DNA of 37,177 nucleotides from a virus (taxonomy: Duplodnaviria > Caudoviricetes). Below, in pieces: positions 1-37,177 of this stretch. Position 1 is the first letter of the stretch. Each line of letters opens with the position of its first letter. The stretch spans positions 1-37,177 of the IMG/VR virus record IMGVR_UViG_3300043423_000010; one strand, 5' to 3'. Made by a program: the position numbers and the translations under genes. A model generated the notes under the pieces. The model was not told the DNA's origin and did no database searches. It saw only the letters and a program-made list of their open reading frames with translations.

Positions 1-127
1 TCGTCACCGTAGCCAGCTTTACGAGCCTCAGAGATTTTTGTTTGTAGACCGTCCATGATCTTGTCCTTATTGTGGGCCGAAGATTGAGCCTAATGGCTTG
101 CGTTGTTGACCACCAACATTAGCACCA
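1..127. repeat. Terminal direct repeat, copy 1 (assembly overlap of a circular or circularly permuted genome)
   Basis: 1-127 is identical to 37051-37177. It falls across two genes, and 127 is a common assembler k-mer length. Confidence 0.95.
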
Positions 128-1263
128 CCAGAGTTCTTCATTACTGATGGTATTGTCGCTGGTGCGCCAAGAGCTTTTGTTGCATCAAGGTTGTACTTTG
201 AACCAAAATCAGCATACTCGTTGCGCTTCATGTTGTAAGTCTGACCAGCAGCAGCATACAACTCGTTTGCAAGATTCTGGAAGTCTTGACGTTGCGTTGG
301 TGTGAGCTTTGTACCCTTTGCCCAATTGTCAACGTAGTTCTGTAAACGGTCCATCTTTCCAGCTGCAGCCATAGAGATGCCGAGTTCAGATTCACGCACC
401 ACGGAGCCCGGATCAAGCAACTTCATAATCTTGGTTGCAGCAGCAACATCACCAATTGGGTTCTCTTGCTTGAGTGAAGATTGGACTTGCTTATATGCTG
501 ATTGCATATCCGCAAAGTCTTTGTAGATTGGTTCACCAGAGAACATCTTTTTCAAGTTTGCTTCGTTCTCAAAACCTTTTTGTCCTGCGCCCATATCCAC
601 ATTGACAGCACCAGATTTGCGGTAACCGTGAAGTGCATTTATGCCAGCTTGACCAGTACCTTTTAATGGCATACCAGACACGTACTCCAAAGCACGAATG
701 TCTGCTGGAATTTCAGCATTAGGCTTTAGCTTGTTTGCTTGCTCCAAGAACTTGCTTGCATCTTCAACTTGACCAGCATTGAAAGCAATCTGATAGTTAC
801 GCATTGCACGTGCATACATCAAATCATTTTGATTCATTGGCTGTGGCTGTGGCGTTGCAATTGTTTGCTGTTGTGGAGTCAATGCAACACCAGTTTGATC
901 TGCTGCAACTGGAGCAGAACCTTCTGGTGGAACACCGCCACCAAGATTAGCGCCAGCCAATGCCTGACGATACAAACCAAGACGCTTTGCTTCATCCAAC
1001 TTTTGGCGTGACAATAAATTAGTAATTGCACCAGTCTGTGCTTTACTATAACCCTCTTGTCCTGCTTGCAAAGCACCGCCAATAGCTTGCCCAAGTGAAA
1101 CTGGACGTGCGCTAGGACCACCAGCTTGCATTAAAGCTGCTGCTGCTTGCAACATTGCTTGGTTCTGGATGCCTTGTGTTTGTTCTGGAGTCAGATAGTC
1201 TTCAAGACCAGAGCCGCCCATGCCAAAGAGTAAACCACCGAAATCTTGAGTCGTTGCCATCAT
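67..1263 (-). CDS. Putative internal virion / DNA ejection protein
   Basis: 398 aa, Ala/Gly/Gln-rich; AAGGAG RBS; lies in the operon downstream of the nozzle gene where podovirus ejection proteins sit. Confidence 0.6.
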   Translation of the reverse strand: MMATTQDFGGLLFGMGGSGLEDYLTPEQTQGIQNQAMLQAAAALMQAGGPSARPVSLGQAIGGALQAGQEGYSKAQTGAITNLLSRQKLDEAKRLGLYRQALAGANLGGGVPPEGSAPVAADQTGVALTPQQQTIATPQPQPMNQNDLMYARAMRNYQIAFNAGQVEDASKFLEQANKLKPNAEIPADIRALEYVSGMPLKGTGQAGINALHGYRKSGAVNVDMGAGQKGFENEANLKKMFSGEPIYKDFADMQSAYKQVQSSLKQENPIGDVAAATKIMKLLDPGSVVRESELGISMAAAGKMDRLQNYVDNWAKGTKLTPTQRQDFQNLANELYAAAGQTYNMKRNEYADFGSKYNLDATKALGAPATIPSVMKNSGGANVGGQQRKPLGSIFGPQ

Positions 1264-1270
1264 TTACTCC

Positions 1271-2458
1271 TTACAGAAGACCTAACAAGCCACCAGCCAA
1301 AGCGCCGTAACCTGCTCCACCAGCTCCACCAATCATATTGCCCAACATACCGCCAGACAATGCGCCACCAAGAGCTGAAGCACTTTGGTTCTTGTAGATT
1401 GGCGTTGTAGTTGTGCCACCAAGGTTTGCTGGTTGCAAGCCAAGTGCAGATTGAGAGATACCCAAACGCTCCAACGACAAGTTACGAGCTGCATCCAGCT
1501 TGGCTTGTTCCAATGCTTGACGTTGAGCTTCAGATTGCATCACAGCTTGAGAGCCAGCAATGCCCAAGTTCTGCTGTTGTGCAGCCAAGTTGCCAATCTG
1601 ACCAGCAGCGCTCAAGCGCAAGTTAGCGCCTTGCAGCATACGGTTTGCATCAGACTGACCGAGTTGTGCGGCAGTGTTGAAGCCAGCAGAGCGCAAGTTC
1701 GCAGCAGTGCTAGAAGCATTGCGCAGTGCAGCTTCGTTTGTCAGAGCCTCTGCAACACCTTGACGTGAGCCGCCAAAGGCTTTTGCAGCAGTAGCAGCAG
1801 CGCGATCTGACAAACCAGCACGTTGACGTGCAAGCTCAACATCACCAAGAGCGGCTTGAACAACTTGACCTTCGTATGGGTTCTGATATGCACTCATGTA
1901 CTGAGCGCCAATCTGTGGCGTATATCCAGACAGTTCACGAGTCAAGCGTGATGCTTCAGCAGTACCAGTTTGACCAACGCCGCCAAGACCGATATTGCGC
2001 AATTGCTGTTCAGCAGTGCCGTAGCTACCGCTGAAATCAGCAAACTGTTTTTGACCTAAACCAGCAGCAGTTGCGCGAGCTTCTTCCAAATTGCGCAGAT
2101 AAGCAGCCTTCATTTGTGGGTCAATGGCTGTGCTTGATGTGGAAGATGATGGCTGACTGCCACCAAGTCCACCACCAAGAGCCAACGCACCAGCGCCAAG
2201 ACCAAGCATCTGACCAGTTGAAAGACCACTCAGCAAGCCAGTAGCGCCAGCAGCAGTTGGGCTTGTAAGCCATGCGCCACTAGCTTCTCCAAGCAACTCA
2301 GGAGCAGCAGCGCCCCAACCTTCAGACAAAGCAGGAATGCCGTAATAAGCGCCGCCAGCAAGCAAAGCAGCCTTACCTAAATCGCTACCAGCAACGTCTT
2401 TGACGGTATCAACTACGCCACCAACTGCATCTGTAACTGAACTTACAACGCCACCCAT
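1271..2458 (-). CDS. Putative DNA ejection (pilot) protein
   Basis: Gly/Ala-rich with glycine-zipper hydrophobic C-terminus (GGALSGGMLG...GGLLGLL); start moved to MGGVVSS at 2458 behind AAGGGG. Confidence 0.6.
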   Translation of the reverse strand: MGGVVSSVTDAVGGVVDTVKDVAGSDLGKAALLAGGAYYGIPALSEGWGAAAPELLGEASGAWLTSPTAAGATGLLSGLSTGQMLGLGAGALALGGGLGGSQPSSSTSSTAIDPQMKAAYLRNLEEARATAAGLGQKQFADFSGSYGTAEQQLRNIGLGGVGQTGTAEASRLTRELSGYTPQIGAQYMSAYQNPYEGQVVQAALGDVELARQRAGLSDRAAATAAKAFGGSRQGVAEALTNEAALRNASSTAANLRSAGFNTAAQLGQSDANRMLQGANLRLSAAGQIGNLAAQQQNLGIAGSQAVMQSEAQRQALEQAKLDAARNLSLERLGISQSALGLQPANLGGTTTTPIYKNQSASALGGALSGGMLGNMIGGAGGAGYGALAGGLLGLL

Positions 2459-2459
2459 A

Positions 2460-2777
2460 TCATTCCCCTTTGTTACGCCTTGAAGCGTAGATGTAGGCTT
2501 TTGAGCCATCAACCAAAATTATTTGACACTTCTCAATCCAGCCAAACGATTTGGCAAACCTAATGAGCTTGGTGTCGTCTTCTCGAATCAACGCTGCAAC
2601 TGGACAATCCACCAATGCAAGCAACTGATTCACGTCTTTCCTGTAACGCCTTTTGGTGTCACCCGTCCACTTAAAAATGTCCGTGTGAAACCAGATGTTG
2701 TCGTTGAAGTATTCAAAGTACATGATGTAGTCCTGACGGACACAAACTGGTACTTTTCCTCCTTGCAACTCTTGCAT
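2460..2777 (-). CDS. Small GNAT-like protein (T7 gp13-type position between nozzle and ejection genes)
   Basis: 105 aa; KLIRFAKSFGW resembles the GNAT C-terminal motif; synteny. Confidence 0.4.
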   Translation of the reverse strand: MQELQGGKVPVCVRQDYIMYFEYFNDNIWFHTDIFKWTGDTKRRYRKDVNQLLALVDCPVAALIREDDTKLIRFAKSFGWIEKCQIILVDGSKAYIYASRRNKGE

Positions 2778-2809
2778 GAATTTTAGTCTCTTGGCAGCTC
2801 AGTAGCGCA

Positions 2810-4291
2810 TCAGCGCAAACCAGATGCAATTGTTTCAAATCTCATCACGCCAATACGCCAATCACTCAAGACATTTCCTGTGTATCGAACTTTTACCTGA
2901 CGAGCTGAAAAACGTACATCTGTTGGCTGCGCAGCGGAATATGGTCCGTAAGTTGTTTCAACTGACATTGGGTACATTCGAGTCTTGAACGAAACAATTA
3001 CCTCACCAAGAGTTTGTTCATCAGGAATAATGCGACTTACTGACATCACATTATCTCCATTGCCGATCTCTAATGGTCCAGATTCTGCGTATGGAGTAAC
3101 TCCATCGTAGTCATAGCCAACTTCATGCTCATAGATGTAACCGTCAGCAGACACCATCAAAGGATTAGTGAAAACCCCACGGTCAGTGCCAGCAGTACGA
3201 GACATAGAGCCAATTGCCCAATGACCTTCACGATAGTTATAAGTGACGTAAGAATCGTTTTCATTTGATGCAGCAGATGGATAGAACCAAGTGATTTCAC
3301 CATACTTACTGTTGTGAACAGCGTAAATCTTGCTGGCCTGTGTGTAGTTGATGTTCTCAAACACATAGTCGCCAACGTCAGAAGCCAAAGGCTTGACGTA
3401 ACCGTCATACACCCAGAAGCCTGAACGAGACATCCACATCGCAGCAGTGTCAATCGAAGCCACAGCTTGTGATGAGATCACGCCACAGCCTGAACCAACC
3501 TTCTCAAACGAGTAGACGTATGGTGCGCCAATGTATGAAGATGCGTGGACATCAACGTCAGTAAACAGTAAGTTCAATCCACGGACGCGCTTACCACACT
3601 TCAATGAACCAACAGTCTGCAACTCAAAGTCACCAGCCTGATTGGTGGTGGAAGGTGTCCAATCTGTGTTGTCTTCTTGGTCGCACCACTTCACCATGCG
3701 TGGGTTACCTGATGCGCCAAGAGCAAAGACAAAGCGTTCAGCAGTTGTCATCACAGCAGCACATGACGTTGGAGCGCCACTAATTGCAGCAGCCAATGTT
3801 GGGCTTGAAAAGCCTAACTGCCACTCATACAGCTTGCCATCAGCATCTGAACAGGCAACGAGATACTCGCCCCAAGTGTCCATTGACCATGTAGCAGCAG
3901 GAGTCAAAGAGCCTAAGTCTGGACGAGCAACGCCGTACGCAAATGAGCCATAAGCGCCATAACCGTAACCCAACTTGGACACGGCATCAGCAGAACCAGT
4001 GGTGAAGCCAGTTGGTGTGATGTCCTTAATAGTTCCAGCTTCGTTCATCACGTACAGCTTTGAGTTCGTACCAGCAACAATCCAACGATCTGCTGAGTTA
4101 TCACGCCAAGTAATAAGACCACGGCATGAACCTGTCAATTGTGTAGATGAACGCTTACGCCATCCACCAATTGGACGCAAAGTACCTTCAAACCAACGAA
4201 CTAGGTTTGAGTCGTAGTAACGTCCAGAAGACTGATATTCAGTGCCATTACGGAAGACACCAGCAGGAATTTTGAGTGGAATGAGTGCCAT
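2810..4291 (-). CDS. Tail nozzle / packaged-DNA stabilisation protein (P22 gp10-like)
   Basis: 493 aa beta-rich protein with a GCG(V)IS motif and W/Y-rich repeats typical of the gp10 beta-propeller; synteny. Confidence 0.7.
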   Translation of the reverse strand: MALIPLKIPAGVFRNGTEYQSSGRYYDSNLVRWFEGTLRPIGGWRKRSSTQLTGSCRGLITWRDNSADRWIVAGTNSKLYVMNEAGTIKDITPTGFTTGSADAVSKLGYGYGAYGSFAYGVARPDLGSLTPAATWSMDTWGEYLVACSDADGKLYEWQLGFSSPTLAAAISGAPTSCAAVMTTAERFVFALGASGNPRMVKWCDQEDNTDWTPSTTNQAGDFELQTVGSLKCGKRVRGLNLLFTDVDVHASSYIGAPYVYSFEKVGSGCGVISSQAVASIDTAAMWMSRSGFWVYDGYVKPLASDVGDYVFENINYTQASKIYAVHNSKYGEITWFYPSAASNENDSYVTYNYREGHWAIGSMSRTAGTDRGVFTNPLMVSADGYIYEHEVGYDYDGVTPYAESGPLEIGNGDNVMSVSRIIPDEQTLGEVIVSFKTRMYPMSVETTYGPYSAAQPTDVRFSARQVKVRYTGNVLSDWRIGVMRFETIASGLR

Positions 4292-4303
4292 GATCTTTGC
4301 TCT

Positions 4304-4954
4304 TTATGGTGGCGTTGGCAGTGTAGTTGGCAATGGCGCAATGTAGTTGACCGCCAATACTGCTGATGGAATACCAGTGTGTGGAGATGTGGCAGTCACA
4401 GCTTCAAGCGTCACATCTGTACTGTCAGCAGCCCACATGAATTCAATGTATTGACCAGCACTCATGTCAATACTAAAGCTCCAAGACAATGGAATGTGCT
4501 GACCAGAGCCTGACATTGTTGTCTGACGTGTTGAATAACCAATATCAGTCCCGCTTCTTTTTAGCCACAAAAAGATGTGCTTAGATGAGCCGCTGGTTGA
4601 TTTCGCTTGCGCTGAAAACTGGAAGTTATAGATGCCGCCAACTACACAGGTCACCCTGCTTGATGATGCGACACTAACAGCGTTGTTTAGATAAGTTTGA
4701 TTGAAGGTGACTGCATAACCAGTATTGGTCGCAGCCAAAGTCTGAGCTGACGTGCTGAAGAACAATCCATTTGGCGAGTCAATATATCGAGCGCCAGCAG
4801 GACCAAGCAAGGCCGCAAAAGCATTGACAACCTTCAAGAAGAAAGTCCGTAAAGCAGTATTTGTCTGCGCAACAGTCAGCCTGTCATACCGTTCTTGCGG
4901 GTTAGGCAAGTCAGGCAATGCTGGTGTGTTTAGTTGCTGATTTACGTTTTGCAT
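4304..4954 (-). CDS. Putative tail-associated protein with C-terminal C1q/TNF-like beta domain
   Basis: 216 aa; N-terminal helix followed by GIYNFQFSAQ...AGQYIEFMW beta strands. Confidence 0.45.
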   Translation of the reverse strand: MQNVNQQLNTPALPDLPNPQERYDRLTVAQTNTALRTFFLKVVNAFAALLGPAGARYIDSPNGLFFSTSAQTLAATNTGYAVTFNQTYLNNAVSVASSSRVTCVVGGIYNFQFSAQAKSTSGSSKHIFLWLKRSGTDIGYSTRQTTMSGSGQHIPLSWSFSIDMSAGQYIEFMWAADSTDVTLEAVTATSPHTGIPSAVLAVNYIAPLPTTLPTPP

Positions 4955-4974
4955 AGCCTGTATTTTCGCTGAAA

Positions 4975-5601
4975 TTAGGCTTGTAAAACTGCCAGTGCTT
5001 CAAGTGTATGTTTGACGCGATCTGCCAAACCTATGTCACCACCATTGATTTTCTTGGTTAATTGAATCCAAGTCTTACGGCCTTCGCCATCTAATGGCAA
5101 ACCACTCTCAGCCAACTCATTGCAATTATGAGTTTGCCAAAACCATCCAGCACTAAGAATTGCATATTTTGGAGTTGCAACAAGCTGCGGCTCCATCACG
5201 AAGTCAACGCCAAGGGCTTTGCCACAATGGAAGTAGTTGCTATATCCAGTTAATTGGATTGCACCTCTGCCAAAAAAACGGCCACCATCGCCTGATGCTT
5301 CATCTCTGTTTCCCATACGATTGGCGTAAACCTTGTTTGCCAATGCTTTACCGTTACGAGCGTAAGGCTGTGCTGACTCCAATGTAGGGAAACGTTTAGG
5401 CCAAATCTTCATCAAACGATCTGCTGAATAGCTCAACCCTTCCTCAAACTTGGTGAAGTGAGCGCATTCATGGCCCGCCTGACCAATGAAGGCAGCTTGC
5501 TTTGTAGGAGTATTTATTGCAAACCGTTCAAATGTTTCGTTCAATGGGTCAAGAAACTTTGCATCAATGTGCAGCTTCGCTAGTTGTTCAGTTGTTACCA
5601 C
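4975..5601 (-). CDS. Endolysin, glycoside hydrolase family 19
   Basis: FIGQxxHE, ANKVYANRMGN, GDGxRFxGRGxIQLTG, AGWFW and TKKINGG motifs. Confidence 0.92.
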   Translation of the reverse strand: MVTTEQLAKLHIDAKFLDPLNETFERFAINTPTKQAAFIGQAGHECAHFTKFEEGLSYSADRLMKIWPKRFPTLESAQPYARNGKALANKVYANRMGNRDEASGDGGRFFGRGAIQLTGYSNYFHCGKALGVDFVMEPQLVATPKYAILSAGWFWQTHNCNELAESGLPLDGEGRKTWIQLTKKINGGDIGLADRVKHTLEALAVLQA

Positions 5602-6013
5602 TGAGAGTCTCCCTTACTTGGTTGTAGCGGTCGATGCAGGAGTTGAGTTCGATGATGGCTCTGTCGCCTTCTGCGACGAGCCTGATAAGGTCTTCAACAG
5701 TCTGTCCGTCAAGTTCGGCTCTCTCTTGACCATTGCCGCTGGCAGTGGTGGAACATCCACCTTTGGTGGTTGTGTTGACGAACAGCCTTGGACGACTAGC
5801 AAGAACGCCAGACAGCTTAGTTTCAAACTCTTGTTTAATGGCTTCATCTTTAACATCCTGCTGTTCCTTTTGATGGTTCATCTCTGCGTTCTTCTGAGCA
5901 ATCACCAGTTGGTCCTCTGTGTCTTTTAAGACATAGCCGACATGGTGACCGTAAAAGTATGCAGCGACCGCGACACTGATACTCCCAAGAATCATCCAAG
6001 GGTTTACCATCAT
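5588..6013 (-). CDS. Rz-like inner-membrane spanin
   Basis: N-terminal TM helix, coiled coil, C-terminal GDRAIIELNSCIDRY; adjacent to endolysin. Confidence 0.7.
   Translation of the reverse strand: MMVNPWMILGSISVAVAAYFYGHHVGYVLKDTEDQLVIAQKNAEMNHQKEQQDVKDEAIKQEFETKLSGVLASRPRLFVNTTTKGGCSTTASGNGQERAELDGQTVEDLIRLVAEGDRAIIELNSCIDRYNQVRETLSGNN
5614..5856 (-). CDS. Rz1-like outer-membrane spanin lipoprotein, fully embedded in the Rz-like gene (start 5856 or 5847)
   Basis: Alternative frame; basic N-terminus, hydrophobic stretch, lipobox VQGC, then Pro-rich segment (QPPKVDVPPLP). Confidence 0.7.
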   Translation of the reverse strand: MLKMKPLNKSLKLSCLAFLLVVQGCSSTQPPKVDVPPLPAAMVKREPNLTDRLLKTLSGSSQKATEPSSNSTPASTATTK

Positions 6014-6504
6014 CGCTCTCCTGCTCTAGCCAAAGCAATTTCCTCACGGACATCATCAGACTCCAAATGTTCTGGTGGCGTTGTAGGTGGTGGTGGTGCC
6101 ACCCAAGTTTCATCCAACTCTGGGTTTTGGAAACCGTCAAAGTTGAAATCAAACATTCCCCCAGTTGGAGCCGTAGGCGCAGGGGAAGTGCTAGGCGCTA
6201 CGGTTTGTGTCTTTGGGGGCTGTGACTCCACCATCTTCTGTGCTGCTGCTTGAACACCTTTACGGCTCATCACACCACCAATGCCGCCAACGACCAACAA
6301 CACAATGTCATTGAGCATCTTGGCAAAGGCTTGGTCCATTGGAGCCATTGACTTCAAAGGCTGAACTACGAAGGCCAAGCTGTAAAGCATAAAAGCCACG
6401 ATGCCAGCCAAGATCAGCGTGACAACGATAACGACAAAACCCCAGATACGGGTTTCAAATTCTTCAGCGGTCAGAGGACGCTGCTGGTGCTGGTTGTTGT
6501 GCAA
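6010..6504 (-). CDS. Two-TM membrane protein (holin/antiholin candidate)
   Basis: Two hydrophobic helices then a Pro-rich acidic tail; in lysis block. Confidence 0.5.
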   Translation of the reverse strand: MHNNQHQQRPLTAEEFETRIWGFVVIVVTLILAGIVAFMLYSLAFVVQPLKSMAPMDQAFAKMLNDIVLLVVGGIGGVMSRKGVQAAAQKMVESQPPKTQTVAPSTSPAPTAPTGGMFDFNFDGFQNPELDETWVAPPPPTTPPEHLESDDVREEIALARAGER

Positions 6505-6676
6505 TTTGCTTCTCCAATACAGGTGCGACTAAGTAATCTGGACAATCTTGTGTGAATAAACAGTCAGGACGTTGGCATCGTTTTGCGCTGAAGTTTTTAG
6601 GGTCTTGGCAAAAATACCTGTACCTATCTTCACACGCCACCAGCATCAGAAGACTTAACAGTATCAACTTTTTCAT
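6464..6676 (-). CDS. Small Cys-rich lipoprotein
   Basis: MKK-LILLSLLML-VAC lipobox plus 4 further Cys; AAGGA RBS. Confidence 0.7.
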   Translation of the reverse strand: MKKLILLSLLMLVACEDRYRYFCQDPKNFSAKRCQRPDCLFTQDCPDYLVAPVLEKQIAQQPAPAASSDR

Positions 6677-6956
6677 GGTTTTCCTTGATCTCCTTTTTGA
6701 GCTTCTTCAACTGACGAATCTCGTATTGCAACTCTGACTTTAACTTCAAGTAGTCAATGACGACCAAGGCTGAAATTGGCAACGCCAAGAATAAAACAAT
6801 TGACATCACAACTACACCAGCGACAAACCACCTTGTGTCTTCACGAGCCATCCTAGCGACAGCATGAACGCCCACATCCACAGAACCAGAATTAGTACCG
6901 TTGCCGTTACTATTGCCCGATCTACCCTGTGATTGCGCAGTAATTCTCGTTGCCAC
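6630..6956 (-). CDS. Single-TM coiled-coil membrane protein (start uncertain)
   Basis: TM FVAGVVVMSIVLFLALPISALVVI followed by Lys-rich coiled coil; overlaps both neighbours. Confidence 0.5.
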   Translation of the reverse strand: MATRITAQSQGRSGNSNGNGTNSGSVDVGVHAVARMAREDTRWFVAGVVVMSIVLFLALPISALVVIDYLKLKSELQYEIRQLKKLKKEIKENHEKVDTVKSSDAGGV

Positions 6957-7579
6957 TTTGAATCTCTTTCACGCTTGCGCTTTAGTTGCCTGTCAAACTC
7001 CTGCTCCTCAAGAATCAGGTCATACATCTCAAGGAAACGGCTGTAAATGTTACGCAGCTCCTTTGGCGCATACACCATCGCTTCCCTGATTTGAGTTGAC
7101 ATATTCTCCAACTGGAGCTCAATCTCAACCCTGTCAATCGCACTATCTTCAATTGTTGTAGTCGTCTTGCTGACTTCTTCCAACTCAAGGCAATGCGCTC
7201 TCAATGTCCGTCTGATTTCAAAGAATGTCTTTAGCTGCTCACACACTTGGTGGATTGCTTGCGTCTGATACTCCTCATAACTCAGCTCTGGTTCTTTAAC
7301 CTTTGTCTTCTTTGCAACGCTTGCTGCAACAACAACAACTGCTGGTGCTGATGCAACGACAGTAGCTGGCTTTTGTTCTTTCTTGCCGCCAAATAAACCA
7401 AGAAGCCACGACCAAAGGCCAGTGACTTCTTTGTAGATAGCTTTAGCATCACCAATGCCTTTTTCAACAGTCGATTTGAGCTTGTTGATTTCAGCCTTCC
7501 CCTCACTGAGCATCTCACAGCCTTTTCGGACTGCGGCAACAGCAGCTTGCGCTGCCATGAGAAGACTGATTGGGTCCAC
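6812..7579 (-). CDS. Hypothetical helical protein with C-terminal TM anchor
   Basis: 255 aa, MDPISLL start, coiled coil, hydrophobic C-terminus. Confidence 0.7.
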   Translation of the reverse strand: MDPISLLMAAQAAVAAVRKGCEMLSEGKAEINKLKSTVEKGIGDAKAIYKEVTGLWSWLLGLFGGKKEQKPATVVASAPAVVVVAASVAKKTKVKEPELSYEEYQTQAIHQVCEQLKTFFEIRRTLRAHCLELEEVSKTTTTIEDSAIDRVEIELQLENMSTQIREAMVYAPKELRNIYSRFLEMYDLILEEQEFDRQLKRKRERDSKWQRELLRNHRVDRAIVTATVLILVLWMWAFMLSLGWLVKTQGGLSLV

Positions 7580-7580
7580 A

Positions 7581-7802
7581 TCACTTGTCTGCTTTACCGT
7601 CTAGCTTGTCAAAGATTTGTTTGAGCATCTCTTTGATGTCACGCGTATCAGCTCGGTAGTCATCCTTTTGCACATAGTCATGCGGCAAAGACTTCAGATC
7701 ATCCTCAAGGCGCTGAATCTTTCGAGTCAGGCCGTTAAGTGTGTAGACAGCCAAGAAGCCAGCAACGCTGACCACCAAGTTGAATAACTGTTGATTGTCC
7801 AT
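7581..7802 (-). CDS. Small TM + coiled-coil protein (holin-like)
   Basis: 73 aa, N-terminal TM, C-terminal IFDKLDGKADK; first gene of lysis block. Confidence 0.55.
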   Translation of the reverse strand: MDNQQLFNLVVSVAGFLAVYTLNGLTRKIQRLEDDLKSLPHDYVQKDDYRADTRDIKEMLKQIFDKLDGKADK

Positions 7803-7806
7803 GCGC

Positions 7807-7965
7807 TTACTCGTCAGCAGGTTCAGGAGTGTTGCCTTCTTCCAGCCATTTCAAATAGGCTTGGTAGGCTGTGTTGGCGGGGCAGCAAGGAACATAAATG
7901 TTATTTTCAACTAACAAAACACTCTCAATCGCTGCGTCTTGTTCTTTATTTACAAGTTTATACAT
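7807..7965 (-). CDS. Tail-fibre assembly/chaperone-like small protein (not in ORF track)
   Basis: Hand translation: MYKLVNKEQDAAIESVLLVENNIYVPCCPANTAYQAYLKWLEEGNTPEPADE (52 aa), directly after the tail fibre gene. Confidence 0.7.
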   Translation of the reverse strand: MYKLVNKEQDAAIESVLLVENNIYVPCCPANTAYQAYLKWLEEGNTPEPADE

Positions 7966-7966
7966 A

Positions 7967-9199
7967 TTACAACTCCGAAGACAAAGTGATTAAAGCACCA
8001 CCAAGAGATGCAAGTGTGTAACCAGCAAGCGCCCCTGCCATAGTTACAGAAGAATTAACAGCAAGCGATAGGTTGGTGCTGTCAAATGAGACCACGCTAA
8101 TACCTGACGGAGTACCGTTAGTTCCTGCTGGATTGCTAATAGCTCCTGAAGTTGTTGCAACAGTTGGTGTAGGAGTTGAACGCATACTCGCAACAAGAGG
8201 AAAAGAAGCTCTTACTGCTGACGTGCTAACTGCATAACAGAACCAAGTCGATGACTGTTGATAGTACCGCTGACACAGTTGCAACTCAGTACCATACGGG
8301 CGGTAGTCAAACGATGTGGCTGTGCTGCCTTTTTCTAGTTGAACGCCTGTGATGTAGAAGGTGGCTCCATTTGTACCTACTACGCTGGTTGCGCCTGTTG
8401 CTGAAGAATAACTAGCAGATGCCCAAGATCCAGAAGTTCCGCTTACTGTTGCTCCTGCGCCTAAACTAAAGGATAAATTTATTCCAATTCCGTTTGTTGT
8501 AAGCCAAGTGCCAGTTGTATCACCAGATATAGTGACTGATTTCTGTTCCCAAGTGTTTGCGGCACTTATGGTGTAACTAAATGGGTAACTGCGGTCAGCC
8601 GCGCTATTTCTTAAAGAGCCACCAAAAGTACCAGTTAATGAACTACGAACCCAAAAAGATAATGTGACTGTTTGTGCATTAGCAGTACCCCAACCTAAAT
8701 CAGAAACATTGTAGCCTTCAATGTATTGCGGAATAACAAATACTTCAGATGAGCCTACTGTGTAAGAAGAAGTAGAAGTACAACCTAAATAGTTTTTAAA
8801 ACCAGCTGGCGGAGTGACTGAACCGGCGTTTTGTTGAACGCTAAATTTTGACGCAACAGATAATGCGGCTCGCCATCTGTCTAATGTGTATTGAGAAGTA
8901 ACAGGAGTAACACTAGCCCCCGCATTACGCTGGTCAATCATCATCGCACCATTGATGATACGGTTCTTGAAGCCTGTGTAAGGGGTTGTGTACTGGCCAG
9001 CAAGAGTCATTGCACCTTCGGCAACAGCCAACTTCTTTCCAGAGCCAACATTCAGGCCAACGCTTGTACCTGTACCGTCAGCCTTAAAGATTGCATCAAT
9101 GGTGTCAAGATCGGTGTTGATCTTTGTACCCCATGAATCTGTTGACGCGCCAACTTCTGGTTTGGTCAGCGAGATATTACTTGTTGTTGAATCTGCCAT
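7967..9199 (-). CDS. Tail fibre / receptor-binding protein
   Basis: N-terminal anchor [18 protein letters not shown]; [15 protein letters not shown], [13 protein letters not shown] and ELQLCQRYY motifs. Confidence 0.85.
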
Positions 9200-9209
9200 T
9201 TTTCAGTCC

Positions 9210-9974
9210 TCATGCAGCAACTTGCCACGTTTCAGTATTATCAGATATTGGAGTCCAAGTCTCTGACGTATCACTAATAGTTGACCACGATTCTGACGAA
9301 TCAGAAGCAACTACCCAATCAATTGATGTGGATGAAATGTCATTCCACGTTTCATTTGTGTTGTCCTCATTTTCCCACCTTTTACGTCCATAAATGTATG
9401 TGGTGGATTCGCACGAAACTGTGAAGCCTTCTGATTGGACGCGAACACCATCAATGACAACTCCGCTTGAACCTTCAAAGTTCATTGGCTGGTTGACAAT
9501 AACTTGTGAACCAACCGTCATCACGGCATCGTCAAAGACGTTCATCTCAGCCAGCGCAACACGCAAGCCGCTGACAGTTACTGCACTTACGTCAGTAGAT
9601 GCAAACGCTCCAATGGCGTAACGTAGACCAGAAACAGAGACAGCAGACGTAGCTGCAGCAGTTGCAGCGCCTATGGCGTAGCGTAGGCCAGCGACAGAGA
9701 CAGAGCTGGAAGAAGCAACAGCAGCAGCGCCAACTGCAACGCGAGTACCAGCAACAGCAACTGAGCTGGTGGCTGCAACCGTGAATGAAGCATCAGGCTT
9801 GACGACATTGGCAGCAACGGCAACTGAGCTTGAAGCAGAAACAGCAAACGCGCCTATGCAGACGCGTTTTGCCGATACAGACGCTGTTGAAGTGTCTGCA
9901 ATTGCTACGGCTCCAAGAGATACTCCGAAGGAGTAATTGCCCCCGCCGTAATAGCCAGAGCCGTATGCTGCCAT
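9210..9974 (-). CDS. Putative virion structural protein with internal repeats
   Basis: YGSGYYGGG N-terminus, ~19-aa Ala/Ser/Val repeats, C-terminal 10-aa Trp-periodic repeats. Confidence 0.6.
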   Translation of the reverse strand: MAAYGSGYYGGGNYSFGVSLGAVAIADTSTASVSAKRVCIGAFAVSASSSVAVAANVVKPDASFTVAATSSVAVAGTRVAVGAAAVASSSSVSVAGLRYAIGAATAAATSAVSVSGLRYAIGAFASTDVSAVTVSGLRVALAEMNVFDDAVMTVGSQVIVNQPMNFEGSSGVVIDGVRVQSEGFTVSCESTTYIYGRKRWENEDNTNETWNDISSTSIDWVVASDSSESWSTISDTSETWTPISDNTETWQVAA

Positions 9975-9976
9975 GA

Positions 9977-10375
9977 TTAGGTCAGAGTAACTGTCAGGCT
10001 AGATGCAGGAATACGGAACACATCGCCATCGTTGATAGTGCGTGATGTGGTCAATTCAGCCCATGCCAACATATTGCCTGATGTTGAAGCATCAAAGATG
10101 GCAGCGTGAGTCACAGTACCCCAGTTGCCGCCAGAAGCAGCAGCAAACTCAATTGCAGCCGAGTTTGTGGCAGTAGTTGGTGATGTGCCTGAAACGCTGA
10201 TTGTTCCAGTTGCAACACGTGCGTATGCGTTACCAGTGACTTCAGTACCACCACCAGTATCTGATGGGGCTGCTGTAAACAGGCCAACATACCAAGCTGT
10301 TGGACGTGTTGCTGAGTTGGTCGTCAGCAGCCAGTTGAGAACTAGGTTCTCGGTGTAATCGCTAAAAGATGACAT
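9977..10375 (-). CDS. Virion structural (tail/fibre-associated) protein
   Basis: YVGLFTAAP...GTEV...YARV...WGTVTHAAIFDASTSGNML motif set of a common phage structural family. Confidence 0.65.
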   Translation of the reverse strand: MSSFSDYTENLVLNWLLTTNSATRPTAWYVGLFTAAPSDTGGGTEVTGNAYARVATGTISVSGTSPTTATNSAAIEFAAASGGNWGTVTHAAIFDASTSGNMLAWAELTTSRTINDGDVFRIPASSLTVTLT

Positions 10376-10385
10376 CTGTTATTCC

Positions 10386-11006
10386 TTATCCAAAAGTTCT
10401 TGCCCTTGCAACCAAAGCACCACCAGATGTAGCGCCACGGTCATCAGCAACTTGCAAGTCTTCCATTGCTGACGTATACATCGTTGCCCATACTGAGATT
10501 CTCGCATCATCCTTTAGGTATGGCGCAGCTTGCAGCAAAGCACCGTACAAATAGACATCAGGAGCAGCAGTCAGCAACCAGTTTGAATCAACAGTTGATG
10601 ACAACTTAGTCAACTTTGCGTAATACGTGAGTTCAGCCGTGTAATCAGAATCTGGAACTGGAATAGTGCGAATCTGAGAACCAACAATACTGAAGAATCG
10701 TGGTTTGCTTGAAGATGGGTATTGAGCTTGCAAACTGTCCAATGCGTCAATAGTCTCAAACTGCAAAGGAGTCACTGGATTCGTTTGCAGCTTGAGAGAT
10801 TTGACTTCAAGAAAGTCAGATGGAACCAAACCATACTCAGTGCTGATAGTCGCATTGGCACGAACAATCATCTGACGTGTGCGCAACTTACGCTCAATTT
10901 GAGCTTCAGCCATCGAAATGAAGTCTGGGATTGTTGCTGTCAAATCAGTTCGGTTGAGCCAATCTGCAACTGAGGACTTCAGCTCTGAGTAGGTAGAGAG
11001 TGCCAT
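10386..11006 (-). CDS. Head-tail adaptor protein
   Basis: TYSELKSSVADWLNRTDL...FISMAE...NWLLTAAPDVYLYGAL; position after capsid. Confidence 0.7.
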   Translation of the reverse strand: MALSTYSELKSSVADWLNRTDLTATIPDFISMAEAQIERKLRTRQMIVRANATISTEYGLVPSDFLEVKSLKLQTNPVTPLQFETIDALDSLQAQYPSSSKPRFFSIVGSQIRTIPVPDSDYTAELTYYAKLTKLSSTVDSNWLLTAAPDVYLYGALLQAAPYLKDDARISVWATMYTSAMEDLQVADDRGATSGGALVARARTFG

Positions 11007-11665
11007 TAGGATGCCCTTTGTGCTTTATCCAAGTCACGCATCACCCAAGTGTGTTCGTGCCTAAATTCAAATGTCCCAATGTGTCCGATTTCCTTCGACA
11101 CATCGTGGTCTATGTATATTTTAAAGCCAGCAGCACGTGCTTTGCGACAGAAGAAAACATCTTCGCCAATATAGCCACGCTTGTCTGTACGCCAAGGAGT
11201 TTCAAACCAAGGCTCTGACAATGACTCAAACACCTTGCGTGAAATCAACATCACGCCCATACCGATGGACTCGACTTCTTCCAAGCCTGTTGACTCTGGC
11301 ATTGAATAGACAAGCTGGCCTTCCAAGCCGCGAGCTGTTGGTCCTGTTGGCATACGACGACGAGCGCAGTTAGTAGCCACAATGTCTTTGTCATGCGCCA
11401 GCAAACGTCCAGCCATGTCTTGTGGGAACGTCATGTCTGAGTCAATGAACAAAACGTGAGTACAGTTTTCACGCATTGCTTCAAGGCACAAGTCTGCGCG
11501 TTGATTCTGAATCAATGTGCCTTGGTTGATCTTCAGGCAGATTGCGTCAGGGGTGTTCAGTGTGTGGTACGCCACCATATTGACCAAACAGAACGTGTAG
11601 TTCGAATGGACCATATCTCTTGCTGGTGTGCATACTGCGATGTATTTGATGGTTTCTTGTGTCAT
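11006..11665 (-). CDS. GT-A fold glycosyltransferase-like protein
   Basis: HVLFIDSD (DxD), GMGVMLI, GEDVFFC and IGH motifs. Confidence 0.75.
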   Translation of the reverse strand: MTQETIKYIAVCTPARDMVHSNYTFCLVNMVAYHTLNTPDAICLKINQGTLIQNQRADLCLEAMRENCTHVLFIDSDMTFPQDMAGRLLAHDKDIVATNCARRRMPTGPTARGLEGQLVYSMPESTGLEEVESIGMGVMLISRKVFESLSEPWFETPWRTDKRGYIGEDVFFCRKARAAGFKIYIDHDVSKEIGHIGTFEFRHEHTWVMRDLDKAQRAS

Positions 11666-11668
11666 TTT

Positions 11669-11983
11669 TTATACTTGTCCTTCTTTCACGCGAAAGAATT
11701 TGTTGTCAGGGTCGTTGAGCCAACGCTTCATGTAGGCATCATCATTTAACTTGCCTTCAGCTTGCAGCTTGTAATAGATTGAAAGAGGAATACGAGCAAC
11801 ATGGTGGAACTCACCTTTCCATCCGTTGTTCTCTGATTGAGTCAAATCCATCTTGTTCATCTCAATAATGGGATTCACATCTTGGATTGTTTCAATCGTT
11901 GCCTCATCCTTCTCTGCATCGTAATGCCAGACCTTCTTCAAGCCTGTGTATTCGTCATAGTCAAAGAGTCGTGATTCGTTCAT
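11669..11983 (-). CDS. Conserved hypothetical protein downstream of capsid
   Basis: 104 aa ORF with HVARIP and WLNDPDNKFFR motifs. Confidence 0.7.
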   Translation of the reverse strand: MNESRLFDYDEYTGLKKVWHYDAEKDEATIETIQDVNPIIEMNKMDLTQSENNGWKGEFHHVARIPLSIYYKLQAEGKLNDDAYMKRWLNDPDNKFFRVKEGQV

Positions 11984-11985
11984 AT

Positions 11986-12014
11986 AAAAAAAGGGGCGAG
12001 TTTCCCCGCCCCTT
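11986..12014 (-). terminator. Rho-independent terminator after the major capsid gene
   Basis: AAGGGGCGGG-GAAA-CUCGCCCCUU followed by a U-tract on the minus strand. Confidence 0.85.
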
Positions 12015-12026
12015 TCCTTGGTTTGA

Positions 12027-12989
12027 TTAAGAAGTAATCAAGTCAGCAGCCAAGCCCATTGCGTTCTCAGCCAACACTTTGTGACCCCACTCAACGATCA
12101 GCATACGCTTCTCAGCGTCACCAGTCTTGGCAAGTTCAACTTGTTGGTAAGGACGCAGAGTGGTCATCTTAGCCATGTCAGTGTCGATCACCCATGCGTC
12201 ACGCTCGCGCTGGAAGCGGTTAGCGATAACTTGCACGTTGCCGAAGTCAGACACGTAGATGTCAACAGCGCCAACCAAAGTCGCTGGCTTTGCGCCACCG
12301 TCAATGTTGAAGCGGCTTGATGCGATACCAGAGAAGCCAGACACGCGCTGCTTGTTCACTGGACCAACCATCAACATCTTTGGTGTACCACCAGCAGACC
12401 ACACCTTTTGGATGACGTTCTTCAAGATGGTTTCAGTGAAGGTACGCACGTTGCCGTCTGTACGAGCAGATGTTGGCAAAGTTGTGTAGTCAGGATTTGC
12501 ACCGTTGGTTTGCATATCCACGTTGGTCTTCACAAAAGCGCCCAACGAAGCAGTACCGCGAGCGGTTGTGCTGTTACCAGCAGCAGCCACAGCGCCATTC
12601 AACAATGTGAATTCTTGGTCACGCTTCAACTCAGCACCGCGCTTGGCGATCTGGTAAGCCAATTCAGACTTACGACCAGCCTTGTTGACGGTTTCTTCAG
12701 TAGCAGACAAAACGATTGTCTTGCGGCTGATCTGAGCGTAGTTTTGCATACGCACAGTTGCTGTCACAGCGTCAAAAGAAGTGATGTCATCGCCTTCCAA
12801 CTGCTTGTTAGCAGCAGCAGAAGCCAATGCGTCAGTCTGCCACTCGTACAACGAGTTGCTGATTGACTCACGACCGATGTTGCTCATGTAAGGAGTTTCT
12901 TCGGGCGAGATGTTGGTGATGACGTTGCTCAGGTCTTCACGGATGCCTTTGGCATCAAAGGTGGTGAATGTGTTAGTTACGATTGCCAT
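12027..12989 (-). CDS. Major capsid protein (DUF5309/SU10-like)
   Basis: REDLSNVITNISPEETP, YEWQTDAL, NYAQI, ELKRDQE and LAKTGD motifs; follows scaffold and precedes a terminator. Confidence 0.9.
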   Translation of the reverse strand: MAIVTNTFTTFDAKGIREDLSNVITNISPEETPYMSNIGRESISNSLYEWQTDALASAAANKQLEGDDITSFDAVTATVRMQNYAQISRKTIVLSATEETVNKAGRKSELAYQIAKRGAELKRDQEFTLLNGAVAAAGNSTTARGTASLGAFVKTNVDMQTNGANPDYTTLPTSARTDGNVRTFTETILKNVIQKVWSAGGTPKMLMVGPVNKQRVSGFSGIASSRFNIDGGAKPATLVGAVDIYVSDFGNVQVIANRFQRERDAWVIDTDMAKMTTLRPYQQVELAKTGDAEKRMLIVEWGHKVLAENAMGLAADLITS

Positions 12990-12998
12990 TTAAGTGCC

Positions 12999-14012
12999 TC
13001 ATTTCAAAAGAAGTTCAATTGCTTTAGCCGCATCATCGACACGACCAGTTTTTGCAAGACGCTGTTTTGCGCGAGTACCTTCAGTTGTTGGAGAGACCCG
13101 ACCAGCAGCACTAGGCTTTACTGGACGTGGACCGTTGTTGACTACGGGTTTGATGTCCTTACGCTTGGACACCATCTGGTCATACAACGCTGCTTTACGC
13201 AACGTGATGACAGCCCTGTGGTCAAAGACATTCTTGAGTTCATCCTCAGAGTAACCAACCTTCTGTCCAAACTCGATCAACAAAGCCTTTTCAGCCTTTG
13301 CCTTCTTCTCGTCTTTCCATTCAGGAATGGCTTTGATGAGTGCTTCACTTTCTTTCGCAAGTGTCGCCTTCATCTCCTCTGACTGTTGTTGCGCAGTAAG
13401 CTGAGAAAGTCGCTGCTGTTCAGATTGAATAGCTGCTTGTCGCTCTTGCTTGTCGCGCACTAACTCTCGCTGGCGTACCCATTCAATGGGGTCTTCTGCG
13501 TAAAGACGGTCCCAATCAATAGGCTGTTCACCAGCCGACTCAAGTTGCTGTTGCAACGCTCCCAACAATTGAGCGTACTGTTCACGCTCGGCACGAATAG
13601 CAGCAGCTTCAGCTTCAACCGCTTTACGGGTTTCAGCGATCTGTTGCGTCTTTCGTGTGTAGTCTTGGGTTCTGCTGTAACCTTGCTGGAGTTCGTCCAA
13701 CGTCACTTCGATTTCCTTGCCATCAACTTTGACGGTGAAAACCTGTGGTTGTTCGTCTTCCTCAGTTTCATCAGAATCTTCTGACTGTTCATCTGTCGTT
13801 TCGTCACTTGACTCGTCGTCTTGCACGTCAAGTTCTTCATCAACAGATGCCGCGTCATCCTCATCGGATGACAACTGCGCCTCATCTACTTCTTCGGCTT
13901 GTCCTTCTTCAGGGCCGAATAATTGAGCGAGGGCACTGGACGCTTCGTCCACTGACATTGGACCTGCGGGGATGCTCCCTGTGGGGTTGGCGTTTCCGTC
14001 TGACATTTCCAA
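12999..14012 (-). CDS. Capsid scaffolding protein
   Basis: Very acidic N-terminus, VKVDGKEIEVTLDEL..GYSRTQDYTRKTQ, coiled coil; upstream of capsid. Confidence 0.85.
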   Translation of the reverse strand: MEMSDGNANPTGSIPAGPMSVDEASSALAQLFGPEEGQAEEVDEAQLSSDEDDAASVDEELDVQDDESSDETTDEQSEDSDETEEDEQPQVFTVKVDGKEIEVTLDELQQGYSRTQDYTRKTQQIAETRKAVEAEAAAIRAEREQYAQLLGALQQQLESAGEQPIDWDRLYAEDPIEWVRQRELVRDKQERQAAIQSEQQRLSQLTAQQQSEEMKATLAKESEALIKAIPEWKDEKKAKAEKALLIEFGQKVGYSEDELKNVFDHRAVITLRKAALYDQMVSKRKDIKPVVNNGPRPVKPSAAGRVSPTTEGTRAKQRLAKTGRVDDAAKAIELLLK

Positions 14013-14018
14013 ATTCCT

Positions 14019-14285
14019 TTATACCAATGATTTCTGAGCGCGTTCGATCTGACGCTGTGCAATCTTGCCGTTGTCCATGATCTTGTTGATCTGGGTACGG
14101 AATTGCTCAACGGCTTGAATCATGTGCCACGCGCTCTCTCTTTTCACGGTGTCCTCTGGCTTCGTTGTTTTCCAAAGCCAGACGGCATCGTTCTCCATTT
14201 GCAGCAGTGCTGCTGAAAAGGCCTCGTCTTGAATCAGACTCTCAGCCTTTTTGCCCTTACGGACGGTTTCTTGGTTATCGCTCAC
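14019..14285 (-). CDS. Small head-module protein between portal and scaffold
   Basis: 88 aa ORF abutting both neighbours. Confidence 0.65.
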   Translation of the reverse strand: MSDNQETVRKGKKAESLIQDEAFSAALLQMENDAVWLWKTTKPEDTVKRESAWHMIQAVEQFRTQINKIMDNGKIAQRQIERAQKSLV

Positions 14286-16562
14286 TTAGACCATTCCTTG
14301 TGGGTTGATGGGTTGCATATACGGCTCTTGCATCTGAGGCTGCGCTTGTTGCACTGCGTTCTGAACAATTGCCGATTGCTCTTTAACAATCTCTCGATTC
14401 ACATTCTGCTCTGCCACGATTTGGGCAGTGCTGATCTGTGTGTTGTACTTTAACTCAAGTTCGTATTGTTTAAGTAGTCGATCTTGATTCATCTGATCTC
14501 TGCGGAAGTCATCATCAAGCATCATTTGTTGACGCTTCAGCTCTAGTTCCGCTGCTTTCTTCTGAATGTCAGCTTGAATCGACTGTGCTTGCACTTGAGC
14601 TAAGACTTCTTCAGGAGATGCCTTTTGCTCTTTGACTGGAGCTTTCCAATCGTCAGGCAAATCATTGATATAGCTGGATGCGTCTTTGAAGCCAGACATT
14701 TCAACCATCTTGCGCAAAGTACGGACGTACTGCTGTGGAGTCACAACAGGGTTATCCAAGCCGTATTGGTTGATGATTGACTCTTGCTTTGCCGCGAATT
14801 GAGCCAAAGCAGCCAACTTCTCATTGGTGTCGCCATTGCCCAAACCGATGTTCACGGTCACGTCCATTGATGTGTCCCATGAACGTGGGTCGATCTGCAC
14901 CCACTCATTGCGCAGACGAATCATTCGAGCTTTGTCTTGGTGTGTGACCGTCAAGAACAAAATCTTCTTGAACAAGGTCTTCATGCCTTCAGCCAGCAAA
15001 CGTGATGTCAGCTCAATACGACCTTGGCTGGCGCTGATGGTGGCAGCAACAGCGGCGCGTGTGGACGACTGCAAAGCGTCAGCGTTCAAGCCCATAGCTG
15101 CTTTGCTCATGCCAGTACGGTCTTCCTTGATGCTGTCCACGTAGTCCAGCATTGGGAAGGCTGCTTGACCAACAAACGGCTGTGCGAATGTCTGCACCAT
15201 GTTTGGCGCGCGCATACGGATGACAGCGCCTGTCTCGTTGTTCAGTACGTCATCCATATTGACTTGGCCTTCAACCACGGCTGTGCGTGGGTGAATAGAC
15301 TGAGCCAAGGAGTCCAGCGTGTTACGCAGAATCTCAGACTTGATCTCTTGGATGTCGTGAGTGATGTCAAAAATCGAACCAGCTTCCAGTGGCGATGTAT
15401 GTGGCTCTGGGTCACATGGGAACGCCACGAATGGAATGTAAGCTGAAGGCAAGTTGCGCTTGACTTCGTAGCTTGGACCCATTGTGCAAATCTTGCGCAA
15501 CTCAGGGATGCCGTCACCGTCAAAGTCAACACGGATGTAGATTTCGCAGTACAGGACGCGCTGCTCCATTGGGTTGGCGCTCTCAGCCGTGAACTGTTGG
15601 TTGTTCAAGGCATGACGAGCCAAGTTTTCTTCGTTGTCAGCCAAGTCAGAAGAACCAACGTATTCCATCACCTCGTCTTCATCGTAGCCAATTGAGATCA
15701 ATTCAGCCACGGAAGCCATCTTGCGGCGACCAATGATGGGGGCGTTCTCAAAGTCAAGTGCCTGACGTGAAAGCAGCAATTCCTCTGGAGCAACAGAGCT
15801 GACACGAATATGACCAGATTTGACGATGCGCTTGATTTCAACATCGTGCAGCATGGCTGGTGGAGGAATTATCGGCATACCAGACACGGGGTCAACCTGT
15901 GTCGGCATCTGCATTGCGTCTTCATCTGGGTAAGACACAACAATCTTCATCTCTGCTTCTGGCTCGTCCATCAGCATCTGCAATGTTGCATCGTCAAGTC
16001 CAGAATACTGCTCAATTCGGACTTCTTCTGTTTCTTCCCAGACGGCTTCCATGATGCCGCACTTACGTGCCAAAGCATCCTTGAAGGTAGCGTAGGCCGT
16101 CATAAAGCCGTTGTTGTCATTGCTGAACACGTAGTTCGCATAGTCAGTGGCTTGCTGCGCGTTCTTCACATCCTCTGGACCACGTGGCACAAACTCAACG
16201 ACATTCTCAGTGCTGAAGAAGACGCGCATCAAGGAAGGCATCATTGCTGAGATGGTGTCGCGTGTCTCCATAGCCACGACTTGTGAACGACCTTCTTCTT
16301 CATTGCCGAAGGGGTCGCCACGGTAGTAACGCGTAGCCATCGCACGAATAGGCGACAAGTCTGAGTCAATGTAAGAAACAGCGTCCACGATTTCCTGACC
16401 GACCATTGCTTCCAAGTCGGTGTCATCCATCTGCTGGTGTTCTGCTTCTTCCTCTTTGACTTCTTCAGGGTCTTTCGACTCCATCAAGTCTTCAATCTGC
16501 TCTTTGGCTTTATTGAGCAAAGCACTTGTAGTCTCGGACTCAAACTCGTATGGAACTTTCAT
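14286..16562 (-). CDS. Portal protein (P22-like)
   Basis: 758 aa; YYRGDPFGNEEEGRSQVV, AQQATDY, DFDGDGIPE motifs; Gln-rich coiled-coil barrel at C-terminus. Confidence 0.9.
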   Translation of the reverse strand: MKVPYEFESETTSALLNKAKEQIEDLMESKDPEEVKEEEAEHQQMDDTDLEAMVGQEIVDAVSYIDSDLSPIRAMATRYYRGDPFGNEEEGRSQVVAMETRDTISAMMPSLMRVFFSTENVVEFVPRGPEDVKNAQQATDYANYVFSNDNNGFMTAYATFKDALARKCGIMEAVWEETEEVRIEQYSGLDDATLQMLMDEPEAEMKIVVSYPDEDAMQMPTQVDPVSGMPIIPPPAMLHDVEIKRIVKSGHIRVSSVAPEELLLSRQALDFENAPIIGRRKMASVAELISIGYDEDEVMEYVGSSDLADNEENLARHALNNQQFTAESANPMEQRVLYCEIYIRVDFDGDGIPELRKICTMGPSYEVKRNLPSAYIPFVAFPCDPEPHTSPLEAGSIFDITHDIQEIKSEILRNTLDSLAQSIHPRTAVVEGQVNMDDVLNNETGAVIRMRAPNMVQTFAQPFVGQAAFPMLDYVDSIKEDRTGMSKAAMGLNADALQSSTRAAVAATISASQGRIELTSRLLAEGMKTLFKKILFLTVTHQDKARMIRLRNEWVQIDPRSWDTSMDVTVNIGLGNGDTNEKLAALAQFAAKQESIINQYGLDNPVVTPQQYVRTLRKMVEMSGFKDASSYINDLPDDWKAPVKEQKASPEEVLAQVQAQSIQADIQKKAAELELKRQQMMLDDDFRRDQMNQDRLLKQYELELKYNTQISTAQIVAEQNVNREIVKEQSAIVQNAVQQAQPQMQEPYMQPINPQGMV

Positions 16563-17092
16563 TTCTTGCCCTTTTGCAATATGACGTACATGGAGTCCAC
16601 CGCCCGTGGAGTCCTCAAAATCTCATCTTGTGGCAATTTTAGACTTTCCCCGACCTTTGAGAGCGTGAACTCCAGATGCTTTAAATGGAAACGGTCTTCC
16701 CAACCTAAGTACCAATGCCAATCGGTGTAGTACAGCCATGACTTCTCATTGAACGCTCGGACGTGGGTGGGGTCTTGCCAAGCACCATACGACAAGTCGT
16801 ACGGCACATGAATACGCATCTCGCCACCATCTTTCAGCAAGTCCTTGCAGTTGGTCATAGTCTTAACCAAATCAGGCACGTGTTCCAAAACGTCATTTGC
16901 CAAGATCACATCAAACATCTCATGCTTGACTCGGAAGTCGCCTTTGCGCGTGACCAACAAAGAACCCCAATGCACGTCTTGGATGTCTAGACACCAATCA
17001 GATTTGATTCGGCGCTGGATGTCTGCGTTGATGCAGTCCTCACGCCAATCTTTGCCAGAGCCTAAATTAAGAACCAAAGAATTGTTCGACAT
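16559..17092 (-). CDS. Class I SAM-dependent methyltransferase
   Basis: LNLGSG (motif I), NAD, DVLEH, LKDGG and DPTH motifs; start moved to MSNNS. Confidence 0.85.
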   Translation of the reverse strand: MSNNSLVLNLGSGKDWREDCINADIQRRIKSDWCLDIQDVHWGSLLVTRKGDFRVKHEMFDVILANDVLEHVPDLVKTMTNCKDLLKDGGEMRIHVPYDLSYGAWQDPTHVRAFNEKSWLYYTDWHWYLGWEDRFHLKHLEFTLSKVGESLKLPQDEILRTPRAVDSMYVILQKGKK

Positions 17093-17765
17093 ACTGTGGA
17101 CGGTTTTCCTGAATCCAAGGCAGAGCCTCAAGGACTAATTTTTGAGCGTTAAGGCCAACTGTTTGGCTCCCAACGTGGTGGACATAAGAAGTGGAGACGT
17201 AATGCGAGTACCCCTTGGCTGACATATCCAAGCAGGACACGTCATCTGAGTACCAGTTCAACGGACCAAAGCGTCCGTGGTTCCAAGCATCACGCGAGAC
17301 ATAAGCAAAGATCGGGCTGACGACATCAGTAGGGAAGATGTAGTTCTCAGCGTGGAACTTCATCATGTCTATTTTCTCGTTCTCCCGATTGAACCTGATG
17401 TTCTGCACAGCGCGAGAAGCATCGCAACGAGCAGCAACCCACCCAACCGAAGGCTCCAGCTCGCGTATCGTAGAAACGTCTTCAAGTAATCGGGCATAGC
17501 TGGTGGGGGTCAAAACAACATCGTCATTGCAGACGATGCAAGCTGTGTGGTACTTCAAAGCATCGTCGATGATTTCGTTGTAGTCCTCACCGAAGTTACG
17601 CGCCTCACCAACCATGATGCGGACATTTGCAAGATTTTCCAGCTTGCCAATCACGGACTCAGGGCCGCGAAGGTAGACAAACGCTTCTGGCGCGTATTGC
17701 TTGATTGATTCAAGCAGTACAGGCAATCCCTTGCCGTGTACTGTGGAGATACAGATTGGAATCAC
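17067..17765 (-). CDS. Glycosyltransferase family 2-like protein
   Basis: CNDDVVL (DxD-like), WYSDD and YVHHVGS motifs. Confidence 0.8.
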   Translation of the reverse strand: MIPICISTVHGKGLPVLLESIKQYAPEAFVYLRGPESVIGKLENLANVRIMVGEARNFGEDYNEIIDDALKYHTACIVCNDDVVLTPTSYARLLEDVSTIRELEPSVGWVAARCDASRAVQNIRFNRENEKIDMMKFHAENYIFPTDVVSPIFAYVSRDAWNHGRFGPLNWYSDDVSCLDMSAKGYSHYVSTSYVHHVGSQTVGLNAQKLVLEALPWIQENRPQYVEQFFGS

Positions 17766-17953
17766 TTTTTAGCCATGTGCTTGGCTGTACGCTGACCGCG
17801 CATCGGCATTGACTTGCCAGCAGAACTCAAGGCAATAGCAATGGCTTGCTTGGGGTTTTTCACAACCTTGCCGCCTTTGCCTGAGTGCAGTTTTTTGTCT
17901 TTAAATTCACCCATGACAGATGCAATTTTCTTAGCTGCTTCGGAAATCTTCAT
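17762..17953 (-). CDS. Small basic protein (DUF6496-like)
   Basis: VMGEFKDKKLHSGKGGKVVKNPKQAIAIALSSA motif. Confidence 0.7.
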   Translation of the reverse strand: MKISEAAKKIASVMGEFKDKKLHSGKGGKVVKNPKQAIAIALSSAGKSMPMRGQRTAKHMAKK

Positions 17954-18122
17954 ATCATCACCCTTTAAAAATATGGTCAGAAATTACCCAAGTATTCTGC
18001 TTGTCATTCGTTGCTTGCGGCAATAAGTCAAGCGAGTCATCAGGTCTATTGGTTCAACTCGTTTTTTCCGATGCTGTTTCAGCTTCCGAGATTAGGCAGG
18101 AGCTACCTGCCACCAAACTAGA

Positions 18123-19622
18123 TTATGCAACCCGCGATAGGTTGCGGCGCAAAGGCTTGGACCATTGCTGCGCAGTATTGGCGCCGAACATCCCGACAGC
18201 AGCATCTGAGGCGAACGTCAGGACAAACGAGTCAGCCTTGTCTGGTGACTTCAGGCCGCGCTTACGGATGTCATCCTTGCTCTCAATCTGAATCTTGCCG
18301 TTGGACGTGAAGAAATAACGGACCGTAGCCAACTCCGCTACAAGCTCCTCATCCAGAGGAATACGACAGTCACGCGCCTCGAACCATGCTTTGCACTTGT
18401 ACCAAAGCTCGGCGCGTAGGTTTCTGTATGTCTGACCCATTGCAGGGGACTCACTCACGTTGATTCCGCGAACAGGCAAACCCAACTCACGCAGTCGGTC
18501 AACCACGCCAGCGCCCAAGCCAATGGAGTCAACCAGAATCTCATGGGGGCGTACAGATGACGGCAGGGCTTCCCACTCGGCAACCACTGCACCCGTCAGT
18601 TGCATCAAATCTAAGTTCTTCCAGACCTTGATGGGTTCAATCAAAGCGTTGCCCTGACGCTTGGCAAGGGTTGAACGGTCGCCACCAAAACGTGCAACGT
18701 CCAAGCCCCAGATCAGTTTGGCGTGTTGCGATGTCTCAACATCACGGTGTTTAGCTAGTTCCAGCAGCTCCATCGGGATGATGGTGTCGTCATCAGAACG
18801 TGGAAATTCGCCAAGGACACGAATACGGTAAGCGTTGGACTCCTCACCGTAACGAGCTTTCATCTCCTCAACGTAGGCTTCGGACACCCGTGGAGAGTCA
18901 ACGCAGGAAACCTTCATGGTTACCCAATCGCTGGCTAGACGGTTGTGGGTGTCGTAGAAGAAGCCAGACGAACGTACTGGGTTTCCTAACAGTAGAGTCA
19001 CAGCGTTGTGACCTGACATAGAGCCAGCCGCAGCCTCAAACACCTGTTCAGGAATACCAGATGCTTCGTCAGCAATCAGCATCACGTTGTCAGAGTGGAC
19101 ACCTTGCAAGGCTTCAGGCTGTTCGGCGCGGGATGTACGCGCTGACACGAAGGCTTCGGTTGCGGCTTCTTTCACCTCAATGCGATCTTGCTTGACTTCA
19201 AGCATGTCACGAAGTGTCGGTGGTAACTCCTTGACCCAACGCTTTAATTCCGCGAACAAAGCGTCATACAACTGGCTGGACGTGGGGGCTGTCACCACCA
19301 CCTTGACGGGGTAACGCAAAAGCAAATACCAGATGATTGCCCAACTTGCTCCTGTTGATTTACCAACACCGTGACCTGAACGGACAGAGATTCGTCGCTC
19401 ACCTTTGGCGATGTGGTTGAGCATAGTCTCTTGCCAAGTGTCAGGTGTTGTGTTCAATACCTCCTTGACGAATAGGACAGGATTGTTTCGGTATCGGGCT
19501 GTGAAGGCCACGAAAGGATTGTTGGCAATCTTTTCGTCCAGCTTTTTGGCAGCGTTGTCCACCAGCTCCTGTGTATCAGGGTGGAGCTTCTTGGTTTCTT
19601 TTGGTGTTGATTCTTTCGTCAT
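18123..19622 (-). CDS. terL: Terminase large subunit
   Basis: Walker A SGHGVGKS, Walker B LIADEA, LLGNP, nuclease GLDVARFGGD and SPDKAD. Confidence 0.95.
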   Translation of the reverse strand: MTKESTPKETKKLHPDTQELVDNAAKKLDEKIANNPFVAFTARYRNNPVLFVKEVLNTTPDTWQETMLNHIAKGERRISVRSGHGVGKSTGASWAIIWYLLLRYPVKVVVTAPTSSQLYDALFAELKRWVKELPPTLRDMLEVKQDRIEVKEAATEAFVSARTSRAEQPEALQGVHSDNVMLIADEASGIPEQVFEAAAGSMSGHNAVTLLLGNPVRSSGFFYDTHNRLASDWVTMKVSCVDSPRVSEAYVEEMKARYGEESNAYRIRVLGEFPRSDDDTIIPMELLELAKHRDVETSQHAKLIWGLDVARFGGDRSTLAKRQGNALIEPIKVWKNLDLMQLTGAVVAEWEALPSSVRPHEILVDSIGLGAGVVDRLRELGLPVRGINVSESPAMGQTYRNLRAELWYKCKAWFEARDCRIPLDEELVAELATVRYFFTSNGKIQIESKDDIRKRGLKSPDKADSFVLTFASDAAVGMFGANTAQQWSKPLRRNLSRVA

Positions 19623-19653
19623 GTTGGCATTGTGCCATCAAAGAATGTAATGG

Positions 19654-20045
19654 GTTGTTGGTGGCTGGTACTGAACTCCAGCTTTGTGCAGATCGGCAGA
19701 ACTACTCATTCAACTTCCGACTTGCGCATCAGTCTGCGCATCCACCAACACGGCTGAGGACTGAAGCCAGTTCCCGCTGGAGACTGTCTGCCAAAGCATC
19801 ATAGAAACAGCCTTTATCCGACAATCCTCATGCGTGTTAGTTGTTGGTGTCAGGTCGTGAACCCTGTATTCTTGATAGGCACATTCCTACCCATATCCAC
19901 CGCGAATCCGCAATGTCTCGTCCACCAACACGGCTGAGGATTGATTATCTTGAGTCGAACCAGACTTATCCGTAAAGGAATCGAACCTTCAACTCCGTCG
20001 AGTGGGCTAACCAAGCCTTCTCAGTCCTCATGCGTCTTGATGTAT
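19654..20045 (-). ncRNA. Putative structured RNA: two tandem units, each a conserved stem module plus a tRNA-like cloverleaf
   Basis: Exact repeats at 19741-19760/19921-19940, 19825-19835/20025-20035 and 19654-19663/19840-19849 that pair with each other; T-loop-like arms; G-U wobbles favour the minus strand. Confidence 0.7.
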
Positions 20046-20051
20046 TGGTCA

Positions 20052-20082
20052 AGTGTATCAGATTTTATTTTTTAAATTTTTT
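20052..20082 (-). promoter_or_regulatory. Putative extended -10 promoter for the RNA array
   Basis: TG-A-TACACT (20060-20052) preceded by A-tracts, about 15 nt upstream of the first stem. Confidence 0.5.
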
Positions 20083-20099
20083 GGACGGTTTCTTTAATA

Positions 20100-20400
20100 G
20101 CAGGGGGGTGTGGGTGGTGTAGTGGTAATTTTTTTTGGGATGCGTGTGGAGTTGCCAATGTACAGCCACCCCGCCGACACGCCCCCACGGGGGGGGTCAG
20201 AGCGGTCAGGCTGGCACGATTGCTGCATGGATTTACGAAGTGAATACTAAAGCGTGTACGTACTTTATACAATGTCCATTATGTAAAGTTGTTTCAGCGT
20301 TATCCACAGCTCATACACGCAATCCGTTGCATTGCTACAACAAAGCATATGAACTGTGGACAACTTGAACAACTTAGCTCAGTTTGTCTGTGGGTAACTC
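20100..20400. promoter_or_regulatory. Non-coding region after terS: G/C-run palindrome and DnaA boxes (candidate packaging site)
   Basis: CCCCCACGGGGGGGG at about 20182-20196; TTATCCACA at 20300-20308; one-mismatch inverted boxes at 20355-20363 and 20389-20397. Confidence 0.4.
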
Positions 20401-20808
20401 AGCTTCGATTACCTCACCATGTCGCAGCGCATCGAGCCGCAAATTAGCCAGATTGACCGTAACGCTTGGCATCTTGTTCTGTGCGTACGCTGCTGAATTC
20501 CAGCGTTCAGCTACCCATTGGCGCGTTTGGACTCGTAAACGAGCCTTATTTACTTCACTTATGTCCGTTTCATCTGCAATTTCAATCGTTTGACTTACAA
20601 GAGCGTCAGCGGCTCGTGCGCGTGTACGCGTGAGGAACGACTCCTGTTCTGGACGGTCAAGCCATTCCGTCAATGCTTTTTTGCTCACGCCAAGCTGCAT
20701 ACAGATGCGAGTCTCGGACATACCAGCCTCGAACATCGTTTGAATCTGCTCAATCGGCAACGTATCGAGCAAAGCCAAGTCGTGATGCTTCTTTTTATTA
20801 CCAGCCAT
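20374..20808 (-). CDS. terS: Terminase small subunit
   Basis: N-terminal HTH (MSETRICMQLGVSKKALTEW), RARAADALV..TIEIAD..ARLRVQTRQWVAER; AGGAGG RBS; upstream of terL. Confidence 0.8.
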   Translation of the reverse strand: MAGNKKKHHDLALLDTLPIEQIQTMFEAGMSETRICMQLGVSKKALTEWLDRPEQESFLTRTRARAADALVSQTIEIADETDISEVNKARLRVQTRQWVAERWNSAAYAQNKMPSVTVNLANLRLDALRHGEVIEAELPTDKLS

Positions 20809-20876
20809 TTAAACCTCCTAGAATCAATTATTACCATTCATGGCTACCTAGCCATTAACAACACATTTAAATTGCT

Positions 20877-21554
20877 TTAAAGTGCCTTCTGCTTCGTTTT
20901 AGAGCCATACACAGACGTGTCAAACACCTTAGCCATACGAGAACCATCTAAAACGCCATCATCAGACGGCATATCCTCCAAACCAGTAGCTCCACCATCA
21001 GGAAACTTGTTAGCTGGCTTGTCCAATCTGACCATCTGAGCTTGTGGATGCAAACGCTTCAAAGCCATAGTTTCCTTGACCACTTCAGCGTTCATCACCA
21101 GCTCAAGCTCCTCCATGCACCAGATGTGTCTACGCTCATCGTGACCAGCAAACTGGTCAAAGTGCAGCGCATCCTCATAAGTCTCCACCACAACCATGAT
21201 TGAGCCGTCCTGCATCTGATACTGGCAATGCTTCACCTCGGGCATTTGTCTAACGCCAGTTGTAACAGCCCACTGCTCCAGCGCTGCATAAGCCTTCTTC
21301 ATGCCTTCCACTGCTTTGGTCAACCTAACCTCGTCCCTCATCTTCTGTGCAGCGTAGATTCTTTCCGACTGCATCCAGAACTTGGTTCGGAACTCCTCAT
21401 CCACCAACCCAATCAACCGACTGATACCCCACTTCTTTTCGTGCGCTTGTTGAACGTTAAGAAGTTCAATCAACTTACTTCGCATGAACAACTCAAACGG
21501 GTCTGCTGGAATACTTGGCTGCTCAACCTTCTTTTTTATCTGCCTTGTTGCCAC
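20877..21554 (-). CDS. Hypothetical protein
   Basis: 225 aa, GTG start with AAGGAG RBS. Confidence 0.75.
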   Translation of the reverse strand: MATRQIKKKVEQPSIPADPFELFMRSKLIELLNVQQAHEKKWGISRLIGLVDEEFRTKFWMQSERIYAAQKMRDEVRLTKAVEGMKKAYAALEQWAVTTGVRQMPEVKHCQYQMQDGSIMVVVETYEDALHFDQFAGHDERRHIWCMEELELVMNAEVVKETMALKRLHPQAQMVRLDKPANKFPDGGATGLEDMPSDDGVLDGSRMAKVFDTSVYGSKTKQKAL

Positions 21555-21594
21555 AAATCTCTCCTTACACTTTTCTTACAAATAATCCACGTTT

Positions 21595-21715
21595 CGTCTG
21601 CCGTCTCGTCCACATATGGGTGTGTCTTATAGACCCACACCCCATATGTAGACGCTTAGACGGTCTACAAATGGCGTCTACATATGTAGACATATGTAGA
21701 CCATATGTAGACGCT
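21595..21715. repeat. Iteron/palindrome cluster, candidate replication origin
   Basis: CATATGTAGAC at 21643, 21681, 21691 and 21702, with inverted copies; imperfect inverted repeat 21608-21653; directly after the primase-helicase gene. Confidence 0.7.
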
Positions 21716-23772
21716 CATTTGAATGGAATAACCTTCCGATCGAACTCACCAGAGCCGTCATGGTCATCAAACATCGCCCAACACCAATCACCATGAACAG
21801 CAACTTTTTCTGCATTTTGGAGTTGAGTCTTAACGCGCCACCATAACTTCCTGAAATCTTCAGCCTCCATATCGCTGCCGCAAGACGCTTTGAACTCATC
21901 GCGCCACTGGTCAACCTTGATTGCTTTGTTTCTCATTCCGTTGATGTTCTCCATCATTCCGAACTTTTTGATGGCTGCATGGAGCGATCTCAGCGCGTTG
22001 GAGTTGTTAGTTCCAAGCCCTGATCTTGTTGGTGGTGGAACAGCATCCTTCCTGCTTCGGTTTACATCCATCTCGTTGTCCACTTCCACGGCTAACGAGC
22101 TTACTGAATCGAACCCCAAAAGTGTTGTGGATAACTCCACCGTAATCATCTGGAAACCGTACCTTTGACCATCCTCACCGTCCTTCTGTTTGGATATGTG
22201 CAGGATGCCTTTGGGTGCGTCCTCAATACGGATGATCTCCAGCTCGGTGTCAACTGCACCTAATAGGCTGCTGTGACCACGCAATCCTTTGGTGGCATCC
22301 TTACCAGCGTGATGGACTACCAGCAATGCACAGTTGTACCGTCCTTGGATTGCGCCAGCCGCTGTGATGAAGGCTCCCATGTCTTCTGACGCGTTCTCAT
22401 TGCCACCACCGAAGGCTCTGGCTAGCGTGTCAATGACTACGAGTTCAAACTGGATGTCGTGCGTTGCTTGGATGTCATCCACGGCTTGAATCAGGTCTTG
22501 GATGTCGGTTGCGCTGCTTCGTAGGTTGATCTGTTTGCGTAAGAAGAACACTGGCGCACCCGCTGGTGTGTTGTGATGCTTCTTCATGGCCTTGATACGC
22601 GCACCGATACCACCGTGACCCTCACCAGCAATGTAAAGCACTGCACCTTGATGCTTGACTTCTTTAGTCAAGAATTCCCTGCCAGTTGCAATGCACTCAG
22701 CAATATCCAAAGCCACGAATGACTTGAATGATGCTGGTGGCGCGTACAGCGCGACAAACGCCTTCTTTGGAATCACGCCTTCGATGAGCCATTCCACAGG
22801 CTCGTCATCAATGTCGTCCAACTGCTCAATCTTGAAGGGTTGACGTTGATTCAGTTGAACTGACAAGGAATCCTTGACAGTTACCGAGGAATCCTCGGTA
22901 ACTGTTGCTTTTTCCTCTGCCTCGCTGAACCGTTCAGGTATCGTTACGTCATCCTCTGATGTGATCTTGTCAGTGTTCTTTGTCAGCGCCGCCAAGTCCT
23001 GCTTGTCATAGCCGTACCTGTTCACGTACTCGTACGCATCTTCCTTGATGTCATCCAATGGCAAGTCCACGACTCGGATGGAGTTGGTGACGTTCTTGAG
23101 TGCTTTGACCGCCTTCTTCGCGTACTCCCAACCAACCTTGTCGTTGTCTGGCAGGATGACCACGTTCAGGCCAGCGAAATACTGAATTGCATCCTCTGGG
23201 AAGCTGCTTGCGCCTTGGTGCGTACACGTTGCCACCACACCGATTGTCTTCAGAGCATCCGCGGCTTTCTCGCCTTCCGTCAGGAATACCGTTCGGTTGT
23301 TTTGTCTGGCTGCTTCGACTTCAGGTAAGTTGTACGGAACGATCTTTGCGCCAGTGATTGACATATGGCGCTTGCCATGTTCGTCCACCCTAATTTGCTT
23401 GTACGTCTTGCCCTTAGAGTCGTTGGTTTTGTAACGCTGCTTGATGAACAGCGTCACACCGTCCTCGTCCGTGTAGTGCCATTCATGCTCAAGAGTTGGT
23501 GCTTCAAACGGTTTGATGGATGCCAAGAGTTCAGCGCGTGGCTCCAAGTCTGGCAAGAGTCCATAGTCCTTGACAGCATTGAACACGTCATGCTGCTCAC
23601 ATCCACCGTGGCACTTGAACAGCGGCTTACCGTCAGCACCGTCAGTGATTGAAAGGCTTGGATTCCTGTCACCGTTTCCTTGCCCATGAGTTGGCAATGG
23701 GCAACTCGCCAGCCAACTGCCGTTGACCTTCTTCGCGTTGCCTAGCGCCTTTGCTATTTGTTCGGCTTGCAT
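21715..23772 (-). CDS. Primase-helicase (Zn-binding + TOPRIM + RepA/AAA_25 helicase)
   Basis: CPLPTH..CHGGC, TEGEKAAD, PDND, Walker A APPASFKS, VVIDT and VHHAGKD..GLRGHSSL. Confidence 0.92.
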   Translation of the reverse strand: MQAEQIAKALGNAKKVNGSWLASCPLPTHGQGNGDRNPSLSITDGADGKPLFKCHGGCEQHDVFNAVKDYGLLPDLEPRAELLASIKPFEAPTLEHEWHYTDEDGVTLFIKQRYKTNDSKGKTYKQIRVDEHGKRHMSITGAKIVPYNLPEVEAARQNNRTVFLTEGEKAADALKTIGVVATCTHQGASSFPEDAIQYFAGLNVVILPDNDKVGWEYAKKAVKALKNVTNSIRVVDLPLDDIKEDAYEYVNRYGYDKQDLAALTKNTDKITSEDDVTIPERFSEAEEKATVTEDSSVTVKDSLSVQLNQRQPFKIEQLDDIDDEPVEWLIEGVIPKKAFVALYAPPASFKSFVALDIAECIATGREFLTKEVKHQGAVLYIAGEGHGGIGARIKAMKKHHNTPAGAPVFFLRKQINLRSSATDIQDLIQAVDDIQATHDIQFELVVIDTLARAFGGGNENASEDMGAFITAAGAIQGRYNCALLVVHHAGKDATKGLRGHSSLLGAVDTELEIIRIEDAPKGILHISKQKDGEDGQRYGFQMITVELSTTLLGFDSVSSLAVEVDNEMDVNRSRKDAVPPPTRSGLGTNNSNALRSLHAAIKKFGMMENINGMRNKAIKVDQWRDEFKASCGSDMEAEDFRKLWWRVKTQLQNAEKVAVHGDWCWAMFDDHDGSGEFDRKVIPFK

Positions 23773-24078
23773 TTACAAAACCTCTGCTGATTTCAGCTTG
23801 CCTGTCTCACCGTCAAATGTGACTTTGATGTGGTCATCTAATTCTTTGAGCTTTGTAAAACTAGCATTCAATACCATGTGACCAATGTCATTACTAAATA
23901 CGCCGTAGTAAACATAGTCAGCTTTTGGCTTGATGCGGTAATTCCATGAATCACATTCCATCCAATGACCATCAGTAAATGGATGCCAACCTTTTTTTAA
24001 GTGTTCTTCTTCAATCTCAGCGCCATCAGCCCAAGCCTTGATGAGTTCTGCGTGTTTGTGTGGCTTATTCATCGTCAT
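23773..24078 (-). CDS. Hypothetical protein
   Basis: KPHKHAELIKAWADGAEIE...YRIKP...FDGETGKLKSAEVL; abuts the primase start. Confidence 0.7.
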   Translation of the reverse strand: MTMNKPHKHAELIKAWADGAEIEEEHLKKGWHPFTDGHWMECDSWNYRIKPKADYVYYGVFSNDIGHMVLNASFTKLKELDDHIKVTFDGETGKLKSAEVL

Positions 24079-24181
24079 ATCCTTCTTCTTCTAGTGTTTC
24101 AATACGTTGCTCCAATTCATAGACCCTTTGAGCCAATGCAATTACGAGCAACTCCAAAAATTCTTCGTTTAGTATTTTCAT
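24065..24181 (-). CDS. Small hypothetical protein (not in ORF track)
   Basis: MKILNEEFLELLVIALAQRVYELEQRIETLEEEGYDDE (38 aa); fills the gap and supplies the next gene's RBS. Confidence 0.5.
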   Translation of the reverse strand: MKILNEEFLELLVIALAQRVYELEQRIETLEEEGYDDE

Positions 24182-24187
24182 AGAGAC

Positions 24188-24220
24188 AAAAAAACGGGAC
24201 CGCCGTTAAGCAGCCCCGTC
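24188..24220 (-). terminator. Rho-independent terminator
   Basis: ACGGGGCUGC-UUAACG-GCGGUCCCGU followed by a U-tract. Confidence 0.8.
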
Positions 24221-24232
24221 TTTTCTTTCACG

Positions 24233-24439
24233 TCAATATGACATCGCTTGTTGAATGTCGCGGATGCGCATCTTCAACAATGGAGCCATAGTTTCTTTTG
24301 AAGAATTCAAACGTGCAATCTCTGACTCGTGATAACGAATCTTTGCATCAATGTTTTCTTCAACAGTTGGATTGCGATCAATTTCATTCGCATAAGCAAG
24401 TTTTGCTTGTGCTTCAATAGGATAGCCACGATCAATCAT
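24233..24439 (-). CDS. Hypothetical protein
   Basis: 68 aa starting MIDRGYP behind AAGGAGAA. Confidence 0.65.
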   Translation of the reverse strand: MIDRGYPIEAQAKLAYANEIDRNPTVEENIDAKIRYHESEIARLNSSKETMAPLLKMRIRDIQQAMSY

Positions 24440-24449
24440 TTGATTCTCC

Positions 24450-25037
24450 TTAGAACATCTCGTCTTCTTCAACAGCTTGCGCTGCTGCTGACTTCGGTGC
24501 TGGAGCTGCTTGTGCAACTGCACCTGATGCCGTGAACTGCTGTTCGCCGTCATCTTGCGCTTGCACAGAGTCCATACCAGCAGGGCGCTCAATCCAGCTC
24601 ACGATGTTGAAGGCTGGTACACGGGTTGTGCCTTTACCAATCTTCTCCAACTTCGCGCCTGTGTACTCAATCACTGGCAACTTACCAGCGTTGGCTGCGC
24701 GTTGTGATGAGACTGCGTTGTAGAGTGCTTCAAGTCCCATGTTAGGACCGACACCGTTAGATGACCACTCAACTAAGCCCATTTCCTTGTTGTAGAACTT
24801 CACAAGAAAACCGCGCTTGTGGTCTGGTGAAGGCTGTTTGCCCTTCTGACCCAAGGCTGCATCAGGCAACCATTCGCGTTGACCAGTAACAAGCAACAGC
24901 CAACCTGTTTGCACGTTGTCGCAATCGAACACAACCTTCTTGAGTTGGATTTCGCCTTCGCTGTTTGTCCATGCGTTGGCTTGTGGAGAGAAGCGGATGT
25001 AGTTGCCACCGCCAGAGGATGATGAGAGATTAAGCAT
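24450..25037 (-). CDS. Putative ssDNA-binding protein
   Basis: Beta-rich core, Ala-rich linker, acidic tail ending in Phe (VEEDEMF); between nuclease and primase. Confidence 0.6.
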   Translation of the reverse strand: MLNLSSSSGGGNYIRFSPQANAWTNSEGEIQLKKVVFDCDNVQTGWLLLVTGQREWLPDAALGQKGKQPSPDHKRGFLVKFYNKEMGLVEWSSNGVGPNMGLEALYNAVSSQRAANAGKLPVIEYTGAKLEKIGKGTTRVPAFNIVSWIERPAGMDSVQAQDDGEQQFTASGAVAQAAPAPKSAAAQAVEEDEMF

Positions 25038-25086
25038 TTGCTTTTTGCCTTTCAGAGTTATGAGTCAAACGACTCGGGGGTTTGGA

Positions 25087-26157
25087 TTATTGCGCAAGTC
25101 CGACAGCTCTCGCAAGTGTCAGACCCGAAGATTCTTTTTTAGTGATGTCATCAAGCAACGCTTTGTCTTCTTTTGACAACAACTTACTGGCTTCTGACGG
25201 GCTAATTAGTTCAGTTTTGTAAACTGACATTGCATCAACCCCATGGGAAGTTAGGAAGCGAACAATGTCTTCTTCTTCAGCAGCCCACTTACGCAGTGCG
25301 CGTTTGGGTTGCATCTGCCAGCCACGAACAATTGCACCGCCTTCGATACGCTCTGTGGCGTACTTGCGCAGTGCTTTGATGTAGTCCTCGACAGCATCAA
25401 CCTTTGCAAGCATTACTGCCAGCTCGTCTTCTGTCATCGTGTGCATTGCTGGCTGCGCTGCCACTTCGTTGAATGTTTCAACGTGCGCAGGGCAAGTTGC
25501 TTTGGCTGGACACCACTGACACGCCTTCTCTGATGGTGTTGGTATTGTTGTGCCTTCAGCGATTGCCACCAATGCTGGTGTCAGGTTCTCCAACGCCCAC
25601 TGATTCAATTCTTTGAAGGTCAACTTGTGAGTGCGCGGCTCGCCGTGATGCGGCTGGATGATTGCAAGTTCGATGTTGCGGAACTCTGCCTTCAACGAGC
25701 GCATCGCGCCAATGGCGTACAGCTTCATCTGGTCTGAATCTGCATCCACATAATTACGGCCCGTCTTCAAGTCTGCAATGACCAGCGTGTCCTTCTCGTC
25801 AGAGTAGGCCATCACGTCAGCAGTGCCGCCAAGCTCAACCTTGTCTGACTCGTAGATGGTGACGTACTGTTCAACCTTTAACGTGCCAAGACGCAGCTCC
25901 AAGTCACGGATGTGGTTGACGTGCTGCTGCGCAAAGTCCGCATTGATTGACGTGATGGTGATGCCTTCAACTTCCTTTCCGATGAAGTCCGTTGGCGACA
26001 CACCCGTCAAGATGCAAGTCTCAGCAACAGCGTGAATCGCTGTGCCGATCTGCGCTGCTTCTCCTGCTGGTTGGTAAGGTATGCCTTCGCACAACTTCAC
26101 TGATGCAGGGCAGTTAATCCAGCGTGATGCTGCTGATGGTCTTAGTTTGATTTTCAT
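25087..26157 (-). CDS. DUF2800 / Cas4-like PD-(D/E)xK nuclease
   Basis: PSAASRWINCPAS, GTAIH, GGTAD..IADLKTG, QMKLYA and CQWCPAKATC; start moved to MKIKL. Confidence 0.85.
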   Translation of the reverse strand: MKIKLRPSAASRWINCPASVKLCEGIPYQPAGEAAQIGTAIHAVAETCILTGVSPTDFIGKEVEGITITSINADFAQQHVNHIRDLELRLGTLKVEQYVTIYESDKVELGGTADVMAYSDEKDTLVIADLKTGRNYVDADSDQMKLYAIGAMRSLKAEFRNIELAIIQPHHGEPRTHKLTFKELNQWALENLTPALVAIAEGTTIPTPSEKACQWCPAKATCPAHVETFNEVAAQPAMHTMTEDELAVMLAKVDAVEDYIKALRKYATERIEGGAIVRGWQMQPKRALRKWAAEEEDIVRFLTSHGVDAMSVYKTELISPSEASKLLSKEDKALLDDITKKESSGLTLARAVGLAQ

Positions 26158-26161
26158 GGTT

Positions 26162-26383
26162 TCACTTTCTGTTGTATGAATTTTTTTCTTGCTCAAGTTC
26201 TTGGCTGAACAGCATATAGATTGCTGCTCGTATCTCCTGCGGCACTGCCCAACCGCATACGTCAGGGTTCAACATATCGCTCAAGATGGTGTCACGCGCT
26301 CTTACTTTTACCTGTGTGCGTTGCAGCTCATCAGTTAGCCAATTGATGTGGTCACGTGCAACTTCAATTTCTGTTTTGTTCAT
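26162..26383 (-). CDS. Hypothetical protein
   Basis: 73 aa, AAGGTG RBS. Confidence 0.6.
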   Translation of the reverse strand: MNKTEIEVARDHINWLTDELQRTQVKVRARDTILSDMLNPDVCGWAVPQEIRAAIYMLFSQELEQEKNSYNRK

Positions 26384-26451
26384 GCTTCACCTTAACAACA
26401 AATATATGTACGCAACAAAAGCAATAGTCAAGCAAATAGCTTGTATGTCAC

Positions 26452-26745
26452 TCATGCTTCACCCTTTTTTCTAATTGCATCTGTTACATCTTGTCTTACG
26501 TTCCAAGGCTGTTTATGTTTTACCAATGCAATCCAAGCCTTTTCTGCGCATGACTCAATAGCAAGATCAACAAAATGTGGTGGAACCCATGTGTAAATTA
26601 TTTCCTCGCGTAATTCTTGTCTGGCTTTGTCTGCTACCAGTTTGGCAAAGTCTTCAATAAGTTCAGTCAACGCCGTTTCCCTGCCACCATATTGGTTGAT
26701 AAGTCCAGCCTCTTTAGCCATCTCAATGATTTCATCTTGTTTCAT
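26452..26745 (-). CDS. Hypothetical protein
   Basis: Starts MKQDEIIEMAKEAGL..FAKLVA, a common phage accessory N-terminus. Confidence 0.6.
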   Translation of the reverse strand: MKQDEIIEMAKEAGLINQYGGRETALTELIEDFAKLVADKARQELREEIIYTWVPPHFVDLAIESCAEKAWIALVKHKQPWNVRQDVTDAIRKKGEA

Positions 26746-26747
26746 AT

Positions 26748-26897
26748 TCAAAACCAGTTCCCTTGCGAGTCTTGCAAAACGTGTTTGCCGCACCGTGGAC
26801 AAATTCCATTAGATGAAGCGCCATCAAAGCCAATTTGTTTTGGCTGAAGATGCCAGTGGAGAACACCACAAAAAAAGTTGCGCATAAAGTTTTTCAT
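26748..26897 (-). CDS. Small Zn-ribbon-like protein (not in ORF track)
   Basis: MKNFMRNFFCGVLHWHLQPKQIGFDGASSNGICPRCGKHVLQDSQGNWF; ATGA overlap with the resolvase stop; GGGAG RBS. Confidence 0.6.
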   Translation of the reverse strand: MKNFMRNFFCGVLHWHLQPKQIGFDGASSNGICPRCGKHVLQDSQGNWF

Positions 26898-27361
26898 AAC
26901 TTACTCCCGTAATAAGCCATCATGGTTGCATCTGCTCTTCCAGAGTCTTTGACGCGAGCAAAGAAGTTTTGATCTTCTGGATGCAACTCCATGCAGCGAT
27001 GACGGATTGCGTCCTTGCCTTTGCCGCATTGCGTTGCCTTCATCCATGCTTGTGGCGTGACGAATGTGATTGGTACGCCATGTGCAGCTAATGCGCCTTC
27101 AATCAATCCAGCAGCACGACCAAACGCGAACATAGATGTCACGCCTTGGTTTGGCATTGCGCCGACCTTCTCAACGATTGCGTGAGTTGGATTCAATTCC
27201 TTGATGGCAGCAGCCACGCCTTGCGCAGAGATGTGGTTCTTCTTCTTGCCACCGCGAATAACCTCAACGCAAGGCATATCAATTACGCGCTCAAACTTGC
27301 CGTCAACGTACAGCGAGAACGCGCCTTGAGCGCCAATGTCAACACCCATGACGCGAATCAT
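26894..27361 (-). CDS. RuvC-like Holliday junction resolvase
   Basis: GVDIG, IVEKV, QGVTSMFAFG, VTPQAW and DSGRADA. Confidence 0.85.
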   Translation of the reverse strand: MIRVMGVDIGAQGAFSLYVDGKFERVIDMPCVEVIRGGKKKNHISAQGVAAAIKELNPTHAIVEKVGAMPNQGVTSMFAFGRAAGLIEGALAAHGVPITFVTPQAWMKATQCGKGKDAIRHRCMELHPEDQNFFARVKDSGRADATMMAYYGSKL

Positions 27362-27579
27362 TGTGGTTCTTTCGTCAGTTCGCTGATGCGAGTTGCAATA
27401 AGGCGATCAAGCGCAGCTTTGAGCTTGTCCACGGATGACACCAGTGGAACTGTCTTGCCTGAAATCCAGCGAGAGACTTGGGCTTGGTCTAAGCCAGCCT
27501 CACGGCTGACCTCTGCCATGTTGAAGCCAGCAGCCGCAGCTCGTTGCTTGATGTCTGTGATGTATGTAGATGTGTTCAT
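27358..27579 (-). CDS. Cro/XRE-family helix-turn-helix regulator
   Basis: MAEVSREAGLDQAQVSRWISGKTVP; first gene of the leftward arm. Confidence 0.85.
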   Translation of the reverse strand: MNTSTYITDIKQRAAAAGFNMAEVSREAGLDQAQVSRWISGKTVPLVSSVDKLKAALDRLIATRISELTKEPQ

Positions 27580-27620
27580 GTGCAGTATGTTAACATGAAC
27601 TTGACTATGTAATCACATAG
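27580..27620 (-). promoter_or_regulatory. Leftward promoter with operator-like palindromes
   Basis: TG-T-TAACAT ends 7 nt before the ATG; palindromes ATGTTAACAT (27587-27596) and CTATGT-AATC-ACATAG (27605-27620). Confidence 0.5.
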
Positions 27621-27622
27621 GC

Positions 27623-27714
27623 AAAAAGATGGGTGACAGCGAACCGCCACCCATTGAAAGGCAACTGCGCAGAGGAGAACCACGCAGCCAAGGCTGGAGA
27701 AACCGACCAGCCGA
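27623..27714 (-). ncRNA. Putative three-hairpin anti-Shine-Dalgarno small RNA
   Basis: TAAAAT -10 at 27725-27720; hairpins GGCUGG/CCAGCC and GCUGCG/CGCAGU (loop UUCUCCU); UUCG-capped terminator followed by U5. Confidence 0.7.
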
Positions 27715-27776
27715 CTATGATTTTAGGGATTTGTTGTTGAGATGTAACACTTTTACAAATAGTTTGAAGAAAGTGC

Positions 27777-27818
27777 TTGATGACTACCAAATCAAGTGTG
27801 ATATGATTCAGTCATCAA
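27777..27818 (+). promoter_or_regulatory. Rightward early promoter bracketed by an inverted repeat
   Basis: TG-A-TATGAT (27799-27807); TTGATGACT (27777-27785) and AGTCATCAA (27810-27818). Confidence 0.55.
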
Positions 27819-27843
27819 CAACCGAAGCTAAGGAGCAAACGAA

Positions 27844-28047
27844 ATGCGAGTAACCCATCTAAACAAAAGCGGCAGCGGCTTTACATCAAAGACAGCTTGC
27901 GGTCGCAACATTTTGCGCACACCTTTCTCAACTGATTGGGCAACATTCAAACAAGAGCCAGCTCAATACCGTTGCATCAAATGTGCAACAAGCAAACAGT
28001 TTGAAGTCAACACACGCAGTGACGCTAAGAATCAAATCAGCAACTAA
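27844..28047 (+). CDS. Early hypothetical protein (H..C..CxxC, possible Zn binding)
   Basis: AAGGAG RBS; TACG and CIKC motifs. Confidence 0.7.
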   Translation: MRVTHLNKSGSGFTSKTACGRNILRTPFSTDWATFKQEPAQYRCIKCATSKQFEVNTRSDAKNQISN

Positions 28048-28057
28048 GGAGAACCAC

Positions 28058-28258
28058 ATGAAACTCAACGACACAACCCGCTGCTTTCCACACACGATGG
28101 AAGAAGCCTTTGGCACAAACCATTACGACTTAGAACGCCGCCAGCGTTGGGAATGGATGGAAGGCCATCAGTCTGATGCTTCCGCTCAAGCAGAGTTCTG
28201 GGTCTACATTGCCTGTGCCTTTGCTGCTGGTTTCTTGGTTTCACATCTTTGGGGTTAA
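28058..28258 (+). CDS. Early hypothetical protein with C-terminal TM
   Basis: AAGGAGAACCAC-ATG; MKLNDTTRCFPHTMEEAFG. Confidence 0.7.
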   Translation: MKLNDTTRCFPHTMEEAFGTNHYDLERRQRWEWMEGHQSDASAQAEFWVYIACAFAAGFLVSHLWG

Positions 28259-28260
28259 AC

Positions 28261-28443
28261 ATGAGCAGCGTCAAAGCAGTAACACAAGACATCAAATTTG
28301 TCGTAAAAGTTGCATCCTTTAGACCATTGCAAACAGAAGTTTTGCTCAATGTATTTAGCAAATGGATTGAGCAGCAAGGTAAAGATCAAAACTTTTTAGT
28401 GTGGAGTGTCAGCATTGAAGGCGCAACACAAGAATACAACTAA
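28261..28443 (+). CDS. Hypothetical protein
   Basis: Tightly packed ORF of 60 aa. Confidence 0.55.
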   Translation: MSSVKAVTQDIKFVVKVASFRPLQTEVLLNVFSKWIEQQGKDQNFLVWSVSIEGATQEYN

Positions 28444-28676
28444 TGCTTTTTGAGGAAGAACAATTTATGTCCGAGCAACTACAAAACGATATTGACGACA
28501 TCGTGACCGACTTCATTCGCCGCTCTGGTGGCAAGGTTGGAATGATTCGTCCTGATGAATTAGCCACCATGATTCGTGAAGCAGCCAGCCGTGGCGCAAT
28601 GGCTGGATGGCTTGGTGGTGTGAAGCAGGAGCGTGAACACTCACGGGCCACCAAGAACAAGGAGCAGAAGCTGTGA
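28443..28676 (+). CDS. Hypothetical protein
   Basis: Packed ORF; alternative start MSEQ behind GAGGA. Confidence 0.6.
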   Translation: MLFEEEQFMSEQLQNDIDDIVTDFIRRSGGKVGMIRPDELATMIREAASRGAMAGWLGGVKQEREHSRATKNKEQKL

Positions 28677-28963
28677 GCAATTTTGAAATGCAAACGCCAC
28701 CAAATATGCTTGAATTTCGCCACACAAGCGTTGCTAATGAATGGGTGATGCGTATTACGGCAGACAAGCGAATTGAAGTCAATGAAGATGTTGAAGTGAC
28801 TGAGGCTGCTAAGAAAGTCTTGGAGGCTATGCAGCATATGTTGACACCACAACGCACATGGATTGGGCTGACTGAGAAAGAAATGAAATTGATTGACCCT
28901 GATGGTTACGAAGATGGTTTGCCTCAACAAATCGAAGCAGCACTCAAGGATAAGAACACATGA
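28673..28963 (+). CDS. Hypothetical protein with C-terminal WxGLT...IEAxLKxKN module
   Basis: GTGA overlap, AAGGAG RBS; shared module. Confidence 0.7.
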   Translation: MSNFEMQTPPNMLEFRHTSVANEWVMRITADKRIEVNEDVEVTEAAKKVLEAMQHMLTPQRTWIGLTEKEMKLIDPDGYEDGLPQQIEAALKDKNT

Positions 28964-29148
28964 AAAACAGAGTACAAGCCCTGCTGATGGCGCGTGAGCT
29001 GGAAGCCTACCAAGCTGAAGGACCATCAAAGATTGCAACCATGCTGTGCGATTTGGTCAAGCAGCTTGAGATTTATGAACAAGAAGTTGATTCACTGCGC
29101 GAGCGAGTGAAAGCTCTTGAGCTTGACATCATGGAGCAGCAGCAGTGA
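28960..29148 (+). CDS. Hypothetical coiled-coil protein
   Basis: ATGA overlap, AAGGA RBS. Confidence 0.65.
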   Translation: MKNRVQALLMARELEAYQAEGPSKIATMLCDLVKQLEIYEQEVDSLRERVKALELDIMEQQQ

Positions 29149-29621
29149 GCAAACCACGCAAGAAGTACAAGCCAAAAGGCGTTCGCCTTGACGCTGTTCA
29201 ATGGGTCATCAATGGTTTCAGGAATATCAGCGAGACAGGTGATGCAATCCTGCACTTGAAGATCAAGAACCATGAGTCATTGGAGTGTCTGCGCAAGGGT
29301 GAAGCCACGCGCATTGACATTGACACCATCATCAGCGCGTTCAACATTGCAGAAGCTCTGGCACGTATGCAGATTGGTGATGACTACGCCAAGGAGATCA
29401 AGGCTGGTCAGGATGCTTTGCTTGACGTTGCCAAACGTGGCGTTGGACGTGATGACAAGTTCATCTTGAAGGCTGCTGAGTTGACTGCCATCAACTTGGT
29501 TATGGAGATACATGACGCGCAGCTAGAGATCACAACCATTGGCGAGCTTGAGAAGGCAATGGATATTGTCACCAAGGAAATCAAAGCGCGTAAGGCGCGT
29601 TCAGTATTGGAGAAGGTATGA
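29145..29621 (+). CDS. Hypothetical protein
   Basis: 158 aa, basic N-terminus KPRKKYKPK; GTGA overlap. Confidence 0.75.
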   Translation: MSKPRKKYKPKGVRLDAVQWVINGFRNISETGDAILHLKIKNHESLECLRKGEATRIDIDTIISAFNIAEALARMQIGDDYAKEIKAGQDALLDVAKRGVGRDDKFILKAAELTAINLVMEIHDAQLEITTIGELEKAMDIVTKEIKARKARSVLEKV

Positions 29622-29818
29622 ACAAACCACAAAACTGCGGAACGTCACATTGCTCTTGCATTGAGTGCGTGATGGAAGATGAAATAGAAGAAGATGAAGA
29701 CGAAATATGCTCATGGTGCAGTGGTTCTGGTGAAGGAATGTATGACGGTGCAACTTGCGCTAAATGCAAAGGATATGGCATTGAGCCAGTAGAAAAAGAG
29801 GATGACGATTATGAGTAA
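29618..29818 (+). CDS. Small DnaJ-type Zn-finger protein
   Basis: Two CxxCxGxG repeats (CSWCSGSG, CAKCKGYG) plus an N-terminal Cys cluster. Confidence 0.7.
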   Translation: MNKPQNCGTSHCSCIECVMEDEIEEDEDEICSWCSGSGEGMYDGATCAKCKGYGIEPVEKEDDDYE

Positions 29819-29915
29819 CTGGCCTTTTAACTTTCCACCAGTACCATGGACAAAAGCACAAGAACAAGCGTATCAACAAGCGCAACGCGCACAACTGCCA
29901 GAGGCTCCGCTATGA
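29811..29915 (+). CDS. Small hypothetical protein (not in ORF track)
   Basis: MSNWPFNFPPVPWTKAQEQAYQQAQRAQLPEAPL; GAGGA RBS; ATGA overlap with the next gene. Confidence 0.55.
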   Translation: MSNWPFNFPPVPWTKAQEQAYQQAQRAQLPEAPL

Positions 29916-30043
29916 AACCAATTATTTTTTCTTTGATTCTTATTTGCATGGGGTTTGCTGCCGTTTATTTTGGGCGCGATCCTGCTGTGTGGTTTGCATC
30001 ATCTCTTGTCGTAAACGCTTTGGCTAGAAAGGATGAGCAATGA
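29912..30043 (+). CDS. Small membrane protein
   Basis: MKPIIFSLILICMGFAAVYFG...; GAGG RBS. Confidence 0.55.
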   Translation: MKPIIFSLILICMGFAAVYFGRDPAVWFASSLVVNALARKDEQ

Positions 30044-30282
30044 ACATTTATTTAAGCAAAGAAGATATGTTGCAAGACATGGTTCAAAAGTTAAGCACGA
30101 TATGGATTGTGCGTAAGCATCCACCACATCCGTACAGTGGCTATATGCGTGGTCATCACACAGAGGCTTTCACGATTCACAAGATTTATCACAATCTTGC
30201 AGAGGCAAAAGCAGAAGCAGAAAAAAGAAACAAGAAATCATCTTATCTTTTTACTGTAAAACGAATTTATCTTGGTGGTTGA
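30040..30282 (+). CDS. Hypothetical protein
   Basis: ATGA overlap, AAGGA RBS. Confidence 0.6.
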   Translation: MNIYLSKEDMLQDMVQKLSTIWIVRKHPPHPYSGYMRGHHTEAFTIHKIYHNLAEAKAEAEKRNKKSSYLFTVKRIYLGG

Positions 30283-30283
30283 T

Positions 30284-31177
30284 ATGAGTAAAGAAGCAAT
30301 GAAGCTGGCGCTTGAGGCGTTAAACAATGCAACAAGCTATGGTTCACTTACTGGGGCGGATTGGGTATTTAAACAAGTAGACGAAGCCATCAAAGCCCTA
30401 GAAGAAGCACTAGCCAAGCAAGAGCAGGGTGAGCTTGTGGCGATGGCGCAGGTTTACCGCTGCAAGATCAAATCACGCAAGAAAATCGACCGAGAAATTC
30501 CACGCGAAAAACAAGGCTGGTGGGCTGACATATCGGCTGGACAATTGATTCGTTTGCGAGAAGCAACGCAAGCTGACGTTGACCGTTGCACATTAAACGG
30601 TGCGCATAGCAAAGACCCCGCAGACTATATGTGCGAGACACACACCAACGGGTCTCTGGTGTCTAAGGTTGCGCTTGAATACATGAACCCAGAGCAGAAT
30701 GTATTTGCATCCACCACACCGCAACCAAAGCAAGAGCAGGGTGAGCCTGTGGCGGTAATGGAACTTCATAAAAGTGGATGGGATTTGGTTGAAGACATTG
30801 ATACAGACTGGCTTGAGACATTGCCGTTTGGAACCAAGCTCTACACCAGACCACAACCAAAGCAAGAGCAGCGCAGCGTTAGAGCGATAGCAGACAGCGA
30901 GCAACTGGGTGAGCCTGTGGCGTATATGTACCCAGATGATTTGGAACGTATGCAGACCAGTGAATCTTTTTGCACTGTTTTTTCTGTAAAAGTTGGAAGT
31001 CCAGATAAAGGCTTATCAACGGTTGAACTTTACACCACACCACAACAACGCACATGGGTTGGGCTGACGGAGGAGGAACTGCGTCAAATTTGGTATGACG
31101 ATGCGCCCGTTGAAGGTGGCACGTATGTTGACAAACTACGCCAAGTTGAAGCCAAACTCAAGGAGAAGAACACATGA
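30284..31177 (+). CDS. Modular accessory protein (repeated QEQGEPVA...TTPQ cassettes)
   Basis: Three internal repeat-bounded segments plus a terminal WVGLT...VEAKLKEKNT module. Confidence 0.75.
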   Translation: MSKEAMKLALEALNNATSYGSLTGADWVFKQVDEAIKALEEALAKQEQGELVAMAQVYRCKIKSRKKIDREIPREKQGWWADISAGQLIRLREATQADVDRCTLNGAHSKDPADYMCETHTNGSLVSKVALEYMNPEQNVFASTTPQPKQEQGEPVAVMELHKSGWDLVEDIDTDWLETLPFGTKLYTRPQPKQEQRSVRAIADSEQLGEPVAYMYPDDLERMQTSESFCTVFSVKVGSPDKGLSTVELYTTPQQRTWVGLTEEELRQIWYDDAPVEGGTYVDKLRQVEAKLKEKNT

Positions 31178-31353
31178 AAACAGTTCTAGCACCCAACGCA
31201 CCGTGGCCTACAACAACAAAAGAAAAACCAAAAGCTGTTGCTAGGAAGCGTGTGCTTCCACCACCAAAGAACGCAAGCAAACAGAAAAAGACCGATGCAA
31301 TGTTTGAGGAATGGGCATCAAAGAACAAGGGGACAATAAATGAAATACATTGA
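31174..31353 (+). CDS. Small basic hypothetical protein (not in ORF track)
   Basis: MKTVLAPNAPWPTTTKEKPK... (59 aa); AAGGAG RBS; ATGA overlap. Confidence 0.6.
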   Translation: MKTVLAPNAPWPTTTKEKPKAVARKRVLPPPKNASKQKKTDAMFEEWASKNKGTINEIH

Positions 31354-31525
31354 TCTGATTGCATACCCAATCATGTTGGCAGTTGTTTACGTGCTGTTTG
31401 GATTTGTGAACTGGAACAAAGACCCAGAGTTGTGGCCTTACATTGACAGATGGCTTTGGATTATTTGGGGTCTAGCATGGGGCTTTACCTTGCAATTACG
31501 AATCAACAAGAAACCTACACCATGA
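31340..31525 (+). CDS. Two-TM small membrane protein
   Basis: Two hydrophobic helices; AAGGGG RBS. Confidence 0.6.
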   Translation: MKYIDLIAYPIMLAVVYVLFGFVNWNKDPELWPYIDRWLWIIWGLAWGFTLQLRINKKPTP

Positions 31526-31665
31526 ATGACTTTGCAACTGAAGACATCTCAAACATCGCCTTGCTTTGCTTCTTGCTTGGAATTGGCTTCATCACTTTCA
31601 TTGGTGTAGCGGCAATCTACATCACATCACTTTTTTTAATGGAATCATTCAATGACCGCGACTAA
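31522..31665 (+). CDS. Small membrane protein
   Basis: MNDFATEDISNIALLCFLLGIGFITFIGVAAIYI; ATGA overlap. Confidence 0.55.
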   Translation: MNDFATEDISNIALLCFLLGIGFITFIGVAAIYITSLFLMESFNDRD

Positions 31666-31978
31666 AGAACTCATCAACTGTTTTCATCCTGACTACGTGA
31701 AGACGTACATGAAGGACTTTACAGCCAGCATCATGGTGCAGAACAAACACAAGAAGTCTTCACAGATGATGGCTGAATATACTGAGGAGCTGCGCAAAAC
31801 GAATCCAGCTCTTGGCACAATTCACCACATGGTCAAACCGCTTCACGTCAACCGAGCGCCTGAGATGATGCGTCCTAAGAAGACCACCAAGCAGCGTGTT
31901 GACCTAGCACCCAAAGAGTTCAAGATTTTTAGTAGAGCTGGCACTGCCAACGTAACCACGAAAGGAAAGAAAAAATGA
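31652..31978 (+). CDS. Hypothetical protein
   Basis: 108 aa, INCFHPDYVK. Confidence 0.65.
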   Translation: MTATKELINCFHPDYVKTYMKDFTASIMVQNKHKKSSQMMAEYTEELRKTNPALGTIHHMVKPLHVNRAPEMMRPKKTTKQRVDLAPKEFKIFSRAGTANVTTKGKKK

Positions 31979-32277
31979 GTTATTCAGCAACAGAGATGAA
32001 TGTAATTGTTTGGGGAACCAAGCGTGGAATCATTCAAAACAGCACATCACTAGCGCAAGCAAACAAGACACAGGAAGAACTCAATGAGTTGTTTCAAGCC
32101 ATCCACAGCAAAGACAAAGCTGCAATGGCTGATGCCTATGGCGACATCCTAGTCACGCTGGTGATGGGCGCTGCCATTGCTGACCTTGATATGCAGACTT
32201 GCTTCGAGCTGGCGTATCAAGAGATCAAGGACCGCACTGGCTCTTTGAACGCTGATGGCATTTGGGTGAAAGATTGA
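31975..32277 (+). CDS. MazG-like nucleotide pyrophosphohydrolase
   Basis: KTQEELNEL...DAYGDILVTL...AYQEIKDRTG. Confidence 0.85.
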   Translation: MSYSATEMNVIVWGTKRGIIQNSTSLAQANKTQEELNELFQAIHSKDKAAMADAYGDILVTLVMGAAIADLDMQTCFELAYQEIKDRTGSLNADGIWVKD

Positions 32278-32280
32278 GTC

Positions 32281-32520
32281 ATGTGGTCACCTAAGTTTGT
32301 TGAATTGCGTGACGCTAATGGCAAGCTAACGCAAAAAACTGTGCAGTACACAGAAGATGGCCCAATTGAAATTCTTTATCCAGTACCAGAATCAACATGG
32401 ATTGATTTAACTGATGATGAAGTTTTGAAATTGGTTGAAGACAATGATTGGTATAACTGGCCTGAAGACTTTGTAAAGATCGTTGAAAAAGCTGTAAAGG
32501 TAAAAAACAATGTTCTTTAA
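32281..32520 (+). CDS. Hypothetical protein with degenerate WxxLT...VEKAVKxKN module
   Basis: STWIDLTDDE...IVEKAVKVKNN. Confidence 0.6.
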   Translation: MWSPKFVELRDANGKLTQKTVQYTEDGPIEILYPVPESTWIDLTDDEVLKLVEDNDWYNWPEDFVKIVEKAVKVKNNVL

Positions 32521-32815
32521 GTTAAAGCGTTCAGACTCAATGAAGTTTGACTCAAGGTTTAAAGTCATCCATCTTCGTTGGTGGCATAAGCCTGTGCCTC
32601 TTTACGATAAAACTGAAACAGACGGTTATCGCAAAATTGGTTGGGTATGGAATCAGAAGGCGTATTTGGTAGACAACATGACGGATGGCTGGGTTGCTTT
32701 TGTGAATGACCAGACACCTGAAAAGATTGATGCTTGGTGGTGTAGCTGCTGCGGCACAGCACTTGATGGCGTAACAAAACAACGCATAGAAAAGTCGTTA
32801 AAGGAGAAAGCATGA
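32510..32815 (+). CDS. Hypothetical Trp-rich protein
   Basis: 101 aa, CSCCG, ends IEKSLKEKA. Confidence 0.6.
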   Translation: MFFKLKRSDSMKFDSRFKVIHLRWWHKPVPLYDKTETDGYRKIGWVWNQKAYLVDNMTDGWVAFVNDQTPEKIDAWWCSCCGTALDGVTKQRIEKSLKEKA

Positions 32816-33150
32816 CACACATTCCACTTTTTGAAGTCATGAGCAACGCGCTTGAGTTATACGAATTTGACCAAAGCGCAGAAAATCACGGCGCACTAAT
32901 GCAAGCTGTTCACAATTATGTGAAGGACAAAGAGAAGCCAGATGACGGCTACTGCAAAGCGTGTGATGGTGATTTCTGTACTGCAAAAAAAGGCTGTGTT
33001 GCACGTGATAACCCTCCATACGTACGTGAATGGATTGGATTAACGGATCAAGAATATCGTCAACTTCATGCTCAAAATGGAGACGGTTATTTTTACCAAG
33101 ATTACGGCAGAGACATCGAGGCCAAACTTAAGGAGAAAAATCATGGGTAA
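32812..33150 (+). CDS. Hypothetical protein with Cys cluster and WIGLT...IEAKLKEKN module
   Basis: CKACDGDFCTAKKGC; AAGGAG RBS. Confidence 0.7.
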   Translation: MTHIPLFEVMSNALELYEFDQSAENHGALMQAVHNYVKDKEKPDDGYCKACDGDFCTAKKGCVARDNPPYVREWIGLTDQEYRQLHAQNGDGYFYQDYGRDIEAKLKEKNHG

Positions 33151-33280
33151 AGGAAGTACAGCGCGTCCTATTCCTGACCGCAAAACATTTGAAGCAAACT
33201 TTGATGCAATTTTTGGCAAGAAAGAAAAGAAGCCAGAACAAAAACCAGAAGAAAAGAAAGAGGAGAAAAAACCAAAATGA
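33143..33280 (+). CDS. Small basic hypothetical protein
   Basis: MGKGSTARPIPDRKTFEANFDAIFGKK; AAGGAG RBS. Confidence 0.65.
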   Translation: MGKGSTARPIPDRKTFEANFDAIFGKKEKKPEQKPEEKKEEKKPK

Positions 33281-33549
33281 CAGACATCAATGAAACATTG
33301 GCGCAGCGTGAGCAGACGCACGGTAGCTTTGAAAGCCATGCGCGTATTGCGCAAAGCATTAAGTGCCAGATGTTCAATGCTCACGGTTACGTCAATCTAA
33401 GTGCAATGCAACGTGAAGCGTTAGATATGATTGCTCACAAGATTGCTCGCATCTTGAACGGAAATCCTAATGTGCATGACCACTGGCATGACATTGCTGG
33501 ATATGCAACTTTGGTGGCTGAACAGTGCGTTGAGAAAGAGCGTGAATGA
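33277..33549 (+). CDS. DUF6378-like protein
   Basis: TLAQREQTHGSF...REALDMIAHKIARILNGNP..DHWHDIAGYATLV. Confidence 0.75.
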   Translation: MTDINETLAQREQTHGSFESHARIAQSIKCQMFNAHGYVNLSAMQREALDMIAHKIARILNGNPNVHDHWHDIAGYATLVAEQCVEKERE

Positions 33550-33923
33550 AGTCAGTTCAGCGTCCAAGACTCATCAAAGCAATCATGGACAAACCTTTGA
33601 CGGCTACCGAAGTGTCAAAGGTTATTCATTGCCACGTGCGTCACGCAAGAGCAATCTTGCATGAGCTTTACAAGAATGGCAACGTGTTCATTCAAGAGTG
33701 GCATCCTGCTGAGTACCGCGACATTCCTACTGCTGCTTACCGTTATGGCATTGGCTCTGATGCCGTCAAGCCAAAGCCTATGACGAGTACGCAACGCGTC
33801 CAGAAGATGCGCGAGAAGGAAGACGTGGAGAAGAAGGCGTTTCGTTTAGCACGTGAACGCCAGCTTCACAGAAAGATCAAACGCGACCCGTTGACGGCTG
33901 CGTTCTTTGGGTCAGCGTCCTAG
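33546..33923 (+). CDS. Winged-helix-like DNA-binding protein
   Basis: LTATEVSKVIHCHVRHARAILHELY HTH; basic C-terminus. Confidence 0.55.
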   Translation: MKSVQRPRLIKAIMDKPLTATEVSKVIHCHVRHARAILHELYKNGNVFIQEWHPAEYRDIPTAAYRYGIGSDAVKPKPMTSTQRVQKMREKEDVEKKAFRLARERQLHRKIKRDPLTAAFFGSAS

Positions 33924-35015
33924 TAAGCCTTCAATTGGCATTGCATTGCGCTCAAGGATGTTCAACTCATTGGGGTCAAATACTACAAAGTTACGAGCGT
34001 TGTTTTGATCGCCACGTGACATCTGGTCAAAGTATTTGACTCCAGTGATTCCCTGCTCTTGCATGATCTTTTGACCTTCGGCAGTCTTTCCAATCTTGAA
34101 AGCCAAGTCACCACCAAGGTCAGTTAAGTCAACGCCATATTTTTCAGCAAGACCTTGAATGTTTGATGGCTGATCTTTGATTGGAGCATCCCAATCAATC
34201 ATCTTTGCAATGCTTTCATCAGGCAGATTCACTTTATACAAAGCGCCTTTTGTTTGACCTTGATACAGCTTCTTTGCTGATTCAAATGCTTTGTTAGCCG
34301 AGTCAAGGTCTTTGCCTGAGAAGCCCATGTCTGCCATGCTTGCAGCAATTTCTTCTGGTGTCTTTTGTGTCAAGAAGTCTTCATAGACTTGCATTGATGC
34401 GTAATCACCAGACTTCTCAGCTTGGTTGTACTTCTTCATCAATGCGTCTTCAAAATTTGTGTCTCTTGGTGTAAAACGCTTTGCAACTTCTTGCTGTTGC
34501 GCAAGGTATGTTCCTTGACCATACATCTGAGCGCCTTCACCAGTACCAATCTTAGCTGCGTCAAACTTATTGAAGATGTGTGGTGAACCATGCCATACAT
34601 CCATCCGCATAGGCTGTGGCGTAATGCCAGACAGTAAGCCACGGTCATAGACCATTGCTTCATTGATGGCATTACCAGCCACACGACCAACACCGCGAGC
34701 CAAATCAACAGGACCACGTGGATTCATTGCAGCGCCAAGCTGCTCCATACCAGCAGTCTCCATGCGTTGATTAGACACACGTGGAATGTTTGACAGAATC
34801 TGCTCAGTTGTTGGTGCTGCTGGCGCTGACTGCAACAAGCCTTGCACATTTTGTGGCAAACGTGGAGTCACATACTGACGCGCCAATGCGTTGATGTCAC
34901 CAAGCAAACCAACTGGCGCAACAGCAAAACCACGACCAAGTGACTCTGCGTTGCTCAAAGAGCCGCGCAGTGCATCCATCAAAAGACTGTCTGAGTAAGG
35001 GTTTTGTGTTGCCAT
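33912..35015 (-). CDS. Putative ejected virion protein with ADP-ribosyltransferase-like (ART-PolyVal type) domain
   Basis: VWHGSPH.F.KFD..KIGTGEGAQ.YG.GTYLA...LYKV...GITGVKY...NFVVFD after a low-complexity N-terminus. Confidence 0.6.
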   Translation of the reverse strand: MATQNPYSDSLLMDALRGSLSNAESLGRGFAVAPVGLLGDINALARQYVTPRLPQNVQGLLQSAPAAPTTEQILSNIPRVSNQRMETAGMEQLGAAMNPRGPVDLARGVGRVAGNAINEAMVYDRGLLSGITPQPMRMDVWHGSPHIFNKFDAAKIGTGEGAQMYGQGTYLAQQQEVAKRFTPRDTNFEDALMKKYNQAEKSGDYASMQVYEDFLTQKTPEEIAASMADMGFSGKDLDSANKAFESAKKLYQGQTKGALYKVNLPDESIAKMIDWDAPIKDQPSNIQGLAEKYGVDLTDLGGDLAFKIGKTAEGQKIMQEQGITGVKYFDQMSRGDQNNARNFVVFDPNELNILERNAMPIEGLLGR

Positions 35016-35018
35016 GAT

Positions 35019-37106
35019 TTACTGTCCGTTTTGAGGCATTGCCAAGTTGCTACCAATCTGTCCACCTGTATAACCACCGTAACCAGCAGCCGCAGCGCGT
35101 GATGCGTTAAGACGCTTCATTGTCTCATTCAAGTCCAACAGCTTTTGCTGTTCACGTGAAAGCAAGATGCGACCAATCTCATTACGCACTGGCTCTGGTG
35201 TCTGTACCTTGCTCATCAAAGATGAACCAGCAGAGATCATTGCTGGCACATTGCCAGAACCAGCAGCAGTTACGCCTTGCATCAATGGAGCAACATCTAA
35301 ATCATTAGCACCAGCCAAACGTGCAGCAGTCTGAGAACCGCGACCAGCAGACTCCATGCCCTTCAATCGAGCTTCTTTGGCAACAGCAGATGCAAACTGA
35401 CGGTAGTCATTGCCAAACACTTCGCGCAAACGGTCTTGAGTTGCTGGCTCTTTCCACATCTTCAACAAAGATGTTTGACCAGCCTCAGTACCTGTCTTTT
35501 GACGCAAGGCTTGCAAAGCGCCAATCTTGTAAGCATCCATCTCTGATGGCGTGAAACCTTTTACCAACTGTTTCACGTCCATGATGTCGCCTGTCAAAGC
35601 CTTACGACCAGCTTCAGCAGCATCCATCATCTGAGAAGGACCAGCCCAAGTCTTCATGGCTTGCGTGTAAGCAGATTGACCACCAACCTTTGGTGATTTG
35701 TCTTCAAGCAACTTTACAAGGCTTGTACGCACGTCATCGTATGCGTTGGCTTGCTGACCACCACCAGAACGCTTCAACGTCTGAGCTGAGTCATACAAAG
35801 ATTGCTTCAAGGTGTCCAGCACGTTCATTGGAACTTGCTCGCCAACCTTCAGCTTAGACAAGTCAAGAGTCTGGCCTGTCTTAGTTTCAAACAGCAATTC
35901 AGCAGCACCTTGAGCGCGTTTGGAACGGTTCAAGACATCCATCAATTGGTTGTCAACAGTGATGACAGCATTGTCAATTACGTCATAGTAAGGACGTGAA
36001 GCTGCTTGACGTTGTGCCGCGAATGATTCAAGGCTTCCAAGAAAATCAGCGCCTTGAGTACCGAGTGCAGTATCAGCAGCACCCATCAAGCGACCAGCAC
36101 GACCTGATTGGCGTTCACGGATTGCGCGTTCCAATGTCTGCTTAGTCTCGCCAGACAGTGTTGCAACTGTGTCCAGCAATTGACGTGTGTTAGCACCACC
36201 AACGTCAGCAATACGAGCTTCAGCACCGAGCTTGCCCATACGAGCTTGAGACATACCCAAAGCACTAGACAGCAAGTCTGGTGGTGTGTCACGCAGCAAG
36301 GCTTCAGCAACCTTCTGTTCAGCGTACTTGCTGGCTGCTTTGTCAGATACACGACCAGCGATCTGACGACCACCAGCACCGAGTACAGCCATCACAGGTT
36401 GAGAGATTGCACCAACACCAGCACCAGTTGCGCCAGACTTCAACACATCTTTCGTGATGTCTCCAATTGATTCAGCCTCGGTTGAACCGAGTCCACCAAT
36501 AAGGCCATAGCCAAGTCCAGAAGCGCCAGCTTGAGCAGCGCGTTGACCTAAACCCATAACCTGACCAGCAGCAGGAGCGCCAGCCAGATACTGACCAGCT
36601 TTAGCAATCATTGGTGCAACGTATGGCTCTGCCATCTTGCCAGCAGCCTGAACGCCTTTGGTTACACCTTGCGTTGCAATCAATGGCAATGAGGCTGCTG
36701 TTTGACCAGCGGCAGACAGCCAAGGGCTTTCCTTGCCAAACGACTCACCAGCGCCGCGAACAATGTCACGACCTTGACGGTAAGCCTCAGTCAATGGGAT
36801 GCCTTGCTGAACTGCTTTAAATGGAGCAGACACAGCACCAGCAAACTCATCAAAGAAGCCAAATGATGGGCCTTGAAGTGCATTAATGAAGGCTCGTTCA
36901 CCTTCAGGCTTTGCAGCTCCTTGCTGATAAGCAGGAGACTTCTGTTCCGCTAAGAACTTCAAGATTTCGTTTGGCTGATATTGGTTCTTTAACGCTTCAT
37001 TGACTTGAGCGCCAACAGTAGGCATCTGAGCCAAGAACTGGACGATCTCATCGTCACCGTAGCCAGCTTTACGAGCCTCAGAGATTTTTGTTTGTAGACC
37101 GTCCAT
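35019..37106 (-). CDS. Large internal virion / DNA ejection protein
   Basis: 695 aa Ala/Gly-rich; ARKAGYGDDEI N-terminus; follows 67..1263 across the circular junction (5' end duplicated at 1-56). Confidence 0.65.
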   Translation of the reverse strand: MDGLQTKISEARKAGYGDDEIVQFLAQMPTVGAQVNEALKNQYQPNEILKFLAEQKSPAYQQGAAKPEGERAFINALQGPSFGFFDEFAGAVSAPFKAVQQGIPLTEAYRQGRDIVRGAGESFGKESPWLSAAGQTAASLPLIATQGVTKGVQAAGKMAEPYVAPMIAKAGQYLAGAPAAGQVMGLGQRAAQAGASGLGYGLIGGLGSTEAESIGDITKDVLKSGATGAGVGAISQPVMAVLGAGGRQIAGRVSDKAASKYAEQKVAEALLRDTPPDLLSSALGMSQARMGKLGAEARIADVGGANTRQLLDTVATLSGETKQTLERAIRERQSGRAGRLMGAADTALGTQGADFLGSLESFAAQRQAASRPYYDVIDNAVITVDNQLMDVLNRSKRAQGAAELLFETKTGQTLDLSKLKVGEQVPMNVLDTLKQSLYDSAQTLKRSGGGQQANAYDDVRTSLVKLLEDKSPKVGGQSAYTQAMKTWAGPSQMMDAAEAGRKALTGDIMDVKQLVKGFTPSEMDAYKIGALQALRQKTGTEAGQTSLLKMWKEPATQDRLREVFGNDYRQFASAVAKEARLKGMESAGRGSQTAARLAGANDLDVAPLMQGVTAAGSGNVPAMISAGSSLMSKVQTPEPVRNEIGRILLSREQQKLLDLNETMKRLNASRAAAAGYGGYTGGQIGSNLAMPQNGQ

Positions 37107-37177
37107 GATCTTGTCCTTATTGTGGGCCGAAGATTGAGCCTAATGGCTTGCGTTGTTGACCACCAACATTAGCACCA
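37051..37177. repeat. Terminal direct repeat, copy 2
   Basis: Identical to 1-127; unit genome length is about 37,050 bp. Confidence 0.95.

What the first reader, a model, noticed from the sequence alone, without database searches (positions are those of the whole stretch)
27623..27725. Candidate RNA repressor: a three-hairpin sRNA complementary to the RBS of phage genes on both arms
Seen: on the minus strand, TAAAAT (27725-27720) precedes GGCUGG-UCGGUUUCU-CCAGCC, then GCUGCGUGG-UUCUCCU-CUGCGCAGU, a linker UGCCUUUC, and AUGGGUGGCGG-UUCG-CUGUCACCCAU-CUUUUU. The G-U pairs, UUCG loop and U-tract fix the strand. Hairpin 2 (GUGGUUCUCCU, 27683-27673) is an 11/11 complement of AGGAGAACCAC directly before the ATG at 28058 (28047-28057). 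The linker (UUGCCUUUCA, 27664-27655) is a 10/10 complement of UGAAAGGCAA, the RBS of the SSB-like gene (25054-25045). The loop UUCUCCU also matches the AGGAGAA RBS of genes at 31174, 32812, 33143, 33277 and 24439. Known precedent: anti-SD hairpin sRNAs (cuckoo/alpha-r14 RNAs, betaproteobacterial toxic sRNAs) and P1 C4 / P4 CI antisense immunity RNAs. Inference: the RNA sits where a CI repressor would be, no CI was found, and it may act as a multi-target trans repressor of early and replication genes, or of host mRNAs. Short matches can arise by chance; the argument is that both best matches fall exactly on RBSs.
Basis: partly seen in the sequence, partly recalled or inferred. Interest (0 to 1): 0.85.

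Follow-up and report, generated by a model that had tools for sequence, protein, structure and literature searches.

The report
Phage RNA copies host sRNA seed
A small RNA gene conserved across many freshwater phages carries the same 9-11-letter recognition sequence as an apparently undescribed small RNA of their likely bacterial hosts, and it is predicted to block production of two host histone-like DNA-binding proteins, which would be a new way for a phage to loosen the host's grip on DNA.

Summary
The RNA is real: 90 nt, minus strand, 27712-27623, with its own -10 box and terminator, conserved with compensatory changes in six phage clades (124 loci). The 11/11 match to gene 28058 occurs in 1 of 34 orthologue loci, the 10/10 SSB match in 5 of 79, and cognate RNAs match their own start regions no better than shuffles. 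A repressor also exists: a leaderless HTH gene with operator-like palindromes. Hairpin 1 and the anti-SD loops are dispensable; the invariant part is GCRGUUGCC(A/U)U before the terminator. The same 11-mer, GCAGUUGCCAU, is the invariant loop of a single-copy, Rfam-less bacterial sRNA-like gene before lepA (97 of 201 genomes of one Burkholderiales family). It is complementary to the fixed start ATGGCAACTGC of that family's histone-H1-like and SWIB-domain genes (182 of 201 genomes); these rank 1 and 2 of 1317 predicted targets of the host RNA. Best reading (about 0.55): a phage sRNA that mimics a host sRNA seed and represses host nucleoid proteins. The host, expression and repression are all unproven.

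The parts
27623..27712 (-). Predicted small RNA, about 90 nt, from the first G of hairpin 1 to the U-tract
   Evidence: Fold z = -4.2; homologues lie 5-7 nt below a -10 hexamer in 56 of the 57 loci examined; covariation
27720..27748 (-). sRNA promoter: -10 TAAAAT (27725-27720), weak -35 GTTACA (27748-27743)
   Evidence: TANAAT invariant in the 57-sequence alignment
27692..27712 (-). Hairpin 1, a 5' stem; loop GUUUC in clades A-C, other loops in D, absent in clades E and F
27664..27688 (-). Hairpin 2; loop UUCUCCU (27679-27673, anti-GGAGA). UCUCC is in 117 of 124 loci and absent in clade F and further variants
27658..27668 (-). Invariant seed GCAGUUGCCUU (base of the hairpin-2 3' arm plus linker); shares its first 9 nt with the host RNA loop GCAGUUGCCAU; complement of (AU)GGCAACUGC
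   Evidence: CRGUUGCC in 123 of 124 and GCRGUUGCC in 117 of 124 loci (extraction was seed-guided); the 3' stem strand stays fixed while the 5' strand varies by G-U; host RNA
27623..27654 (-). Intrinsic terminator: 11-bp stem, UUCG loop, U-tract
   Evidence: 7 of 11 pairs with changes on both sides
27587..27592 (-). -10 box (TAACAT) of a separate, likely leaderless promoter for the HTH gene
   Evidence: Hexamer exactly 7 nt before the ATG in 124 of 124 loci
27358..27579 (-). 73-aa XRE/Cro-type HTH protein, the likely repressor
   Evidence: PF01381 E = 9e-7; PHROG transcriptional repressor families
27602..27615 (.). Operator-like palindrome TGAC-N6-ATCA at the HTH promoter
   Evidence: 44 of 124 loci at this place
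27781..27817 (.). Two operator-like palindromes (27781-27794, 27804-27817) over the rightward promoter (27780-27807, +)
   Evidence: 111 of 124 loci
28047..28057 (+).
25045..25054 (-).
23735..23742 (-). Primase-helicase codons 11-13 (GGC AAC GC), a synonymously fixed partial complement of the seed; possible phage-side target
   Evidence: GGC 49 of 51 and AAC 51 of 51 distinct 5' ends; highest of the Gly columns tested

Best explanation
This is a conserved phage small-RNA gene with its own promoter and terminator whose invariant seed matches that of a bacterial sRNA-like gene, and it likely acts in trans by pairing over the start codon of two host mRNAs, those of the histone-H1-like protein and the SWIB-domain protein, which would lower these nucleoid proteins early in infection. 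Shown: structure, conservation, shared seed, complementarity to a fixed 11-nt start in the host family. Inferred: the host belongs to that family (probably Comamonadaceae, by recall), the RNA is made early from a sigma-70-type promoter, the U-tract recruits Hfq, the unpaired UUGCC acts as a toehold that displaces the bottom of hairpin 2, translation is blocked, and less histone-like protein frees phage DNA for transcription and replication. The CU-rich loops are likely accessory: they match the AGGAGA and AGGAAA ribosome-binding sites of the same two host genes, and of many other genes.
For: (1) Only the seed is invariant. Hairpin 1 is lost in clades E and F and the UCUCC loop is replaced in F and other variants. 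The seed's stem strand is fixed while its partner varies. (2) No phage start region carries a conserved complement. (3) The complement reads in frame as ATG GCA ACY GC: the variable position is the third base of Thr and conservation ends before the third base of Ala; 30 of 124 phage loci carry the exact host 11-mer. (4) A single-copy unit TANAAT..CCAAC..GCAGUUGCCAU..GUUGG plus terminator lies between degP/mucD and lepA in 97 of 201 genomes of the family of G001, reversed-pattern control 0; it folds at z = -4.7. (5) 182 of 201 genomes of that family have genes starting ATGGCAACTGC-N-AARAAR, mostly two each. In the genus of G001, 102 of 109 MATAKK starts are exactly this 11-mer. In an order-wide sample it is 8 of 8 in the three genomes with the host RNA and 9 of 36 in the rest (not phylogenetically independent). 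The genes are NF038053 histone H1-like (95.7 bits, cut-off 80) and SWIB PF02201. (6) For the host RNA these two genes rank 1 and 2 of 1317 start regions by two methods. For phage RNAs of six clades combined they rank 10 and 13 by mean rank, 6 and 7 by worst rank. (7) A random phage 9-mer falls in a host promoter-plus-terminator unit 0.7% of the time, an 11-mer 0.05% (1.2 of 2.6 Mb). (8) The same two-hairpin RNA sits in a different phage group without the HTH gene (L814, L834, L868). (9) Precedents: IhtA occludes the AUG of histone-like hctA with about 7 nt (PMC4355289, abstract); prophage HnrS represses hha (PMC13502914, abstract).
Against: The host is not identified: no close prophage in 401 Burkholderiales genomes and no spacer-like or homologous match in 401 genomes of the family. 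The family was reached by chance through one named record. In five of six clades, the window's included, the seed has U where the host RNA has A, so there is a U-U mismatch in the AUG. The seed is half buried: opening costs 6-10 kcal/mol in phage RNAs against 5.3 in the host RNA. The window's own RNA ranks the two genes only 41 and 131 of 1317 by cofolding and 108 and 341 by the accessibility-window method. The two genes were picked by seed complementarity, so their phage-RNA ranks are partly circular. Gene starts in G667 are my own calls on 1.2 Mb. There is no expression evidence for either RNA. Two of 80 clade D-F loci have degenerate seeds (L478, L479). The host unit could be a lepA leader rather than an sRNA. 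That these host proteins restrain phage DNA is untested.
Confidence: 0.55

Rival explanations
1. The RNA regulates the phage's own replication genes: the seed pairs with primase codons 11-13 and, in clades A-C, with the AAGGC(AA) of the SSB RBS, tuning replication timing.
For: Primase GGC AAC is fixed at synonymous sites (49 and 51 of 51), the best-kept of the Gly columns tested. In the window the duplex is -15.4 kcal/mol, rank 5 of 949 windows. AAGGC is in the SSB RBS of all 44 A-C loci, where the linker is GCCUU, and in none of 14 D loci, where it is GCCAU. This could explain the U in place of A.
Against: The site needs a bulged A, ranks 15-137 in the five other RNAs tested, lies at +31 to +38, and primase codons 1-6 are also synonymously fixed. 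E and F keep GCCUU while 16 of 21 of their SSB sites lack AAGGC. Other-clade RNAs bind SSB starts as well or better than cognate ones.
Confidence: 0.15
2. One reading: an RNA stand-in for CI that represses early genes on both arms through anti-SD loops.
For: Both best matches in this genome fall on RBSs. GGAGA is in 6 of 20 early and 2 of 26 late RBSs. GAAACC versus GAAACT in start regions follows loop 1 in clades A and C.
Against: Matches are not conserved (1 of 34, 5 of 79); no cognate enrichment; clade B breaks the loop-1 pattern; loops and hairpin 1 are dispensable; an HTH repressor with operators is present; no integrase among the 48 ORFs scanned.
Confidence: 0.08
3. A broad anti-Shine-Dalgarno RNA like the betaproteobacterial toxic sRNAs that dampens many host mRNAs, with cold-shock genes (ATGGCAACTGG) among the seed targets.
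For: The clade-C loop carries UGUCUCC, the 5' seed of RF02278, and clade A resembles its CUCUCCUCC loop. 128 of 151 Burkholderiales genomes have MATG-x-VKW cold-shock starts, most beginning ATGGCAAC. Clade-F seeds (CCAGUUGCC) fit them better.
Against: No RF02278 match in the phage. The loops vary or vanish while the seed does not. The Thr codon of cold-shock genes varies freely, unlike the MATAKK starts.
Confidence: 0.1
4. The shared 11-mer is a protein-binding or processing motif; the phage RNA is a decoy that titrates a partner of the host RNA, or Hfq, rather than pairing with mRNA.
For: The seed is partly paired in the phage RNA. VpdS competes with host sRNAs for Hfq (PMC12197685, part 1 read).
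Against: The motif sits in a loop in the host RNA but in a stem-linker junction in the phage, and two distinct host gene families hold its exact complement at their starts.
Confidence: 0.07
5. A cis element only: a terminator or insulator that shields the HTH promoter, with no trans function.
For: It always lies just upstream of a leftward gene on the same strand.
Against: It has its own -10 box, the downstream gene has a separate promoter, and a single-stranded seed is invariant while stems co-vary.
Confidence: 0.05

Closest known systems
IhtA sRNA of Chlamydia (represses histone-H1-like hctA; PMC4355289, abstract and outline seen)
   Same: A short seed covers the AUG and first codons of a histone-like gene; three stem-loops of which one segment does the work.
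   Different: IhtA is a chromosomal developmental regulator with its seed in loop 1. Here the RNA is phage-encoded, unrelated in sequence, and the seed is a stem-base/linker junction. Repression is only predicted.
HnrS, prophage sRNA of EHEC (represses hha; PMC13502914, abstract and outline seen)
   Same: Short phage-borne sRNA that blocks translation of a host nucleoid-associated protein.
   Different: HnrS pairs at the hha RBS in lysogens and is tested. This RNA is in apparently integrase-less freshwater phages, its predicted targets are H1-like and SWIB genes, and it shares its seed with a host RNA.
PreS (lambda) and VpdS (VP882) (as described in review PMC12197685, part 1 of 6 read)
   Same: Phage-encoded trans-acting sRNAs that act on host mRNAs to favour phage replication.
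   Different: Neither is described there as sharing a seed with a host sRNA; PreS acts on dnaN, VpdS works partly by Hfq competition.
Betaproteobacterial toxic / double-hairpin sRNAs, RF02278 (PMC5688073, passages seen)
   Same: 60-90 nt, hairpin plus terminator, CU-rich anti-SD segments; the clade-C loop holds the RF02278 seed UGUCUCC.
   Different: No covariance-model match; the invariant element here is GCRGUUGCC, absent from the RF02278 consensus.
Viral microRNA orthologues such as KSHV miR-K12-11, which shares the miR-155 seed (recalled, no call)
   Same: A virus RNA that reuses a host regulatory RNA's seed in a different scaffold.
   Different: Eukaryotic RISC pathway; here a bacterial base-pairing sRNA.

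Membership tests
RF02278 betaproteobacterial toxic sRNA | Covariance-model score at or above the gathering cut-off (50 bits) | tested here: not met
   No match in the phage genome at E <= 1 while a true member scored 58.7 in G001; no Rfam hit
RF02278 betaproteobacterial toxic sRNA | CU-rich unpaired segments complementary to ribosome-binding sites | tested here: met
   UCUCC in 117 of 124 loci; absent in clade F
RF02278 betaproteobacterial toxic sRNA | Growth inhibition on over-expression | not testable with these tools
   Needs expression in cells
P1 C4 / P4 CI antisense immunity RNAs (features recalled) | Conserved complementary target in the phage's own early operon | tested here: not met
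P1 C4 / P4 CI antisense immunity RNAs (features recalled) | Match to the Rfam C4-type models | tested here: not met
P1 C4 / P4 CI antisense immunity RNAs (features recalled) | Temperate element that maintains lysogeny and immunity | tested here: inconclusive
   No integrase among 48 ORFs scanned; no close prophage in 401 genomes; lifestyle unknown
Cuckoo / alpha-r14 sRNAs (features recalled) | Repeated hairpins each with a CCUCCUCCC loop | tested here: not met
   Loops are GUUUC and UCUCC, variable or absent; no Rfam hit
Phage-encoded trans-acting base-pairing sRNAs (HnrS, PreS, VpdS kind) | Own promoter and intrinsic terminator, intergenic | tested here: met
   Sequence level only:
Phage-encoded trans-acting base-pairing sRNAs (HnrS, PreS, VpdS kind) | Conserved seed with a conserved complementary target | tested here: met
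   the target lies in a bacterial family not proven to be the host
Phage-encoded trans-acting base-pairing sRNAs (HnrS, PreS, VpdS kind) | Discrete transcript detected | tested here: inconclusive
   Only assembled contigs were available; they cannot show ends, strand or level
Phage-encoded trans-acting base-pairing sRNAs (HnrS, PreS, VpdS kind) | Hfq binding and target regulation in vivo | not testable with these tools
   Needs RIL-seq or reporters
IhtA-like repressors of histone-like genes (works-like claim) | Seed pairs across the AUG of a histone-H1-like mRNA | tested here: inconclusive
   Predicted: 9 bp (window) to 11 bp (clade D, host RNA) at +1 to +11; not shown experimentally; U-U mismatch in five clades

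The most novel reading that the evidence does not exclude
Bacterial seed mimicry: abundant freshwater phages of at least two groups have evolved or captured an sRNA that reproduces the seed of an undescribed, family-wide host sRNA and so take over a host circuit that sets the level of histone-H1-like and SWIB nucleoid proteins. This would be the phage counterpart of viral microRNA orthologues and would reveal both a new host chromatin regulator and a role for these proteins in restraining phages.
Probability: 0.45. Interest if true: 0.9.

Novelty: new variant of a known kind. Interest (0 to 1): 0.76.

Why it matters
Neither RNA matches Rfam. If the model holds, it gives three things. First, a phage sRNA that works by copying a host sRNA seed; I found no such case in searches or in the parts of review PMC12197685 I read. 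Second, a new conserved sRNA of a large Burkholderiales family with two sharply predicted targets. Third, a direct handle on what histone-H1-like and SWIB proteins do in these bacteria, and whether they silence or condense incoming phage DNA. The seed also predicts the host family of an uncultured phage group. All of it is testable with reporters and compensatory mutations.

Tried and rejected
Rfam: nothing at gathering level in the window, only chance hits at the locus and at the host RNA. BLASTN of the locus against annotated phages: chance only. R2 over 151 Burkholderiales genomes found only terminator look-alikes; it missed the host RNA because the scaffolds differ. The host-type scaffold was not found in viral contigs (0), so there is no sign of direct capture. 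Of 120 viral seed-plus-terminator loci, 101 had the HTH downstream, 8 were cut short and 11 were other; 3 of those 11 look like true members and 8 could be chance 11-mers before terminators. Six distant RuvC loci and MW202879.1 had no match to the RNA models. Expression: the two RNA-seq runs and two doubtful ones laid were contigs only, hold relatives at a small share and cover both arms alike, so they say nothing. Host search: capsid protein in 401 genomes (4 distant hits); 20 kb of DNA in 401 genomes (9 hits; two 27-nt hits were a palindrome inside a bacterial gene, not spacers); cluster look-up gave no organism names; plasmid SWIB genes of Comamonas and Variovorax lack the N-terminal tail and did not name the family. 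Pair counts used structure strings that I had put out of register and are void; (host terminator) shows 99% pairing but no double changes. The first chance control missed its own positive and was redone. Fremin et al. 2023 (PMC10690425; abstract and outline seen) list 10,006 viral candidate RNAs; the seed was not found in the 3 of 6 supplementary files that could be searched, and the alignment files could not be read, so this RNA may be among their candidates. Earlier findings of this scan: nothing returned.

Full report
Context. The window is a complete 37,177-bp phage genome with direct terminal repeats. PHROGs gives terminase, portal, capsid, endolysin, primase-helicase, exonuclease, a RuvC-like resolvase and a small HTH repressor, and no integrase among the 48 ORFs scanned. 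The nearest annotated capsid is from an uncultured spring phage (67%), then Sinorhizobium phiM5 and LUZ24-like phages. The RNA lies in the 265-bp gap between the leftward arm (HTH, RuvC, exonuclease, SSB-like, primase) and the rightward arm of small early genes.

Observation. The fold has z = -4.2; a -10 box and a terminator are found; Rfam has no match.

Conservation. All 22 contigs found with the HTH protein carry the RNA. A model built on them hit 25 of 34 RuvC loci; 3 lacked upstream DNA and 6 were distant resolvases. A second model hit 78 of 80 loci found with distant HTH proteins; the 2 misses are at contig ends. This gives six clades. A, B, C and D have three hairpins; E and F have only one hairpin plus terminator, about 60 nt. 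Stems co-vary. In 124 de-duplicated loci, CRGUUGCC is in 123, GCRGUUGCC in 117, GCC(A/U)U in 123 and UCUCC in 117. These counts are seed-guided: 6 of 80 D-F loci were dropped (4 contig ends, 2 degenerate seeds), 8 of 69 A-C loci were dropped for too few genes, and part of clade C was found by a pattern that includes the seed. Further variants replace UCUCC with other loops. Three contigs of a different phage group hold the same two-hairpin RNA between divergent arms, before an unrelated gene and a terminase. At the base of hairpin 2 the 3' strand is fixed while its partner alternates between Watson-Crick and G-U pairs, so that strand has a constraint beyond the stem.

The 28058 orthologue has an 11-nt complement in 1 of 34 loci. 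The SSB start has a 10-nt complement in 5 of 79, and AAGGC is missing in all of D and F and most of E. Over 61 loci, cognate RNAs match their own start regions about as often as shuffled or foreign-clade RNAs, and accessibility-aware energies show no consistent cognate advantage. The HTH gene has its own -10 box 7 nt before the ATG in 124 of 124 loci, and TGAY-N6-RTCA palindromes cover the rightward promoter in 111 of 124 and the HTH promoter in 44 of 124. A leaderless repressor mRNA with operators is the lambda cI arrangement (established knowledge), so nothing is missing that the RNA must replace. One phage-side site survives: primase codons 11-12 are synonymously fixed as GGC AAC. I keep it as the main rival.

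The seed points to the host. The complement of the invariant block reads ATG GCA ACY GC in clade D and AAG GCA ACY GC elsewhere. In five Burkholderiales genomes, ATGGCAACTG started a cold-shock gene and a SWIB-domain gene with a lysine-alanine tail. In the genus of G001 (G001 is the genome of a record titled Burkholderiales bacterium), 57 of 61 genomes have MATAKK genes and 102 of 109 such starts are exactly ATGGCAACTGC. They are two families, the histone-H1-like protein NF038053 and the SWIB protein, with ribosome-binding sites of the AGGAGA/AGGAGU and AGGAAA types. Family-wide, 182 of 201 genomes have this start. Order-wide only 17 of 44 MATAKK starts do.

A host RNA with the same seed. In 1.2 Mb of genome G667 a single unit stood out: TACAAT, then CCAAC..GCAGUUGCCAU..GUUGG, then a terminator (z = -4.7). 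It lies between degP/mucD and lepA, occurs once in 97 of 201 family genomes with 0 in the reversed control, has the 11-mer invariant in its loop in 18 of 18 aligned copies and has no Rfam match. In the order-wide sample the canonical form was seen in three genomes only (G001, G059, G110), all also in the family sample. Its two best predicted targets among 1317 start regions are the two MATAKK genes, by two methods (-12.6 and -11.9 against -8.7 next; -19.2 and -16.0, the second tied with rank 3). The chance that an arbitrary phage 9-mer or 11-mer falls in such a unit is 0.7% or 0.05% for this half genome. The scaffolds differ and the host form is absent from viral contigs, so convergence on the same target is as likely as capture.

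How well the phage RNA fits. Cofolding places it on +3 to +11 of both host mRNAs by opening the bottom of hairpin 2. The ranks are moderate: 41 and 131 of 1317 for the window, 6-24 for the C, D, E and F RNAs tested in that call, and 10 and 13 when one RNA per clade is combined. Opening the seed costs 6-10 kcal/mol, and five clades have a U-U mismatch at the AUG. One degenerate phage seed (L478) would pair, with one bulge, with the synonymous start ATG GCC ACC GC seen in other Burkholderiales; this is a single, untested case.

Mechanism. Shown: gene anatomy, conservation, shared seed, fixed complementary starts. Inferred: early transcription, Hfq help, toehold pairing, blocked initiation, lower H1-like and SWIB protein, freer phage DNA. 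The host family name Comamonadaceae is my recall from gene order and genome sizes; no call names it, and no call ties this phage to it.

Comparison and novelty. It works like IhtA (PMC4355289, abstract and outline) and HnrS (PMC13502914, abstract and outline), and is of the same general kind as PreS and VpdS (PMC12197685, part 1 of 6 and a term search). It is not a member of RF02278 (PMC5688073, passages), C4/CI or cuckoo RNAs. Ten literature searches (listings only unless named above) showed neither RNA nor a phage sRNA that shares a host sRNA seed; the library lacks most subscription papers, and the Fremin 2023 alignment files could not be read.

Verdict. Interest 0.76.

Noticed in passing
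L747:19701-19777 (G667 C1, about 379700-379780); L651, L759-L788: Undescribed single-copy sRNA-like gene (about 65 nt) between degP/mucD and lepA in 97 of 201 genomes of one Burkholderiales family; its predicted top targets are the histone-H1-like and SWIB genes. A finding in its own right.
   Followed up: partly
window 27358-27817: Leaderless HTH repressor gene and TGAY-N6-RTCA operator-like palindromes at both divergent promoters, in a phage with no integrase found; lifestyle open.
   Followed up: partly
window 22875-22907: Long palindrome inside the primase-helicase gene; 27 nt are identical to a palindrome in a gene of two bacterial genomes (L632, L633). Possibly a replication origin, or coincidence.
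   Followed up: partly
window 23735-23772 (-): The primase 5' end is synonymously fixed at codons 1-6 (including the rare ATA) and 11-12, and often lacks a Shine-Dalgarno; translational coupling or an RNA site.
   Followed up: partly
window 28467-28676 (+): A 69-90-aa early gene without Pfam or PHROG hit is present in 120 ORF calls across all six clades, the only core gene of the otherwise mosaic early arm near the promoter.
   Followed up: no
L814, L834, L868: A second phage group carries the same two-hairpin RNA between divergent arms without the HTH gene.
   Followed up: partly
L815, L836, L870, L878, L886: Unrelated phage contigs have the seed 11-mer shortly after a stop codon and directly before a terminator; could be 3'-UTR-derived RNAs or chance.
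   Followed up: no
L480-L489, hairpin 1: In one clade-D subgroup hairpin 1 holds GGGCAAC (a GCAA tetraloop) that can alternatively pair with the RNA's own seed, a possible self-sequestering switch.
   Followed up: no
upstream of the RNA's -10 box in clades C-F (e.g. L209, L461, L499): A motif GTC(GGG/AAC)TATT 8-10 nt before the -10 hexamer replaces a canonical -35; possibly an activator site.
   Followed up: no
window 35015 (-), 1260 (-), 21554 (-): Two virion-region genes have ATGGCAAC at their start and one starts GTGGCAAC, a partial complement of the seed; the host RNA could also act on phage mRNAs.
   Followed up: no
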